Shown here one piece after another: positions 1 to 64,000 of a stretch of 64,000 nucleotides of DNA; the stretch's first letter is position 1, and each line of letters begins with the position of its first letter. This DNA is from Obrimoposthia wandeli (taxonomy: Eukaryota). The stretch lies in NCBI GenBank assembly GCA_977020255.1, contig CDROCS010000506.1, positions 1,860,001 through 1,924,000 on the forward strand. Reading direction: 5' to 3'. Position numbers and translations under genes: made by a program. The notes beneath the pieces were generated by a model. The model searched no databases. It was given only the letters and a program-made list of their open reading frames with translations, and was not told the origin of the DNA.

Positions 1-871
1 TCCAATCAATTCCTTGCTCGTAACCATCACTTAAAGTGACTTCCATTATTTTAACTTCAAGCAATACTTGACGCTGTAATTGTTCTTCAGCTTGAGCGAG
101 AAAGTCTTTAATTTTACGAATATCTTTCGGATAACCGTGCACAGTCACTAAACCCGCTTGTGGGCTGATAATGACTTGAGTATCTTTTTGATTAGCCGTT
201 AAGCCTAACAAAGTATTTTCTAATTCTGACCAATAATCGGTATCCGTTTGTGTTGAGATCTCGGTACCAGTACTGTTTGATGATGACGATGAATCAGATG
301 AATTATCATCATCATCTGAAGAACTACCCGAAGAACCATTATCAGTCAAATAACCCGAGCTAATTGAACTGTTGGATAAACCATTACGCTTCATTAACAA
401 ATAGTTCATCGGGATTATTTCAGTACGCAGACCTGCACCATTCACGCGATAGGTATTACCTTGACGCTGAATATCATAGCCGTACATATCTGCAACTTCA
501 TCCATGGTTTCAGCAATGGTTACATCATTAAGGACAACAGTTACACGACCAGCAACATCAGGACTAACCGTTAAATTATATTTAGTGCCTTTTAATAACG
601 AACCAAAGAATTGACGCGCGGTGACTGATTTAGCCGAAATATCCATACGTGGTTCGATGACGGGACGGTTCAATGCATCGCTGCCTTCAAAATCAGGTAA
701 CAATTCCGCATTCACATCATCGGGAACAGTCCAAGCTTGCGCTTCGGCATCCGCACGATCAAGCTCAGCTTGAATAGATTCTTTGATCACAACAGGCTCA
801 AGTGAGCTACGCGTTGTTTCGCAGCCCGTTAAAAACACACCTAAAATAATTGCAAGATACAACTTTTTCAT
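1..871 (-). CDS. mshL: MSHA pilus secretin MshL, N-terminal part (runs off the window's left edge)
   Basis: Not in the ORF track. Hand translation from ATG at 871: MKKLYLAIILGVFLTGC (lipobox), then a secretin N domain, a Ser/Asp-rich linker and ...LQRQVLLEVKIMEVTLSDGYEQGIDW, the typical start of a secretin domain. Follows mshK. Confidence 0.9.
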   Translation of the reverse strand, partial: MKKLYLAIILGVFLTGCETTRSSLEPVVIKESIQAELDRADAEAQAWTVPDDVNAELLPDFEGSDALNRPVIEPRMDISAKSVTARQFFGSLLKGTKYNLTVSPDVAGRVTVVLNDVTIAETMDEVADMYGYDIQRQGNTYRVNGAGLRTEIIPMNYLLMKRNGLSNSSISSGYLTDNGSSGSSSDDDDNSSDSSSSSNSTGTEISTQTDTDYWSELENTLLGLTANQKDTQVIISPQAGLVTVHGYPKDIRKIKDFLAQAEEQLQRQVLLEVKIMEVTLSDGYEQGIDW

Positions 872-886
872 AATTAAATCTGAGCC

Positions 887-1243
887 TTAATGTTTAATTT
901 CACTGCCAAATAATGACAATCTAAATTCTTTATCGTTACGGATGAAATACACAAAGTCATCGGTAATACGGCGGATCTGAAAACCAGAAACCCAACTACC
1001 GGCAGTGACTTCTTTATCATCCATGATGGCGACATGACCATTATCTCGCACAAAAATAGCCTGTAAACGCGGGATATGCACCTTTGCTTTAGTGTCGCTG
1101 CGAACAATGGGTTCAACAGCACCCCAAGGACCAGTGGGGTCGTCTAGCACATTGCCATCAATAACCCCTTGACCTGCTTGAGCCAAACTTGAACTTAACA
1201 ACAGTACTATCGGCAATAGTATCGGAAGTAATAGCTTAACCAC
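887..1243 (-). CDS. mshK: MSHA biogenesis protein MshK
   Basis: 118 aa with signal peptide, DPT motif, LQAIF...AIMD...V..G motif; lies between mshJ and mshL. Confidence 0.8.
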   Translation of the reverse strand: MVKLLLPILLPIVLLLSSSLAQAGQGVIDGNVLDDPTGPWGAVEPIVRSDTKAKVHIPRLQAIFVRDNGHVAIMDDKEVTAGSWVSGFQIRRITDDFVYFIRNDKEFRLSLFGSEIKH

Positions 1244-2018
1244 GAATAAACTCCTTATTGATACTCAAGGTATAGATTTCCATCACCACTTCAGCGGTTG
1301 GATATTCTTGCATTTGGTAATCAAATACTTCCCAATAGAATTTTTTCGGCAATTGCTCGATAGAGTCCAGATAAGCCTGAATATCAAAAAATGCACCCGT
1401 CATGGTAATACGTAAGCCATGGCGATACAGCAATACTTCAGAACCGCTCGATTCTAAAACGCGATTAATATTACTCGAAATAGCATCCGACTTAATCAAC
1501 TCTGCAGAATCAACTTCTTGACCACTGGCGTTAGCCATTTTTGGCTTGGTTTCGCCCTGTCCTGTCACTGATTCTTTGTTGCTATTACCGGTAATAGTCG
1601 TCACTGGTAATGATTCAATGGCAAGTAATTTAACTTTTTTCGCACGACTTAACACATCACCCAATACTAAGGCCATTTGATTGGAGTTAATTAAATCCGC
1701 AGTTAAATCGGTTAATTTACCGTTGGCTTTTTTGAGTTCATTTTCAGCTCTAGCAATACGTAACTTAATCACTTTATTCGGATCAGTAGTTAAGACCTGC
1801 TTTAATTCAGCGATGGTAAAATCATATTGTCGTTGCTGCTGTGTTAGCGACGATAACTGCGTCGTTAATTGTTTATTACGCGCATAATTTGGCTCAAGCA
1901 CAAAACTAAACATCACATAAACAATTGCACTCGCTAGCGAGCCAACCAGTAGCACACGCTCACGCATTGATAATTGATTAAACTTTTCATTCACGGTTAG
2001 CCAATGTTGCTTCATCAT
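1236..2018 (-). CDS. mshJ: MSHA biogenesis protein MshJ (PilO/GspM-like)
   Basis: N-terminal RER..L transmembrane segment, coiled coil, C-terminal LYRHGL...YL..IE.LP.KFYW...Y....YP.A...EIYTLS; position in the msh cluster. Confidence 0.85.
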   Translation of the reverse strand: MMKQHWLTVNEKFNQLSMRERVLLVGSLASAIVYVMFSFVLEPNYARNKQLTTQLSSLTQQQRQYDFTIAELKQVLTTDPNKVIKLRIARAENELKKANGKLTDLTADLINSNQMALVLGDVLSRAKKVKLLAIESLPVTTITGNSNKESVTGQGETKPKMANASGQEVDSAELIKSDAISSNINRVLESSGSEVLLYRHGLRITMTGAFFDIQAYLDSIEQLPKKFYWEVFDYQMQEYPTAEVVMEIYTLSINKEFIRG

Positions 2019-2608
2019 TTATTGGCCTCCGTCGTTGGCTTATTGGTTAAAGTAAACGTGATAATATCATCTTCATTACGGCTAATATTAAGTTGACTAA
2101 ACTCTCTACCTTGCAGTGACTTACCTGCCGAAAATTTACTAATCCAACGAGGGATGGCATCATGGTTTCGAGCAATTCCATGTAGAGTCATGCTATTGCC
2201 CGCTAAACGAATCTGATTTAAACGAATATCTTTATCACGTTGTAGCGCCAAATCTGACATTAGGATAGCAAAGCCACTGCTTTGAACTTCTGCTAATTTT
2301 GATAATTGTACCAATAACTCATCACGGTATTTTAACCGGGTTTTTAATAGTGCGAGTTGCTGGTCTAAAGCTGGATTCTGGACATGACGAGCCACTTTAT
2401 CAGAAAGTACATCGACTTCACTTTCCAAGGTCGCGACCTGCTGTTTTACGTTACTCACCTTTAGTTCGCTATTTTCACTTTCCGACAGTAACGTGAACGT
2501 CAGCATCAGCAGTAAAGAACTGACAATAGCAACAATCGACTGCGCTAACGTAAAGCGCTCTTTCTTTGGCCTAAACGCCTGAGTATATAAATTTACGCGA
2601 GTCTTCAT
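2015..2608 (-). CDS. mshI: MSHA biogenesis protein MshI, PilN-like part
   Basis: MKTRVNLY start, transmembrane helix, coiled coil, PilN-like C-terminus (L.G.A.....IP.WI..F). Confidence 0.75.
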   Translation of the reverse strand: MKTRVNLYTQAFRPKKERFTLAQSIVAIVSSLLLMLTFTLLSESENSELKVSNVKQQVATLESEVDVLSDKVARHVQNPALDQQLALLKTRLKYRDELLVQLSKLAEVQSSGFAILMSDLALQRDKDIRLNQIRLAGNSMTLHGIARNHDAIPRWISKFSAGKSLQGREFSQLNISRNEDDIITFTLTNKPTTEANK

Positions 2609-3516
2609 TACATTTTTTCCAAAGCGCCGCCAATGGCAGGTAAAAATCCAATATCCACATTATCAGTAATAATCGCATGCGTTAACGGCGTCACTGGAGT
2701 AGCAAAGTTAAGTTGTAGACGAGTAATCAGCGGTTCTAAAATAGCACTCGGCAAGGCTAAGTTAATTGTTTTTACTTCCGGTAATTTTAACTGACTAACA
2801 ACAAAGTCAGCTGAGCGTTGGATTTCCAAGCTAAAATTATCTAATAACGGGCTATCAAGTTGATCTTCTTGCAAGTCACGTAATCGAGAAAACCCACGTA
2901 AACGACGTGAGAAATAAAGCTGATTATCATAAATAATTGTTAAATTAACTTCTTGGTGATCTTGCTGAGAAATTAACATTTGAGTCGTTTTCTGGTCATC
3001 ATCAGCATGGCTATTAAATAAATTTGCTGTTGCTAACTCTTCAATCCCGATACTGACCAATTCCAGTTTTGCTTGTTCCGTAGCAGTTACAATTAATTCA
3101 ACTACGCTTTTCGGACAATAAACTAAATTAATTTTATTTTGATTCGGCACCGAAAAATAATCAAAAACGACCGTATCGATTGCTTCATTAATAAATTCTT
3201 TCGCGATGAAAGGTAATGAACTGGCAATTTCATTATCAGGGACATTGGGTTTATCTATTTGCAATAGCTGATACACCTGGTTTGACAACACCACATGACA
3301 AGTAGACGCCTGCAAATTATGCTTAGCAACCATCTCACCGAGTGTTTTAACCAGTGCAGAAATATCTTGCAGCCCAATAGAATCTAGTACTGAAATAGCA
3401 TCATTACCTGCTGACAAAGCACAAATATCAACGCGCTGCTTCGCGATAAACACACCCAGTTTAGCCTGTGTATTACGTTTCTTTAACCAGGGTATACGCA
3501 TAAAATGTTGTTGCAC
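2608..3516 (-). CDS. mshI: MSHA biogenesis protein MshI, PilM-like part
   Basis: YQLLQIDKPNVP..EI...L and ..DYF motifs, C-terminal LEIQRS.D; TAATG overlap with the next gene. The start may be the ATG at 3501. Confidence 0.75.
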   Translation of the reverse strand: MQQHFMRIPWLKKRNTQAKLGVFIAKQRVDICALSAGNDAISVLDSIGLQDISALVKTLGEMVAKHNLQASTCHVVLSNQVYQLLQIDKPNVPDNEIASSLPFIAKEFINEAIDTVVFDYFSVPNQNKINLVYCPKSVVELIVTATEQAKLELVSIGIEELATANLFNSHADDDQKTTQMLISQQDHQEVNLTIIYDNQLYFSRRLRGFSRLRDLQEDQLDSPLLDNFSLEIQRSADFVVSQLKLPEVKTINLALPSAILEPLITRLQLNFATPVTPLTHAIITDNVDIGFLPAIGGALEKM

Positions 3517-3650
3517 CTAAATAATTAATTAATAATCGTAAACCAACTTGGCGGCTATAATACTTCAATCAGCTTTAAGTAGTAAGCAAAGTGTGAGATT
3601 AGCACAAAATGGACACTTAAAAACAGCGACATAATAACACTAAAATAACG

Positions 3651-5567
3651 TTACGACTCTGCCAAAACCCTGACTTGATTACAAAAATACCCTTGAGCTC
3701 CATAAACACCTAGTTTATTGAGACTGTCCCACTCGCCTTTCGATTCGACACCAACTGCAATCACTGTTGTGGCTAAGTTAACGGTACCACCAAGGATGCT
3801 GCGAATAGCCAATTGATTGATTTGACGTTTATGTAAATCTCGCACCAAACTAGGGTGGATCTTGATAACATCGACGCCTAATTTTTTAATATAAGATGAA
3901 TCAACGACATCCTGACCAACCATATCGACAGCAATCCGACAACCGAGTGCTTTAAGGTTGTTAACTGGCTCTAATAACATGGCTAAATTACGAGTTATTT
4001 GGTATTCATGGATCTCAAAATGGATAAGTCCACGTAGCGCTGCTGGCAAGCGGATAATATCTAAATACACCGCGCGCATAAACCGCTTATCTAAATAACT
4101 TTGGATGTCTAAGTTGATGCCACAAGCAATTGCCTCGCCCTGCTCTAAAGAAGAGATAGCATATTCAACAGTGAGTCGGTCAATACGTTTTAATACACCG
4201 CATTTCTCTGCCATCGGCAAAAATACCCCGGCATGTACCCAATCATTATTTTCATCTTTGAGCCTTGGATATATTTCATGTCCAAGTAGGTGTTTATCTG
4301 CCATGCTCACAATTGATTGCTGCTCATAATGAAAACCATTGTTGTTAAAGGTTTTATCAAATAGTGCTCGCCATCTTACAGTTCCCTTCGAATGCACAGG
4401 AGAAACCTCCTCTTGCTCATATAAGAACCAACCAGAACAGCCTTGTAATATCGCAATTTTTAATGCCTGATCGACACTTTCTAATACCTCTTCAGCATCT
4501 TCACCGTGATGATAAATAGACACACCAGTATAAAATAACTCTTCACAATCGACAGGCGTTGATAAACCGACTCGTGTGAGTAACTTATACAACTGCTTCA
4601 TCACAATTTCGGACTCAGGACCGGTGATCCGAGGTAATAAAACAATGAACTGATCCCCACGATAACGCGCGAGAACTGAATCTGTAAAACGATCAACAAA
4701 TTTACTCAGTAATGCACTAACCGACTTCACCATGTCATCAACATCTGCAACGCCATAGTCATAATTTAATTGCGATAATTCATAGAGTTCAATCTTGATA
4801 ACAGTACCCGCTATAACACCGGGGTCAGATAACATGGCTTCAAGTTGATTTAAAAAGAAATCTCGATTACCTATGCCTGTTGATGGATCAACGAAGGCGT
4901 TGGTACGCATATAGGAATCAAAGCGACTACGCTCTTGTTTTGTATCTTCAAGATCAGCGATTAATTTATCGAATGCGCGACTTGTTGCTTTAGGCCACTC
5001 GGCATCTGTGCCAACCGCCACTTTAACGTGGTCACCATTCAGGATCTTATAACTGCGCATTGATAGTAATTCGGCACCATACATGCCTTTTCTTAGCAAT
5101 CGAATTGCAATCACTAACCCAAACAAGGCAATAACTAATCCTGAGCCAACGCCCACCAATAATATCGGCGGGTATTCCATCGCATAATACGGCGACAGCA
5201 TCACTACTTTTGCAGTGAAGTCATTGTTAGCACGTAATTTAAAGTTATATTCTTGTAGAAAATGGCTGACGGCATCAGGATCTGGCGTGTTGGCATCGAA
5301 GTAATAACTGACGAGACCGTCTTTCTCTACCGTTAATTTTAATACCGAATGGGCGCGTAATAGTTCTGGTAGCCAGAATGCAAAACGCGGCTCGCTATCT
5401 TCCATTGCGAGTTGTTCATCCATGACATCAATGAGACGGGAAATATTTTGCTTTTGAGTTTCAATTGCCAATTCGCGTAAACTCACCGCACCGCCGAGTA
5501 GCACAACGCCGACCGATGAAAGCACACAAAAAATAATAAAACCAATCAGTTTATTGGTAAATTTCAT
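3651..5567 (-). CDS. csrD: RNase E specificity factor CsrD (MshH), degenerate GGDEF-EAL membrane protein
   Basis: 638 aa, two TM segments, degenerate GGDEF (RYRGDQF) and EAL (EIYPRL) domains; between ssb and msh genes as in Vibrionales. Confidence 0.85.
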   Translation of the reverse strand: MKFTNKLIGFIIFCVLSSVGVVLLGGAVSLRELAIETQKQNISRLIDVMDEQLAMEDSEPRFAFWLPELLRAHSVLKLTVEKDGLVSYYFDANTPDPDAVSHFLQEYNFKLRANNDFTAKVVMLSPYYAMEYPPILLVGVGSGLVIALFGLVIAIRLLRKGMYGAELLSMRSYKILNGDHVKVAVGTDAEWPKATSRAFDKLIADLEDTKQERSRFDSYMRTNAFVDPSTGIGNRDFFLNQLEAMLSDPGVIAGTVIKIELYELSQLNYDYGVADVDDMVKSVSALLSKFVDRFTDSVLARYRGDQFIVLLPRITGPESEIVMKQLYKLLTRVGLSTPVDCEELFYTGVSIYHHGEDAEEVLESVDQALKIAILQGCSGWFLYEQEEVSPVHSKGTVRWRALFDKTFNNNGFHYEQQSIVSMADKHLLGHEIYPRLKDENNDWVHAGVFLPMAEKCGVLKRIDRLTVEYAISSLEQGEAIACGINLDIQSYLDKRFMRAVYLDIIRLPAALRGLIHFEIHEYQITRNLAMLLEPVNNLKALGCRIAVDMVGQDVVDSSYIKKLGVDVIKIHPSLVRDLHKRQINQLAIRSILGGTVNLATTVIAVGVESKGEWDSLNKLGVYGAQGYFCNQVRVLAES

Positions 5568-5890
5568 ATATTCTTATACATCCCTATATCAGAATCTAAT
5601 CTTGTAAAAATTTAATTTTATTGATGATAACGAACTTACCGTATCGTCATCGATTCTACGGCATTTCAAAATGAAAAGCAGATAATATAGCGAATGGCTA
5701 TCAAGAATTAAAAACCAGTCTAGCGAGTAATACGAATAAAAAACAACTAATTTTAGACTCGATGAAGTATAAATGTGACCTAAACCCACCGTTAAAATGA
5801 ATTATTGGTTTTCCATATATATCGTTATAACTTCAAATCATAACACTATGTTGTCATTTATTTTAAACCAATTCCTGAACGAAAAATAAT

Positions 5891-5912
5891 AAAAAACCCC
5901 GAAAATCGAGGC
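5891..5912 (-). terminator. Intrinsic terminator after ssb
   Basis: Minus strand reads GCCUCG-AUUUU-CGGGGU followed by a U run. Confidence 0.6.
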
Positions 5913-5957
5913 TCTTTTATTATCATGCTAAACAATCAATTCAGGTTCAAAAGTGAT

Positions 5958-6599
5958 CTAGAACGGAATGTCGTCATCAAAGTCAGCAGATGGTTCGTTA
6001 AAACCTTGCTGTGGTGCTTGAGGCGCTGCTGCAGGTGCTTGCTGTTGTGGAGCATAGCTTTGCTGCTGTGGAGCCTGTTGCTGTGGTGCTTGCTGTGACT
6101 GTTGGTTATTGTAACCACCAGCTTGTTGTTGCGGTGCAGCTGCTGGCTGTTGTGGTTGACCCCAACCTGCATTTTGGTTTTGCTGTTGTGGTTGCTGGTT
6201 GTAAGAAGAAGAACCACCACCTTGTTGCTGCTGTTGTTGACCGCCTTGACGGGCACCAATCATCTGCATTACACCATTAAAACCTTGTACTACAACTTCC
6301 GTAGTATAACGGTCCTGGCCATTTTGATCTTGCCATTTACGCGTTTGTAATGCGCCTTCAATATATACCTGTGAACCTTTACGTAAGTATTCACCAGCGA
6401 TTTCAGCTAATTTACCGAATACAGCAACACGATGCCATTCAGTTTTCTCACGCTGTTCGCCAGTTTGCTTGTCACGCCACGATTCACTTGTCGCAATTGT
6501 TAGATTGGCAACCGCGCCACCATTTGGGAATGAGCGGATTTCAGGATCGTTACCTAAATTACCAAGAATAATTACTTTATTTACGCCACGACTGGCCAT
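5958..6599 (-). CDS. ssb: Single-stranded DNA-binding protein
   Basis: [16 protein letters not shown]...EWHRV OB fold, Gln/Gly-rich linker, DFDDDIPF tail. Start corrected to ATG 6599, preceded by an AGGAG Shine-Dalgarno. Confidence 0.98.
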
Positions 6600-6600
6600 G

Positions 6601-7974
6601 CTAGCTCCTGTGCTGTTCACGAACCAGGTTCAAAGCCTGGTCTATTTCAAAATCTTTAGTCGCTTTTAAATAAGCAACCTGCTCTTCTAATACTACTACA
6701 GCTTCATTAATACCGGAAAGCGATATTAGCTTTTCGGCGATTAATTCAGCGTCTCTTTGGTTAGCAATGCTCACAGCGATAGTATGTGCCTTCACTTGAC
6801 CGACATTTTCTAACCCCAAAGAAATAATAAACCACACTATCATTACCGCAGCAATAATAAAGAATAAACCTTGCGAACCTAATTGCGAGTACAAACTACC
6901 GGCAATAATACCGCCACAAAATGCACCTGCAAACTGTGAAGTTGAATAAATGCCCATTGCCGACCCCTTTGCGCCAGCCGGAGCCGACATAGAGATCATC
7001 GCAGGTAACGAGGCTTCTAAAAAGTTAAAGGCGGTAAAATACAACACAATCGCTAAGCCAAATAGCCATAGGTTACCATGAGCAAAACCCATAACGCACA
7101 GGGCAGTACCCATTAACGCGATCGCGAATAAGAAAAATTGTTTATTCATTTTCTTTTTCGCCGCAATAATCAACATAGGTACCATCAATATAAATGATAG
7201 CAGCAATGCAGGGAAATATATCCACCAGTGGTGCTCACCAACCAGTCCCGCAGCCTCTAACTCAAACGGTAATGATACAAATACCGCAGTCAGGGTTAAG
7301 TGTAATAAAAAGATACCTGCATCGAGACGCAATAATTGCGGATCACGTAACATGGCTCTTAATTTGTTCTTATTGGTACTCGCATCACCCGCAGGCGCTT
7401 TGGTTGTTGAGTTAGGTACAATATAGTACACCACTAACATACCAACGATAGCCAAAGCAGCTGTCACAAAGAAGATGCCTTTAAGACCTACCCATTGTGC
7501 TAATACAGGGCCAGCCACCAGCGAAAACGCAAATGAAAGTCCGATACACATGCCAATGACAGCCATCACTTTAGGGCGTTGTTGCTCACGCGTAATATCG
7601 GCAGCTAATGCCAGAATAGCACTGGCAACAGCACCAGTACCTTGCAACATACGTCCAAAAGCCACGCCGTAAACGGAATCAGCCATGCCAGCAACAATGC
7701 TACCGACGCAAAATAAGCCTAAGCCAGCAATAATGACGGGCTTACGGCCAATACGATCAGACAATTGTCCCATCGGTATTTGCAGCATTGCTTGGGTTAA
7801 ACCATAAGCACCAATCACGATACCAACCCACAGTGGTGAATAACCGATTAAATCACGTCCATAAATGGCAAAAACGGGCATGATCATAAATAACCCCAGC
7901 ATTCTTAAGCCAAATACTAACGCTAGCGACACTGCTGTTTTTTGCTCTAATTTAGATAAAGCTACATTATCCAT
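6601..7974 (-). CDS. MFS transporter, YajR family
   Basis: 12 hydrophobic segments, [14 protein letters not shown] start, [10 protein letters not shown] motif A, small C-terminal YAM-like domain. Confidence 0.9.
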
Positions 7975-8062
7975 AATTAATCCATCAACCCCTTAATATT
8001 TACAGCGCCATGTTAACACGTCATGCTAGCTGACAATAAAAATTTATTTAAAACAATCACTG

Positions 8063-8071
8063 CCCCCCCCC
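8063..8071. repeat. C9 homopolymer in an AT-rich divergent intergenic region
   Basis: tgCCCCCCCCCga read directly. Confidence 0.9.
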
Positions 8072-8282
8072 GACCATGCTTTAGCATTAACAAAAAACAA
8101 AAATAACCGCAAAACACTAAGTTAATAATACTAATGTGAAACAAAACGCCATAAAATTACATAATAACAATTAAAATCAAGTGTTTGTGCAAGATCTAAC
8201 TATAAATATAGCTGAAAGATAAAAGTATGAGTCGTGATAAAACTAAATGCCAACTTGACTCATATATAACACCTCGATATGT

Positions 8283-8297
8283 TAACAACTAATTAAC
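8283..8297 (-). promoter_or_regulatory. Putative ArcA box upstream of the LuxR regulator
   Basis: Minus strand GTTAATTAGTTGTTA, 13/15 match to the ArcA consensus GTTAATTAAATGTTA; part of a TTAACAACT direct repeat with 11-bp period. Confidence 0.55.
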
Positions 8298-8490
8298 AAC
8301 TCGTTGGCGTGTCTTTCTCCAGAAAGGCTAGCTTACGACTATCACTGTTCGTTAATGCTTTAGTGCTAAGTTGTGTTGAACTTAGGTATTACATTTAACA
8401 CTTTAATTAAGTCATTAGCTCAGTTTAATTGTTTATAATGCTATTAAGCATAAATATGGATATCACCACACACACTAAAGGATTAGTTAT

Positions 8491-9129
8491 ATGTCGGATT
8501 ACCCAAATGTAGTACTGCTGTCACAGCCAAGTCTACAAGTCGCCACGTTAGTCTCTTGCTTAAGAGCCAAACTCGATATACCGGTACAACAGCTGCGTGA
8601 AGTCGCAGAAATTGAACGAATTTCAATAGACGACAACTTACTCTTACTGGTTGATACTGATAACCTCAGCAGTACTTCACAAGAACAACTTAAAAACAAA
8701 TTAAAGCAATATCATGGCATGTTTCGTTTGGCATTGATTAATTTAAGTGATGATACCACGATGGAAAACATTTCCACTTGGCCATCAATATTCGGCGTAT
8801 TTAATAAACGTGATGAACTCGATGTGGTGTGCAAAGGCATACAAAAGATCACAGAAGGTGAGTTCTGGATGCCAAGGCGCACGCTTAGTTCTTTGATCTC
8901 TATTTATCGTTCAACTAAAACCGTTGATCTCGATAGAAAACCAGAACTAACAACACGTGAACAAGAAATTTTACGTCAGCTAATGACAGGTTCATCCAAT
9001 CTAGAAATTGCCGATACGCTGTATGTCAGCGAGCACACGATTAAATCGCATCTCTATAATGTTTTCAAAAAAATAAAAGTGAAGAATCGCCTACAAGCGG
9101 TATCTTGGGCGAAAGAAAATCTGATATAA
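8491..9129 (+). CDS. LuxR-family transcriptional regulator, VpsT/CsgD/QstR-like (degenerate receiver plus HTH)
   Basis: Receiver-like N-terminus lacks the first acidic pair; WMPR motif at residues 126-129; LuxR HTH LTTREQEIL...G.SN.EIA..L.VSEHTIKSHLYNVFKKI.VKNR.QA. Confidence 0.9.
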   Translation: MSDYPNVVLLSQPSLQVATLVSCLRAKLDIPVQQLREVAEIERISIDDNLLLLVDTDNLSSTSQEQLKNKLKQYHGMFRLALINLSDDTTMENISTWPSIFGVFNKRDELDVVCKGIQKITEGEFWMPRRTLSSLISIYRSTKTVDLDRKPELTTREQEILRQLMTGSSNLEIADTLYVSEHTIKSHLYNVFKKIKVKNRLQAVSWAKENLI

Positions 9130-9380
9130 AATGAATGGCTCAAGGTTATTACCCCCGCTAAAATAACGATCCCTTTTAGAGTAAAAATAACTGTACCTCT
9201 TAGACTAAGATATATAAAAGATCATATTTTATATGGTCCTTTATACTTCCAATGAGATAATTACATACTTATCAGTACTTATAATGTTTCTTTTTTGTTA
9301 AAACAATGGTACTTGTTAATGCTAAATACTGAGAACGCATGGATACGTGACCCTATCGCTCGCAATTCAAAGGATCTGAA

Positions 9381-11546
9381 GTGGAGCAAAATAACGAGAC
9401 GCATAGCGGACTCCAACAAGGAGCCCAAGATGAAATAGATTTAACGCATTTAGTTAATATTATTAGCCGTGCGTTTTTACGTATCTGCGTGATCACGACG
9501 CTTATTGCTATCATTGCGGCCATATTCATTGCCGATTTACCTCCGATTTATAAAGCCAGTACCGTACTGCAATTACAAATACAGCAAGCGAAGCCAATTG
9601 CGATCCAAGGCGTATTACAAAACGACATAAACAATAAAGATTACTTTCAAACGCAAATAGAGATTTTACGTTCTGATTTAATCACCGAAAAAGTCATTAA
9701 CAAATTACAGCTATCTCAACACCTCTATTACACACAGAACAAGCCTCTCACTAAATTCGCCGAGATCATCAACAACATAAAAAAAACACTATCAAAGGAT
9801 ACTGCGCCAGTACCAGTAATTAACCCACATGCTTTTATTGCTCAGATAAAATCTGCAGTCCAGGTCAGTTTAATTAAAAACACCCCATTACTCACCATCA
9901 GTTATGAACACTACTCTCCTGAGTTAGCGGCCTTAATTGCTAATACCTATGCAGATGTATATATCCAACATAATCGTGATTTTAGAGTCCAGCAAACAAT
10001 AACAGCCTCGCTTTGGCTTAAAGAAGGCGTGCAAGCACTCAAAGATAACCTCAATTTAGCGGAAAGTAATCTCACTGCTTTTCTGCAGCAAGAAAACTTA
10101 ATTAATGACAGCGGTATTAATAATTTCACCACCACAGAATTACAGATCCTCACCACAAAATTAAATGTAATCCGTAGTGAGTTAATTAGCGCGCAAACCT
10201 TATATCGACAAATAAATCAGGCTGAAAATTTAGACCTACTCACATCAACATCAATCAAAGCTCTTTCCAATCAAACTGTTATCGTTGAGTTGAGAAATAA
10301 TTATACTCGAGTGAAAAATAATATAGCCGAATTATCAAAACGCTACGGCCCACTTCATGACAAAATGATCCACGCAACTGCACAACTCAGTGTCATCGAA
10401 GATAATGCTAAAAAAGAGCTACAACAACTCTCTCTCGGTTTTAAAAAAAGCATCACCCTGCTTGAACAAAATGAATCTGCAGTCATCGCCGCATTACAAA
10501 CAAAAAAAACCGAGCATCGCACCCTGATTAAACAGAAAGCACGTTATAAAGAGCTCAATCGAGAACTCACCTCAAGTAACGAATTATATAATATGTTCTT
10601 GATGCGATTAAAAGAGACCAATCTAACCAATGATCTTAATCTATCAACGGTCACCATTACCGACAGAGCCAAAATACCGCGATCTCCTTTCAAACCGAAA
10701 CGTGCATTGATATTAGTACTGGTGATCTTGCTGACACTGATGCTGTTAGTGGCACATGCGTTACTCAGTGCATTATTCTTTGTCAATCAAGACAATGTGA
10801 AAAACCTAGCAGTGCCATTATTAGGTACACTACCTAATTTTAAAGCCATTAATAAAAAATTTGAGCAACACTCCCCACAAAAGTTATTCCAGACCAACAA
10901 TGTGATTTTTGAAGCCACACAAAGTTTACGTACATCACTGCAACTATCAGGAGTAACCAAGAAACAGCAAGTCATCATGGTTACGTCCAGTACTGTCGCT
11001 GAAGGAAAAAGCACATCTGCAATTTATCTCGCGATGGCATTAGCTCAATCCCATAAAGTCATTATTTTAGAAGCGGATATGCGAAAGCCATCGGTAAGAA
11101 AAAAAATGGGGATCCCGAACATGCAACGGGGACTTGTCGATATTCTGACTAAAAGTGGTAATTTAAACAGTTATATCTGGCATGATCAGCATTCAAACCT
11201 CGCGGTACTATCAGCGGGCGAACTTACAGATAGCCCGTCTAACTTACTTATTTCCAAACGTTTCTCAAGCTGCCTTGCGATTTTAAGGTCACAGTATGAT
11301 TATATTATTATCGATTCTCCACCAAGCTTGCTTGTTAGTGATGCGCTTATTATTGGTCAACACTCTGATTTTAATATTTTAGTTACCCGTTCAAACAAAT
11401 CTAAAATGAGCGAGCTCAACGGCACTATCGAATTACTGGCAAAACATGGCGTCAGTACCAATGGCATTATCTTAAACCAAGAACCTTTAAAGAATGATAA
11501 GCGCTATCAATACTATTATAAAAGGGAGGCTGCGCTGGCTTCATAG
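9381..11546 (+). CDS. Polysaccharide co-polymerase / bacterial tyrosine kinase (Wzc/GumC/VpsO-like)
   Basis: DEIDL + TM1, periplasmic coiled coils, A..P..P.KP before TM2, Walker A (SSTVAEGKST), A' (EADMRKP), B (IIIDSPP), C-terminal Tyr cluster RYQYYY; GTG start. Confidence 0.92.
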   Translation: MEQNNETHSGLQQGAQDEIDLTHLVNIISRAFLRICVITTLIAIIAAIFIADLPPIYKASTVLQLQIQQAKPIAIQGVLQNDINNKDYFQTQIEILRSDLITEKVINKLQLSQHLYYTQNKPLTKFAEIINNIKKTLSKDTAPVPVINPHAFIAQIKSAVQVSLIKNTPLLTISYEHYSPELAALIANTYADVYIQHNRDFRVQQTITASLWLKEGVQALKDNLNLAESNLTAFLQQENLINDSGINNFTTTELQILTTKLNVIRSELISAQTLYRQINQAENLDLLTSTSIKALSNQTVIVELRNNYTRVKNNIAELSKRYGPLHDKMIHATAQLSVIEDNAKKELQQLSLGFKKSITLLEQNESAVIAALQTKKTEHRTLIKQKARYKELNRELTSSNELYNMFLMRLKETNLTNDLNLSTVTITDRAKIPRSPFKPKRALILVLVILLTLMLLVAHALLSALFFVNQDNVKNLAVPLLGTLPNFKAINKKFEQHSPQKLFQTNNVIFEATQSLRTSLQLSGVTKKQQVIMVTSSTVAEGKSTSAIYLAMALAQSHKVIILEADMRKPSVRKKMGIPNMQRGLVDILTKSGNLNSYIWHDQHSNLAVLSAGELTDSPSNLLISKRFSSCLAILRSQYDYIIIDSPPSLLVSDALIIGQHSDFNILVTRSNKSKMSELNGTIELLAKHGVSTNGIILNQEPLKNDKRYQYYYKREAALAS

Positions 11547-11548
11547 CC

Positions 11549-12748
11549 GTGCTTAACCTTATGCTTATATTACGTTGCCTGCTATTTATCCTCTGCTCTG
11601 CGCCATTTTATCTACTGGCAGACTCTTCATCTGCTTACGACTCTGATTTAGGGATTGAAATTACACCGAGCCTAGCGATCAATTACAAACACGACGACAA
11701 CATAGCCAATGTCAGTAGTAACAAAACAGCCTCTAATTTAATTGAAATAATGCCTGCATTACGCATTGAAGGACAAAAATACAATAACCAATTAACACTC
11801 AATTACGCAGCCAAAAAAAATCTATATAGCGAAAGTGAAAGCAGTAATTTCACTGACCATAAATTACAAGCTGGTATCAGCCGCGCCATGAATAAACGGC
11901 ATACGTTGGCATTGTTATATCAGTTTGACCAAGGCCACGATGCTCCCAACACAGGGGTCTCAGAAGGTGACATTCGAATCGCTGAATCTGCTGTTTTTTA
12001 TACTCAAGCTATCGATCTTAACTATCGCTACGGCAGTCAATCCGCCACTGTAACGCTAGCGCCCAGAGTCAGCTTTAATAACAAGCGCTACGATGAGGAC
12101 AATAGTAATTACACAACGGCTGCAGATTTCAATGAATACGATTACGGCCTTGCCATTTATTATCGCCTTGCCGCCAGTGTTAACTTGTTAGTCGACATGA
12201 GTCATATCACCACAAATTATCAAGACACTGGCAATGCTAAAGACAGCACTCAAGGCAGCGATAATTACCTCGTTTATAGCGGCATAAACTGGGATATCAC
12301 AGGAAAAACACAAGGCGTAATAAAACTGGGTTATGAAAAAATAAATTTCGCCGATAATAGCCGTACAGCGCAAGCGGATCCAAGCTGGGATGTTGGTATT
12401 CGCTGGTCACCAAAAACCTATTCCACCATCAATATCAGCGCCAGTCAAAAAATACGCAATGCAGTCACAGGTACTGACAGTATTGAAACCAATCATCAAT
12501 CCATCAACTGGCAACACAGCTGGCGTTATAATTTATCCAGTTCATTGGCTTACATTCACCTTGATGAGGTATACCAGCAGAGCGAACGTAGTGACAATAG
12601 TCACCAGCTTACTATGGCATTGGATTATCAATTTCGCCGCTGGTTAACATTCGGATTAAGTTATGACTACCAAAATAAATCATCGTCAGATTCACGACTC
12701 GCTTATGATAAAAGCATCTACGGTCTAACCAGTAATTTGGTCTTCTAG
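11549..12748 (+). CDS. Outer-membrane beta-barrel for polysaccharide export (VpsM/EpsX-like)
   Basis: Signal peptide, Y.HDDNI motif, amphipathic beta strands, W.PKTYS and Y.FRRWL motifs, terminal Phe; between the PCP and OPX genes. Confidence 0.75.
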   Translation: MLNLMLILRCLLFILCSAPFYLLADSSSAYDSDLGIEITPSLAINYKHDDNIANVSSNKTASNLIEIMPALRIEGQKYNNQLTLNYAAKKNLYSESESSNFTDHKLQAGISRAMNKRHTLALLYQFDQGHDAPNTGVSEGDIRIAESAVFYTQAIDLNYRYGSQSATVTLAPRVSFNNKRYDEDNSNYTTAADFNEYDYGLAIYYRLAASVNLLVDMSHITTNYQDTGNAKDSTQGSDNYLVYSGINWDITGKTQGVIKLGYEKINFADNSRTAQADPSWDVGIRWSPKTYSTINISASQKIRNAVTGTDSIETNHQSINWQHSWRYNLSSSLAYIHLDEVYQQSERSDNSHQLTMALDYQFRRWLTFGLSYDYQNKSSSDSRLAYDKSIYGLTSNLVF

Positions 12749-12772
12749 ATGATTAATATGAAAGGACACACC

Positions 12773-13327
12773 ATGTTTAATCCCACTCTGTGGCGACTCT
12801 GTTTATCACGATCTTGTTTATTACTATCCTGTTTATTACTATCAACATCAGCGATTGCGCACCAGAAGCATCACAACTACACAGTTGGCGCCGGCGATAA
12901 AATCGCGATTGATGTCTATGGTGAAACAGACCTGAGTTTTAACGTTATGATTGATTCTTCTGGCAGTATTGATTATCCCTACCTTGGTGAAATCGCCATT
13001 GTAGGTTTAACACCGGGCGAAATAAAACAAAAAATATATAGCGGTTTAAAAGGATCTTATCTCATCTCACCTAAAGTAATGGTCAGTATCGCCACATTCC
13101 GTCAATTTTATATTAAAGGCGAAGTAAAGCGCCCTGGAGGATATCCTTTTCGTCCCGGCTTAACCGTTGATAAAGCCATTGCACTTGCAGGAGGGTTCAC
13201 TGAACGCGCAGCAAAACAGTCCATAATGCGTTCGACGAATAGCGATCTCAGCAAAACACAAAGCGTCAACATAGATGATCATATCTCTCCCGACGATATT
13301 CTTAATATTGCCGAGAGTTTCTTCTAA
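12773..13327 (+). CDS. Short periplasmic OPX polysaccharide export protein (VpsN/EpsY-like)
   Basis: Poly_export motif Y..G.GD.I.I.VYGE.DLS...G.I.YPYLG, one SLBB domain (GEVKRPGGY...TV..AIALAGGF), ends ESFF with no C-terminal outer-membrane helix. Start moved to ATG 12773 (AAGGA SD). Confidence 0.9.
   Translation: MFNPTLWRLCLSRSCLLLSCLLLSTSAIAHQKHHNYTVGAGDKIAIDVYGETDLSFNVMIDSSGSIDYPYLGEIAIVGLTPGEIKQKIYSGLKGSYLISPKVMVSIATFRQFYIKGEVKRPGGYPFRPGLTVDKAIALAGGFTERAAKQSIMRSTNSDLSKTQSVNIDDHISPDDILNIAESFF
12799..12843 (+). repeat. Three imperfect 15-bp tandem repeats in the OPX signal peptide
   Basis: ctgtttatcacgatc / ttgtttattactatc / ctgtttattactatc. Confidence 0.8.
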
Positions 13328-13391
13328 AGTAATGCCTAACAAGTTCGAGTATGCGATACTGACTGATTATTTTATGTAGTGTGAGTTATGT

Positions 13392-16250
13392 ATGGATCAA
13401 ATCATTGTTCGGGGCGCACGCACCCATAACCTTAAAGATATCAATGTTGAACTACCGCGCGATAAGCTAATTGTTATCACAGGGTTATCTGGTTCTGGCA
13501 AGTCGTCATTAGCATTTGATACGCTTTATGCAGAAGGTCAGCGTCGTTATGTGGAATCACTTTCGGCCTATGCTAGACAATTCCTGTCCTTGATGGAAAA
13601 ACCCGATGTCGATCATATCGAGGGGCTCTCTCCGGCGATCTCTATCGAGCAAAAATCAACATCGCATAACCCACGCTCTACAGTTGGTACAATCACCGAA
13701 ATCTATGATTACCTGCGTCTGTTATTCGCGCGTGTCGGCGAACCACGTTGCCCGACTCATAATGCCCCTTTAGCAGCACAGACGATCACGCAAATGGTTG
13801 ATCACGTGTTGGCATTAGAAACCGGCCGTAAATTAATGTTATTAGCGCCGATCGTGAAAGAACGTAAAGGCGAACATGTTAAAACGCTCGCTAGCTTAGC
13901 CAGTCAAGGTTATATCCGCGCACGTATCGACGGTGAAGTGTGTGATCTTTCCGATCCACCGGCATTAGACCTACATAAAAAACATACCATTGAAGTCGTT
14001 ATCGATCGCTTTAAAGTTCGAGATGACCTGCAACTGCGCCTGTCGGAATCCTTTGAAACCGCACTAAACATGTCTGGCGGTACGGCTTATATTACCGATA
14101 TGGATGATAACGATGCAGCACCTATCGTATTTTCGGCTAACTTCGCCTGCCCTCAATGTGGTTATAGCATGGCAGAACTTGAACCTAGAGTGTTCTCGTT
14201 TAACAATCCAGCTGGTGCTTGCCATACGTGTGATGGCCTAGGCGTACAGCAATATTTTGATCACGACCGCATTATTATCAATGCCGACTTGAGTCTATCT
14301 GGTGGCGCGATCCGTGGTTGGGATAAACGTAATTTTTATTACTTCCAAATGCTGACTTCATTAGCTAAGCATTATAAGTTTGATCTCACCAAGCCGTTTA
14401 ATTCATTAACCAGCGAAGTACAAGATTACATTCTGCAAGGCAGTGGCGAGCAAGAAATTGAATTTAACTACGTCAATGATCGCGGCGATATTGTTGTCCG
14501 TCGCCACGCGTTCGAAGGCATAATTCCGAATATGCAGCGCCGCTATAAAGAAACGGAATCGAATGCAGTACGTGAAGAACTAGGTAAATACTTAACCACT
14601 AAATCCTGCGAGACCTGTTCCGGTTCACGTTTGCGCCAAGAAGCACGCCACGTATATATCCAAGAAACCACATTGCCGGAAGTATCACGCATGGCCATAG
14701 GTGAAGCATTTGATTTCTTTGCCGGTATGGAACTGCCTGGTCAAAAAGGTCAAATCGCAGAAAAGATCCTCAAAGAAATTGGCGATCGTCTGGGATTCTT
14801 AGTTAATGTCGGGCTTAATTATTTAAGTCTAGAACGCAGCGCAGATACCTTATCTGGTGGTGAAGCACAAAGGATCCGTCTGGCGAGTCAAATCGGTGCA
14901 GGTTTGGTTGGCGTGATGTATGTACTCGACGAACCGTCGATCGGTTTACATCAACGTGATAACGAACGCTTGCTACAAACATTGATCCATTTACGCGATC
15001 TTGGTAATACCGTGATTGTTGTAGAGCACGATGAAGATGCGATCCGCGCAGCTGATTACGTACTGGATATTGGCCCGGGTGCTGGTGTGCATGGTGGTGA
15101 GATCGTCGCACGCGGTAATGTCGATGATATCTTAAAATGTGAAAACTCACTGACAGCTGATTACCTCAGTGGCCGTAAAGCCATAGAGATCCCAGCGCAA
15201 CGCACACCGTTAACCGATAAATGGGTTCATCTTAAAGGTGCCACAGGTAACAACCTTAAAAATGTTGATCTTTCGGTACCCGTTGGCGTGATGACTTGTG
15301 TTACGGGTGTATCAGGTTCAGGTAAATCAACCTTGATCAATGATACTTTCTTTAAGATCGCCCATATTGAATTAAATGGCGCAACTGTAACGACACCTGC
15401 GCCTTATGCTTCAATAGAAGGACTGGATCAACTGGATAAAGTCGTCGATATTGATCAAAGCCCTATTGGTCGTACACCACGTTCGAATCCAGCTACTTAT
15501 ACCGGGATCTTCACTGCTATTCGTGAAATTTTTGCCGGTACGCAAGAATCCCGCTCGCGTGGTTATAAACCTGGTCGCTTTAGCTTTAACGTTAAAGGCG
15601 GTCGTTGTGAAGCCTGCCAAGGTGATGGTTTAATCAAAGTAGAAATGCATTTCTTACCGGATGTTTATGTACCTTGCGATAGCTGTAAGAGCCAACGCTA
15701 TAACCGTGAAACATTAGAAGTACGTTACAAAGGTAAAAATATTCACGAAGTATTGGATATGACAGTTGAAGAGGCTAATACCTTCTTTGCACCGATCCCG
15801 CCTATTGCCCGTAAATTACAAACCTTAATGGATGTTGGTCTGTCTTATATACGCTTAGGTCAATCAGCAACAACCTTGTCTGGTGGTGAAGCACAACGCG
15901 TGAAACTGGCTAAAGAGTTATCCAAACGCGATACCGGCCAAACTCTGTATATCTTGGATGAACCTACTACAGGTTTACATTTCCATGATATTAAATTATT
16001 AATGAAAGTATTACACCGCCTACGCGACCATGGTAATACAATCGTTATTATTGAGCATAACCTTGATGTAGTGAAAACTGCCGATTGGGTTATCGATTTG
16101 GGTCCAGAAGGCGGTAGTGGTGGCGGTGAAATTCTTGTCGCTGGTACACCTGAAACGGTTTCAGAACACCCAGATAGCCATACTGCACGTTTCTTAAAAC
16201 CTATGTTAGCACGTGCAAGACAATTACAACTGAATAACCAAGAGTCATAG
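13392..16250 (+). CDS. uvrA: Excinuclease ABC subunit A
   Basis: GARTHNLK...[15 protein letters not shown], two ABC ATPase modules, zinc fingers, 952 aa. Confidence 0.99.
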
Positions 16251-16251
16251 T

Positions 16252-17961
16252 ATGAACTTAACAACATTGAAAAAAGGATTTTTCATTACGTTTGCCGCCT
16301 ATATGCTGATCGGGATGCATTATTTTCAGCATAATGGTGGCGGCTCTGGTCTACACTTGCCATTTAATGCCATAGGTTGGATATTTATTTCTACCTTAAT
16401 CGGCATCGGTCTATGGCAAGCGACATTACAAGCTAAGCTGGTTTATTCACGTCTCAGCTTAATGTTCATCGCTGCCACGCTGGTCATGTTAATACCGGTA
16501 TTATATGCGGACCCAATCGTCGCGGGACTTAGCTATACGCGATTATTCGGTTTAGTCGGTGGTTTACTGTTTTTTATTGCCTTGCAACAACTGCAGCTTA
16601 ATCAACAGCAACGCTTGATGTTATTGTATCTCATCTTAGGTGCAGTCTTTGTCGAAGCGCTATTTAGCCTAGTGCAGTATTATCTGTTACCCGTCAATAA
16701 TACGGTTGGTTATCAAAAAATAGCCAATCGCCCCTATGGTATTTTTCAACAACCGAATGTGTCGGCATCATTTTTAACTACCGGTATTGCACTCGCTTTA
16801 TACCTGCTGACACAAACCAAGTTAGATGAAAAAGGTAAACGGTTATTTTGTTACGTCACCACCTTTATGGCTGTGATCCCGGTGATATTACTGCAATCAC
16901 GTACTGGTTATTTGTCATTATTAATTGCCCCGCTGATGTTACTACCTTGGGTGTGGCTGCAATTACGCGAATCTGAACAAACAAAAAGTCTGTTTGTATG
17001 GCTAGTGTGTGGCGTTATTGCTGTTGCAATTGGTGCTTACTCACTCGAAACGGCAGATAAAGTAGCGCGTTCGGCCGCCGCTCTGACTGATCCGGGGGCG
17101 CGAGTGCCAATCTATTTGCATGGTTTTAACATGTGGTTAGAAAAGCCATTATTAGGTTGGGGCTACGGCAGTTTTGAAGTTGCTTACCTCAACTCCTATG
17201 GCGAAGCATTAAGCCAAGGCTTAGCCTTACCCGGCTCTCCAGAAAATCTAGACCATCCACACAATGAACTCATCTATTGGGGTATTGAAGGCGGCCTTGT
17301 GGCATTGGCGGGGATCGCCTTATTGGTTATTGGCTTCCTGCGTATTATCGTCAAGCAAACTATCTGGCAAGGTTTGGCATTATTAGGATTGGTGTTCCCA
17401 CTGGTATTACACAGCCAAACTGAATACCCGTTTTATCATGCCATCGTACATTGGGTCGTCTTTTTAACCTTGGTTTGGTATATCGGCAGTCGTTATGGCA
17501 ATACCAAAAGCATCGCGTTCAACTACACGTTTTTATTACGTACTTTAGCGCTATTGATTCCACTGGTTACAGCCGTATTTATGGTAACTACGCTACATAC
17601 CAATAAGCTGCTAACGCAATACGAGCGTAGTGATCGCAGTGATATAACGCCATTAACAAAAGTTGTTAATCCAGTGGCTTGGATCACTCGGTTAGAGTTC
17701 AACGCCATGATGTATCGTTTACAAATTGCCATTTACAACAATGACATCGCTGAGCTGAATAACTACATAGATTGGGCGAGTGAAATCAGTCAGCAAACAC
17801 CAAGAGCCAATATCTATATTAACTGGGTGCGTGTATTAACCAAGCTAGGGAAAAATGAAGAGGCAAAGTTGTTAATGCAACGCACTGCGCTACTTTATCC
17901 TAGTAATAAATTGGTCCAACGTTTTGCTGCGAGTCAGGCTGATAGCACTCAGCCTCAATAG
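16252..17961 (+). CDS. pglL: PglL-family O-oligosaccharyltransferase (PglL_A + Wzy_C + C-terminal domain)
   Basis: HNGGGSGLHLPFN N-terminal motif, RPYGIFQQPNV, QSRTG, W.EKPLLGWGYG.F, HPHNE, LHSQTEYPF; 569 aa and multi-TM. Confidence 0.85.
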   Translation: MNLTTLKKGFFITFAAYMLIGMHYFQHNGGGSGLHLPFNAIGWIFISTLIGIGLWQATLQAKLVYSRLSLMFIAATLVMLIPVLYADPIVAGLSYTRLFGLVGGLLFFIALQQLQLNQQQRLMLLYLILGAVFVEALFSLVQYYLLPVNNTVGYQKIANRPYGIFQQPNVSASFLTTGIALALYLLTQTKLDEKGKRLFCYVTTFMAVIPVILLQSRTGYLSLLIAPLMLLPWVWLQLRESEQTKSLFVWLVCGVIAVAIGAYSLETADKVARSAAALTDPGARVPIYLHGFNMWLEKPLLGWGYGSFEVAYLNSYGEALSQGLALPGSPENLDHPHNELIYWGIEGGLVALAGIALLVIGFLRIIVKQTIWQGLALLGLVFPLVLHSQTEYPFYHAIVHWVVFLTLVWYIGSRYGNTKSIAFNYTFLLRTLALLIPLVTAVFMVTTLHTNKLLTQYERSDRSDITPLTKVVNPVAWITRLEFNAMMYRLQIAIYNNDIAELNNYIDWASEISQQTPRANIYINWVRVLTKLGKNEEAKLLMQRTALLYPSNKLVQRFAASQADSTQPQ

Positions 17962-18005
17962 GTTATCAATTTCAATAAGTAATCAATCTAGGTTAACTAA
18001 AACTA

Positions 18006-18040
18006 AAAAGCCCCGATCATGATAAATGATCGGGGCTTTT
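18006..18040. terminator. Bidirectional intrinsic terminator between pglL and the aminotransferase
   Basis: AAAAGCCCCGATCAT-gataa-ATGATCGGGGCTTTT, perfect 15-bp inverted repeat. Confidence 0.85.
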
Positions 18041-18111
18041 ATGTATTAAAGCGTTAATTTAAAAAGTCTTTAATTTAAGACTACTTTAATCCAACGTTGC
18101 TTTTAGTTCTA

Positions 18112-19230
18112 TTAATTCAACGTTTCTTCTAGCGCGCGTAAACACAAAGCAACATTAGCAGGACGTGCAGCATAACCCATCAAACCAATACGCCATGCTT
18201 TGCCAGCAAATGCACCCAAACCAGCACCAATCTCAAGATTATAAGTTTGTAGTAGCTGATTACGCACTGCCGCATCATCCACACCGTCAGGAATAACCAC
18301 GGTATTTAGTTGTGGTAAACGACAGGCTTCATCAACGATAAACTCAATACCCAGTTTTTCCAAGCCAGCACGCAGTGCTAAATGTTGCTCGGCATGACGT
18401 GCCCATGCATTTTCCAAACCTTCAGTCTGTAATTGCACTAAAGATTCGTGTAATGCATACAGAGTATTCACTGGTGCAGTATGGTGATAGCTACGTTTAC
18501 CTTCACCAGACCAATAACTCATGACTAATGTTTGGTCCAAGAACCAGCTTTGCACTGGTACTGTGCGGCTTTTAATTCTTTCAACCGCTGCAGCGCTAAA
18601 GCTCACCGGAGAAATACCCGGTACACACGATAAACATTTCTGCGTACCAGAATAAATAGCATCAATACCCCAGTCATCAACATACAGTGGTACACCACCA
18701 AGTGACGTCACAGCATCAACAATAGATAAACAGCCGTGCTCTTTTGCTAGTGCGCAAAGCGTCTTCGCATCAGACAATACACCCGTCGATGTTTCAGCAT
18801 GGACAAAGGCGACAATCTTCGCATCTGGGTGCGCTTTTAGTGCCGCTTCAAGTTTTTCAGGATCAACAGGTTTACCCCATTCATCTTCAATCTTAACGAG
18901 TTCGCCACCAGAGCGGGTGACGTTTTCAGCCATACGGCCGCCAAACACACCGTTAATACAAACAATCACTTTATCGCCGGGCTCAATTAAGTTCACAAAG
19001 CATGTTTCCATACCAGCAGAACCCGGTGCAGAAACAGCCATGGTACAAGGGTTTTTAGTTTGAAATGCATATTGCAGCAGTTCTTTGACTTCATCCATCA
19101 TCTGTACAAATGTTGGATCAAGATGACCAACAGTCGGACGACTTAACGCTTGTAATACATTAGGATAAACATCTGAAGGACCAGGTCCCATCAAAGTACG
19201 TTGTGGGGGGTAAAAAGAGGTAATGCTCAT
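18112..19230 (-). CDS. Alanine-glyoxylate / serine-pyruvate aminotransferase (class V PLP enzyme)
   Basis: RTLMGPGPS, HAETSTG, VDAVTSLGG, SGTQK (PLP lysine), YHHTAP, WRIGLMG. Confidence 0.92.
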   Translation of the reverse strand: MSITSFYPPQRTLMGPGPSDVYPNVLQALSRPTVGHLDPTFVQMMDEVKELLQYAFQTKNPCTMAVSAPGSAGMETCFVNLIEPGDKVIVCINGVFGGRMAENVTRSGGELVKIEDEWGKPVDPEKLEAALKAHPDAKIVAFVHAETSTGVLSDAKTLCALAKEHGCLSIVDAVTSLGGVPLYVDDWGIDAIYSGTQKCLSCVPGISPVSFSAAAVERIKSRTVPVQSWFLDQTLVMSYWSGEGKRSYHHTAPVNTLYALHESLVQLQTEGLENAWARHAEQHLALRAGLEKLGIEFIVDEACRLPQLNTVVIPDGVDDAAVRNQLLQTYNLEIGAGLGAFAGKAWRIGLMGYAARPANVALCLRALEETLN

Positions 19231-19423
19231 TCAATTTCCTTGTCATTTATGAGAACACAGATCAGCAGTAGCACCTTTCAATAGTGCTATCTTCATTCAA
19301 CGTTCTAAACTATCTGTAAGCTTATTTAACTATTAAGATAGATTAATTTACCACTGCAACGACGTATTGCAAACAACAAAGCAAAGTTTTGTTTACAAAA
19401 AAGCAACAAGCCATCGTTATTTA

Positions 19424-20023
19424 TCAGCTTACCGTCGCGATATAATCAGCAATACCGTCAAGTAACATCTGTACTGATATCATCACTAATAACATACCCA
19501 TCAAACGTTCTACAGCCGCTAACCCTTTTTCACCAAGAATACGGTTAAAGCCTTCATAAAACATTAAAATAAACGCACTCAAGCCCCACGCAATAATTAA
19601 CGCAGCAGACCATTCAAACATTTTATCTGGATCTTGATGAGCTAATAACAACAGTGCAGCCAGAATTGAAGGGCCAGCCAACAAAGGGATCGCCATTGGC
19701 ACAATGAAGGGTTCTTCACCTGCCGCTAGGCCTGTTAAGCCCCCTTCAGTTGGAAAGATCATCTTAATTGCGATCAGGAATAAAATAATACCACCGGCGA
19801 TCCGCACAGCTTCTTGCTTTAAACTTAAGAAACCTAAGATCTTTTCACCTAGGAATAAGAATAACAGCATCACAAACAGTGCGATTAACAACTCACGGAT
19901 CATCACCGCACGTCGGCGTTTTTTATCAATATGTTTTAAGATAGACAAAAATATAGGTAGGTTACCTAGCGGATCCATGATCAAAAAAAGCATCACCGCT
20001 GCCGAGATTATTTCCATTTCCAT
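19424..20023 (-). CDS. MarC-family inner membrane protein (YhgN-like)
   Basis: LFLIMDPLGNLPIF, IVPMAIPLLAGP, ERLMGMLL. Confidence 0.92.
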   Translation of the reverse strand: MEMEIISAAVMLFLIMDPLGNLPIFLSILKHIDKKRRRAVMIRELLIALFVMLLFLFLGEKILGFLSLKQEAVRIAGGIILFLIAIKMIFPTEGGLTGLAAGEEPFIVPMAIPLLAGPSILAALLLLAHQDPDKMFEWSAALIIAWGLSAFILMFYEGFNRILGEKGLAAVERLMGMLLVMISVQMLLDGIADYIATVS

Positions 20024-20049
20024 TAACTTAAACTCCCTAAATCATGCGG

Positions 20050-20634
20050 TTAACTCAGCGCTTTAGCCAGTAAAGCTTGCTGGTCAACTGTAAACGGTAA
20101 TTTTAATGCCGCCTCATGACCTTTTTCTGACATTTTAGCCCATGTCTTTTGCACTATCACTATCAGTTTTTCTGGCGTATGTTTTTCTGCAAAAGCGCTA
20201 AAATAATGCTTTAAGAATACCAAACAAATGACATCTTCGAGTGCTTGAACTTGCGGATCACGCTTTATTTTTTCTTTGCGTAACATGCGGCCAATCGCTT
20301 GTACTTCGCCTTCTGCACAACCGACTTGCACTGCTATCGCCATCGCTTCTTCTGCATGTAAACGACCCAGAGACTGGCGCCATTTATAATAGCCTTCACG
20401 GCCAAGAGGATGATCGCTACGTGGAATGCTCCAACGTTTAATATGCTGAGCACGAGCAGCTATTTGTAATGCAGTAGAGGCTTCTGGCATAAATTCAGCC
20501 AAACATTCACTCATACGAATACCGTATAGCCATTCTTTTGGCTGGGCTACGCCATCAACGAGTTCAGTGACTGGATCACATTGATTTATTTGATCGATTA
20601 ATTCTATTGCTTGCTGTATCCGTTGCTCTGACAT
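20050..20634 (-). CDS. DUF4202-family protein
   Basis: ID..N..DP, KE.LYG.RM, A.RAQHI.RW.IPR..., QALEDVICLVFL, KTW.KMS..GH.AAL. Confidence 0.8.
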   Translation of the reverse strand: MSEQRIQQAIELIDQINQCDPVTELVDGVAQPKEWLYGIRMSECLAEFMPEASTALQIAARAQHIKRWSIPRSDHPLGREGYYKWRQSLGRLHAEEAMAIAVQVGCAEGEVQAIGRMLRKEKIKRDPQVQALEDVICLVFLKHYFSAFAEKHTPEKLIVIVQKTWAKMSEKGHEAALKLPFTVDQQALLAKALS

Positions 20635-20730
20635 GACATCCTCGTTATCAGTATGGTTATTTTATCTATACTAACAAAGCAGAGCCTGAGTTACTGCTAA
20701 AGTCTCGGAAAATAAGCAATAAATAACACA

Positions 20731-21534
20731 TCATTCCTTATGATCGATCTGTGAAGGTGGGTGCGGTTCGATATTTTCACCATAAAAATAACCGACTACA
20801 GCGCCAGCTAATTTTGATTTTGCCGAAACGGCTATCGACTCATTACCCGAGCCGTTCCCCAAAATAGCAACATCATCGAAAGAAGATGCAAAAAGATCAT
20901 CTAGTGCTACAACATGAGAATGCATATGCTCACCTTTTAATACACCTGTTGCACTGGGTAATTTAGCGGCTAACTCTTTCACTTCATCAAGTTGTTTTAA
21001 ACGTAATAGATCCGCGAGTGCAGTTTTAATGGTGTAGTTAATCTCTGCAAGTTGCCGACGATCATCAATATCGAGCGTCGTTTTGGCCAAGATAGCCTGA
21101 CGTAATAATAACAATTCGGCAATAATCGTTTCAGGTGGTTGCGCCATATCAATCGGTAATCGGCAACGTTCAAACCCGGTATTACTACTATCATCTTCAT
21201 TGCTAACATGTTCGATCACGATTGATTCGTTATCTTCATTATCAGTGAATTGTGATGGATCTCGAGTCGACTTTCGCTTGCGGTCAGGATCGCTTTTCTT
21301 CGGGTTATAATTGAGAAGATCTTTTTCTGCAGTACTATCATTCGTTGAAGCGGTAGCACTTTCAGGGGTAACAGCAGGGGTGATTTCACGTTTTTCAGCG
21401 TCACGCTCTACCGCAGCAGTCGTCGGGTTTAATGCATTCGGAATAGCGGTAGGTGGCGGGATCACTAACGCCATATATCTGCCACATTGTGAGAGATAGT
21501 ATAAGGATAAGTTATATTTACACTTTTCAGACAA
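20731..21534 (-). CDS. Hypothetical protein, possibly a degenerate CJM1_0395/SprA-related family member
   Basis: Long ORF, low-complexity N-terminus, central ID...PE.II.....R.A.LA......D segment. The start may be the ATG at 21474. Confidence 0.5.
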   Translation of the reverse strand: MSEKCKYNLSLYYLSQCGRYMALVIPPPTAIPNALNPTTAAVERDAEKREITPAVTPESATASTNDSTAEKDLLNYNPKKSDPDRKRKSTRDPSQFTDNEDNESIVIEHVSNEDDSSNTGFERCRLPIDMAQPPETIIAELLLLRQAILAKTTLDIDDRRQLAEINYTIKTALADLLRLKQLDEVKELAAKLPSATGVLKGEHMHSHVVALDDLFASSFDDVAILGNGSGNESIAVSAKSKLAGAVVGYFYGENIEPHPPSQIDHKE

Positions 21535-21658
21535 GACATTTTAACAGCTAACCGTGTGAACATATCCCCTCCTATTATCATTAATAGCCATCACTAATTA
21601 TCAATAGTTATCACTCATAGTAGCACCTTAAAATAATCTCAGTGACGCTCGCTTAAGT

Positions 21659-22495
21659 TTATAACGAATTCTTGACGAATGTCTGCAATTTATCAACAAA
21701 AAGCCCAGGTTCTGAAATAAACGGTGCATGTGACGACGCCTTAAATATCAGACTCGGTGATTGTGGTAGGTAATTATCCATCCAAGCTACTGTTGCTTGT
21801 GGTACCAGTGAATCTAAACGACCATAACAACGATAAAAAGGCATTGCTAGTGAAGGTAAATCAGCACGTAAGTCGACCTTCTCCAATAGCCCTAAACCAT
21901 TGCTTAGCGCATATTCATGTGGTTGTGGTCTGGCTGCTAATAAGGATTTTAATTGCTTAATATCTTGTTTCGCCGTCTCACTCCCCATTCCCTGAATAGC
22001 TAGGAATCGGTTAATTGTTTGTGGTAAATTTTCTTGTAACTGTTGCTGAAATTGCGCTAATACTTTTTCAGCAATACCAGACCAAGCAGGTGTATCATCC
22101 ATTTGCGCCGTTGCCATAAACTTCGGTGAACTAGCAACCGTAATTAACGCAGCGACACGTTGCGGATATTGCAGCGCAAAATGTGTCGCACAAAGCCCGC
22201 CTAACGACCAACCTAACCAAACAGCATGCGCAGGGACGACATCGACTAATGCATTGGTGATATCGACTAACGTACTGCTCGCAGCGTAACTGTCATGACT
22301 AAAACCAAAACCAGGTAGATCAATTAAATGTAAGCGATAATGCACAGATAATAATGGTACAACAGATTGCCAGCACGCACTATTTAACCCCCAACCATGC
22401 AATAACACTAAATCTGGGCCATCACCAACAACTTCAACATGCAACTTTGTGCAAGGACTTACATTTTTACTTTCTTTGGCGATAAGGTCTGGCAT
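21659..22495 (-). CDS. bioH: Pimeloyl-ACP methyl ester carboxylesterase
   Basis: LVLLHGWGLN, DLPGFG, GWSLGG nucleophile elbow, G.LD.LVP, HAPFIS. Confidence 0.95.
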   Translation of the reverse strand: MPDLIAKESKNVSPCTKLHVEVVGDGPDLVLLHGWGLNSACWQSVVPLLSVHYRLHLIDLPGFGFSHDSYAASSTLVDITNALVDVVPAHAVWLGWSLGGLCATHFALQYPQRVAALITVASSPKFMATAQMDDTPAWSGIAEKVLAQFQQQLQENLPQTINRFLAIQGMGSETAKQDIKQLKSLLAARPQPHEYALSNGLGLLEKVDLRADLPSLAMPFYRCYGRLDSLVPQATVAWMDNYLPQSPSLIFKASSHAPFISEPGLFVDKLQTFVKNSL

Positions 22496-22562
22496 TTGAT
22501 CCTACACTTGAGCAATTATTTCGAGCCATGAGGATATACTAATCAAACCTGTAGATACAACT

Positions 22563-23282
22563 ATGATACGCAGATTCAGTATGACATTGTTACAGCCTCG
22601 TTGTTATTTATGCGATATGCCTATCGACAATCCACAACCTTTCCTGTGCTTATTATGCCAACAAGAACTGCCCTACTTACCGCCTTTTCATTGCCGTCGT
22701 TGTGCGTTACCACAAGGTAAAAACCAGCAACAACAAACATGCAAAGAATGCCAACAACAGCCTCCGCCATGGCAGCAATTAATGACTTGCATGAGTTATA
22801 CCTTAGAATGCCAATACTTAATTAAACAATATAAATTTGCGCAACAACCCCAACTGCACTTACTCTTTTCACAGTTGCTAAGTCGTTGCATCGCCAATAA
22901 AGTCATACAAGATAACTATCATTTACCCGATGCGCTTATTGCTATTCCCTTACATAAAAAGCGTCAGTCAAAACGTGGTTACAATCAAGCTCAGTTAGTC
23001 GCTAAGGATTTGGCAACGCAACTGAAAATACCACTGATCACCGAAGGTACACTTATTCGCACTAGAAATACTAAAGCACAAGCGCAACAAACGGCAAACC
23101 AACGAAAAGGCAATATGCGCGGTGTATTTCAAGTGACCCAAGCGATAAACGCGAAACATATCGCCATTATTGATGATGTCGTCACGACAGGCGAGACAAT
23201 GCAAGCCGCTTGTCAGACGTTATTAATAGCAGGGGTAGAACGTATTGATATATGGTGTATCGCCAGAACATTAGCGGATTAG
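22563..23282 (+). CDS. comF: Competence protein ComF/GntX (zinc ribbon + phosphoribosyltransferase)
   Basis: Several CxxC pairs, IPLH..R...RGYNQ, IIDDVVTTG.T. Confidence 0.93.
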   Translation: MIRRFSMTLLQPRCYLCDMPIDNPQPFLCLLCQQELPYLPPFHCRRCALPQGKNQQQQTCKECQQQPPPWQQLMTCMSYTLECQYLIKQYKFAQQPQLHLLFSQLLSRCIANKVIQDNYHLPDALIAIPLHKKRQSKRGYNQAQLVAKDLATQLKIPLITEGTLIRTRNTKAQAQQTANQRKGNMRGVFQVTQAINAKHIAIIDDVVTTGETMQAACQTLLIAGVERIDIWCIARTLAD

Positions 23283-23313
23283 TGGTTTATCATCAGGAAT
23301 AGCGTTACAATTA

Positions 23314-23338
23314 AAGACATAGTAAATTAGTCAGGTAT
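23314..23338 (+). promoter_or_regulatory. Putative IscR type-1 site upstream of nfuA
   Basis: aagacatagtaaattAGTCAGGTAT, 19/25 against ATASYYGACTRWWWYAGTCRRSTAT with a perfect right half. Confidence 0.6.
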
Positions 23339-23353
23339 AACAAAGAGGACATC

Positions 23354-23932
23354 ATGATAACAATTACTGAAGCGGCACAAACTCACTTTGTAAAATTACT
23401 TAGCAACCAAAAAGACGGCACTAACATTCGTGTATTCGTCGTAAATCCAGGCACAGCAAATGCAGAGTGTGGCGTATCATATTGTCCACCTGAAGCAATC
23501 GAAAGCACTGATATTGTATTACCATTCAGCGGTTTTGATGCATTAATTGATGACATGAGCAAACCATTCTTAACTGATGCTTATATCGATTTTGTTACTG
23601 ACAAAATGGGTTCTCAATTAACGTTGAAAGCGCCAAACGCAAAAGTACGCGCAGTTGCTGATGACGCTCCATTGGCTGAACGCGTAGAATACGTGATCCA
23701 AACTGAAGTTAATCCACAACTTGCAGGCCACGGTGGTAACGTAGTATTAACTGAGATCACTGACGACGGTATTGCAATTTTGCAGTTCGGCGGCGGTTGT
23801 AACGGTTGTAGCCAAGTAGACTTTACGTTGAAAGAAGGCATTGAAAAGCAGTTATTAGAATTGTTCCCTGAAGAACTAACTGCAGTTAAAGATGCAACAG
23901 AGCATCAAGCTGGTGAGCACTCTTACTACTAA
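23354..23932 (+). CDS. nfuA: Fe-S cluster biogenesis protein NfuA
   Basis: [34 protein letters not shown]. Confidence 0.97.
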
Positions 23933-24013
23933 GCCTATTGCGAAGAATTATTGGCTAGCTAGCTGACTAATAAAAAGTAGTAATAGAGTTCGATTTTAAA
24001 TAAATCGGCAATA

Positions 24014-24047
24014 AAAAAAAGTGACGGCTTTCGCTGTCACTTTTTTT
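24014..24047. terminator. Bidirectional terminator between nfuA and gpsA
   Basis: A7-GTGACGGC-tttc-GCTGTCAC-T7. Confidence 0.85.
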
Positions 24048-24075
24048 ATAAACAAAACTTATCTACAAAGAATAG

Positions 24076-25080
24076 TTATTCGCCTTTCTTATCTCGTGCT
24101 AACAAGTCCAATGCTGCTTCTTTAGCAGACTTATTCTCATATAACACTTGATAGATCTGCTCGGTAATTGGCATTTCAACACCAAGACGCGCAGATAACA
24201 AATAAACTTCTTTGGTATTACGATAACCTTCAACAACCTGACCTATCTCAACTTGTGCTTCATCAACGCCTTTACCTGCACCAAGTGCTAAGCCAAAACG
24301 ACGATTACGGCTTTGATTATCAGTACATGTCAGCACCAAATCACCCAAGCAAGACATACCCATAAAGGTATTTTTATCAGCACCGAGCGCTTCACCTAGG
24401 CGACATAATTCTGTCAAACCACGGGTAATTAAAGCAGTACGTGCGTTAGCACCAAAGCCAAGTCCATCAGATAAGCCTGCACCAATCGCGATCACGTTTT
24501 TTACCGCGCCGCCAAGTTGCACACCAATAAAATCATTATTGGTGTAGGTACGTAAACTACGGCCACAATGCAACAGATGTGAAATATCATCAGCAAACTT
24601 AGGGTCTGTTGATGAAATACTGATAGCAGTTGGTAAACCCGCCGCTAACTCTTTCGCAAATGTTGGCCCAGACAATACAGCTAACGGATAATGCGTACCG
24701 AGAATATCAGTCGCAACGTCTTGTAACAGACGCCCCGTTTCAGCTTCTAAGCCTTTCGTTGCCCAAGATATACGTGAATCATCACGTAAATAGGGTTTAA
24801 TCTGCGCTAATACATCACCAAAAACATGGCTAGGTACAACAATCAGAATATCTCGACTTGCCGCAATCGCTTGCTGCAGATCCGCTTCCAATATCAACGC
24901 ATCAGGAAAGGCAATACCAGGTAAATAGGCTTCGTTACTGCGCGCTTTAGCAAGTTCGGCAATGTGCTTAGGATTATGACCCCACAGCACTGTTTTATTA
25001 CCGTTACGCGCTAAAGACATAGCCAACGAGGTACCATAAGAACCTGCGCCCAATACTGTAATCAAGGCTGCATTAGTCAT
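24076..25080 (-). CDS. gpsA: Glycerol-3-phosphate dehydrogenase (NAD(P)+)
   Basis: [39 protein letters not shown]. Confidence 0.97.
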
Positions 25081-25083
25081 CAC

Positions 25084-25557
25084 TTAAGAATCCAGTTTTT
25101 GCTCTGCAGGAACTTCAGCAGCTTGTTGTGCTTGTTGAACATAAGATGCAAATAAAGCATCGAAGTTAACTGGCGCAAGGTTAAGTTGTGGGAAAGAACC
25201 ACGACTTACTAAGCTAGCAATTGTTTCGCGTGCATATGGGAATAAGATGTTTGGACAGAAAGCACCTAGACAATGTGCTAGTTGGCCTTCGCTTAATTCG
25301 CCAACAGTAAAGATACCGGCTTGTTGAACTTCACATAAGAACGCTACTGTTTCGCCATCTTTAGCCGTTACAGTAAGTGATAATACAACTTCAAAAACGC
25401 CTTCACCCAGCTTAGAGCTGCGCGTATCAAGATCTAATTTAACTTCAGGTTTCCATTCTTGTTGGAAAATTGCTGGAGAATTAGGGCATTCAAAAGATAC
25501 GTCTTTAAGGTAAACACGTTGGATATTAAATTCTTGTTGGCTTGCTGATTCTGACAT
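25084..25557 (-). CDS. secB: Protein export chaperone SecB
   Basis: [36 protein letters not shown]. Confidence 0.98.
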
Positions 25558-25626
25558 AAGTAAATTCCAATATTTTATTGATTCAAACTGAATAATTAAT
25601 TTCTTGTATACTTGTCTGGTTAACGC

Positions 25627-26055
25627 TTATTTTTTAACAGTCGGTAAGTTCGCTTCTTGCCAACTTGCCATACCACCAGATAAATTATAAACAGAAGTAA
25701 AGTCCATTTTCGCTAGACGATTCGCAGCGCGGCCTGAACTCATTCCTGTGTCACACATAACGATGATTGGGGTGTTTTTGTATTTTTCAATCATCGCTAC
25801 CTTATTTGCTTCAATATCAGCAGTAGGAACGTTAATTGCTTTTAAAATATGTGACTTACGATAATGTTCTGCTGCTCGTACATCAACAATAATAGCATTT
25901 TCTTTATTCATTAAAGTTGTCGCTTCATGGTTATTCACCGACTTAACTTTAGACATAGCACTGCTGCCAAATGAGTAAATAAGGAAACCAGCAATAGCTA
26001 CCCAAGCGAGAGATAAGGCTGGATTATTTGAAGCAAATTCAATATATTCTTGCAT
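25627..26055 (-). CDS. Rhodanese-like domain protein (YibN-like)
   Basis: N-terminal TM, VDVR...Y...HI..AIN, L.GGMA.W..ANLP; upstream of secB. Confidence 0.9.
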   Translation of the reverse strand: MQEYIEFASNNPALSLAWVAIAGFLIYSFGSSAMSKVKSVNNHEATTLMNKENAIIVDVRAAEHYRKSHILKAINVPTADIEANKVAMIEKYKNTPIIVMCDTGMSSGRAANRLAKMDFTSVYNLSGGMASWQEANLPTVKK

Positions 26056-26235
26056 GTGATTATGACTCTAAGATTTAATATTAATGGATTATTGTCAACG
26101 GAGTATACATGTGACAAGGAATAAAAGCAGCTCAATAATAAATTCCTCACAGCCGTCATCAATAGTTAAATAATAAAATGAATAACGTTTTTTCTATAAT
26201 TAAGCTAACTCTTCAGTACATGAAACAGGAGGGAA

Positions 26236-26250
26236 TGTAGTAATATTACC
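26236..26250 (+). promoter_or_regulatory. Putative HexR site 1 upstream of gpmI
   Basis: TGTAGTAATATTACC against consensus TGTAATwwwATTACA. Confidence 0.5.
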
Positions 26251-26320
26251 GATATTAACGATTAAATATCTCTAATACTCTACCTGGATCATAAATATTA
26301 GCCAGTTTGGCCACTGAAAG

Positions 26321-26335
26321 TGTAGTAATATTCCT
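26321..26335 (+). promoter_or_regulatory. Putative HexR site 2 upstream of gpmI
   Basis: TGTAGTAATATTCCT; shares 12 bp with site 1. Confidence 0.4.
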
Positions 26336-26367
26336 ATATTTAAATTAAATAACCGAGAGGTAAACTC

Positions 26368-27900
26368 ATGTCTAAGGCTAAGAAAACAATTGCACTTATC
26401 ATTATGGATGGCTGGGGCCACCGTCTTGACCAACAAAATAATGCAATTGCTAGTGCAAAAACACCGATTTTAGATAAGCTTTGGCAAGATTGTCCAAGCA
26501 TGTTGATCTCGAGCTCAGGTTTAGATGTGGGCCTACCCGATGGTCAAATGGGCAACTCAGAAGTTGGTCACGTCAATATTGGTGCTGGTCGTATCGTTTA
26601 TCAAGATTTAACTAAAATCGACAAATCAATTGCTGACGGTGAGTTTAGTCACAACCCTGTATTAGTTAAAGCTGTTGCAGGCGCTGTAGCAAATGATAAA
26701 GCAGTACATATTTTAGGTTTAGCATCACCAGGTGGCGTACACAGCCACGATGATCAAATGGTTGCGATGATCGACATGGCAGCTAAACAAGGTGCAACAA
26801 AGATTTATCTACATGCATTCTTAGATGGTCGTGATACACCGCCACGTAGTGCGCAAGCTACATTAGAAAAATTTGATGCCAAATTTGCTGAAGTTGGTGT
26901 TGGTAAAACAGCAACATTAATTGGCCGTTACTTTGCAATGGATCGTGATAATCGCTGGGATCGTGTTGAAGAAGCATATAACTTATTCACTCAAGCACAA
27001 GCACTGCATAAAGCCGATAGCGCGATTGCAGGTCTAGAAGCTGCATATGCTCGAGATGAAAATGATGAGTTTGTGAAAGCGACAGTGATTGGCGAATCAG
27101 CGCCGATTGTTGATGGTGACGCCGTTATCTTCATGAACTTCCGTGCCGATCGCGCCCGTGAAATCACGCGTGCATTCGTTGATACTGATTTCACTGGATT
27201 TGAGCGAGCTACAGTACCAGCATTATCTGACTTTGTTATGCTAACAGAATATGCAGCAAGCATTGATGCAAGCGTAGCCTTCCCATCAGATAAACTAGTT
27301 AACACGCTAGGCTCAATACTTGAGCAGAATAACAAAACTCAGTTACGTATTTCTGAAACTGAAAAATATGCGCATGTAACCTTCTTCTTTAATGGCGGTT
27401 TGGAAGATGCATTTGTTGGTGAAGACAGAGAGTTAATCCCATCACCACAAGTAGCGACTTACGACTTACAACCAGAAATGAATTCAGAAATGCTAACAGA
27501 TAAGTTAGTTGCAGCAATCGAAAGCGGTAAATACGACGCTATCATCTGTAATTACCCGAATGGCGATATGGTTGGTCACACGGGTGTATTTGATGCTGCG
27601 GTACAAGCATGTGAAGCAGTCGATAGATCTATTGGTCGTGTTGTTGAAGCGCTAGAAAAAGTCGGTGGTGAATGCTTGATCACAGCCGATCATGGTAACG
27701 CTGAAATGATGGTAAACCCTGAAACTGGTGGTATTCACACTGCACATACAAACTTGCCAGTACCACTGATCTATTTTGGTCGTGATGCAGAACCAGCAGA
27801 AACAGGTCGCCTATGTGATTTAGCGCCAACGTTACTGACTTTACTTGGTCAAGAAATTCCGACTGAAATGACTGGTAACAATCTAATGAATCTGAAATAA
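26368..27900 (+). CDS. gpmI: 2,3-bisphosphoglycerate-independent phosphoglycerate mutase
   Basis: [55 protein letters not shown]. Confidence 0.98.
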
Positions 27901-27929
27901 TCGTTTCCCTACGGGGAAAGGGTAACGTC

Positions 27930-29087
27930 ATGACATTTATTAAAAACAGCATGGCCTATAGCGTTATAGGCCTGCTGATATTACTTTCATTAAACACTTA
28001 TGCAGCCAATAATCAATCCGAACTGAATCAACTTCGCAATCAGATCAAAGTCCAAGACGCATCTATCAAAAAGCAGCATCGCTATTTAAATGATCTGTCA
28101 AAGCAAACTCAAAGTACCGATCGCGCTATTAGTAAAGTCGCCGCACAACTCAGTAATACCGAATCTCTAATTACTAATATAGAGCAAGATCTTAGCGCGC
28201 TAGTCATAAAACAAAAAGCGTTATTAAAAAGTAAAAAGAAACAGCAAAATATCCTTTCCGCACAAATCGAAACAGCCTATTTAAGCGGTAATAATGATTA
28301 TTTGAAACTGCTTCTTAATCAGCAAAACAGTAATGAAATAGAGCGTTCGCTGGTTTATTATCAACATCTGCATGCTGCACGCGCAGCCTCAATTGCTGAA
28401 TTTAATGACACCCTGGCTGGCATTGAAAAAAATGAAGCTGAACAAGAAAAAATAAAGCAGCAATTACTTGTAATCAAAACCTCACAACAACAAAAATCCA
28501 AGCAATTAGCACAGCAAAAATCGCAGCAGAAGAAAAGTAATAGAAATATTGCTTACAGTATTAACAAGCAGAAAAAAACACGAACAGAATTAGGTATTGC
28601 AGCACAGAAATTAAAACAACAAATTGCGTTATTACAAAAACAACAGCAAATCGCGTTATTAAAGAAACAGCAAAGCGCGCAGATATCGTTATCTGGCTTG
28701 AAACAATACAAAGGTAAATTAGACTGGCCGATAAAAGGCAAAGTACTGCATAACTTTAACAGTAAGCGCTTTAATAATGTCAGCTGGCGTGGATTGGTAA
28801 TCAGCGCAAATGAAGGCAGTAAAGTCAGAGCAGTAAGCGCTGGCAAAGTGGTCTTTGCCGATTGGTTACGTGGATTCGGTATGGTCACAATTATCGACCA
28901 TGGTAAAGGTTATATGAGCTTATATGGTCACAACCAAACTTTACTTAAAGTCACCGGTGAAAAAGTACGTAAAGGTGATGTTATCTCATTAGCCGGTCGC
29001 AGTGGCGGTCAGCTAGAGTCTGGCGTTTACTTCGAGATACGCCACAAAGGTAAAGCCGTAAACCCACGCTCATGGCTGAAGCGTTAA
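27930..29087 (+). CDS. envC: Murein hydrolase activator EnvC (coiled coil + M23 domain)
   Basis: Signal peptide, long coiled coil, WP..G, ADWLRGFG...IIDHG.GYMSLYGHNQ, YFEIRH.G.AVNP; follows gpmI. Confidence 0.92.
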   Translation: MTFIKNSMAYSVIGLLILLSLNTYAANNQSELNQLRNQIKVQDASIKKQHRYLNDLSKQTQSTDRAISKVAAQLSNTESLITNIEQDLSALVIKQKALLKSKKKQQNILSAQIETAYLSGNNDYLKLLLNQQNSNEIERSLVYYQHLHAARAASIAEFNDTLAGIEKNEAEQEKIKQQLLVIKTSQQQKSKQLAQQKSQQKKSNRNIAYSINKQKKTRTELGIAAQKLKQQIALLQKQQQIALLKKQQSAQISLSGLKQYKGKLDWPIKGKVLHNFNSKRFNNVSWRGLVISANEGSKVRAVSAGKVVFADWLRGFGMVTIIDHGKGYMSLYGHNQTLLKVTGEKVRKGDVISLAGRSGGQLESGVYFEIRHKGKAVNPRSWLKR

Positions 29088-29091
29088 TCAA

Positions 29092-29346
29092 CTAGATTGC
29101 AGTTTGTATTTCTAGATCCGTAATCAAGTACAAAGCTTGATCACGGTTTTCACCACAGACATCATTAGTAGCCTTGAATGTATCGCATAATGCCGGACGT
29201 TCAGGGTCAGTAAATATCAAACACAGATTATCTGCTGATAAGTTAATACAACGCACACCTGCTGGTTTCCCATCTGGCATACCCGGTATATAACTGGTAA
29301 TACTTGGCGCTTCACAACAAGCGCCACAATTCATTCTGCATTGCAT
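29092..29346 (-). CDS. YkgJ-family cysteine cluster protein
   Basis: MQCRMNCGACC.APSI...PGMP.GKPAGVRC..L...C..F..P.RP..C. Start moved to ATG 29346. Confidence 0.85.
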   Translation of the reverse strand: MQCRMNCGACCEAPSITSYIPGMPDGKPAGVRCINLSADNLCLIFTDPERPALCDTFKATNDVCGENRDQALYLITDLEIQTAI

Positions 29347-29412
29347 AAAACAAACCTTAAATAACTCATGATTATAGCGTAATATCACTCTGCATCTAAA
29401 AAAGGGAACAGC

Positions 29413-29832
29413 ATGAGATTATCAGCATTTACCGTAACCGAGTCTACACCCCAGTTACTTATTGATATGACTAAATTGTATCGACCATATGAATCGAACG
29501 AGACAGTGGTCCAAAACAAGTTTAATGAATTGCTTCAAGATAACAAGCAGACACTGTTTGTTGCTAAGTTTAATGATCGCCACATTGGTGGGCTAATCAT
29601 GCAAGATAACGGCTCAGAACTAGTGCTAGACTGTATTGCAGTTAGAGATATCACTCAACTGCGTGGTGTTGGTAAATATCTTATCCAACAAGCTATCGAA
29701 CATGCTAAAACACATGCTTTCGATTCCGTAACAGTAACAAATAGCGAGAACATCAGCACAGAATTATCTGCATTCTTAATTCATCACGGTTTTTCTGCGA
29801 CTGGCTCAACATTTAGTATTAACTGTAAATAA
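29413..29832 (+). CDS. panM: Aspartate 1-decarboxylase maturation factor PanM/PanZ (GNAT fold)
   Basis: MRLS...D..K.Y, LFVAKFNDR, L..IAVR..T..RGVG.YL. Confidence 0.75.
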   Translation: MRLSAFTVTESTPQLLIDMTKLYRPYESNETVVQNKFNELLQDNKQTLFVAKFNDRHIGGLIMQDNGSELVLDCIAVRDITQLRGVGKYLIQQAIEHAKTHAFDSVTVTNSENISTELSAFLIHHGFSATGSTFSINCK

Positions 29833-29874
29833 GCAGTTACTCAATCAATTTAGTCGATATAAATTTTAGGTATA

Positions 29875-29907
29875 AAAAAAGCCGATATCAATGATATCGG
29901 CTTTTTT
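29875..29907. terminator. Bidirectional terminator ending the rRNA operon and panM
   Basis: AAAAAAGCCGATATC-aat-GATATCGGCTTTTTT, perfect inverted repeat. Confidence 0.85.
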
Positions 29908-29936
29908 CTTCAAGATATAATCTTGAATTGAATTGG

Positions 29937-30055
29937 AGTTTGGCGATGCTCTACTCTCACATGGGGAAACCCCACACTACCATCGACGTTATTACGTTTC
30001 ACTACTGAGTTCGGAATGGAATCAGGTGGTACCGCAACACTATGGTCACCAAACA
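29937..30055 (-). rRNA. rrf: 5S rRNA (distal copy)
   Basis: Reverse complement TGTTTGGTGACCATAG...CCGAACTCAGTAGTGAAACG...GATGGTAGTGTGGGG...CCAAACT. Ends approximate. Confidence 0.95.
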
Positions 30056-30147
30056 AATTTTTCGAGTCTTACGAATCATCTGCTCTGATTTAAGACATAG
30101 TCTTAAATCATATCTACTTAGACTAAATCTAAATAAACAGTAATTGG

Positions 30148-30266
30148 CGCTTGGCGATGCCCTACTCTCACATGGGGAAGCCCCACACTACCATCGGCGT
30201 TATTACGTTTCACTACTGAGTTCGGAATGGAATCAGGTGGTACCGCAACACTATGGTCACCAAGCA
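30148..30266 (-). rRNA. rrf: 5S rRNA (proximal copy)
   Basis: Same 5S core, TGCTTGGTGACC...CCAAGCG. Ends approximate. Confidence 0.95.
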
Positions 30267-30398
30267 AATCTGGTTTGCTTTCTATAGAAGTTTTCACTTC
30301 GTTTTAATCTGAAAAGCTATAAATAAAGAAGTCTTTAAAACATAAAGTGTTCAATCTATTCTTAAGTCGATATTTCAATTAATCATACTTTAATTTGT

Positions 30399-30535
30399 AT
30401 GGTTAAGCCTCACGGGTAATTAGTACAAGTTAGCTCAATGCCTCACAGCACTTACACACCTTGCCTATCAACGTTGTAGTCTCCAACGGCCCTTTAGGGA
30501 GCTTAAAGCTCCAGTGAGAACTCATCTCGAGGCCT

Positions 30536-30566
<31 letters not shown>

Positions 30567-30735
30567 AGTTCCGAACTTAGCTACCGGGCAATGCTATTGG
30601 CATAACAACCCGAACACCAGTGGTTCGTCCACTCCGGTCCTCTCGTACTAGGAGCAGCTCCTCTCAATTCTCAAACGCCCACGGCAGATAGGGACCGAAC
30701 TGTCTCACGACGTTCTAAACCCAGCTCGCGTACCA

Positions 30736-30768
<33 letters not shown>

Positions 30769-30770
30769 AA

Positions 30771-30813
<43 letters not shown>

Positions 30814-30842
30814 ACCGCCGTCGATATGAACTCTTGGGCGGT

Positions 30843-30898
<56 letters not shown>

Positions 30899-31019
30899 AG
30901 AACCACCGGATCACTAAGACCTACTTTCGTACCTGCTCGACGTGTCTGTCTCGCAGTTAAGCTGGCTTATGCCTTTGCACTAACCACATGATGTCCAACC
31001 ATGTTTAGCCAACCTTCGT

Positions 31020-31062
<43 letters not shown>

Positions 31063-31321
31063 ACCCACCAGACACTGTCCGCAATCCCGATAAAGGGACC
31101 TACGTTAGAACATCAAACGTACAAGGGTGGTATTTCAAGGTAGACTCCACATCATCTAGCGACAATGTTTCACAGTCTCCCACCTATCCTACACATGTAG
31201 GTTCAATGTTCAGTGCCAAGCTATAGTAAAGGTTCACGGGGTCTTTCCGTCTAGCCGCGGGTACACTGCATCTTAACAGCGATTTCAATTTCACTGAGTC
31301 TCGGGTGGAGACAGCGTGGCC

Positions 31322-31419
<98 letters not shown>

Positions 31420-33299
31420 CATGAGCTTCGACCTAAGTCTAACCCAATCAATTAACCTTCCGGCACCGGGCAGGCGTCACACCGTATACGTCATCTTTCG
31501 ATTTTGCACAGTGCTGTGTTTTTAATAAACAGTTGCAGCCACCATTTCTCTGCGACCAACAATAGCTTACGGAGCAAGTCCTTCACCATCATTGGCGTAC
31601 CTTCTCCCGAAGTTACGGTACCATTTTGCCTAGTTCCTTCACCCGAGTTCTCTCAAGCGCCTTAGTATTCTCTACCTAACCACCTGTGTCGGTTTGGGGT
31701 ACGATTCTCTCATATCTGAAGCTTAGAGGTTTTTCCTGGAAGCCGGGTATCAACTACTTCATCTCCGTGGAGACTCGTCATCAGTTCTCAGCATTCTCAC
31801 TAAAGAGAGCGACCCGGATTTGCCTAAGTCACTTGCCTACTACCTTAAACATGGACAACCATCGCCATGCTAGCCTAACCTTCTCCGTCACCCCATCGCA
31901 ATATAAGCGAGTACTGGAATATTAACCAGTTTCCCATCGACTACGCCTTTCGGCCTCGCCTTAGAGTCGACTCACCCTGCCCCGATTAACGTTGGACAGG
32001 AACCCTTGGTCTTTCGGCGTGGAGGTTTTCACCCCCATTATCGTTACTCATGTCAACATTCGCACTTCTGATACCTCCAGCAAGCTTCTCAACTCACCTT
32101 CAACGGCTTACAGAACGCTCCTCTACCATGCAAAGAACAAGTCTTTGCATCCGTAGCTTCGGTGGTATGTTTAGCCCCGTTAAATCTTCCGCGCAGACCG
32201 ACTCGACCAGTGAGCTATTACGCTTTCTTTAAAAGATGGCTGCTTCTAAGCCAACTTCCTGGCTGTCTGAGCCTTTCCACATCGTTTCCCACTTAACATA
32301 CACTTTGGGACCTTAGCTGACGGTCTGGGTTGTTTCCCTTTCCACGACGGACGTTAGCACCCGCCGTGTGTCTCCCGCGATTGAACTTATTGGTATTCGG
32401 AGTTTGCAAAGGGTTGGTAAGTCGGGATGACCCCTAGCCTTAACAGTGCTCTACCCCCAATAGTTAGACGCGAGGCGCTACCTAAATAGCTTTCGAGGAG
32501 AACCAGCTATCTCCCGGTTTGATTGGCCTTTCACCCCCAGCCACAAGTCATCCGCTAATTTTTCAACATTAGTCGGTTCGGTCCTCCAGTTGATGTTACT
32601 CAACCTTCAACCTGCCCATGGCTAGATCACCGGGTTTCGGGTCTAATCCCAGCAACTATTCGCGCAGTTAACACTCGGTTTCCCTACGGCTCCGCTATTC
32701 GCTTAACCTTGCTACTGAAATTAAGTCGTTGACCCATTATACAAAAGGTACGCAGTCACAGAACAAGTCTGCTCCCACTGCTTGTACGTATACGGTTTCA
32801 GGTTCTATTTCACTCCCCTCACAGGGGTTCTTTTCGCCTTTCCCTCACGGTACTGGTTCACTATCGGTCAGTCAGTAGTATTTAGCCTTGGAAGATGGTC
32901 CTCCCATATTCAAACAGCATATCACGTGTGCCGTCCTACTCGATTTCACAGTAAGGTCGTTTTCATGTACGGGACTATCACCCTGTATCGTGAAACTTTC
33001 CAGATTCTTCCATTAACTTCCAAACTGCTTAAGGGCTAGACCCCGTTCGCTCGCCGCTACTAAGGGTATCTCTATTGATTTCTTTTCCTCGGGGTACTTA
33101 GATGTTTCAGTTCTCCCGGTTCGCTTCGTTAAGCTATGTATTCACTTAACGATACCTTACTTAGTAAGGTGGGTTCCCCCATTCGGAAATCTGTGGATTA
33201 ACGCTTTTTATCAACTCCCCACAGCTTAACGCAGATTAACACGTCCTTCATCGCCTCTGACTGCCTAGGCATCCACCGTATACGCTTAGTCACTTAACC
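30399..33299 (-). rRNA. rrl: 23S rRNA
   Basis: 5' GGTTAAGTGACTAAGCGTATACGGTGGATGCC, sarcin-ricin loop AGTACGAGAGGACCG, 3' GGCTTAACC; about 2.9 kb, no intervening sequence evident. Confidence 0.98.
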
Positions 33300-33524
33300 A
33301 TACAATCTAAAGTAGACCGTACAATTGAAATAACTAGGTATTATCTAGTTTTTTTCGCCTCAAGAATACTCAAGAACACTTCATTGTTATTACCGAAGTA
33401 ATAACGTGTTTTAAGAACTTCTTTATTTATTCAGCTTTCCAAATTTTTAAAGAGCATTTGCTAAAAAGCAAAAATAAGTAATCTTATCAGATTGTTTATT
33501 TTTGTTTTCTAACTAAAAGTAAAG

Positions 33525-33600
33525 TGGTATCCCGTACGAGATTTGAACTCGTGTTACCGCCGTGAAAGGGCGGTGTCCTAGGCCTCTAGACGAACGGGAC
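33525..33600 (-). tRNA. tRNA-Glu (TTC) in the 16S-23S spacer
   Basis: GTCCCGTTCGTCTAGAGGCCTAGGACACCGCCCTTTCACGGCGG...TTCAAAT...ACCA, 76 nt cloverleaf with encoded CCA. Confidence 0.97.
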
Positions 33601-33703
33601 ACAGTTTACTTTCACGATTGGATTTCATCCCAATCGTTGTTAGTCTTCAACGTTTCTATTCAAGCAATTTGTGTGGGCACTTACAAAAATTAACAACTTT
33701 ACG

Positions 33704-33824
33704 TAAGGAGGTGATCCAGCCCCAGGTTCCCCTAGGGCTACCTTGTTACGACTTCACCCCAGTCATGAACCACACCGTGGTCATCGCCCTCCCGAAGGTT
33801 AAGCTAATGACTTCTGGTGCAGCC

Positions 33825-33878
<54 letters not shown>

Positions 33879-34036
33879 GACATTCTGATTCACGATTACT
33901 AGCGATTCCGACTTCATGGGGTCGAGTTGCAGACCCCAATCCGGACTACGACGCACTTTATGGGATTCGCTTACCATCGCTGGTTTGCAGCCCTTTGTAT
34001 GCGCCATTGTAGCACGTGTGTAGCCCTACTCGTAAG

Positions 34037-34089
<53 letters not shown>

Positions 34090-34129
34090 CTCCTTAGAGT
34101 TCCCACCATTACGTGCTGGCAAATAAGGA

Positions 34130-34165
<36 letters not shown>

Positions 34166-34171
34166 TTCACA

Positions 34172-34203
<32 letters not shown>

Positions 34204-34259
34204 CTCACAGTTCCCGAAGGCACTGAGGTATCTCTACCAGATTCTGTGGATGTCAAGAG

Positions 34260-34330
<71 letters not shown>

Positions 34331-34436
34331 ATTTGAGTTTTAACCTTGCGGCCGTACTCCCCAGGCGGTCTACTTAATGCGTTAGCTTAAGAGCCCAGTT
34401 CGCAAGGAACCAAACTCCGAGTAGACATCGTTTACG

Positions 34437-34470
<34 letters not shown>

Positions 34471-34693
34471 ACCCACGCTTTCGCATCTGAGCGTCAGTTA
34501 CTTGCCAGGTGGCCGCCTTCGCCACTGGTATTCCTTCAGATCTCTACGCATTTCACCGCTACACCTGAAATTCTACCACCCTCTCAAGAACTCTAGTTTG
34601 CCAGTTCGAAATGCAGTTCCCAGGTTGAGCCCGGGGCTTTCACATCTCGCTTAACAAACCGCCTGCATGCGCTTTACGCCCAGTAATTCCGAT

Positions 34694-34749
<56 letters not shown>

Positions 34750-34876
34750 CTTCTGCGAGTAACGTCACAGTAACAACGTATTAATCGTTACCTTTCCTCC
34801 TCGCTGAAAGTACTTTACAACCCGAAGGCCTTCTTCATACACGCGGTATGGCTGCATCAGGCTTTCGCCCATTGTG

Positions 34877-34959
<83 letters not shown>

Positions 34960-35247
34960 GGGATCGTCGCCTTGGTGAGCTCTTACCTCACCAACAAGCT
35001 AATCCCACTTGGGCTCATCTAGTCGCGAGAGCTTTCAAGAAGAGGCCCCCTTTCACCCGTAGGTCGTATGCGGTATTAGCAGTCGTTTCCAACTGTTGTC
35101 CCCCTCGACTAGGCAGATTCCCAAGCATTACTCACCCGTCCGCCGCTCGACGCCAGAATAGCAAGCTATTCTTCGTTTCCGCTCGACTTGCATGTGTTAA
35201 GCCTACCGCCAGCGTTCAATCTGAGCCATGATCAAACTCTTCAATTA
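33704..35247 (-). rRNA. rrs: 16S rRNA
   Basis: AGAGTTTGATCATGGCTCAG (27F), GTGCCAGCAGCCGCGGTAA (515F), 3' anti-SD CCTCCTTA. Confidence 0.99.
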
Positions 35248-35441
35248 AAAGTTTTTTGACTAACCCAATCTACAAGTAGATTCAATTAAGTCGGCTCAAT
35301 GAATTCTGTACTTCAACAACAAACCGAAGTTTGTTGTTTATAAAACCAAATCTTTCGATTTAATTTAATGTTCACAATTACATTGATATAATATTTGGTC
35401 ATTATATCTCTGCAAGTGCTCACACAGATTGCTTGAATAAA

Positions 35442-35454
35442 TTGTTAAAGAGCA
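35442..35454 (-). promoter_or_regulatory. rrn leader BoxA antitermination element
   Basis: TGCTCTTTAACAA on the minus strand. A variant TGCTCTTTAAAAA lies in the 16S-23S spacer near 33444-33456. Confidence 0.85.
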
Positions 35455-35488
35455 TACTGAGCGGCTGTTGCCGTGTCAGTGAGGTCGC

Positions 35489-35516
35489 ATTATAGAGATT
35501 TAGATCACATTGGCAA
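35489..35516 (-). promoter_or_regulatory. rRNA promoter (sigma70)
   Basis: TTGCCA-16 bp-TATAAT followed by a GC-rich discriminator GCGACC, with an AT-rich UP region upstream. Confidence 0.85.
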
Positions 35517-35782
35517 GCGCTAAAATTAGAAATTATTAAAAAACTTAAATTAGTACAAAAAACGAACTCAGCGTAACTTTATCAGCCTAAACCGCTTAAA
35601 AATAGCACAGAACATTATTTACAGCTAAAAATACACATCAATAGATGCCAGAAGGACTAAGTTTCTAATCGAAAGGGTAAAGGTATTGCCGTTAAGCATT
35701 GCTAAATCTAAAAACGAGGAAAATGATTCAGAATATTATAATGAGTAATTTAAGGAGATAGAAGAGCTGGGGATTTAGAAAT

Positions 35783-35812
35783 AAAAAAGCCAGAGCGTGA
35801 GCTCTGGCTTTT
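35783..35812 (-). terminator. Terminator of the alpha operon
   Basis: AAAAGCCAGAGC-tcac-GCTCTGGCTTTTTT on the minus strand, just after rplQ. Confidence 0.85.
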
Positions 35813-35826
35813 GATACTATTTAAAA

Positions 35827-36210
35827 CTATTCTTCGTCAGCAGCTTCAACAGCTGGACGATCTACTAGTTCGATGTAAGCCATAGGAGCTTTATCGCCAG
35901 TACGTAGACCACATTTTAAGATTCGAGTATAACCGCCTGGGCGGTTTTCGAAACGTGGGCCTAATTCTTTAAATAGTTTACCTACAACTTCATCGCTGCG
36001 GGTACGTGCAAATGCTAGACGACGGTTAGCTACGCTATCCGTTTTAGCAAGTGTAATTAGAGGCTCAACTACACGACGTAGTTCTTTAGCTTTAGGCAGA
36101 GTCGTTTTAATGATCTCGTGACTAACTAAAGAACATGCCATATTACGGAACATAGCCTGACGATGGCTACTGTTACGATTTAGTTGACGACCACTCTTAC
36201 GATGGCGCAT
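35827..36210 (-). CDS. rplQ: 50S ribosomal protein L17
   Basis: [24 protein letters not shown]. Confidence 0.99.
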
Positions 36211-36250
36211 GAACTTATCCTTCTTACAAAAATCTTTTGACTAGTGTTTA

Positions 36251-37237
36251 CTATTCGTCCGAGATACTTGCTGGCGGCCAATTTTCTAGGCGCATGCCTA
36301 GAGAAAGACCACGTGACGCTAGAACATCTTTAATTTCAGTTAAAGACTTCTTACCAAGGTTAGGCGTTTTAAGTAACTCAACCTCAGTGCGCTGTACAAG
36401 ATCACCAATATAATGAATAGCTTCTGCTTTAAGGCAGTTAGCTGAACGAACAGTAAGTTCTAAATCATCAACAGGACGTAGCAGTATCGGATCGAATTCT
36501 GGCTTCTCTTCTTTCTGCTCTGGTTCCGTTACATCACGAAGATCAACGAAAGCATCAAGCTGTTCAGCCAAAATTGTAGCAGAACGACGAATAGCTTCTT
36601 CAGGATCTAATGTTCCATCAGTTTCCATATCGATTACTAACTTATCAAGGTTAGTACGTTGCTCTACACGAGCAGCTTCAACATTGTAAGCTATACGGCT
36701 TACAGGGCTGAATGCAGCATCAACAAGCAAACGACCGATAGGACGCTCTTCATCATCAGCATGTACACGTGATGAAGCAGGAACGTAACCACGTCCTTTT
36801 GCAACACGGATGCGCATACTGATATCTGCTTGACCGGTTAAATTACAAATCACATGTTCTGGATTTACAATCTCAACATCACCATCATGAGTGATGTCAC
36901 CTGCCAATACAGGACCTGTACCTGACTTAGTTAAAGTTAGTAACGCTTCGTCTTTGCCTTCAAGTTTGATTGCAAGACCTTTCAAGTTAAGAAGAATTTC
37001 AAGAACATCTTCTTGAACACCTTCTTTACTGCTGTACTCATGGAGTACGCCGTCGATCTCAACTTCTGTTACAGCACAACCTGGCATAGAAGAAAGTAGA
37101 ATACGACGTAAAGCATTACCTAGAGTGTGACCAAAGCCACGCTCTAACGGTTCAAGTGTTACCTTGGCACGTGTTGAGCTAATTTGCTCAATATCAACAA
37201 GTCTTGGTCTTAGAAATTCTGTTACAGAACCCTGCAT
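36251..37237 (-). CDS. rpoA: RNA polymerase subunit alpha
   Basis: [30 protein letters not shown], alpha-[15 protein letters not shown]. Confidence 0.99.
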
Positions 37238-37263
37238 GTATGTCCTCTCTTATGAAGTTAACT

Positions 37264-37884
37264 TTACTTAGAGTAAAGTTCAACAATAAGCTGTTCGTTG
37301 ATGTCTGCAGACAGATCAGAACGCTCAGGAACACGTTTGAAAACGCCTTCAAGTGTCTTACTGTCAACTTCAACCCAAGATGCTTTCTCACGCTGCTCTG
37401 AAATTTCTAGAGCTGAAGCGATACGAGCTTGCTTCTTAGCCTTCTCGCGAATGCTAACTGTATCGTTAACTTTCACTTTGTAAGAAGGGATATTTACAAC
37501 TTTACCGTTTACAACGATTGCTTTGTGGCTTACTAACTGGCGCGATTCCGCACGAGTAGAACCAAAGCCCATACGATAAACAACGTTATCTAGACGGCCT
37601 TCTAATAAAGCAAGTAGGTTTTCACCTGTGTTGCCTTTTAGACGAGCAGATTCTTTATATAAGTTACGGAATTGCTTTTCAAGTACACCGTACATACGAC
37701 GAACTTTTTGCTTTTCACGTAGTTGTAAACCGTAGTCAGATAGACGAGGTTTACGAGCACCATGTACACCAGGTGCGTTATCAATTTTACACTTAGATTC
37801 AATCGCGCGTACGCCACTTTTCAAGAAAAGATCTGTACCTTCACGACGACTAAGCTTGAGCTTTGGGCCCAAATATCTAGCCAT
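37264..37884 (-). CDS. rpsD: 30S ribosomal protein S4
   Basis: [19 protein letters not shown]. Confidence 0.99.
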
Positions 37885-37911
37885 GTTCTTTCTCCAATAT
37901 TCCTAAAAGCG

Positions 37912-38301
37912 TTATACGCGACGCTTTTTAGGTGGACGACAACCATTGTGAGGGATTGGTGTAACATCAGTGATGTTAGTAATTTTATAACCAATCGAAT
38001 TCAATGCACGAATAGAAGATTCACGACCAGGACCAGGGCCCTTAACCATAACTTCTAAATTTTTCAGACCGTACTCTTTAGCCATTTCACCAGCACGCTC
38101 AGCAGCAACCTGCGCAGCGAATGGAGTTGACTTACGAGAACCACGGAAGCCTGAGCCGCCTGCAGTTGCCCAAGATAAAGCATTACCTTGGCGATCTGTG
38201 ATTGTCACAATAGTGTTGTTGAAAGAAGCATGAACGTGTGCAATACCGTCAGCAACTTGCTTTTTAACGCGCTTACGAGCGCGAGTTGGGGTTTTAGCCA
38301 T
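37912..38301 (-). CDS. rpsK: 30S ribosomal protein S11
   Basis: [22 protein letters not shown]. Confidence 0.99.
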
Positions 38302-38314
38302 TACTCGTCAGCTC

Positions 38315-38671
38315 CTATTTCTTGATAGCTTTACGCGGACCTTTACGGGTGCGCGCATTTGTTTTAGTGCGTTGACCACGTAGAGGTAAGCTGCGACGGT
38401 GACGAATACCACGGTAACAACCGAGGTCCATCAATCGCTTGATATTCATACTTACTTCACGACGTAGGTCACCTTCAACAGTGTATTTACCTACTTCTTC
38501 GCGAAGAAGTTCTAGTTGAGCTTCTTCTAGCTCTCTGATCTTAGCTGTTTCAGCGATACCAGTTGCTACACAAATTGCTTTCGCACGTGTTGCGCCGATA
38601 CCGAAAACACCAGTCAGGGCAATGACTGTATGCTTTTGATCAGGAATGTTAATGCCGGCTATACGGGCCAC
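38315..38671 (-). CDS. rpsM: 30S ribosomal protein S13
   Basis: [13 protein letters not shown] start. Confidence 0.99.
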
Positions 38672-38728
38672 TATACCACTCCACTTAGGGTGTTAAAAAA
38701 AAAGATTGCTCTCTTCGAAAAGCCCGTA

Positions 38729-38757
38729 AGGATACTCAGAAGAGAGATATATTGCAA
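38729..38757 (-). promoter_or_regulatory. Alpha operon promoter, followed by the S4-binding pseudoknot leader
   Basis: TTGCAA-17 bp-TATCCT. Leader CGGGC can pair with GCCCG at the rpsM start, as in E. coli. Confidence 0.65.
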
Positions 38758-38805
38758 TAGAAACTTGAAAAAGATTTGAAATCTAATCCAAGTTTCTAAT
38801 ATTGC

Positions 38806-38919
38806 TTAACCTTGGCGTTGTTTATGCTTTGGTTCAACACAGATTACGCGTACTACACCGTGACGTTTGATCACTTTGCAATTACGACAAATCTTTTTAA
38901 CAGATGCACGAACTTTCAT
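38806..38919 (-). CDS. rpmJ: 50S ribosomal protein L36 (zinc-binding form)
   Basis: Below the ORF-track cutoff. Hand translation [37 protein letters not shown]. Confidence 0.98.
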
Positions 38920-38968
38920 TTCTTACTCCGTAACTGTTATAGGACATGCTCAAACTAATTTAATGGCC

Positions 38969-40285
38969 TTAGCCTTTTAAATTAGCTTTCTTAAGTACAT
39001 CACCATATTGATGAGACATCAAATGGGTTTGAACTTGAGCCATAAAGTCCATGATTACCACAACCATAATAAGTAATGACGTTCCACCGAAATAGAACTG
39101 CACACCCATAGCTTGTGTCATGAACAATGGTACTAGACAAATGAATGTAATATACAAAGAACCCGCTAGAGTTAGTCGTGACATTACTTTATCTATATAC
39201 CTTGAAGTTTGTTCGCCTGGTCTAATACCTGGGATGAACGCCCCGCTCTTCTTCAAATTATCTGCTGTTTCGCGTGGGTTAAATACCAACGCTGTATAGA
39301 AGAAACAGAAGAAGATAATTGCTGCTGCATAAAGCATTACATACAAAGGTTGTCCTGGCTGTAGAGCCAAGGAAATGTCAGTAAGGAAAGATAAACCTTC
39401 GTTCTGACCGAACCATTGTGCAAGCGTTCCAGGAAACAAAATTATACTCGAAGCAAAAATAGCTGGAATAACACCGGCCATATTAAGCTTCAACGGTAAA
39501 TGCGTGCTTTGAGCTGCAAAAACACGTCGTCCTTGTTGGCGTTTAGCGTAGTTTACCACAATTCTACGCTGACCGCGCTCTACAAATACAACAAAATATG
39601 TAACAGCAAAAACAACACCAGCTAACACTAACAATAACAGACCGTGAAGGTTACCATCGATAACCTGTTCGACTGTTTGTCCGATAGCTGGCGGCATACC
39701 AGCAACAATACCTGCAAAAATTAATATTGAGATACCATTACCAATACCGCGTTCGGTAATTTGTTCACCTAACCACATTAAGAACATAGTACCAGTTACT
39801 AAACTCACTACAGCAGTAAAGTAAAAACTTAACCCTGGATTATGGACAAGTCCATCAACCATGTTAGGTAAGCCTTTAGCAATACCAATAGCTTGAAAAG
39901 TACCTAAGAACAATGTTCCGTAACGGGTATACTGGCTAATTTTACGTCGTCCTGCATCGCCGTCTTTTTTCAATTCGGCAAGTGTAGGATTAACTACAGT
40001 TAATAACTGTATGATAATAGAGGCCGAAATATACGGCATAATACCCAACGCAAAAATAGACGCTCGCTCAAGCGCACCACCAGAGAACATGTTAAACATT
40101 TCTAAGATGGTACCCTTTTGCGAATCAAACAGCGTAGCAAGTACAGAGGCATCAATACCAGGAATCGGAACAAAAGAGCCTGCGCGGAATACAATAATTG
40201 CACCCAACACGAACCATAAACGACTTTTCAATTCTGATAAGCCACCTTGCGATTTATTCGTATCCAATCCTGGTTTTTTAGCCAT
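38969..40285 (-). CDS. secY: Preprotein translocase subunit SecY
   Basis: [38 protein letters not shown]. Confidence 0.99.
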
Positions 40286-40290
40286 TTGTA

Positions 40291-40725
40291 CTATCCTTCG
40301 ATTTGACCGCCTGCAGCAACAATCGCTTCAACAGCACCTTTCGTAGCTTTAATGCCACGAATTGTAACTGGTCGAGTGATTTCACCAGATAAAACAACTT
40401 TAACAAACAGGATGTTTTTAGTAACAAGTCCTGCTGCTTTAAGTGTGTTTAGATCTACAACGTCGCCTTCAACTTTAGCGATTTCATTCAAACGTACTTC
40501 AGCTGTTACCAGTTGCTTACGTGAAGTGAAACCAAATTTTGGTAAACGTTGTTTCAAAGGCATTTGACCGCCTTCAAAGCCAGGACGAATGCCGCCGCCT
40601 GAGCGAGACTTCTGACCTTTGTGACCACGGCCACAAGTTTTGCCGTGACCAGAACCGATACCGCGACCAACACGTTTAGCGTTAGGCTTAGAACCAGCAG
40701 CTGGAGATAGAGTATTTAAAAACAT
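40291..40725 (-). CDS. rplO: 50S ribosomal protein L15
   Basis: [26 protein letters not shown]. Confidence 0.99.
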
Positions 40726-40904
40726 TACGCTTCCTCCACTTTGATCATGTAAGCTACTTTGTTAACCATACCACGTACACATGCTGTATCTTCCAATACT
40801 ACACTGTGGTTGATTTTACGAAGGCCTAAACCAACAAGTGTAGCGCGATGTTTAGGTAAACGACCGATTCCACTTTTAGTTTGAGTTACTTTAATTTTAG
40901 CCAT
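40725..40904 (-). CDS. rpmD: 50S ribosomal protein L30
   Basis: Below the ORF-track cutoff. Hand translation [59 protein letters not shown]. Confidence 0.98.
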
Positions 40905-40910
40905 GGTTTA

Positions 40911-41411
40911 TTACCCCAGAATTGCTTTAACAGGTAGACCACGTTTAGCAGCGATTTGTTCTGGTGATGACATACCAGTAAGCGCGCCAATTGTAGCTCG
41001 TACAACGTTAATTGGGTTAGTAGAACCGTAACATTTAGAAAGTACGTCATGGATACCAACAACTTCTAGTACTGCACGCATTGCACCACCGGCAATGATA
41101 CCTGTACCAGCTGATGCTGGACGCATGAATACTTTAGAACCAGAATGACGACCCTTAACTGGATGTTGAAGAGTCACACCATTTAGTTCAATGCTTACGA
41201 TATTGCGTTTCGCTTTTTCCATTGCTTTTTGAATAGCAGCTGGAACTTCACGTGCTTTACCATAACCAAAACCAACGCGGCCTGCACCATCACCCACTAC
41301 TGTTAGAGCAGTGAAGCTAAAGATACGACCACCTTTAACAACTTTTGAAACACGGTTAACTGCAATTAATTTCTCTTGCAGATCACCTGTTTGGTTTTCA
41401 ACTTTTGACAT
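40911..41411 (-). CDS. rpsE: 30S ribosomal protein S5
   Basis: [19 protein letters not shown]. Confidence 0.99.
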
Positions 41412-41425
41412 TTCCTACTCCTGCC

Positions 41426-41776
41426 TTAAAACTGAAGGCCAGCTTCACGAGCGGCATCAGCTAATGCTGCAACACGACCGTGATATTGGAAACCTGAACG
41501 ATCGAAAGCAATTTTAGTAACGCCTTTTTCGATAGCTCGCTCAGCAACCAGTTTCCCGATTACTTTAGCTGCTTCAACGTTACCGCCATAGCTGATCATT
41601 TCACGAACTGCTTTTTCTGTCGTTGTAGCAGAAACCAATACTTCCGCATTCGGTGTAATAACCTGTGCATAAGTATGGCTTGGAGTGCGGTTAATCACTA
41701 AACGTGTAGCACCCAATTCTTGCATTTTCTTACGTGCGCGAGTTGCGCGACGAAGACGTGCAGATTTCTTATCCAT
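41426..41776 (-). CDS. rplR: 50S ribosomal protein L18
   Basis: [23 protein letters not shown]. Confidence 0.99.
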
Positions 41777-41785
41777 AGTATTACC

Positions 41786-42319
41786 CTACTTTTTCTTGGC
41801 TTCTTTACGACGCACAACTTCATCAGAATAACGAACACCTTTACCTTTATAAGGTTCAGGCGGACGGAAGGCTCTGATATCAGCTGCAACTTGACCAACA
41901 GATTGTTTGTCAGCGCCAGTAATTACAATTTCAGTTTGGCTTGGGCAAACTGCAGTAATACCTTCTGGAAGGTTATAAACTACAGGGTGTGAGAAACCTA
42001 ATGTTAGATTCACATCTGAACCTTTAACATTTGCACGGTAACCAACACCATTTAGTTGAAGAGTTTTAGTAAAACCTTCAGCTACACCTTTAACCATGTT
42101 GTTAACATTAGCACGAGCTGTACCAGCTTGTGCCCAAGCATCTTTTACGCCTTCAGCAGGACCAAAAGAAGCTTTTTCATCAGCGATTGAAATAACAACG
42201 CCAACGTTAGCAACAGAAGTTAAAGAACCCTTAGGACCTTTAACAGTGATTTCCTGACCATTTAGAGAGATCTCTACGCCTGCAGGGATGGCAACTGGTG
42301 CTTTAGCAACACGAGACAT
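41786..42319 (-). CDS. rplF: 50S ribosomal protein L6
   Basis: True start MSRVAKAPV at 42319; [13 protein letters not shown]. Confidence 0.99.
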
Positions 42320-42329
42320 ATTTAACCCC

Positions 42330-42722
42330 TTAAGAAACGTAGCAAATGATCTCGCCGCCGATACCAGCTTTGCGAGCTGCACGGTCAGACATCATGCCTT
42401 TAGAAGTAGAAACGATAGCAACACCTAAGCCACCCATCACTTTAGGAAGATCATTACTTCCCTTGTAGATGCGTAAACCTGGGCGACTAACGCGCTCAAT
42501 TTTTTCAATTACGTTTTTGCCTTCGAAATACTTCAAAGTCACTTCAAGTTCAGCTTTCACTTCACCTGAAACAGCGTAACTATTAATGTAACCTTCTTCT
42601 TTAAGCACAGCTGCTAATGCAACTTTTTGCTTAGAACAAGGCATTTTAACTGCAACCTTAGAGGCTGACTGACCGTTACGGATGCGTGTTAGCATATCCG
42701 CAATAGGATCTTGCATGCTCAT
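42330..42722 (-). CDS. rpsH: 30S ribosomal protein S8
   Basis: [16 protein letters not shown]. Confidence 0.99.
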
Positions 42723-42748
42723 TATCGTATACTCCCGAAATTAGTGAT

Positions 42749-43054
42749 TTACCAACTAGCCTTTTTAAGACCTGGAACTTCACCACGCATCATGTGCTCA
42801 CGTAGTTTAATACGGCTTAAACCGAATTTACGTAGGTAGCCATGAGGGCGGCCAGTGATGTTACAGCGATTACGCTGACGACTCTCACTAGAATCACGAG
42901 GTAACGATTGCAATTTAAGAACTGCATTCCAACGATCTTCGTCTGAAGTATTCACGCCAGAGATAATTGCTTTTAATTCAGCACGTTTCTCAGCGAATTT
43001 ATTTACTAGCTTCGCGCGTTTTACGTCGCGCGCTTTCATTGATTGCTTAGCCAT
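42749..43054 (-). CDS. rpsN: 30S ribosomal protein S14 (long, zinc-free form)
   Basis: [21 protein letters not shown], 101 aa. Confidence 0.99.
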
Positions 43055-43063
43055 GACCCTACC

Positions 43064-43603
43064 TTACTTACGGAATGGGAAATTAAAGGCAGTCAGCAGA
43101 GCATGACCTTCTTCATCAGAATTTGCAGTCGTAGTAATAGTAATGTCCATACCACGAATTTTATCGATTTTATCGTAATCGATTTCTGGGAAGATGATTT
43201 GCTCGCGAACACCCATACTGTAGTTACCACGACCATCGAACGATTTAGGGTTCAGGCCACGGAAATCGCGAATACGTGGAATTGAGATGCCGATTAGGCG
43301 CTCAAGGAATTCCCACATACGCTCACCACGTAGAGTAACTTTACAACCAATAGGATATCCTTCACGGATTTTAAAGCCAGCAACGGATTTACGAGCTTTA
43401 GTAATCAATGGTTTTTGACCAGAAATTGCAGCCATATCAGCAGCAGCATTTTCTAATACTTTTTTATCATTGATTGCTTCGCCCACACCCATATTAAGGG
43501 TGATCTTTTCAATCCGAGGGACTTGCATGATAGATTTATAGCCGAACTTAGTTTTAAGTTCAGACGCTACCGTTTCTTTGTAGTATTCATGCAGTTTCGC
43601 CAC
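43064..43603 (-). CDS. rplE: 50S ribosomal protein L5
   Basis: True start GTG at 43603 (MAKLHEYY) after a GGAG SD; [14 protein letters not shown]. Confidence 0.99.
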
Positions 43604-43615
43604 AGTTAACTCCAA

Positions 43616-43927
43616 TTAAACAAGTTCATTATTAGATTTGAAGAAACGAACTTTTTTGCCGTCTTCAAATCGGAAACCGACACGATCAGCCTTGCTTGTT
43701 GCAGGGTTGAATAGTGCCACGTTTGATGCGTCTAAAGCTGCTTCTTTCTCAATAATACCGCCAGCTACGCCCAATTGTGGGTTTGGCTTTTGATGTTTCT
43801 TGATAAGGTTAACACCTTCAACGAATATTTTACCGTCTGCTCTTACTTCAGTAACTTTGCCTTGTTTACCAGCATCTTTACCTGCAACAACGATAACTTC
43901 ATCATTTTTTAAAATTTTAGCTGCCAT
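43616..43927 (-). CDS. rplX: 50S ribosomal protein L24
   Basis: [23 protein letters not shown]. Confidence 0.99.
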
Positions 43928-43936
43928 TTTCGTTCC

Positions 43937-44305
43937 TTATAGTACTTCTGGTGCCAGAGATACGATTTTCATGAACTTTTCAGTACGAAGTTCACGTGTA
44001 ACTGGGCCAAAGATACGAGTACCGATCGGCGCGCCGTTAGCGTTAAGCATAACTGCTGCGTTACGGTCGAAACGGATAGCTGCACCGTCTGTACGACGGA
44101 TTGCTGACCTAGTACGCACAACCACTGCGTTTAGAACATCACCTTTTTTTACTTTACCGCGAGGAATTGCTTCCTTAACAGTAACTTTGATGATGTCACC
44201 AACACGCGCATAGCGGCGGTGCGAACCACCTAGGACCTTGATACACTGAACGCGACGTGCGCCTGAGTTATCGGCTACGTCCAACGTAGACTGCATTTGG
44301 ATCAT
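43937..44305 (-). CDS. rplN: 50S ribosomal protein L14
   Basis: [17 protein letters not shown]. Confidence 0.99.
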
Positions 44306-44379
44306 TATTAGTGCTCCGCAATAATTTCATTTAATCCAACATGAATTAAATGAGTCCGCTCTCTCTCAAGAGGTGGCGC

Positions 44380-44409
44380 ATTATAACACCACGGCTTTGA
44401 AAAAAGCAA
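44380..44409 (-). promoter_or_regulatory. spc operon promoter
   Basis: TTGCTT-18 bp-TATAAT with a TG extension and a GCGCCAC discriminator. Confidence 0.7.
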
Positions 44410-44421
44410 CGGAAATAGACT

Positions 44422-44453
44422 AAAAAACAAACGACCCCTAAAAGGAGCCGTTT
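44422..44453 (-). terminator. Terminator-like hairpin after rpsQ (end of S10 operon)
   Basis: Minus strand AAACGGCTCC-tttta-GGGGTCGTTT followed by GTTTTTT. Confidence 0.6.
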
Positions 44454-44482
44454 ATAGTAAGTAGAATAGTATAAACTTAAAA

Positions 44483-44728
44483 TTAAGCTTTTACTAATAC
44501 TTCTACTAATGCCCAAGTTTTAAGCTTAGACACTGGACGAGTTTCACGAATAGTAACAACATCATTTAGTTGACATTCGTTATTCTCATCATGTGCGTGC
44601 AGTTTAGTAGTACGCTTGATGAACTTACCGTATAACGGATGTTTCACTTTACGTTCTACTGCAACAACGATAGTTTTATCGCCTTTGTTGCTAACAACAC
44701 GACCCTGTACAGTACGAATAGTGCTCAT
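44483..44728 (-). CDS. rpsQ: 30S ribosomal protein S17
   Basis: Start [13 protein letters not shown] at 44728; [16 protein letters not shown]. Confidence 0.98.
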
Positions 44729-44729
44729 A

Positions 44730-44921
44730 TTATACACCCGCCTTTTCGTTCAGGATGGTCTTAACACGCGCGATATCGCGACGTACATTTTTGATTAAAT
44801 GCGTTTGTGCTAGTTGGCCAGTACTTAACTGCATACGTAAGTTAAATTGCTCACGTAGTAGGTTAAGTAACTCAGCGTTTAGCTCTTCAACATTTTTTTG
44901 TTTAAGTTCGCTAGCGTTCAT
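44730..44921 (-). CDS. rpmC: 50S ribosomal protein L29
   Basis: [25 protein letters not shown]. Confidence 0.99.
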
Positions 44922-45331
44922 TACATTACCGTCTTAGTTACGAAAGTTGTAGAAATTGGCAGTTTCGAGTCAGCTAGGCTGAATGCTTCACGTGCCAATT
45001 CTTCAGGAACTCCAGCCATTTCATAAAGGATTTTGCCTGGTTGTACTTGGCAAACCCAATACTCAACGCTACCTTTACCTTTACCTTGACGTACTTCAAG
45101 CGGCTTTTGTGTAATCGGCTTGTCTGGGAACACACGTACCCAGATTTGACCTTGACGCTTAACGTGACGAGTCATAGCACGACGTGCTGCTTCGATTTGA
45201 CGAGCAGTAATTCGACCACGACCAGTAGCTTTAAGACCGAATTCGCCGAAAGTTACGTTTCCGCCTTTTGCAAGACCGCGGTTACGGCCTTTGTGCATTT
45301 TGCGGAACTTCATGCGTTTTGGTTGCAACAT
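44921..45331 (-). CDS. rplP: 50S ribosomal protein L16
   Basis: [16 protein letters not shown]. Confidence 0.99.
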
Positions 45332-45342
45332 AACAGAGTCTC

Positions 45343-46047
45343 CTATTTAGCAGCTTTAGGGCTACGAGTGCGACGCTTTGGCTTAGAAGGTGCTTCAACT
45401 TCTTGAGTAAGCGGTAGCTTACCTAGAACTTCACCTTTAAAGATCCAAACTTTCACACCAATGATGCCGTAAGTTGTAAGAGCTTCTGCAGTTGAGTAAT
45501 CGATATCTGCACGAAGAGTATGTAGAGGCACACGGCCTTCACGATACCATTCAGCACGAGCGATTTCAGCTCCGCCTAAACGACCACTAACTTGAACTTT
45601 AATACCCTTAGCACCTAAACGCATTGCATTTTGTACTGCACGCTTCATAGCGCGACGGAACATAACACGACGTTCAAGTTGAGAAGCGATACCTTCAGCT
45701 ACTAATTTAGCATCTAGTTCAGGCTTACGGATTTCTGCGATATTGATTTGTGCAGAAGTACCAGTCATCTTAGCGATAGCATTACGTAGTTTTTCTACGT
45801 CTTCGCCTTTCTTACCGATAACAACGCCAGGACGAGCAGTGTGAATAGTCACACGGATGCTTTTCGCTGGACGTTCGATAACGATACGTGAAACAGATGC
45901 ATTTTTCAGTTTTTTAGTTAAAAACTGACGTACTTCGAAATCACCGTACAAATTGTCGGCGAAGTCTTTAGTGTTCGCAAACCAAGTAGAGTTAAACTGC
46001 TTGGTGATACCTAGGCGAATACCATTTGGATGAACTTTCTGACCCAT
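45343..46047 (-). CDS. rpsC: 30S ribosomal protein S3
   Basis: [13 protein letters not shown]. Confidence 0.99.
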
Positions 46048-46064
46048 TGTTTTCTCCTAGTCTC

Positions 46065-46397
46065 TTAGCGTGTTGCTACAACAATTGTGATGTGGCTAGT
46101 ACGCTTCAAGATGCGATCTGCACGACCTTTAGCACGTGGCATGATACGCTTCATAGTAGGACCAGCGTCAACAAACGCTGTAGCTACTACTAACTCATCA
46201 ATATCCGCACCTTCGTTGTGTTCAGCGTTTGCGATAGCAGACTCAAGAACTTTTTTAACTTGTACAGCAGCTTTTTTAGTGCTGAAAGTTAAAACTTCAA
46301 GAGCCTTTTCCACTGGTAAACCACGAATAAGGTCAATGACCAAACGTGCTTTCTGTGGAGAGCCTGAGGCGAAACGGTGTTTAGCTAATGCTTCCAT
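46065..46397 (-). CDS. rplV: 50S ribosomal protein L22
   Basis: [25 protein letters not shown]. Confidence 0.99.
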
Positions 46398-46407
46398 CTA
46401 ATTTCTC

Positions 46408-46704
<297 letters not shown>

Positions 46705-47532
46705 TTACTTGTTGCGACGACGTACGATAAGTTTATCAGTACGCTTGTTCTTACGAGTTTTGTAACCCTTAGTAGGCATACCCCAAGGTGAAACCGGATG
46801 ACGGCCACCAGAAGTACGACCTTCACCACCACCGTGCGGGTGATCAACCGGGTTCATTACAACACCACGTACTGTTGGGCGAACACCGCGCCAGCGGCTA
46901 GCACCAGCTTTACCAAGTTGGCGAAGCATGTGTTCTGCGTTACCAACTTCACCAATCGTTGCACGACAATCTACTAATACTTTACGCATTTCGCCAGAGC
47001 GAAGACGTAGAGTAACGTATGAGTTATCACGAGCAATGATTTGAACGTATGTACCAGCAGAACGTGCAATTTGAGCACCTTTACCTGGCTTCATTTCCAC
47101 AGCGTGTACAGTTGTACCTACTGGGATGTTACGCATTGGTAATGTGTTACCAGCTTTAATAGCTGCATCAACACCAGAAACGATAATATCACCAGCTTGC
47201 ATACCTTTAGCAGCTAGAACGTAACGACGTTCACCATCTGCGTAAAGTGCAAGTGCAATGTTAGCAGAACGGTTTGGATCATATTCCAAACGCTCTACTT
47301 TTGCAGGGATACCATCTTTATCATTACGTTTTAAGTCAATGATACGGTAATGTTGCTTATGACCGCCGCCGTGATGACGAACAGTAATACGACCGTTATT
47401 ATTACGGCCACCAGATTTAGATTTTTTCTCTAAAAGTGGAGCATGTGGTTTGCCTTTATGCAAATCCGGGTTCACTACCTTAACAAGGTGGCGACGACCT
47501 GGAGAAGTAGGCTTACACTTAACAATAGCCAT
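46705..47532 (-). CDS. rplB: 50S ribosomal protein L2
   Basis: [28 protein letters not shown]. Confidence 0.99.
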
Positions 47533-47550
47533 TATTCAGAATCCCCTTGA

Positions 47551-47850
47551 TTATTCAGCACTGCCGAAATCGATGTCAGCGCCGTCAGCTAGAGTAACGT
47601 AAGCTTTTTTGATATCTGAACGACGACCAAAACGAGCGCCAGTGCGCTTAGTTTTACCCTTCAATACCAATGTGCTTACATTTTTAACTTCAACTTCAAA
47701 AAGTTTTGCAACAGCTGCTTTAACTTCAGCTTTAGTAGCATCTAGTGCAACTTTGAAAACGATTGTGTTGTTGTTTTCAGCAGACATAGTGCTCTTTTCA
47801 GAGATATGTGGCGCTAGGATAACTTTCAATAAACGTTCTTCACTGATCAT
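47551..47850 (-). CDS. rplW: 50S ribosomal protein L23
   Basis: [15 protein letters not shown]. Confidence 0.99.
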
Positions 47851-48452
47851 TTTAAGTTCTCCTCAATCTGCTTAACTGCAGCTGCAGTCATAACAACTTT
47901 GTTGAACGCGATTAGGCTAACTGGATCAATACCAGCAACGTCACGAACATCAACTTTGTAAAGGTTACGAGCAGCTAAGAATAAGTTCTCATCAACTTCA
48001 GCGCCTACGATTAGAACGTCGTTCAAATCGAAGTCTTTTAGTTTAGCAACTAATTCTTTAGTCTTAGGAGTTTCAACAGCGAACTGTTCAACTACAATAA
48101 GACGCTCTTGACGTACCAATTCAGAAAGGATGCTTTTGATCGCTCCACGGTACATCTTAGTGTTAACTTTTTGGCTGTGGTCCTGAGGACGCGCAGCAAA
48201 AGTTACACCACCTTTACGCCAGATCGGGCTGCTTGCAGTACCTGCACGAGCACGACCAGTACCTTTTTGACGCCATGGTTTTTTACCACCACCTGCAACG
48301 TCAGAACGGTTTTTCTGTGCACGAGTACCTTGACGCGCGCCAGCAGCATACGCTGTAACTACCTGGTGAACCAGAGCTTCATTAAACTCACGTCCGAAGG
48401 TAGTTTCTGAAACTTCAAGAGCACCTTGTGCGTCTTTCAATATCAATTCCAT
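47847..48452 (-). CDS. rplD: 50S ribosomal protein L4
   Basis: [15 protein letters not shown]. Confidence 0.99.
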
Positions 48453-48468
48453 TACTAATATCCTCGGA

Positions 48469-49104
48469 TTAAGCTTTAACAGCTGGTTTGATAATTACGT
48501 TGCCGTTGATCGCACCTGGAATAGCACCTTTAACAAGTACTAGGTTGCGTTCACTATCAACACGTACCACATCAAGAGACTGAATCGTTACACGTTCAGC
48601 ACCCATGTGACCTGCCATTTTCTTGCCTTTAAATACGCGACCTGGAGTTTGGCATTGGCCAATTGAACCCGGTGCACGGTGAGCAAGTGAGTTACCATGA
48701 GTAGCATCTTGCATAGCAAAGTTCCAACGTTTAATAACGCCCGCGAAACCTTTACCTTTAGATGTACCTGTAACGTCTACTTTAATCGTTTCAGCAAAAA
48801 TGTTAACGTTTAGCTCAGAGCCAACTTCAACAGCTTCGCCTTCGCCTGTTTCCAGACGGAATTCCCAAAGGCCACGACCAGCTTCAACTTTAGCTTTAGC
48901 GAAATGACCCGCTTCTGGCTTGTTTACTCTGCTAGCTTTTTTCGTGCCAGTGGTCACTTGAAGTGCGCGGTAACCGTCAGTTTCAAGTGTTTTAACTTGA
49001 GTAACGCGGTTAGGCTCACATTCAATAACGGATACTGGGATAGAAACGCCATCTTCAGTGAAGATACGTGTCATACCAACTTTACGTCCGATTAGACCGA
49101 TCAT
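48469..49104 (-). CDS. rplC: 50S ribosomal protein L3
   Basis: [21 protein letters not shown]. Confidence 0.99.
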
Positions 49105-49142
49105 TATAATAACCTCAATATAAATCGTTGTTTTAGAACTTA

Positions 49143-49475
<333 letters not shown>

Positions 49476-49650
49476 TTAAACACACAAAAAAATTCGACAT
49501 CCACATCTATCATAAAATAGATCGTGAACACGATATCTTTAACTTGTTGATTCCCCTATCGGGAATCTTGATGACTGACCACTAATACTTTAACTCAAGG
49601 TTAAAATAATAACATAGTGATTCAGCTTCTTGCCTAAGCAAGTGAAACGT

Positions 49651-49678
49651 ATTATACATGACCTCTTGCCATTAGCAA
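49651..49678 (-). promoter_or_regulatory. S10 operon promoter, giving a leader of about 190 nt (the L4-regulated leader in E. coli)
   Basis: TTGCTA-16 bp-TATAAT on the minus strand. Confidence 0.65.
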
Positions 49679-49845
49679 GAAGAAGTTCAACATAAGAAGT
49701 AAATCATTACGTCGTACTTGTTAAGCCATAAAGTATTGAATCATTGTAATAACGCTCAGTACTTTTAACCGTTCCTTAATTTGTCGAGACATTATATAGA
49801 CTGTCAAGATTAAGTACAAGTGACTTTATCTACATTATTAAAACT

Positions 49846-49871
49846 AAAAAAGCACCCACATCGGGTGCTTT
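49846..49871 (-). terminator. Terminator of the arg operon
   Basis: Minus strand AAAGCACCCG-atgt-GGGTGCTTTTTT. Confidence 0.8.
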
Positions 49872-49889
49872 AAATAAGTAAGTGGTAAA

Positions 49890-51779
49890 TTAAGATGCTA
49901 GCTGTTCGACCTTCAAACTCGTGGTTTGATTAATCGCATTAAGCTTAAATTCTAATGCGACCTCATCACATGCATGCTGGCGTGGACACATATCGCAATC
50001 TTTCAACACTTTTTCAGGCAACATTGATTTGCTGGTTGAGCTAAAGCCAAGTTTCATAAAGAATTCAGGGACGCGTGTTAATACAAACACTTTTTGAATC
50101 GCCATCTGTTCTGCTTTACGTAACATGTATTCGACAACAGCCTTACCTTGCCCACCGCCTTGATAACCTGGTTCAATCCCCAACGAGCGGATCTCTGCAA
50201 GTCCGGTATCGTAAACATAGATAGACGCACAGCCTGTTACCTGATGATGCTTTTCGGTAACCGCAAAGGTACCAACTGCTTTCACTAAGTCTGGACGACT
50301 ACGTGGTAAGTTCTCACCTATATTAGCCCAGTAATTTACCATGCGCTCGATATCATCAAGATCGGTTAACCGTGCGGCACGAATACTAATGCCAGAAGTA
50401 TCACGTTCTTCTAAACGTTTCTCAGCGTTAGTTAAAGCAAATTCGACTTGTACTGGTGATACCCCACCCTGTGCTTTACGTTTTGCTAATGTTTCATCAA
50501 GTGATAGATGATGGTAAACATCATCCTCAATTAATACATCAAACGCTTTAAATTCAGCAAGCGTCAGATCTTCTAAGGGTACACCTTTCTGGATTGCAGC
50601 AACAACCGCTTCACCTACGATATGGTGGGAGTCACGGAATGGTACACCTTTAGCAACGAGGTAATCAGCCAATTCAGTCGCATTTGAATAACCGCCAAGC
50701 GCAGCTTCTTTAGTTCGCTCTTCATTGATCTTCATGCCGACTAATGACATAGCAGCCATCTGTAGACAATCACTCCACGTATCAAGCGCATCAAACAAGC
50801 CTTCTTTATCTTCTTGCATATCTTTGTTGTATGCTAATGGCAGCGCTTTTAATGTCATTAACATCGCACTGAGCGAGCCAAATACACGACCGGTTTTACC
50901 ACGGATCAGTTCTAATGCATCCGGGTTTTTCTTTTGTGGCATTAATGATGAACCTGAGGTCACCGCATCAGCCAACTCAATAAAGTTAGATTCACCCGAG
51001 TTATAGAAAATTAAATCTTCAGCTAAACGCGACAAGTGGATCATCGACATGCTTGCCGTGCTCATTAATTCCATTACATGGTCACGATCAGATACTGAAT
51101 CTAGACTATTCAATGTCGCACTGGCAAAACCAAGTGTGTGTGCTAATTCAGTTCTATCCATTGGGTAGGCTGTACCCGCGAGTGCGCCAGAGCCTAATGG
51201 ACAAGTATCAAGACGTTTCAAACAATCTGTTAAACGGCTAAAGTCACGCTCTAACATTTCAACATAAGCCAAACACCAATGTGAGAATGTAACAGGCTGC
51301 GCACGCTGTAAATGAGTATAACCCGGTAATACAGTGTGCTGATGCTCGCGCGCTAAAGTGACTAATTGCTGCTGGGTTTTATCCAGTTGCATAAGGAGTT
51401 GTTCACCCTGCTGCTTACACCACAATTTTAAATCTGTCGCAACTTGGTCATTACGGCTACGGCCGGTATGGAGCTTTTTACCTAAATCACCGACTTTAGC
51501 AATAAGCTGTGTTTCAACCCAACTGTGAATATCTTCAGCATCACTTTGTAGGATCTGTTCTGGGTTTTCTAATACCGCAAGCTTCAGATCATTTAAAGCT
51601 GCTTCAATGGTCACTTGCTCATCTTGCGTTAAGATGCCTACGCTAACCAAGGCTTTTGACCATGCCACTGAACCTGTAATATCTTGTTCAGCTAAACGAT
51701 AGTCAAACCGCAGTGAATCATTAAACGTTTTAAATCTTGCATCAGCTGCTTGACTGAATCTACCGCCCCATAGTGCCAT
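49890..51779 (-). CDS. argH: Bifunctional argininosuccinate lyase / short N-acetylglutamate synthase ArgH(A)
   Basis: [30 protein letters not shown] in the first ~460 aa, then a GNAT domain (LAEIRSL...[28 protein letters not shown]). Confidence 0.97.
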
Positions 51780-51860
51780 GGTTACATCCTTATTCTTTCT
51801 ATCTATATATTAGAAATATGTATATTCGAAGTAGAGGGCGATTAATGCCCTCATATAACA

Positions 51861-53075
51861 TTACTTAGTTGATAAAGCTTTAATACGGCTAGACAACGAA
51901 TATAAACGGATGAAACCTTCCGCATGGCTTTGATCATAGACATTATCATCACCAAATGTAGCGAACTCTTCACTATAAAGGCTGTTTGGTGATTTTTTCT
52001 GGATTGCTTGTACTGAACCTTTGTACATCTTAACGATGACTTCACCGTTCATTTCTTCTGCTAATGTACCTGCAGCAGCAAGTAATGATGCACATAAAGG
52101 TGTAAACCAACGACCGTCATAAACAAGGTGTGAAAATTCAGCTGCAACAGTCTGTTTCCATTTACGTGTCGTTTTATCTAATACTAACTCTTCAATACCA
52201 CGTAGTGCTTCCACCATTACCGTGCCACCTGGAGTTTCGTAACAACCACGAGACTTCATGCCCACTAAACGGTTTTCAACGATATCAACACGACCTACAC
52301 CATGTGCAGCTGCTTTTTCATTAAGATACATCAGCGTTTGGTAAGGAGACATCTCTTCACCGTTAACGGCTGTGATTTCACCCTTAACTACAGATATAGT
52401 TAGAAATTCAGGTTCGTTCGGTGCATCAATCGGATCAACTGTCATGGTCCAAACTTGCTTGCTTGGTTGGTTCCATGGGTCTTCTAACTCACCACCTTCA
52501 TGAGAAATGTGCCAAGCATTGGCATCACGGCTATAAATTTTCTCTGCTGATGCAGCAGTTGGAATGTCACGTTCAGCTAAGTATTCAAGTAGTGATTCAC
52601 GGCTGGTTAAGTCCCAGATACGCCAAGGGGCAATAACCGTTAACTCAGGAGCTAGTGCTGCAAAGCATGATTCAAAACGGATCTGATCATTACCTTTACC
52701 AGTACAACCGTGGCAAAGTGCATCAGCGCCAACTTTACGGGCAACTTCAACTTGCGCTTTGGCAATGATAGGACGCGCCATTGATGTACCTAAAAGGTAA
52801 GTGCCTTCATATACAGCACCTGTTTTAAGCGTTGGGTAAATATAGTTTTCTACAAGCTCATCTTTTAGATCAACCACGTAGCACTCAGACGCACCCGAAG
52901 CCAATGCTTTCGCTTCAATGCCTTCAAGTTCTTCAGCGCCTTGACCTACATCGGCAACAAAGGCAACAATTTCACAATTGTCATAGTTCTCTTGTAACCA
53001 AGGTAAGATCACTGAAGTATCTAAACCACCAGAATACGCTACTACTACTTTCTTAACTGTTTGTGTCATTTTCAT
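51861..53075 (-). CDS. argG: Argininosuccinate synthase
   Basis: [39 protein letters not shown]. The start may be the ATG at 53069. Confidence 0.98.
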
Positions 53076-53088
53076 TTTCCTTAATATG

Positions 53089-53994
53089 TTACTTCAGCAA
53101 TGTCAGTAAAACTGCATTTTGGGCGTGCATTCTATTTTCGGCTTGGTCAAAGATCAGCGAGTGTTCGCCATCCATCACTTCTGATGTGATCTCTAACTCA
53201 CGGTGAGCCGGCTGACAATGCAATACATGTTTGATTCCTGTGCGTATCAGCAACGCTTGATTAATCTGATACGGCATGTACTTTTCTTTTACTTGCGCCA
53301 ATGGTGTGTCATCACCCATTGATACCCAAGTATCACCATAAATAACATCATAATCAACTATGTCATCTAGGTTATCTGTTACATTTATTTTACCACCGCT
53401 AATTTCAGCTAACGCCATGGCTTGTTTAACAATTTGTGCATCTGGACTACTGCCACGTGGACACACTGCAGTCACTTCAGCACCTAAGATAGCGCCGGTA
53501 AGCATTAATGAATGCGTAACGTTATTTCCTTCACCAACATACGCTAATTTTACTTTAGAAACATCTTCATAGTGTTCCGAAATTGTTAAGAAATCAGCCA
53601 ATGCCTGGCAAGGGTGGTATAAATCACATAAAGAATTAACCACTGGCACTGAACCATGTTCAACTAAACCTTCTAACGTTTTATGACTCACCACGCGCGC
53701 AACAATCGCATCTGCCCAACGAGAAATGTTGGCCGCGAAGTCTTTTACTGTCTCACGTTCACCAATAGCACCGTTTTGTGAATCAAGATAAACCGCATGA
53801 CCACCTAACTTATGAATACCAATATCAAAAGTAACGCGTGTTCGTAGTGACTGTTTTTCATAAATGGTGACAATACTTTTACCCGCTAATGCCTGTGAGT
53901 ATTCCGCCGGATTGGCTTTCACTGCTTTAGCTAGTGCTAATAAGTCAAGGATCTGTTGTTTACTTAAATCTTTAACTGATAATAAATTTTCCAT
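53089..53994 (-). CDS. argF: Ornithine carbamoyltransferase
   Basis: [37 protein letters not shown]. Confidence 0.96.
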
Positions 53995-54020
53995 GATCGA
54001 ACTCCGTTATCTGATCAATA

Positions 54021-54803
54021 TTAGCTAGAAACTTTCGTTCCCTCTACTTCACCATTTAATAATGCCACTAACCGTTCAGGCACTTTCCAACTCGCTAATT
54101 TAATATCGCGATTTAATGATGCAGCCGCTTTTAACGCTGCTCTCACTTTTACTTCCATACCACCATTAATCACACCAGCCGTAATCAATTCATCGGCATA
54201 ATGGCTATTCATTTCAGGAATTAACTGCATATCCGCATCTAAAATGCCTTCAACATCAGATAACATCACCAAATCTGCATTAAGCGTTTCGCAAATAGCC
54301 GTTGCCGCTTGGTCAGCATTGACGTTTAATAATTGCCCTTGAGCATCAATACCAATAGAACTAATAATTGGTAAAAACCCGCCATTAAGCAGCGCGGTTA
54401 ATAATGCAGGGTCTCCCGCTTCACATTCACCAACAGCGCCAAGCCCTGCTGTTGATTGCGTTACCGTCGATATACCACCGTCAGCAAGACTCAAGCCGAC
54501 AACTTTAACGCCAAGTTTAATACCCTGCGCCATTAATACTTTATTCGCCGTGCCCGCTAATGCGCCAGTGATATAACCGATATCGCTTTTAGGGGTAACA
54601 CGTAAACCGTTTTTCTTTTCACTAACAATGTTCATTTTTGCTAATAATTCATCAACAAAACAGCCACCGCCATGCACCAAGATAAGCGGGCGTGATGCGG
54701 TTGCTTGAAATTCAGTTAATGCACTAAAAAGCTGCTCAAGTGCCGTTTCATTTTCAAGTAATGCGCCGCCAAGTTTTAATACTAAAGGAGTTGTCATGTT
54801 CAT
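54021..54803 (-). CDS. argB: Acetylglutamate kinase
   Basis: VLKLGG, VHGGG, GLRVT, NVNADQAA, GGMEVKV. The start may be the ATG at 54797. Confidence 0.97.
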   Translation of the reverse strand: MNMTTPLVLKLGGALLENETALEQLFSALTEFQATASRPLILVHGGGCFVDELLAKMNIVSEKKNGLRVTPKSDIGYITGALAGTANKVLMAQGIKLGVKVVGLSLADGGISTVTQSTAGLGAVGECEAGDPALLTALLNGGFLPIISSIGIDAQGQLLNVNADQAATAICETLNADLVMLSDVEGILDADMQLIPEMNSHYADELITAGVINGGMEVKVRAALKAAASLNRDIKLASWKVPERLVALLNGEVEGTKVSS

Positions 54804-54807
54804 ATCC

Positions 54808-55818
54808 TTATACTAATGACGTCGTCATTGGAAAGCCAAAACGAATGTTAATACACTGCATTGCTTGTGCTGCAGCACCTTTTAATAAGTTATCAATCGC
54901 CGACACAACAATTAAATCTTGTCCTTGTTGTTGCCATGCTAGATCGCAATAAGCTGTTTTCTCGACAGCTTTAATACTTGGCCAGCCACTTGGCAATAAA
55001 CGTACCATCGGCTGGTCTTGATAAGCTTCTTGATAAGCTGCCGTTACTTGCTCAGGTGTTACGCCAGCAACTAGTTTGACGTTAATTGTTGCTAATATGC
55101 CGCGTTTAAAGCTACCCAAGTGCGGCGTAAAAATAACCTCATGGCCTAGGTGTGTACTAATTTCTGGTTGATGACGGTGATTAAATACACCATAAGGGGC
55201 ATGGCTCACTTCGCAAAAAGCAGATGCTAATGACGCTTTACGTCCAGCCCCACTCACACCACTCACTGCATTGATAATAGGTTTCTGTTCAGCAGCGATA
55301 AGACCGTGTTGCGCTAATGGTTTTAGTGCTGATAACGACGCCGTTGGGTAACAGCCTGGAACAGCAATCAAATTTGCTTCAGCTATATCAGCACTCGCCC
55401 ATTCAGCTAAACCATAAACAGCACTTTTCAATTCTTTATCGAAGTTATGTTTAAAGCCGTAATAATTTTCGTAGAAAGCGGGATCGTTAACTCTAAAAGC
55501 ACCCGACAAATCAAATACCACAGCACCTTGAGCTAAAAACTCAGCGGCAATATCGTGGCTAACTTCATGTGCAGTAGCCAGTACAACGATATCGATATCC
55601 TGACAAATGTTTTTAATATTAGCAGTAGCTAACGGCTCAATCGTTTGGTCGACAACATTTAATAAATGACCATATAAAGAAGAAAACGATTTGCCAGCAT
55701 CTAAGCTGTGTTCTGAAACATACAAACCGGCAAGCTCGAGTTCAGGATGTTTAGTAATGTAATGGGCTAGTTCAGCGCCGGTATACCCGGTCGCGCCGAC
55801 TAAAATTGTTTTTAACAT
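54808..55818 (-). CDS. argC: N-acetyl-gamma-glutamyl-phosphate reductase
   Basis: [44 protein letters not shown]. Confidence 0.98.
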
Positions 55819-55913
55819 GTTTGACTTCCGTGTTTGCTAAATTGTAAAACGATGGGCAATTGCGCCCTTTTCGGTTGCACTCGCCTAATCAAATTAAGCG
55901 ACATCAATGCATT

Positions 55914-55952
55914 TTAAATACTGTCTCGTCGAAACCATGAAAAACGATTCAT
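55914..55952 (-). other. Candidate Arg-rich leader peptide MNRFSWFRRDSI in the argC 5' leader
   Basis: ATG AAT CGT TTT TCA TGG TTT CGA CGA GAC AGT ATT TAA, followed by several hairpins. The Shine-Dalgarno is weak (TGGGT). Confidence 0.45.
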
Positions 55953-55988
55953 TATCTAACCCATACGTTGTAAAGTAAGGATGATTAG

Positions 55989-56017
55989 AGAATAAAACAG
56001 ATTACATTTTTATGCAA
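55989..56017 (-). promoter_or_regulatory. Putative argC promoter overlapping the ARG boxes
   Basis: TTGCAT-17 bp-TATTCT. Confidence 0.5.
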
Positions 56018-56039
56018 CTTTTATGCATAAAAAAACAAT
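56001..56039. promoter_or_regulatory. Two ArgR boxes separated by 3 bp in the argE/argC divergent region
   Basis: ATTACATTTTTATGCAAC-ttt-TATGCATAAAAAAACAAT: two 18-bp imperfect palindromes with the canonical 3-bp spacing. Confidence 0.8.
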
Positions 56040-56060
56040 CAATCATTACAGGAACGTAAT

Positions 56061-57209
56061 ATGCAGCTACCTAAATTCAACGAACTTTATAAATCACTGA
56101 TCTTAACCCCTTCAATCAGCTCATTAGAAAAAGAGTTAGATATCAGCAACAAGCCTGTTATCGACTTACTTGCTGGTTGGTTCAGCGAACTTGGCTTTAG
56201 CATTAATATCACTAGCGTACCTGAAACTAATGGTAAATTTAATCTAGTCGCAACTTACGGACAAGGTGATGGCGGGTTATTACTCGCTGGCCACACAGAT
56301 ACCGTGCCATTTGATGACGGTTTATGGACTAAAGATCCGTTCCAACTGACCGAAAAAGACGATAAATGGTATGGTTTAGGCTCTATCGATATGAAGGGAT
56401 TTTTCGCCTTTGTATTAGAAGCATGTAAAAACATTGATTTAACAAAACTCGATAAACCTCTGCGTATACTCGCTACCGCCGATGAAGAAACCACAATGGC
56501 GGGTGCCAGAGCAATAGCAGCAGCGAAAAGCTTCCGCCCAGATTATGCGGTAATCGGTGAACCAACAAATATGGTCCCCGTGTTTATGCACAAAGGTCAT
56601 ATGTCCGAGGCAATTAGAATTACTGGACGCAGCGGTCACTCCTCTGATCCAGCCAACGGTATTAATGCGATTGAGATAATGCATCAAGTGACTGGGCAAT
56701 TATTAACATTACAACGTAAGTTAAAAGAACAATACGCCTGCGATCATTTTGTTATTCCACAACCAACCCTTAACTTTGGCCATGTACATGGTGGTGATAG
56801 CCCGAATCGTATTTGTGGTAGTTGTGAACTACACATCGACATGCGCCCTATTCCAGGTGTCGAACCAGATGAATTATTCATGTTACTCAACCAAGCGTTA
56901 TTACCGATCATGAAGCAGTGGCCCGGCGCAGTCGATGTTTATCATCTGCATGAACCTATCCCAGCTTATGCTTGTGATACAGACTCAGCATTAATAAAAT
57001 TAGCTGAAAAGCTAACAGGTGAAAGTGTTATCCCGGTAAATTACTGTACCGAAGCGCCTTTTATTCAACAACTTGGCTGCGATACTATTGTGATGGGTCC
57101 AGGTAGCATCAATCAAGCGCACCAACCTGATGAATATTTAGATTTAGCCCAAGTGAAACCAACTCAAGCTATTATCCAAAAACTGATTGAACAATCATGT
57201 AAAAACTAA
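56061..57209 (+). CDS. argE: Acetylornithine deacetylase
   Basis: [53 protein letters not shown]. Confidence 0.97.
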
Positions 57210-57225
57210 CTAAGAATTATCGTTT

Positions 57226-57240
57226 TGTAGTAAAATTACA
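57226..57240 (+). promoter_or_regulatory. Putative HexR site upstream of ppc
   Basis: TGTAGTAAAATTACA, near-perfect TGTAATwwwATTACA palindrome, about 40 bp upstream of a TTGACG -35. Confidence 0.65.
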
Positions 57241-57365
57241 GTCAATATCACAATTAATCGTATTAATTACACGATTTTGTTGACGAATGTCTCTAAATAT
57301 AGTTATTTTACATACATAACGATAATAGTTGTTGCCGTATTACACACTGAATTGAAGGATTATGT

Positions 57366-59996
57366 ATGTCAGATAAATATGCAGCGTTACGAAGTAATGT
57401 TGGCTTATTAGGCCAAGTGCTCGGGAATACAATCAAGGATCATCTTGGAGAAGAGTTCCTCGATAAGATTGAAACCATTCGTCAACTAGCAAAATCATCA
57501 CGCGCTGGTAATGATAAAGACCGCGCACAATTACTCACTGTTTTACGTGGCCTCTCAGATGATGAGCTACTGCCAGTTGCACGCGCATTTAGCCAATTCC
57601 TAAACTTAGCTAACATCGCAGAGCAGTTCCACACAACGTCGCGTAACTGTGCCGATAATGTTTGTGTACCCGATTCAATTGATGAACTGTTTGCAAAACT
57701 TAATAACTCTGAAATCAGTGAAGAAGATGTACTTTCTGCAGTTAAGAATCTAAATATCGATTTAGTACTGACCGCGCATCCAACTGAGATCACCCGTCGT
57801 ACCCTGATCCACAAGCATGGCGCCATCAATAAATGCCTTAGCCAGCTAGAATTAACTGAATTAAGCGATCAAGAACGCAATGTCTTCATGACGCGTATCG
57901 AACAATTGGTATCACAAGCTTGGCACACTAACGAAATTAGAACAGTACGCCCAACGCCTGTCGATGAAGCGAAATGGGGCTTTGCCGTTGTCGAAAATTC
58001 ATTATGGGATGCTGTACCAAACTTCTTACGCCGCCTAGATACACGTTTACAAGACCGTTTAGATTATCAATTACCTATTGATGCATCGCCAGTTAAGTTT
58101 ACTTCTTGGATGGGTGGTGATCGCGATGGTAATCCGTTTGTTACCTCAAAAGTAACCGAAGAAGTACTACTCACTAGCCGCTGGATGGCGATTCACTTGT
58201 TCCTTAAAGATGTAACGCATCTTACCAGTGAACTATCCATGAATGACTGTGATGACACATTACGCGCATTGGTTGGTGAAAGTCATGAACCGTATCGTGT
58301 ATTACTGAAAAAATTACGCAGTGAATTGACCGAGACACTGGCTAGCCTGACGGCACAGCTAAAAGGTGAACCCACTGAAAGCCGTGACATCATCACCAAG
58401 ACAGCACAATTACGCCAACCATTATTAGCGTGTTACAACTCGCTAAATGCTTGTGGCATGGCTGTTATTGCCAAAGGCGCGTTACTCGATACAATCCGTC
58501 GTGTTGAATGCTTTGGTGTGAGCTTAGTTAAACTTGATATTCGCCAAGACAGCGACCGTCATACTGATGTGATAGCAGAAGTAACTCGCTACCTTGGTCT
58601 AGGCGATTATGCACAATGGAGCGAACAAGATAAACAAGCTTTCTTACTGCAAGAACTAAATAACAAACGCCCACTGATTCCAATTTGTTGGCAGCCATCT
58701 GCAGATGTGAAAGAAGTACTTGATACTTGTCGCACTGTGGCAAAACAAGATCCTGAATCACTGGGTATCTACATCATCTCAATGGCGCGTAAAGCCTCTG
58801 ATGTATTAGCTGTACAACTACTATTAAAAGAAACTGGCTGTCCATTCCGTTTACCTGTAGCGCCATTATTCGAAACATTAGACGATCTGAATAATGCCGG
58901 CACAGTAACTGCGAGCCTATTAGCAATTGATTGGTATAAGAACTACATCAATGGCCATCAGCACATTATGATCGGTTATTCTGATTCAGCTAAAGATGCG
59001 GGTGTAATTGCGGCATCGTGGGCGCAATATCGTTCACAAGAAGCCTTAGTTGCTATCTGTGAGCAAGAAGATATTAACCTGACTTTATTCCATGGACGTG
59101 GTGGTAGTATCGGTCGTGGTGGCGCTCCTGCACATGCAGCCCTGCTGTCTCAACCTCCAGGTTCACTTAAAGGTGGTTTACGCGTAACAGAGCAAGGTGA
59201 AATGATCCGCTTTAAGTTTGGTCTTGCAGACGTCGCAGAACAAAGCTTAAACCTTTATACCAGTGCAATTCTAGAAGCGAATTTACTGCCGCCGCCAGCA
59301 CCTGAACAAGCGTGGCGTGATGCAATGGATCAAATGTCAGCGGATTCATGTGAAGAATATCGTTCATATATCCAAGGTCATGAAAAATTCGTACCTTACT
59401 TCCGCTCTGCCACACCTGAGCTAGAATTAGGTAAACTGCCACTCGGTAGTCGCCCTGCAAAACGTAAGCCCAACGGTGGCGTAGAAAGTTTACGTGCGAT
59501 CCCTTGGATCTTTGCATGGACACAAAACCGCTTAATGCTACCAGCTTGGTTAGGTTGTACTGCCGCATTTAAAAACATGCTGGATTCAGGTCAACGTGAA
59601 ACGCTGCAAGAAATGCAACAGCAATGGCCGTTCTTCAATACGCGTTTAGAAATGTTTGAAATGGTATTTTTGAAAGCCGACGCTTGGTTAGCAGAATATT
59701 ATGACCAGTGTTTGGTAACAGAAGATTTATGGCATTTAGGTAAAGAATTACGTGCCAGTTTAGCCCTAGCAACAGAGCTAATTGTTGGTTTAACGCCAGA
59801 TGCTAATTTACTCGATGGCCAACCTTGGAGCAAAACGTCGATTGAATTACGTAATCCGTATACCGATCCACTGAATATTCTCCAAGCAGAGCTATTAAGC
59901 CGCGCGCGTAGCAATGAAGACGTTAATCCAGATATAGAGCAAGCCCTAATGGTAAGTATCGCTGGTGTTGCTGCTGGTATGCGTAATACTGGCTAG
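57366..59996 (+). CDS. ppc: Phosphoenolpyruvate carboxylase
   Basis: [47 protein letters not shown]-terminal MRNTG. Confidence 0.99.
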
Positions 59997-60037
59997 TACG
60001 ATAGAAAGTACGGTAGGTAACAAATACTGTAGATAAT

Positions 60038-60070
60038 AAAATGCCGACTCTGAATAGGGTCGGCATTTTT
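60038..60070. terminator. Bidirectional terminator between ppc and metF
   Basis: AAAATGCCGACTC-tgaata-GGGTCGGCATTTTT. Confidence 0.85.
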
Positions 60071-60110
60071 GTATCTGTCTATTTATAAAAGTAGATAGAG
60101 GTAATGGAAG

Positions 60111-61010
<900 letters not shown>

Positions 61011-61013
61011 TTA

Positions 61014-61045
61014 AGATGTTTAGACGTCCATAGCTCTGTACGTCT
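61014..61045. promoter_or_regulatory. Four tandem Met boxes (MetJ operator) at metF
   Basis: AGATGTTT AGACGTCC ATAGCTCT GTACGTCT, scoring 6, 7, 5 and 6 of 8 against AGACGTCT in 8-bp register. Confidence 0.85.
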
Positions 61046-61076
61046 TCATCATCACAACTTTGCCCTCTAAAGTCAA

Positions 61077-61111
61077 CGCACATAATTCATCTTAAACATG
61101 AATTATGTGCG
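61077..61111. repeat. Perfect 14-bp inverted repeat abutting the putative metF -35 (terminator for metL or a protein site)
   Basis: CGCACATAATTCAT-cttaaac-ATGAATTATGTGCG. TTGACT lies immediately downstream on the minus strand. Confidence 0.75.
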
Positions 61112-61142
61112 CATTGAAGCTTAGCCGTAGGAAATGCTGTCG

Positions 61143-63566
61143 TTAGCGTGCCAACAGCTTACACAATTGGTACAGATCAGCCTGAATAGCCCCCGCAGTC
61201 ACTTCTTTACCCGCACCTGGCCCTTGGATCACTAATGGGTTATGACGATACCAAAGACTATTAATCGAAAAGATATTGTCACACGGTAATAAATTGGCAA
61301 ACGGATGTGTCGGCTCTAAAAATTCCAAACCAACCTGAGCACCGTCTTTATTACTAAAGCTCGCCACGTAACGTAATACTAACCCCTGCTTTTTAGCTTT
61401 GTTAAACATGCGTAATATTTTATCGTCTAACGCTTCGCAATGTTCTAAAAACTCATCGGCTTTAAAAGCCATTAATTCTGCAGATACTAACGACTCTAAC
61501 TTGATATCGCTCAGTTCCATGTCATAACCAGCTTCACGACTCAAGATAAGTAATTTACGCTGCACATCTTTACCAGATAAATCTTCACGTGGATCTGGTT
61601 CTGTTAAACCTTGTTGCCACGCTTGTTCGACTAATTCTGAGAAGGCAACCTGACCATCATATTGTTGGAATAACCAAGATAATGTACCCGAGAAAATACC
61701 ACTCACGGCAGTAACTTGATCGCCACTGTTTTGCAGCATATCCATGGATGACTGAATAGGTAACCCAGCACCGACAGTCGCGTTATAGAGCCAGTGACTT
61801 TCATTATCGCTAAAACTTTGCTTAACCCGATTATAAAATTCGCTACTCGCCGCGCCGGCAAATTTATTTGCTGAAATCAGGTGGAAACCATGTTGAGCAA
61901 ATTCAGGATAATAATAACTAATCGCTTCACTGGCGGTAATATCAATCACCACTAACTCATCAAACGGGTGCAAGGCCAAATTAGATAATAACTGTTCCCA
62001 GACAAACGTTTCCGGTTGGAAGTTATCAAGTACAGTCGCAGCATCTAGGCCATTGAAGTCTAATACCCCACCCTGTGAGCCATATACGCCACACAAGCAC
62101 AGTTCAACATTCTGTTGCTCCGGTACTTTATGTATTTGCTGGGCGAATAATGATAACCAACCAGCACCAATATTACCTTTACCAAATAGCACCACACCAA
62201 CACGTTTTGGCTGTTTGAATAGCACAGTATGTAATTCTTTTAATAACGGTTCGAGTACAACTTTCTGCAATACTGCACAGATACTTAAATGATTATCACC
62301 AGTTTGTACGAAACTAAGATTATGCTCAGAAATTAACTGATAAAACTGGTGAGACTGCAACGCATTTTCTGTCACGCCCGAGCCTACTAATGCCACCATA
62401 CAAAAGCCACTGCGACAATCAATAGCACTGATCTGCGGTTGTTGCTGCTGGTAAGATTTTAATGCCGAAAGTGAGAATTCAACAATTTCAGCGGTATAGC
62501 CTAAACGCACCACATGATCGGTTGGACGACGTTTAATGCAAATCGGCGATAATTGTTGTTCGGCAAGCAAGGCAAGTAACTGATCATATTGTGTTTGGTA
62601 ATCAGCGTTTGCTGAAAATTCAATATCGATTAAATACAGATCATCAATCGAGGTAACGATTTTGGCACCCTTACCTTTGGGTAAACGACGGTGGATCTGG
62701 GTAGAACCTTCGCTAGGTGTATAACTACAACGCAACTGCACATGCTGTTTACTCGCCACTACCGGCTGTAAAGTACGAGCATGTAATACCGGAGAGCCTA
62801 AACGAGCCAGTTCAGCGGCTTCATCAAGGGATAATTTAGTTTGTAATTCAGCATCTTTAACGCGACGTGGATCAGCGCTAAATACCCCAGCAACATCACT
62901 CCAAATAGTTGTTTGATTTGCATCGACTAATGCACCTAATAACGTCGCCGAATAATCAGAGCCATTACGCCCTAACGTGACAGTACGCTGTTGACTATCA
63001 CCAGCAATAAAACCAGTGACGACGACACGATTCTTGAGCGTCGCTAAACACGTCATTAATTTCTGACGCGATACAGTTTCATCAACAACAGGCTGCGCCG
63101 CTAATTCAGTCGTTAAGAACAAGCGTGAGTCTAAATCATCTGCGGGTAATTGGTTTTGCGTCAGTAATGCCGCTAGCAGTCGGGCTGACCATACTTCACC
63201 ATGGGCAAGGATTTGGTTTTTAGCGTAAACATCAAGGCTAGTTTCTAATAAATGGCTAATGGTATGAATGTCATCTTGCAGTGCAGCAGTGAGTTTTGCA
63301 CATAATTCATCAGCTAATAGCTCAGCGATCAGCTTAGCTTGGTATTCACACGTGGCAATAAGTCGTTCAGGCGCAGCTTGATCACCGTCTTCCGCTAACT
63401 GTAACAATTCTAACAGCTGGTTAGTGGTTTTGCCTGCCGCAGAAACAACAATCAGATCTTGAGCCTGGGTGTGCTCACTAATAATCGCCGATACGCGACG
63501 ATAACAAGTGGCATCCGCTAAACTACTGCCACCAAATTTATGAATACTACGCTTCACTGCGTCCAT
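61143..63566 (-). CDS. metL: Bifunctional aspartate kinase II / homoserine dehydrogenase II
   Basis: HKFGGSSLA, LGRNGSDYSA, IWSDVAGVFSADPR; HDH part GKGNIG, NATVGAGLP, GPGAG.EVTAG; 807 aa. Confidence 0.97.
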   Translation of the reverse strand: MDAVKRSIHKFGGSSLADATCYRRVSAIISEHTQAQDLIVVSAAGKTTNQLLELLQLAEDGDQAAPERLIATCEYQAKLIAELLADELCAKLTAALQDDIHTISHLLETSLDVYAKNQILAHGEVWSARLLAALLTQNQLPADDLDSRLFLTTELAAQPVVDETVSRQKLMTCLATLKNRVVVTGFIAGDSQQRTVTLGRNGSDYSATLLGALVDANQTTIWSDVAGVFSADPRRVKDAELQTKLSLDEAAELARLGSPVLHARTLQPVVASKQHVQLRCSYTPSEGSTQIHRRLPKGKGAKIVTSIDDLYLIDIEFSANADYQTQYDQLLALLAEQQLSPICIKRRPTDHVVRLGYTAEIVEFSLSALKSYQQQQPQISAIDCRSGFCMVALVGSGVTENALQSHQFYQLISEHNLSFVQTGDNHLSICAVLQKVVLEPLLKELHTVLFKQPKRVGVVLFGKGNIGAGWLSLFAQQIHKVPEQQNVELCLCGVYGSQGGVLDFNGLDAATVLDNFQPETFVWEQLLSNLALHPFDELVVIDITASEAISYYYPEFAQHGFHLISANKFAGAASSEFYNRVKQSFSDNESHWLYNATVGAGLPIQSSMDMLQNSGDQVTAVSGIFSGTLSWLFQQYDGQVAFSELVEQAWQQGLTEPDPREDLSGKDVQRKLLILSREAGYDMELSDIKLESLVSAELMAFKADEFLEHCEALDDKILRMFNKAKKQGLVLRYVASFSNKDGAQVGLEFLEPTHPFANLLPCDNIFSINSLWYRHNPLVIQGPGAGKEVTAGAIQADLYQLCKLLAR

Positions 63567-63645
63567 GCGTTCTCCCGAACTTAATATCGAATTAATGTAT
63601 TACTAGTACCTCAAAACATACACCATTAAGTCACAATAGGTCAAT

Positions 63646-63661
63646 AGACGTCTAGAGCTCT
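63646..63661. promoter_or_regulatory. Tandem Met boxes between metL and metJ
   Basis: AGACGTCT (8/8) followed directly by AGAGCTCT (6/8). Confidence 0.85.
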
Positions 63662-63743
63662 TTACATACTGATTGCCAATAATCAAATTCAAAGGTAGAC
63701 TTATTACTTATTCATTAAATAATAATTTACCCAAAGGTCGAAA

Positions 63744-64000
63744 ATGACGAAGTGGAACGGCGAGTATATTAGTCCCTATGCAGAACATGGGAAAAAGAGT
63801 GAACAGGTTAAGAAGATTACTGTTTCAATTCCTTTGAAAGTATTGAAAATACTGACAGATGAAAGAACTCGCCGTCAGATTAATAATCAACGCCATGCGA
63901 CTAACAGTGAATTATTATGTGAAGCATTTTTACATGCTTACACTGGTCAGCCATTACCGGCAGATGAAGATTTAACCAAAGACAAACCAGATAACATACC
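63744..64000 (+). CDS. metJ: Methionine repressor MetJ (runs off the window's right edge)
   Basis: Not in the ORF track. Hand translation [65 protein letters not shown]. Confidence 0.98.

What the first reader, a model, noticed from the sequence alone, without database searches (positions are those of the whole stretch)
9381..13327. Stand-alone composite OPX/beta-barrel polysaccharide export cassette with no synthesis genes
Seen: three tightly packed genes (2-bp gap, then near-abutting) encode a PCP/tyrosine kinase, a roughly 400-aa beta-barrel, and a 184-aa OPX with one SLBB domain, no lipobox and no outer-membrane helix. No glycosyltransferase, Wzx, Wzy, phosphatase or sugar-nucleotide gene is adjacent, and I see no mobile-element scars. 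Knowledge: short OPX plus a separate beta-barrel plus a PCP defines the recently described composite translocon (Myxococcus EpsY/EpsX, V. cholerae VpsN/VpsM/VpsO), usually inside large EPS clusters. Inference: an orphan export machine with its own VpsT-like regulator that serves a polymer made at another locus. It may share an undecaprenyl-linked glycan pool with the nearby PglL. That would be an undescribed EPS/glycosylation system in this lineage.
Basis: partly seen in the sequence, partly recalled or inferred. Interest (0 to 1): 0.72.

Follow-up and report, generated by a model that had tools for sequence, protein, structure and literature searches.

The report
Export-only polysaccharide secretion module in Moritella
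Three adjacent genes in a Moritella chromosome encode a complete, intact polysaccharide export channel with no sugar-assembly genes beside it; it is a new example of a known machine, kept by selection in most Moritella species and deleted independently in three.

Summary
Window 9381-13327 encodes three genes.
- PCP-2a tyrosine autokinase, 721 aa.
- 18-stranded, AlgE-like BBP2_2 barrel.
- 184-192 aa D1D2 (Class-3) OPX. It has no Wza_C helix and no conserved lipobox. Its invariant C-terminal Ser-Phe-Phe matches the porin-binding tail shown for Myxococcus WzaB.

No synthesis gene lies within about 10 kb.

- The flanking order ssb-MFS-LuxR-uvrA-pglL is a conserved backbone. It also occurs in Motilimonas and in three Moritella species that lack the cassette.
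- The regulator carries a WMPR motif, the QstR/BrpT-type proline variant. It is 96-98% identical in the cassette-less genomes. Neither it nor PglL is cassette-specific.
- The cassette is ancestral in Moritella. The three "empty" sites keep the last 12-40 nt of the OPX gene, with three different left junctions, in three different clades. These are independent deletions.
- Where present, the genes are intact in 9 of 10 species, with dN/dS of 0.08-0.17. Contigs from a marine metatranscriptome cover them.

The same chromosome has a canonical wza-wzb-wzc capsule locus. Reference Moritella genomes also carry a cps-like locus with its own barrel, OPX and PCP, and a split syp-like locus. The cassette is therefore a fourth export set, and its substrate is unknown.

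Verdict: a new member of a known kind, in an unusual export-only context. E. coli gfc is an export-only precedent.

The parts
8491..9129 (+). LuxR/VpsT/CsgD-family regulator with a WMPR motif (QstR/BrpT-type proline variant). It is a backbone gene, not part of the cassette.
   Evidence: GerE plus VpsT-like_REC domains. CsgD model scores 187 bits, below its 250-bit cut-off. Best PDB match is VpsT 3kln, E 3.9e-31, with WMPR aligned to WLTR. The gene is 96-98% identical in cassette-less G006, G010 and G013.
9216..9244 (+). Hairpin followed by a T-run after the regulator gene. It is a likely terminator that separates the regulator from the cassette.
   Evidence: Read from the sequence. In other Moritella it is a clearer stem plus T7 run, and it is conserved in the alignment. 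The consensus scanner did not call it.
9283..9380 (+). Conserved block of about 100 nt upstream of the PCP start: putative promoter and 5' leader, with AAGGA 8 nt before the GTG.
   Evidence: About 90% identical in five Moritella species whose uvrA dS reaches about 1. No Rfam match at E<=1.
9381..11546 (+). PCP-2a polysaccharide co-polymerase with a bacterial tyrosine (BY) autokinase domain.
   Evidence: Wzz, GNVR and AAA_31 domains. TIGR01007 scores 136 bits, above its 108-bit cut-off. TM helices at about 32-50 and 443-461. Walker A/A'/B and the Tyr cluster are conserved. dN/dS 0.08.
11549..12748 (+). Outer-membrane 18-stranded beta-barrel porin (BBP2_2; CpsB/EpsX/WzpB-like). The likely start is the ATG at 11561.
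   Evidence: PF10082 E 1.3e-21. AF2 model with pLDDT 85 and 18 strands. Top structural match is AlgE, Z 20.6. C-terminal residue is Phe. dN/dS 0.17.
12749..13327 (+). Class-3 (D1D2) OPX protein with a type I signal peptide and a C-terminal Ser-Phe-Phe. The likely start is at 12773.
   Evidence: Poly_export plus one SLBB, no Wza_C. AF2 pLDDT 83.8. Best folds are short Wza 7xff and Class-3 WzaB 9n9a. FF is invariant in 18 homologues. dN/dS 0.11.
13289..13327 (+). 3' end of the OPX gene. This stretch survives as a remnant at the deleted sites of three other Moritella species.
   Evidence: G013 keeps 39 nt that encode PDGILNIEQSFF plus the stop. G010 keeps a decayed copy. G006 keeps AGTTTCTTCTAA.

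Best explanation
The three genes form a functional, export-only, trans-envelope polysaccharide secretion module of the Class-3 OPX type.

Proposed mechanism:
- The inner-membrane PCP-2a/BY-kinase oligomer receives a Wzy-polymerised, undecaprenyl-diphosphate-linked polymer.
- The periplasmic D1D2 OPX ring docks through its C-terminal Ser-Phe-Phe tail on the periplasmic rim of the 18-stranded AlgE-like porin.
- The porin provides the outer-membrane exit.

The module has its own conserved promoter/leader. It was already in place between the QstR-like regulator gene and uvrA in the Moritella ancestor. Selection maintains it in most species. It is dispensable enough to have been deleted at least three times.

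It carries no initiating transferase, flippase, polymerase, glycosyltransferase or phosphatase. It must therefore work in trans with genes elsewhere on the chromosome, as the E. coli group 4 capsule (gfc-etp-etk) operon does with the O-antigen locus.

Shown here: gene content, folds, motifs, conservation, selection, deletion scars, and presence in an RNA library.

Inferred: assembly of the complex, use in trans, and the identity of the polymer.
For: - Domains and motifs.
- 18-strand barrel with AlgE as the top structural match, Z 20.6, rmsd 4.8 over 317 residues.
- The OPX folds as D1D2. Its best matches are the short Wza entries (7xff/7xfd) and M. xanthus Class-3 WzaB 9n9a.
- The C-terminal FF is invariant in 18 homologues. 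SFF is found in all Moritella orthologues and in the Motilimonas homologues. It equals the WzaB S202-F203-F204 tail, which is required for WzpB binding and for secretion (PMC12819527).
- The order PCP-barrel-OPX-uvrA is intact in 9 of 10 Moritella species that hold the orthologue.
- Median dN/dS is 0.08 (PCP), 0.17 (barrel) and 0.11 (OPX), against 0.02 for uvrA.
- The ~100-nt upstream block is conserved.
- Contigs of metatranscriptome X10, all at least 95% identical (five of ten at 99% or more), cover the PCP, barrel and OPX but not the regulator gene.
- Cassette-less genomes carry remnants of the OPX 3' end, with three different left junctions, and sit in three clades of a uvrA tree.
- No synthesis genes lie within about 10 kb.
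- An export-only operon is a known arrangement in E. coli G4C (PMC8592465).
Against: - No partner synthesis locus was identified. In M. marina and M. dasanensis, all three PHPT-containing loci already have an OPX and a PCP, either adjacent or as part of a split syp-like set.
- The OPX is not a lipoprotein, whereas lipidation is required for WzaB oligomerisation. The WzaB Arg106-Arg107 PCP contact aligns to Ile-Ser here.
- The PCP periplasmic domain (about 392 aa) is only about 16 aa longer than that of the canonical Wzc on the same chromosome. The composite model expects a longer reach.
- There is no adjacent Wzb.
- Three independent losses show that the module is not essential.
- The RNA evidence consists of contigs from an RNA library. 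DNA carry-over is not excluded, and the strain is a near relative, not this one.
Confidence: 0.75

Rival explanations
1. The cassette is controlled by 'its own' adjacent VpsT-like, c-di-GMP-responsive regulator. It is functionally tied to the neighbouring PglL through a shared undecaprenyl-linked glycan, forming an undescribed EPS/glycosylation system.
For: The regulator lies 252 bp upstream on the same strand, and a GGDEF-EAL gene is nearby. Relatives of this regulator family (VpsT, BrpT, CsgD) control matrix genes. Any Wzy-dependent pathway and PglL draw on Und-PP-linked units (general knowledge).
Against: The order ssb-MFS-LuxR-uvrA-pglL exists without the cassette in three Moritella species and two Motilimonas species. 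The regulator is 96-98% identical there, so it has other targets. A terminator-like hairpin separates it from the cassette. Its motif is WMPR, the proline variant that makes QstR and BrpT c-di-GMP-independent (PMC6237807).
Confidence: 0.12
2. The cassette is a functionless relic. It is the export end of a once-larger EPS locus whose synthesis genes were lost, and it is now drifting toward deletion.
For: It has no synthesis genes. It was lost three times independently. In G011 the PCP is split over several reading frames and the cassette is not next to uvrA. Other export sets exist.
Against: dN/dS is 0.08-0.17 across species whose synonymous sites are near saturation. All ORFs are intact in 9 of 10 species. 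Catalytic motifs, the Tyr cluster, the SFF tail and the barrel C-terminal Phe are all conserved. The leader is conserved. The genes are covered in an RNA library.
Confidence: 0.08
3. The cassette is a recently acquired genomic islet, inserted between the regulator gene and uvrA in some Moritella species.
For: Presence is patchy (10 of 13 species). Cassette proteins are much more divergent than the flanks (barrel 46-95% against uvrA 94-99%). Its closest outside relatives are in Motilimonas rather than the Moritella paralogues.
Against: The empty sites are not naive. They retain the OPX 3' end. The cassette is at the same site in both deep Moritella clades. There are no repeats, integrase or tRNA at the borders. 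G+C is 0.36-0.42, against about 0.40 for the surroundings. A gain in the Moritella ancestor remains likely.
Confidence: 0.04

Closest known systems
Myxococcus xanthus WzcB-WzaB-WzpB (also EpsV/EpsY/EpsX): Class-3 OPX / porin / PCP translocon
   Same: - Short D1D2 OPX without an outer-membrane helix.
- Adjacent 18-stranded AlgE-like barrel.
- PCP-2a with a BY-kinase.
- C-terminal Ser-Phe-Phe on the OPX.
- WzaB (9n9a) is the best sequence match in the PDB, E 4.9e-16.
   Different: - The OPX here has a type I signal peptide and no lipidation site.
- The WzaB R106-R107 contact is Ile-Ser here.
- Gene order is PCP-barrel-OPX.
- No Wzx, Wzy or GT genes are in the locus.
Vibrio cholerae VpsM/VpsN/VpsO, and the cpsA-D/brp-type modules (PHPT-barrel-OPX-PCP) seen here in Motilimonas and as a Moritella paralogue
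   Same: The same three protein families. Motilimonas proteins are the nearest non-Moritella relatives: barrel 30%, OPX 52%, PCP 32%. One Moritella orthologue is annotated 'CpsB' by its source.
   Different: - Those modules start with an undecaprenyl-phosphate glucose phosphotransferase gene.
- They place the PCP last.
- The window cassette has no PHPT, and its barrel orthologue group was found only in Moritella.
- Vps and Cps sequences themselves were not compared here. That similarity rests on the literature (PMC9601211) and on annotation names.
Escherichia coli group 4 capsule operon gfcABCDE-etp-etk
   Same: It is an export-only operon: OPX, BY-kinase PCP and an outer-membrane barrel, with no synthesis genes. 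It exports a polymer whose repeat unit is made at another locus (PMC8592465).
   Different: GfcE is a Class-1 OPX with a Wza_C helix. GfcD is a different kind of barrel. The operon includes the phosphatase Etp and GfcA-C. It is an analogy of organisation, not homology of the whole operon.
Pseudomonas aeruginosa AlgE (alginate porin)
   Same: It is the best structural match of the barrel: Z 20.6, 317 residues aligned, 18 strands.
   Different: Sequence identity is 10%. AlgE belongs to a synthase-dependent pathway and has no OPX partner. OprD/Occ porins score within about 1-1.5 Z units of it.
Vibrio cholerae QstR / V. vulnificus BrpT (for the neighbouring regulator)
   Same: A VpsT-like fold, and the proline variant of the c-di-GMP motif (WMPR against WLPR) (PMC6237807). 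From memory, qstR (VC0396) lies between ssb and uvrA in V. cholerae.
   Different: The QstR sequence was not compared directly. The nearest syntenic non-Moritella homologue tested, in Motilimonas, is only 37% identical. The regulon is unknown.

Membership tests
Composite Class-3 (D1D2) OPX / beta-barrel translocon | The OPX has only Poly_export plus SLBB domains, with no Wza_C or GfcC, and is <=280 aa | tested here: met
   Pfam. AF2 model and fold matches to 7xff, 9n9a and Wza D1-D2. Length 184-192 aa.
Composite Class-3 (D1D2) OPX / beta-barrel translocon | An adjacent gene encodes an 18-stranded outer-membrane barrel that resembles AlgE | tested here: met
   18 strands, pLDDT 85. AlgE is the top match at Z 20.6. 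The barrel gene abuts the OPX gene.
Composite Class-3 (D1D2) OPX / beta-barrel translocon | C-terminal Phe-Phe tail of the OPX that binds the porin (WzaB F203-F204) | tested here: met
   FF is invariant in 18 homologues; the window OPX ends in SFF. Binding itself was not tested.
Composite Class-3 (D1D2) OPX / beta-barrel translocon | N-terminal lipidation of the OPX (required for WzaB; about half of Class-3 OPX proteins) | tested here: not met
   Type I AxA cleavage sites, with no conserved Cys. About 30% of Class-3 OPX proteins are Sec/SPI (PMC9603273), so this feature does not define the class.
Composite Class-3 (D1D2) OPX / beta-barrel translocon | Twin-arginine loop of the OPX that contacts the PCP (WzaB R106-R107) | tested here: not met
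   It aligns to Ile-Ser in the window OPX. The interface is probably specific to each system.
Composite Class-3 (D1D2) OPX / beta-barrel translocon | Embedded in, or next to, Wzx/Wzy/GT genes of the same pathway | tested here: not met
   None within about 10 kb on either side. The same holds in nine other Moritella species on the uvrA side.
Composite Class-3 (D1D2) OPX / beta-barrel translocon | Physical OPX-porin-PCP complex that is required for secretion | not testable with these tools
   Needs pull-down or MST assays and mutants.
PCP-2a / BY-kinase (Wzc, Etk) | Two TM helices flanking a Wzz/GNVR periplasmic domain; cytoplasmic Walker A, A' and B; C-terminal Tyr cluster | tested here: met
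   TIGR01007 scores above its cut-off. The Wzc equivalog models score far below theirs (169 against 1068 bits), so this is not an orthologue of E. coli Wzc.
PCP-2a / BY-kinase (Wzc, Etk) | Cognate LMW-PTP (Wzb/Etp) encoded beside it | tested here: not met
   No CxGNxCRS signature anywhere in the 64-kb window. A Wzb is present in the distant capsule locus at C506:1386074-1386505.
XrtA/XrtB PEP-CTERM EPS export set (EpsL, EpsE, EpsF/G) | Scores above the NCBIfam equivalog cut-offs | tested here: not met
   EpsL 36.7 against 275 bits; EpsE 97.9 against 263; pepcterm_export 73.7 against 180; EpsF 135 against 423.
VpsT-type c-di-GMP-dependent regulator (for the neighbouring gene) | W[F/L/M][T/S]R c-di-GMP-binding motif | tested here: not met
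   WMPR aligns to the VpsT WLTR motif. The proline variant is the QstR/BrpT type (PMC6237807).

The most novel reading that the evidence does not exclude
The cassette is a Class-3 counterpart of the E. coli group 4 capsule operon. It would be a genus-wide, export-only 'second exit' that takes Und-PP-linked repeat units made by another locus (O-antigen/capsule, cps-like or the split syp-like genes) and secretes them as a distinct high-molecular-weight polymer. It would do this under its own conserved leader, possibly under the QstR-like regulator. Its repeated loss would then mark lineages that gave up that surface layer.
Probability: 0.2. Interest if true: 0.55.

Novelty: new member of a known kind. 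Interest (0 to 1): 0.35.

Why it matters
Composite OPX/porin translocons were described only in 2022, and their mechanism was dissected in 2026. Almost all the data come from Myxococcus.

This cassette offers three things:
- A compact three-gene version, detached from synthesis genes, conserved across a psychrophilic and piezophilic marine genus that includes a fish pathogen.
- The experimentally defined SFF porin-docking tail, but without the lipid anchor or the Arg-Arg PCP contact. It therefore tests which of those features are general.
- Natural deletion variants for comparison.

It also shows that adjacency to a regulator and to PglL can simply reflect a conserved backbone. The wider point is modest: export and synthesis genes for surface glycans can be uncoupled. 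That is already known from E. coli G4C and from the split Myxococcus clusters.

Tried and rejected
- Rfam scan of 7900-13500 at E<=1 found nothing, so there is no JUMPStart/ops element or riboswitch.
- Consensus promoter and terminator scans gave no more hits than shuffled sequence.
- PEP-CTERM/exosortase membership was rejected on scores.
- Insertion-island model: rejected, because the empty sites hold OPX remnants.
- The small OPX-less synthesis cluster beside mfd/csiV looked like the missing partner. It contains a GT2, an acetyltransferase, a 412-aa gene, a kinase-less PCP, a GT4 and a 621-aa PHPT. But it is present in all 13 Moritellaceae, including the cassette-less ones. It is better explained as the distal half of a split syp-like locus, whose sypA-E-like half, with a 728-aa OPX, lies next to sucABCD.
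- Co-occurrence of the cassette with the number of paralogous barrels showed no pattern.
- Foldseek E-value ranking of the barrel gave only generic barrels. Re-ranking by structure put AlgE first.
A second kinase-less PCP paralogue at C506:1113906 and the stop codons reported in G006/G010 were therefore not examined.
- The large representative-protein search was not run, because no claim here rests on absence beyond.


Full report
**What is there.**
The window is part of a 3.78-Mb bacterial contig (C506) inside a 1.35-Gb mixed assembly. The organism is a Moritella. The barrel protein is 95% identical to that of M. dasanensis ArB 0140.

Three co-directional ORFs lie at 9381-11546, 11549-12748 and 12749-13327.
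- **PCP.** It has Wzz, GNVR and AAA_31 domains. It passes the BY-autokinase domain model TIGR01007 (136 bits, cut-off 108). It has two TM helices at about 32-50 and 443-461. Walker A (SSTVAEGKS), A' (ILEADMR) and B (IIIDSPP) motifs and a C-terminal RYQYYYK tyrosine cluster are conserved in ten orthologues.
- **Barrel.** The middle protein matches BBP2_2 (E 1.3e-21). It ends in Phe. It folds with pLDDT 85 into 18 strands with long outward loops and short periplasmic turns. Ranked by structure, AlgE is the best solved match (Z 20.6, rmsd 4.8, 317 residues). OprD-type 18-strand porins score about 1-1.5 Z lower.
- **OPX.** The last protein has Poly_export plus one SLBB and no Wza_C. It folds as a D1D2 protein (pLDDT 83.8). 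Its best matches are short Wza proteins (7xff/7xfd), the Class-3 OPX WzaB of M. xanthus (9n9a), and domains D1-D2 of E. coli Wza.

**Details that bear on mechanism.**
- The OPX ends in Ser-Phe-Phe. Phe-Phe is invariant in all 18 homologues aligned. SFF is found in every Moritella orthologue and in the Motilimonas homologues.
- In M. xanthus WzaB, the C-terminal S202-F203-F204 tail is what binds the porin WzpB, and it is required for secretion (PMC12819527).
- Two other WzaB determinants are absent here.
  - The signal peptides of the orthologues end in AxA and share no cysteine. The cysteines in the window protein sit in a lineage-specific insertion in the hydrophobic core. The protein is therefore not a lipoprotein.
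  - The Arg106-Arg107 loop that contacts WzcB aligns to Ile-Ser.
- About 30% of Class-3 OPX proteins have type I signal peptides (PMC9603273). This is a variant within the class, not a departure from it.
- The PCP periplasmic domain is about 392 aa. That is only about 16 aa longer than in the canonical Wzc of the same chromosome, and shorter than in the cps-like paralogue.

**Surroundings.**
- Upstream lie ssb, an MFS transporter and a 212-aa LuxR-type regulator.
- Downstream lie uvrA and a PglL/Wzy_C-family gene.
- No glycosyltransferase, flippase, initiating transferase, sugar-nucleotide gene or LMW-PTP occurs from 1 to about 25 kb of the window.
- The rest of the window was listed as ORFs only and not scanned against families.

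**The backbone is independent of the cassette.**
- The order ssb-MFS-LuxR-uvrA-pglL occurs without the three genes in three Moritella species (G006, G010, G013). There the regulator is 96-98% identical, and the regulator-uvrA spacer is 115-215 bp.
- The same order occurs in two Motilimonas genomes, with the regulator 37% identical.
- The regulator aligns best to VpsT (3kln, E 3.9e-31). At the c-di-GMP motif it has WMPR where VpsT has WLTR.
- The proline variant is what makes V. cholerae QstR and V. vulnificus BrpT independent of c-di-GMP (PMC6237807).
- A hairpin plus T-run follows the regulator gene.
- Neither the regulator nor PglL can be called the cassette's own. A regulatory link is still possible, but adjacency is not evidence for it.

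**History.**
- A barrel orthologue (46-95% identity) is present in 10 of 13 Moritellaceae species representatives.
- Nothing above 32% identity was found in 288 other genomes of the order.
- The word search of 5.8 billion proteins returned only Moritella-like sequences above 30%.
- In nine species the order PCP-barrel-OPX-uvrA is intact.
- The three empty sites are deletion scars.
  - G013 keeps 39 nt that still encode PDGILNIEQSFF plus the stop.
  - G010 keeps a decayed copy of the same stretch.
  - G006 keeps AGTTTCTTCTAA.
  - In each case the remnant is fused at a different left junction downstream of the regulator gene.
- On a tree of the first 852 nt of uvrA, the three genomes fall in three different clades, each next to cassette-bearing species.
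- The cassette was therefore present at this site in the Moritella ancestor and was lost at least three times. The single-gene tree is weak on its own. The three distinct junctions carry the argument.

**Is it alive?**
- Median pairwise dN/dS is 0.08 (PCP C-terminal half), 0.17 (barrel) and 0.11 (OPX), against 0.02 for uvrA.
- Barrel divergence is highest in the predicted external loops: mean pairwise identity 0.56, against 0.67 in strands and 0.72 in periplasmic turns.
- About 100 nt upstream of the GTG start, including an AAGGA ribosome-binding site, are about 90% conserved among five species. No Rfam family matches this block.
- In a marine metatranscriptome (X10), contigs all at least 95% identical (five of ten at 99% or more) cover the PCP, barrel and OPX. 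The neighbouring regulator gene has none, and uvrA is on a separate contig. This is compatible with transcription. It is not proof, because the data are contigs, DNA carry-over is possible, and the strain is a relative.

**Other export sets.**
- Contig C506 has a canonical wza (402 aa, with Wza_C), wzb (143 aa, CVGNICRS) and wzc (728 aa) locus. It includes nonulosonic-acid-type and glycosyltransferase genes and lies at 1357-1388 kb.
- Reference Moritella genomes also have a cps/brp-like module, PHPT-barrel-OPX(175 aa)-PCP. It is 25%, 44% and 28% identical to the window barrel, OPX and PCP.
- They also have a syp-like system split into two loci.
  - One half holds a STAS protein, a 377-aa protein, a 728-aa OPX, a ParA-like protein and a response-regulator phosphatase, next to sucABCD.
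  - The other half holds a GT2, an acetyltransferase, a 412-aa protein, a kinase-less PCP, a GT4 and a 621-aa PHPT, next to mfd/csiV.
- All PF02397 initiating transferases found in M. marina and M. dasanensis belong to these loci.
- The window cassette is thus a fourth export set, and I found no synthesis locus left without an exporter.
- The nearest outside relatives of the cassette are the Motilimonas PHPT-barrel-OPX-PCP modules (30%, 52% and 32% identity), not the Moritella paralogue. The cassette differs from both in having the PCP first and no PHPT.

**Reading.**
The best-supported explanation is a functional, export-only Class-3 OPX/porin/PCP module that works in trans. [quoted passage not shown] Schwabe et al. 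already counted 287 short-OPX/barrel couples whose nearest polysaccharide gene is only a PCP (PMC9601211). Which polymer the Moritella module exports cannot be decided from sequence.

**Verdict.**
This is a new member of a known kind, in an unusual and evolutionarily informative context. Interest is moderate to low.

Noticed in passing
G001 (M. dasanensis) C15:31361-35030 = L065:9159-15030; G004 (M. marina) C1:1357783-1365810 = L060:12784-20000 with L061:1-810: Moritella carries a syp-like polysaccharide system split into two distant loci. A sypA-E-like export/regulatory half (STAS protein, 377-aa protein, 728-aa multi-SLBB OPX, ParA-like protein, RR-SpoIIE phosphatase) sits beside sucABCD. 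A sypL-R-like synthesis half (GT2, acetyltransferase, 412-aa protein, kinase-less PCP, GT4, 621-aa PHPT) sits beside mfd/csiV.
   Followed up: partly
window 9283-9380: The ~100-nt block upstream of the PCP start is about 90% identical in five Moritella species. That is more conserved than synonymous sites of the neighbouring genes. No Rfam match was found. It may hold the promoter and a regulator-binding site.
   Followed up: partly
window 13376-13392: In two metatranscriptomes the uvrA contigs begin at 13376 and 13382 (one preceded by adapter sequence), 10-16 nt before the uvrA ATG. This may mark the uvrA transcript start. All three deletion derivatives keep the OPX 3' end and the 64-bp spacer, perhaps because the uvrA promoter lies there.
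   Followed up: no
L032 (G011:C5:21847-26022): In the most divergent Moritellaceae genome (2.7 Mb), the barrel and OPX are intact. The PCP matches are spread over at least three reading frames, and no uvrA follows the OPX. This could be a relocated, decaying copy or a poor MAG assembly.
   Followed up: no
G006:C1:436086-437552 and G010:C182:11826-13289: The search reported one in-frame TAA in the SypO-like kinase-less PCP gene of two of the three cassette-less genomes, and none in the ten cassette-bearing ones. This could hint at co-loss or be an artefact. The sequence could not be fetched.
   Followed up: no
window 12773-12870: The OPX signal peptide of the window strain, M. dasanensis and G007 carries a lineage-specific insertion rich in Leu/Ser/Cys (LCLSRSCLLLSC). 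It mimics a lipobox (LLSC) but is absent from the other orthologues.
   Followed up: yes
window 10365-11546 against L043 (M. marina): Synonymous divergence of the PCP C-terminal half between the window strain and M. marina is saturated. For uvrA next door, dS is 0.44. Against the more distant G002/G003, the PCP dS is only 0.93. This suggests allelic replacement or recombination inside the cassette.
   Followed up: no
G000:C506:1357000-1388000: A canonical wza-wzb-wzc capsule locus lies on the same contig. It includes PseB/DegT/cytidylyltransferase-type (nonulosonic acid) genes and glycosyltransferases.
   Followed up: partly
G000 contigs C1101:299-301 kb and 364 kb; C1350:20 kb and 52-54 kb; C5543; C253: The 1.35-Gb assembly holds at least two Moritella-like genomes, plus other bacteria that each carry barrel plus short-OPX plus PCP modules in the cps order. 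The window's 'genome' is therefore a mixture. Only contig C506 was treated as the organism.
   Followed up: partly

What the first reader, a model, noticed from the sequence alone, without database searches (positions are those of the whole stretch)
55839..55982. Candidate arginine-sensing leader peptide and attenuator ahead of argCBFGH(A)
Seen: a putative promoter under the ARG boxes implies a 5' leader of about 165 nt. It holds a 12-codon uORF MNRFSWFRRDSI (55952-55914) with three Arg codons, two of them adjacent CGA CGA. Downstream on the minus strand are overlapping hairpins: (a) CGAC of the Arg codons can pair with GUCG near 55902-55899; (b) UCGCUUAAU-uug-AUUAGGCGA, a 9-bp stem at 55901-55881; (c) a longer GGCGAGUGC...GCAAUUGCC stem at 55885-55855 that competes with (b); (d) CGA-aaa-GGGC-gcaauu-GCCC-a-UCG at 55873-55850 followed by UUUUACAAUUU, terminator-like and competing with (c). 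Knowledge: this layout resembles his/trp/thr attenuators, CGA is a slowly decoded Arg codon, and E. coli arg genes rely on ArgR without classical attenuation. Inference: a second, translation-coupled arginine control layer that I do not know to be described for this operon. Caveats: the Shine-Dalgarno is weak, short uORFs arise by chance, and by eye I could not confirm that the folding logic runs in the expected direction.
Basis: partly seen in the sequence, partly recalled or inferred. Interest (0 to 1): 0.75.

Follow-up and report, generated by a model that had tools for sequence, protein, structure and literature searches.

The report
Arginine-codon leader ORF before argC
A 12-codon reading frame with two adjacent rare CGA arginine codons sits at the very start of the Moritella argC operon messenger, and unrelated-looking versions with the same CGA-CGA pair precede argC in Aeromonas, Enterovibrio and other relatives, which points to an undescribed ribosome-based arginine sensor, although how it is read out is unresolved.

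Summary

One sequence alone is not beyond chance. The leader folds no better than shuffles (z -0.73 and -1.15).

The comparative evidence is strong. Of 171 distinct argC leaders from the same order, 49 carry a short ATG ORF 120-175 nt before argC. It has an arginine run that nearly always starts CGA CGA and a stop 0-5 codons later. The peptides differ between genera.

CGA is 6% of arginine codons here. The motif is absent upstream of carA, argA and argR in five genomes that have it at argC.

Metatranscriptome contigs end at 55953/55954, 1-2 nt before the AUG. The ORF is therefore in the transcript but has almost no leader.

The trp-like hairpin switch is not supported. The terminator-like hairpin forms in every modelled ribosome state, and the simple logic runs backwards.

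Verdict: probably a real arginine-sensing leader ORF, apparently undescribed, with unknown read-out. Within Moritella the support is weaker: two of 13 genomes have lost the first CGA.

The parts
55953..55954 (-). Main 5' end of the argC operon RNA, either a primary start or a processed end
   Evidence: Run X1: a 7724-nt contig (depth 402) covers the operon and stops at 55954, followed by adapter letters GATCGGAAGAGC. The adapter's first A may be base 55954 itself. Run X2: a contig covering 55798-55953 stops at 55953.
55914..55952 (-). Leader ORF MNRFSWFRRDSI plus stop codon (12 codons)
   Evidence: Kept at 12 codons in 10 of 13 distinct Moritellaceae leaders. ORFs of the same design occur in other genera.
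55926..55931 (-). Tandem CGA CGA arginine codons, the proposed sensing site
   Evidence: Within 230 nt upstream of argC, CGACGA is almost always in frame inside a short ATG ORF, across at least 6 dissimilar peptide types. CGA is 6.2% of Arg codons, and none of 31 Arg-Arg pairs in the window's long ORFs is CGA-CGA.
55937..55952 (-). Small 5'-terminal hairpin AUGAA-N6-UUCAU that contains the start codon; as DNA, an ARG-box-like palindrome
   Evidence: Predicted. Invariant in the genus. It has 3 mismatches to the 14-nt ARG-box core, so it was not reported at 2 or fewer mismatches.
55876..55911 (-).
   Evidence: The inner stem has different sequences in different Moritella but still pairs. dG -12.6 kcal/mol at 37 C and -20.4 at 10 C.
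55846..55873 (-).
   Evidence: The most divergent Moritellaceae leader has a different stem, UUGGC-N6-GCCAA plus U6, at the same place. dG -7.9 kcal/mol at 37 C and -13.2 at 10 C.
55816..55829 (-). argC ribosome-binding site GGAAG (55829-55825) and start codon (55818-55816)
   Evidence: Invariant in Moritella.
56003..56037 (.). Pair of ARG boxes (ArgR operator) with cores at 56003-16 and 56024-37, 21 bp apart
   Evidence: If 55953 is a transcription start, they lie at about -50 to -84 from the argC RNA 5' end.
54808..55818 (-). argC, first gene of argCBFGH(A)
   Evidence: 99-100% identical to Moritella ArgC.
56061..57209 (+). argE, transcribed divergently
   Evidence: Named by its position opposite argC, as in E. 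coli and the published Moritella cluster (PMC1382215). Its protein was not searched.

Best explanation
The 12-codon ORF at the 5' end of the argC operon RNA is a real leader ORF. Its two adjacent CGA codons act as an arginine sensor.

CGA is read by the main arginine tRNA through a poor inosine-adenosine wobble. It should therefore be the first codon to slow when charged arginyl-tRNA falls. The signal would be how long a ribosome sits on 55931-55926.

Shown: the ORF; its presence in the RNA; and the in-frame conservation of CGA CGA across genera.

Inferred: that the ORF is translated; that stalling responds to arginine; and that stalling raises operon expression on top of ArgR control.

The read-out is not established. 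My ranking, given that the ORF is a sensor:
- Control of premature transcription termination in the 95-nt spacer, about 45%. In Moritella this would use the conserved weak terminator at 55873-55846. In the C-rich leaders of other genera it would use Rho, with the stalled ribosome and the hairpin after the stop codon hiding the loading site.
- Opening of the argC ribosome-binding region, about 25%.
- Protection of the RNA 5' end and the AU-rich stretch around the stop codon from RNase, about 10%.
- Something else, the remainder.

Because the RNA starts 1-2 nt before the AUG, the ORF would be translated as a leaderless or nearly leaderless message.
For: - Of 171 distinct argC leaders, 49 have a short ATG ORF with an arginine run starting CGA CGA (CGG CGA in one, L163), 120-175 nt before argC.
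- A CGACGA placed at random in shuffled leaders lands in such an ORF context about 3% of the time.
- CGACGA occurs in 51 forward-strand leaders and 2 reverse-strand ones.
- CGA is rare here, and no coding Arg-Arg pair is CGA-CGA.
- The ORF is exactly 14 codons in all 29 Aeromonas-type leaders, while insertions and deletions crowd the hairpin just after it.
- The motif is missing upstream of carA, argA and argR in five genomes that have it at argC.
- RNA contigs include the whole ORF.
- CGA is decoded more slowly than CGU or CGC in a Salmonella his-leader assay (PMC4046918).
- Theory says regulatory codons should be those read by the tRNA that loses charge first (PMC1183508).
- A hairpin starts 2-6 nt after the stop codon in Moritella and Aeromonas. 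In Aeromonas it is one of two conserved, mutually exclusive helices that swap with modelled ribosome position in 4 of 6 representatives.
Against: - Within Moritellaceae the codons are not inviolate. One genome has TGA in place of the first CGA, cutting the ORF to 7 codons. The most divergent one has CAA CGA. One strain lost the stop codon, giving 23 codons.
- The invariant 5' half of the ORF coincides with the RNA 5' end and a palindrome, so it may be conserved as DNA.
- The ORF has no Shine-Dalgarno in the main RNA species, 1-2 extra nucleotides precede the AUG, and the AUG lies in a small hairpin. From my own knowledge, all three lower leaderless translation.
- No modelled ribosome state changes the terminator-like hairpin.
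- Complementarity between the ORF and the argC start region is no better than for shuffled ORFs.
- No translation data or arginine-response data exist for this ORF.
Confidence: 0.55

Rival explanations
1. In Moritella the ORF is a by-product. The conserved stretch is kept as DNA: the argC promoter and start region, an ARG-box-like palindrome ATGAAT..TTCAT, and possibly the facing argE promoter. The arginine codons would do nothing here, whatever related ORFs do in other genera.
For: - The ORF's 5' half and the 40 nt upstream are nearly invariant in the genus, while the spacer downstream varies.
- The RNA 5' end lies at 55953/4.
- ARG boxes in E. coli and Vibrio also read ATGAAT and create chance ORFs such as MNKN.. 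and MNKKS...
- Two of 13 genomes changed the first CGA, one of them to a stop codon.
- Fold energies are ordinary.
Against: - The CGA CGA pair, its frame, and a stop 0-5 codons later recur in leaders that share no other recognisable sequence.
- The palindrome has 3 mismatches to the 14-nt ARG-box core.
- CGA is an avoided codon here.
Confidence: 0.22
2. One reading: a classical his/trp-type transcription attenuator. Stalling on the CGA codons would shift the competing stems (a)-(d) so that the terminator at 55873-55846 does not form.
For: - A leader ORF with regulatory codons 3 codons before its stop, as in trpL.
- A hairpin plus U tract kept at the same place in all Moritellaceae, with a different stem sequence in the most divergent one.
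Against: - The terminator-like hairpin and hairpin (b) form in all three modelled ribosome states, at 37 C and at 10 C.
- Pairing (a) is not conserved.
- The only conserved competitor of the terminator stem, GCAAUU/AAUUGC, looks weaker than the terminator (read by eye from the alignment; its energy was not computed).
- The stalled ribosome ends before the first stem, so stalling favours the terminator, the wrong direction.
- Aeromonas, Enterovibrio, Parasalinivibrio and most others have no hairpin plus U tract.
- The terminator is weak: U4, dG -7.9 kcal/mol.
Confidence: 0.1
3. CGACGA matters as RNA, not as codons. It pairs with argC codons 7-8 (GUCGG, 55800-55796). This closes the leader into a structure that limits argC translation, perhaps tuned to temperature in this cold-living genus. 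Translation of the ORF would be incidental.
For: - Consensus folds of both the Moritella set and the Aeromonas set contain this long-range helix.
- In Aeromonas it is 8 perfect pairs with probability about 0.95.
- The divergent Moritellaceae leader has CAAC/GUUG where the others have CGAC/GUCG.
- The C-to-U change that makes the stop codon in one genome keeps a G-U pair.
Against: - Duplex energies are not better than for shuffled probes.
- Pairing probability is only 0.05-0.34 in most Moritella and about 0 in four other leader types.
- GUCGG follows from the conserved Val-Gly of ArgC.
- This model does not explain why the hexamer is always in frame in an ATG ORF that ends soon after.
Confidence: 0.08

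Closest known systems
Ribosome-mediated transcription attenuators of amino-acid operons in Gammaproteobacteria (trpL, hisL, leuL, thrL, ilvL, pheL)
   Same: A short ORF in the 5' leader of a biosynthetic operon. Adjacent codons for the pathway's own amino acid lie a few codons before the stop (R R D S I stop here; W W R T S stop in trpL, from my own knowledge). A hairpin follows soon after the stop. In Moritella a hairpin plus U tract precedes the first gene.
   Different: There are only two regulatory codons, and their synonymous choice is fixed (CGA CGA). No working 1:2 / 2:3 / 3:4 switch could be modelled. The simple logic runs backwards. Most related leaders lack an intrinsic terminator. 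The ORF sits at the RNA 5' end without a Shine-Dalgarno. No Rfam leader family matches.
Polycysteine leaderless short ORFs of mycobacteria (Canestrari et al., bioRxiv 10.1101/834739)
   Same: A leaderless short ORF is the first cistron of a biosynthetic operon. It carries a run of codons for the pathway's amino acid, and ribosome stalling is the signal.
   Different: There, stalled ribosomes were shown to block a structure that hides the next gene's ribosome-binding site. Here such pairing is not above chance. The phylum differs, and leaderless messages are uncommon in Gammaproteobacteria (own knowledge).
Leader ORFs that gate Rho-dependent termination: tnaC, and mgtL/mgtP, corL, speFL (own knowledge); orf34 of the Salmonella speF leader, which uses arginine codons (PMC6386406, seen, abstract only)
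   Same: A ribosome stalled near the end of a leader ORF hides or exposes RNA just after the stop codon. In orf34 arginine codons are the sensed feature. The Aeromonas-type leaders are C-rich and G-poor from the CGA codons through the first stem.
   Different: No Rho site is shown here. The Moritella spacer is AT-rich with C about equal to G. The target is the arginine biosynthetic operon itself.
E. coli argECBH control region
   Same: Divergent argE / argC with a pair of ARG boxes between them and a long untranslated argC leader.
   Different: The E. coli spacer is 153 bp and has no CGA-CGA ORF. From my own memory, not checked here, Piette et al. 1982 (Nucleic Acids Res 10:8031) described its leader as not involved in attenuation.
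ArgL, the small ORF overlapping the start of E. coli argF (Weaver et al., bioRxiv 10.1101/511675)
   Same: A small upstream ORF in an arginine biosynthesis gene whose translation affects the downstream gene.
   Different: It overlaps the 5' end of argF in another frame. A stop codon introduced in it raised argF expression. No tandem CGA sensing was reported in the passages I read.

Membership tests
Classical leader-peptide transcription attenuator (trp/his type) | Short ORF inside the transcribed 5' leader of the operon | tested here: met
   The ORF at 55952-55914 lies within RNA contigs that end at 55953/4. This is indirect, because the data are contigs and not raw reads.
Classical leader-peptide transcription attenuator (trp/his type) | Clustered codons for the amino acid made by the operon, conserved in relatives | tested here: met
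   Tandem CGA CGA, in frame, in 49 of 171 distinct leaders of several genera. Eleven of 13 Moritellaceae genomes keep both codons.
Classical leader-peptide transcription attenuator (trp/his type) | Intrinsic terminator (GC hairpin plus U run) between the leader ORF and the first gene | tested here: inconclusive
   A weak one is present and positionally conserved in Moritellaceae. None was found in Aeromonas, Enterovibrio, Parasalinivibrio and others. No 3'-end data.
Classical leader-peptide transcription attenuator (trp/his type) | Mutually exclusive antiterminator and terminator whose choice depends on ribosome position, with stalling giving read-through | tested here: not met
   Constrained folds give the same terminator hairpin in all ribosome states. 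Manual logic gives termination on stalling.
Translational attenuation by a leader ORF (ermC/cat type; mycobacterial Cys short ORFs) | A structure that sequesters the downstream ribosome-binding site and overlaps the stalled ribosome's footprint | tested here: inconclusive
   Consensus folds contain pairing between the ORF's 3' half and the argC start region. Masking raises accessibility from 0.48 to 0.66 in the window only. Duplex energies equal those of shuffles.
Leaderless mRNA | Transcript begins at or within a nucleotide or two of the start codon | tested here: inconclusive
   Contig ends at 55953/55954 against the AUG at 55952. Whether the end is primary or processed is not known. No good sigma-70 promoter is seen for this start (and by eye).
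ArgR regulon operator | Pair of 18-bp ARG boxes spaced 21 bp centre to centre in the control region | tested here: met
   Core matches at 56003-16 (1 mismatch) and 56024-37 (2 mismatches).
Any Rfam cis-regulatory leader family | Match to a curated covariance model | tested here: not met
   No credible match in window 55000-57000 at E up to 10. None at gathering score in 11 related leaders.

The most novel reading that the evidence does not exclude
A family of short leader ORFs with a fixed tandem CGA CGA pair forms a second, ArgR-independent arginine control layer for the argC operon across Moritellaceae, Aeromonas and its relatives, and some Vibrionaceae. In Moritella it would be translated from a leaderless or nearly leaderless RNA. 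Its read-out would not be the classical terminator/antiterminator switch. If so, arginine biosynthesis, the textbook case of repressor-only control, has ribosome-mediated attenuation in a large group of marine and aquatic Gammaproteobacteria.
Probability: 0.45. Interest if true: 0.8.

Novelty: new variant of a known kind. Interest (0 to 1): 0.68.

Why it matters
Arginine biosynthesis in enteric bacteria is the standard example of control by a repressor alone. From memory, the long E. coli argCBH leader was explicitly described as not attenuating. A conserved arginine-codon leader ORF in related genera would add arginine to the short list of amino acids sensed by leader-peptide translation.

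The fixed use of the slow CGA codon read by the main arginine tRNA would be a natural test of ideas on which synonymous codons make the best starvation sensors. Aeromonas is genetically tractable and carries the clearest version, so the question can be tested directly. The unusual layout also suggests a read-out different from the trp paradigm: the ORF at the RNA 5' end, no working antiterminator, and no intrinsic terminator in most genera.

Tried and rejected
- Rfam scans of the window and of 11 related leaders found nothing.
- A third ARG box over the ORF start has 3 mismatches to the core, so it is not convincing.
Pairing (c) is never in a predicted fold.
- The classical attenuator switch fails, because constrained folds are identical for the terminator in all states.
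- Pairing between the ORF and the argC start region appears in consensus folds but is no better than shuffles.
- A regulon-wide use of the motif was not found. It is absent upstream of carA, argA and argR in five genomes.
- E. coli has no such ORF.
- Nine literature searches found no description of an argC arginine leader peptide.
- Two Moritella papers could not be read. Xu et al. 2000 (PMC94458) is not held. A search of the library for Xu et al. 2003 (J Mol Biol 326:353) returned only papers that cite it.
- A relatives search centred on the window's own assembly failed, because that assembly is a 1.35-Gb eukaryotic genome.
- The scan's earlier findings had nothing near this place.
- The six genomes with MKTNFSHNSRRRSHL-type ORFs could not be named with the tools at hand.

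Full report
**Setting**

The window is Moritella DNA. Its ArgC is 99-100% identical to that of Moritella dasanensis ArB 0140. The contig sits in a 1.35-Gb, 6912-contig assembly, so it is a bacterial contig inside a eukaryote's assembly.

argC (54808-55818, minus strand) heads argCBFGH(A). argE (56061-57209, plus strand) diverges from it across a 242-bp spacer. This is the arrangement published for Moritella (PMC1382215).

**The observation**

The ORF ATG AAT CGT TTT TCA TGG TTT CGA CGA GAC AGT ATT TAA lies at 55952-55914, with CGA CGA at 55931-55926.

- Hairpin (b), 55901-55881, is real. It is the inner part of a larger hairpin (55911-55876) that starts 2 nt after the stop codon.
- Hairpin (d), 55873-55850, with UUUU at 55849-46, was also found by the terminator scan.
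- Two ARG-box cores lie at 56003-16 and 56024-37.
- Pairing (a) is not conserved, and pairing (c) never appears in a predicted fold.
- The leader folds no better than shuffles (z -0.73; z -1.15).

Taken alone, this sequence does not show more than chance.

**Comparative evidence**

I collected argC upstream regions from three sources:
- 80 named genomes;
- 13 Moritellaceae genomes;

That gave 171 distinct leaders. Of these, 49 have a short ATG ORF, 120-175 nt before argC, with an arginine run that starts CGA CGA and a stop 0-5 codons later. One of them, L163, starts CGG CGA instead.

The peptides are otherwise dissimilar:

| Group | Leader peptide |
|---|---|
| Moritella | MNRFSWFRRDSI |
| Aeromonas | MFCHLIYNRRHTPA, MFCHLICNRRRISA |
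| Enterovibrio nigricans | MDKFSTPLLQRRRRR |
| Parasalinivibrio latis | MDFCFTARIFTYRRRLA |
| Vibrio sp. Of7-15 | MNQAKHIALYSLRRRRI |

Further points:
- Within 230 nt of argC, nearly every CGACGA is in this frame and context. The exceptions are two inside the argE coding region, and Aeromonas salmonicida, where ATA replaces the ATG.
- The hexamer is in 51 forward-strand leaders and 2 reverse-strand ones.
- A CGACGA planted at random in shuffled leaders lands in such a context about 3% of the time.
- In the window's long ORFs, CGA is 6.2% of arginine codons, and none of 31 Arg-Arg pairs is CGA-CGA.
- In all 29 Aeromonas-type leaders the ORF is exactly 14 codons, while insertions and deletions pile up just after it.
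- Five genomes that have the ORF at argC have no CGACGA and no comparable ORF in the 400 nt upstream of carA, argA or argR.
- Most Vibrio, Aliivibrio, Agarivorans, Xenorhabdus and E. coli K-12 lack it.

Whether these ORFs descend from one ancestor or arose repeatedly, six nucleotides, their frame, a start and a nearby stop have been held while the rest diverged. That is the signature of a translated regulatory ORF.

**Why CGA**

In a Salmonella his-leader assay, CGA is translated more slowly than CGU or CGC, although the same tRNA reads all three. Pairs containing CGA gave the strongest stalling (PMC4046918).

Attenuation theory predicts that regulatory codons should be read by the isoacceptor that loses charge first. 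That is the one with high codon usage relative to its amount (PMC1183508). Here CGU, CGC and CGA make up about 90% of arginine codons.

**Limits within Moritella**

Eleven of 13 genomes keep CGA CGA.
- One genome (L085) has TGA at the first position, truncating the ORF to 7 codons.
- The most divergent genome (L006/L093) has CAA CGA.
- Strain JT01 (L003) lost the stop codon and reads 23 codons.

The invariant 5' half of the ORF coincides with the RNA 5' end and with a palindrome, ATGAA-N6-TTCAT. That palindrome resembles an ARG box but has 3 mismatches to the core. Within-genus conservation can therefore be explained as DNA signals. The case for function rests mainly on the cross-genus pattern.

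**RNA evidence**

Four metatranscriptome runs hold this stretch, as assembled contigs only.
- Run X1: a 7724-nt contig at depth 402 covers the operon, stops at 55954, and continues into Illumina adapter sequence. The adapter's first A may be base 55954 itself.
- Run X2 (same study): a low-depth contig stops at 55953.
- Contigs on the argE side begin at 55998 (X1) or 55950 (X3, another study).

Contigs cannot prove a start, and a processed end would look the same. Still, the dominant argC RNA appears to begin 1-2 nt before the AUG.

This has three consequences. And the ORF would have to be translated without a Shine-Dalgarno.

I found no convincing sigma-70 promoter for this end (and by eye). 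If 55953 is a transcription start, the ARG boxes lie at about -50 to -84 from it.

**Read-out**

I folded the nascent leader with the ribosome absent, stalled with the first CGA in the P site, or at the stop codon, at 37 C and at 10 C. Hairpin (b) and the terminator-like hairpin form in every case.

Stalling therefore favours the terminator, which is the wrong direction.

The terminator-like element itself looks real. It is kept at the same place in all Moritellaceae, and the most divergent leader has a different stem and U6. It is weak, however (dG -7.9 kcal/mol at 37 C). Most other genera have none.

In Aeromonas-type leaders, two conserved, mutually exclusive helices follow the stop codon. 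They swap with modelled ribosome position in 4 of 6 representatives. The region from the CGA codons through the first helix is C-rich and G-poor. This fits a Rho-loading site hidden by a stalled ribosome, but that is inference.

A long-range helix between the CGA region and argC codons 7-8 appears in consensus folds of both genera. It has one apparently compensating change in the divergent Moritellaceae leader. Its energy is no better than for shuffled sequences, and it is absent in four leader types.

I therefore regard the sensor as probable and the read-out as open.

**Known systems and novelty**

The design works like a leader-peptide attenuator but fails the defining switch test for the trp/his class.

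The closest precedents are:
- leaderless polycysteine short ORFs of mycobacteria (10.1101/834739);
- leader ORFs that gate Rho, including the arginine-codon orf34 of Salmonella speF (PMC6386406);
- E. coli ArgL, a different kind of small ORF at argF.

Nine full-text searches and two Rfam scans found no description of an arginine leader ORF at argC. That is not proof of absence, since most subscription papers are not held.

**Verdict**

The sensor is supported; the hairpin logic is not.

- Probability that this ORF is a working arginine sensor: about 0.55.
- Probability that it is a DNA-level by-product in Moritella: about 0.22.
- Interest: 0.68.

Noticed in passing
whole window (contig C506 of G000): The window's assembly has 1.35 Gb in 6912 contigs, so it is a eukaryote's genome. 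This contig, more than 1.9 Mb long, is Moritella, either a contaminant or an associated bacterium.
   Followed up: partly
L001 (CALJHL010000115.1): A metagenome bin labelled 'uncultured Thalassotalea sp.' carries an argC and leader 100% identical to this Moritella window. The contig is probably mis-binned.
   Followed up: no
L056 (Aeromonas salmonicida ATCC 33658), about 150 nt before argC: The leader ORF's ATG is ATA, while the rest, including CGA CGA, is intact. This may be loss of the sensor in this species.
   Followed up: no
L085 and L090 (Moritella genomes), -75 to -20 before argC: A second short ORF (MQASAIGKGEVARRFTI and similar) with CGT CGT runs across the terminator-like hairpin in these two genomes only.
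   Followed up: no
window 55838-55919: A sediment metatranscriptome contig (run X4, depth 24.7) from a related strain skips 82 nt of the leader spacer and otherwise resembles the L006-type leader. The spacer between ORF and argC varies in length in nature.
   Followed up: no
window 55998 and 55950: RNA contigs on the argE side start at 55998 (run X1) or 55950 (run X3). The argE and argC RNAs may start almost back to back, rather than from facing promoters as I recall for E. coli.
   Followed up: partly
window 55854-55867, plus strand: Read on the plus strand, the same GGGC-N6-GCCC stem is followed directly by TTTT. It therefore looks like a terminator in both directions in this strain, but not in L006.
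   Followed up: no
Aeromonas leaders (for example L058), ORF codons 1-4 and the argC Shine-Dalgarno region: With a ribosome modelled on the ORF, minimum-energy folds pair AAUGUUCUGUCA at the ORF start with UGACUUGGAAUAUU at the argC ribosome-binding site. Its significance was not tested.
   Followed up: no
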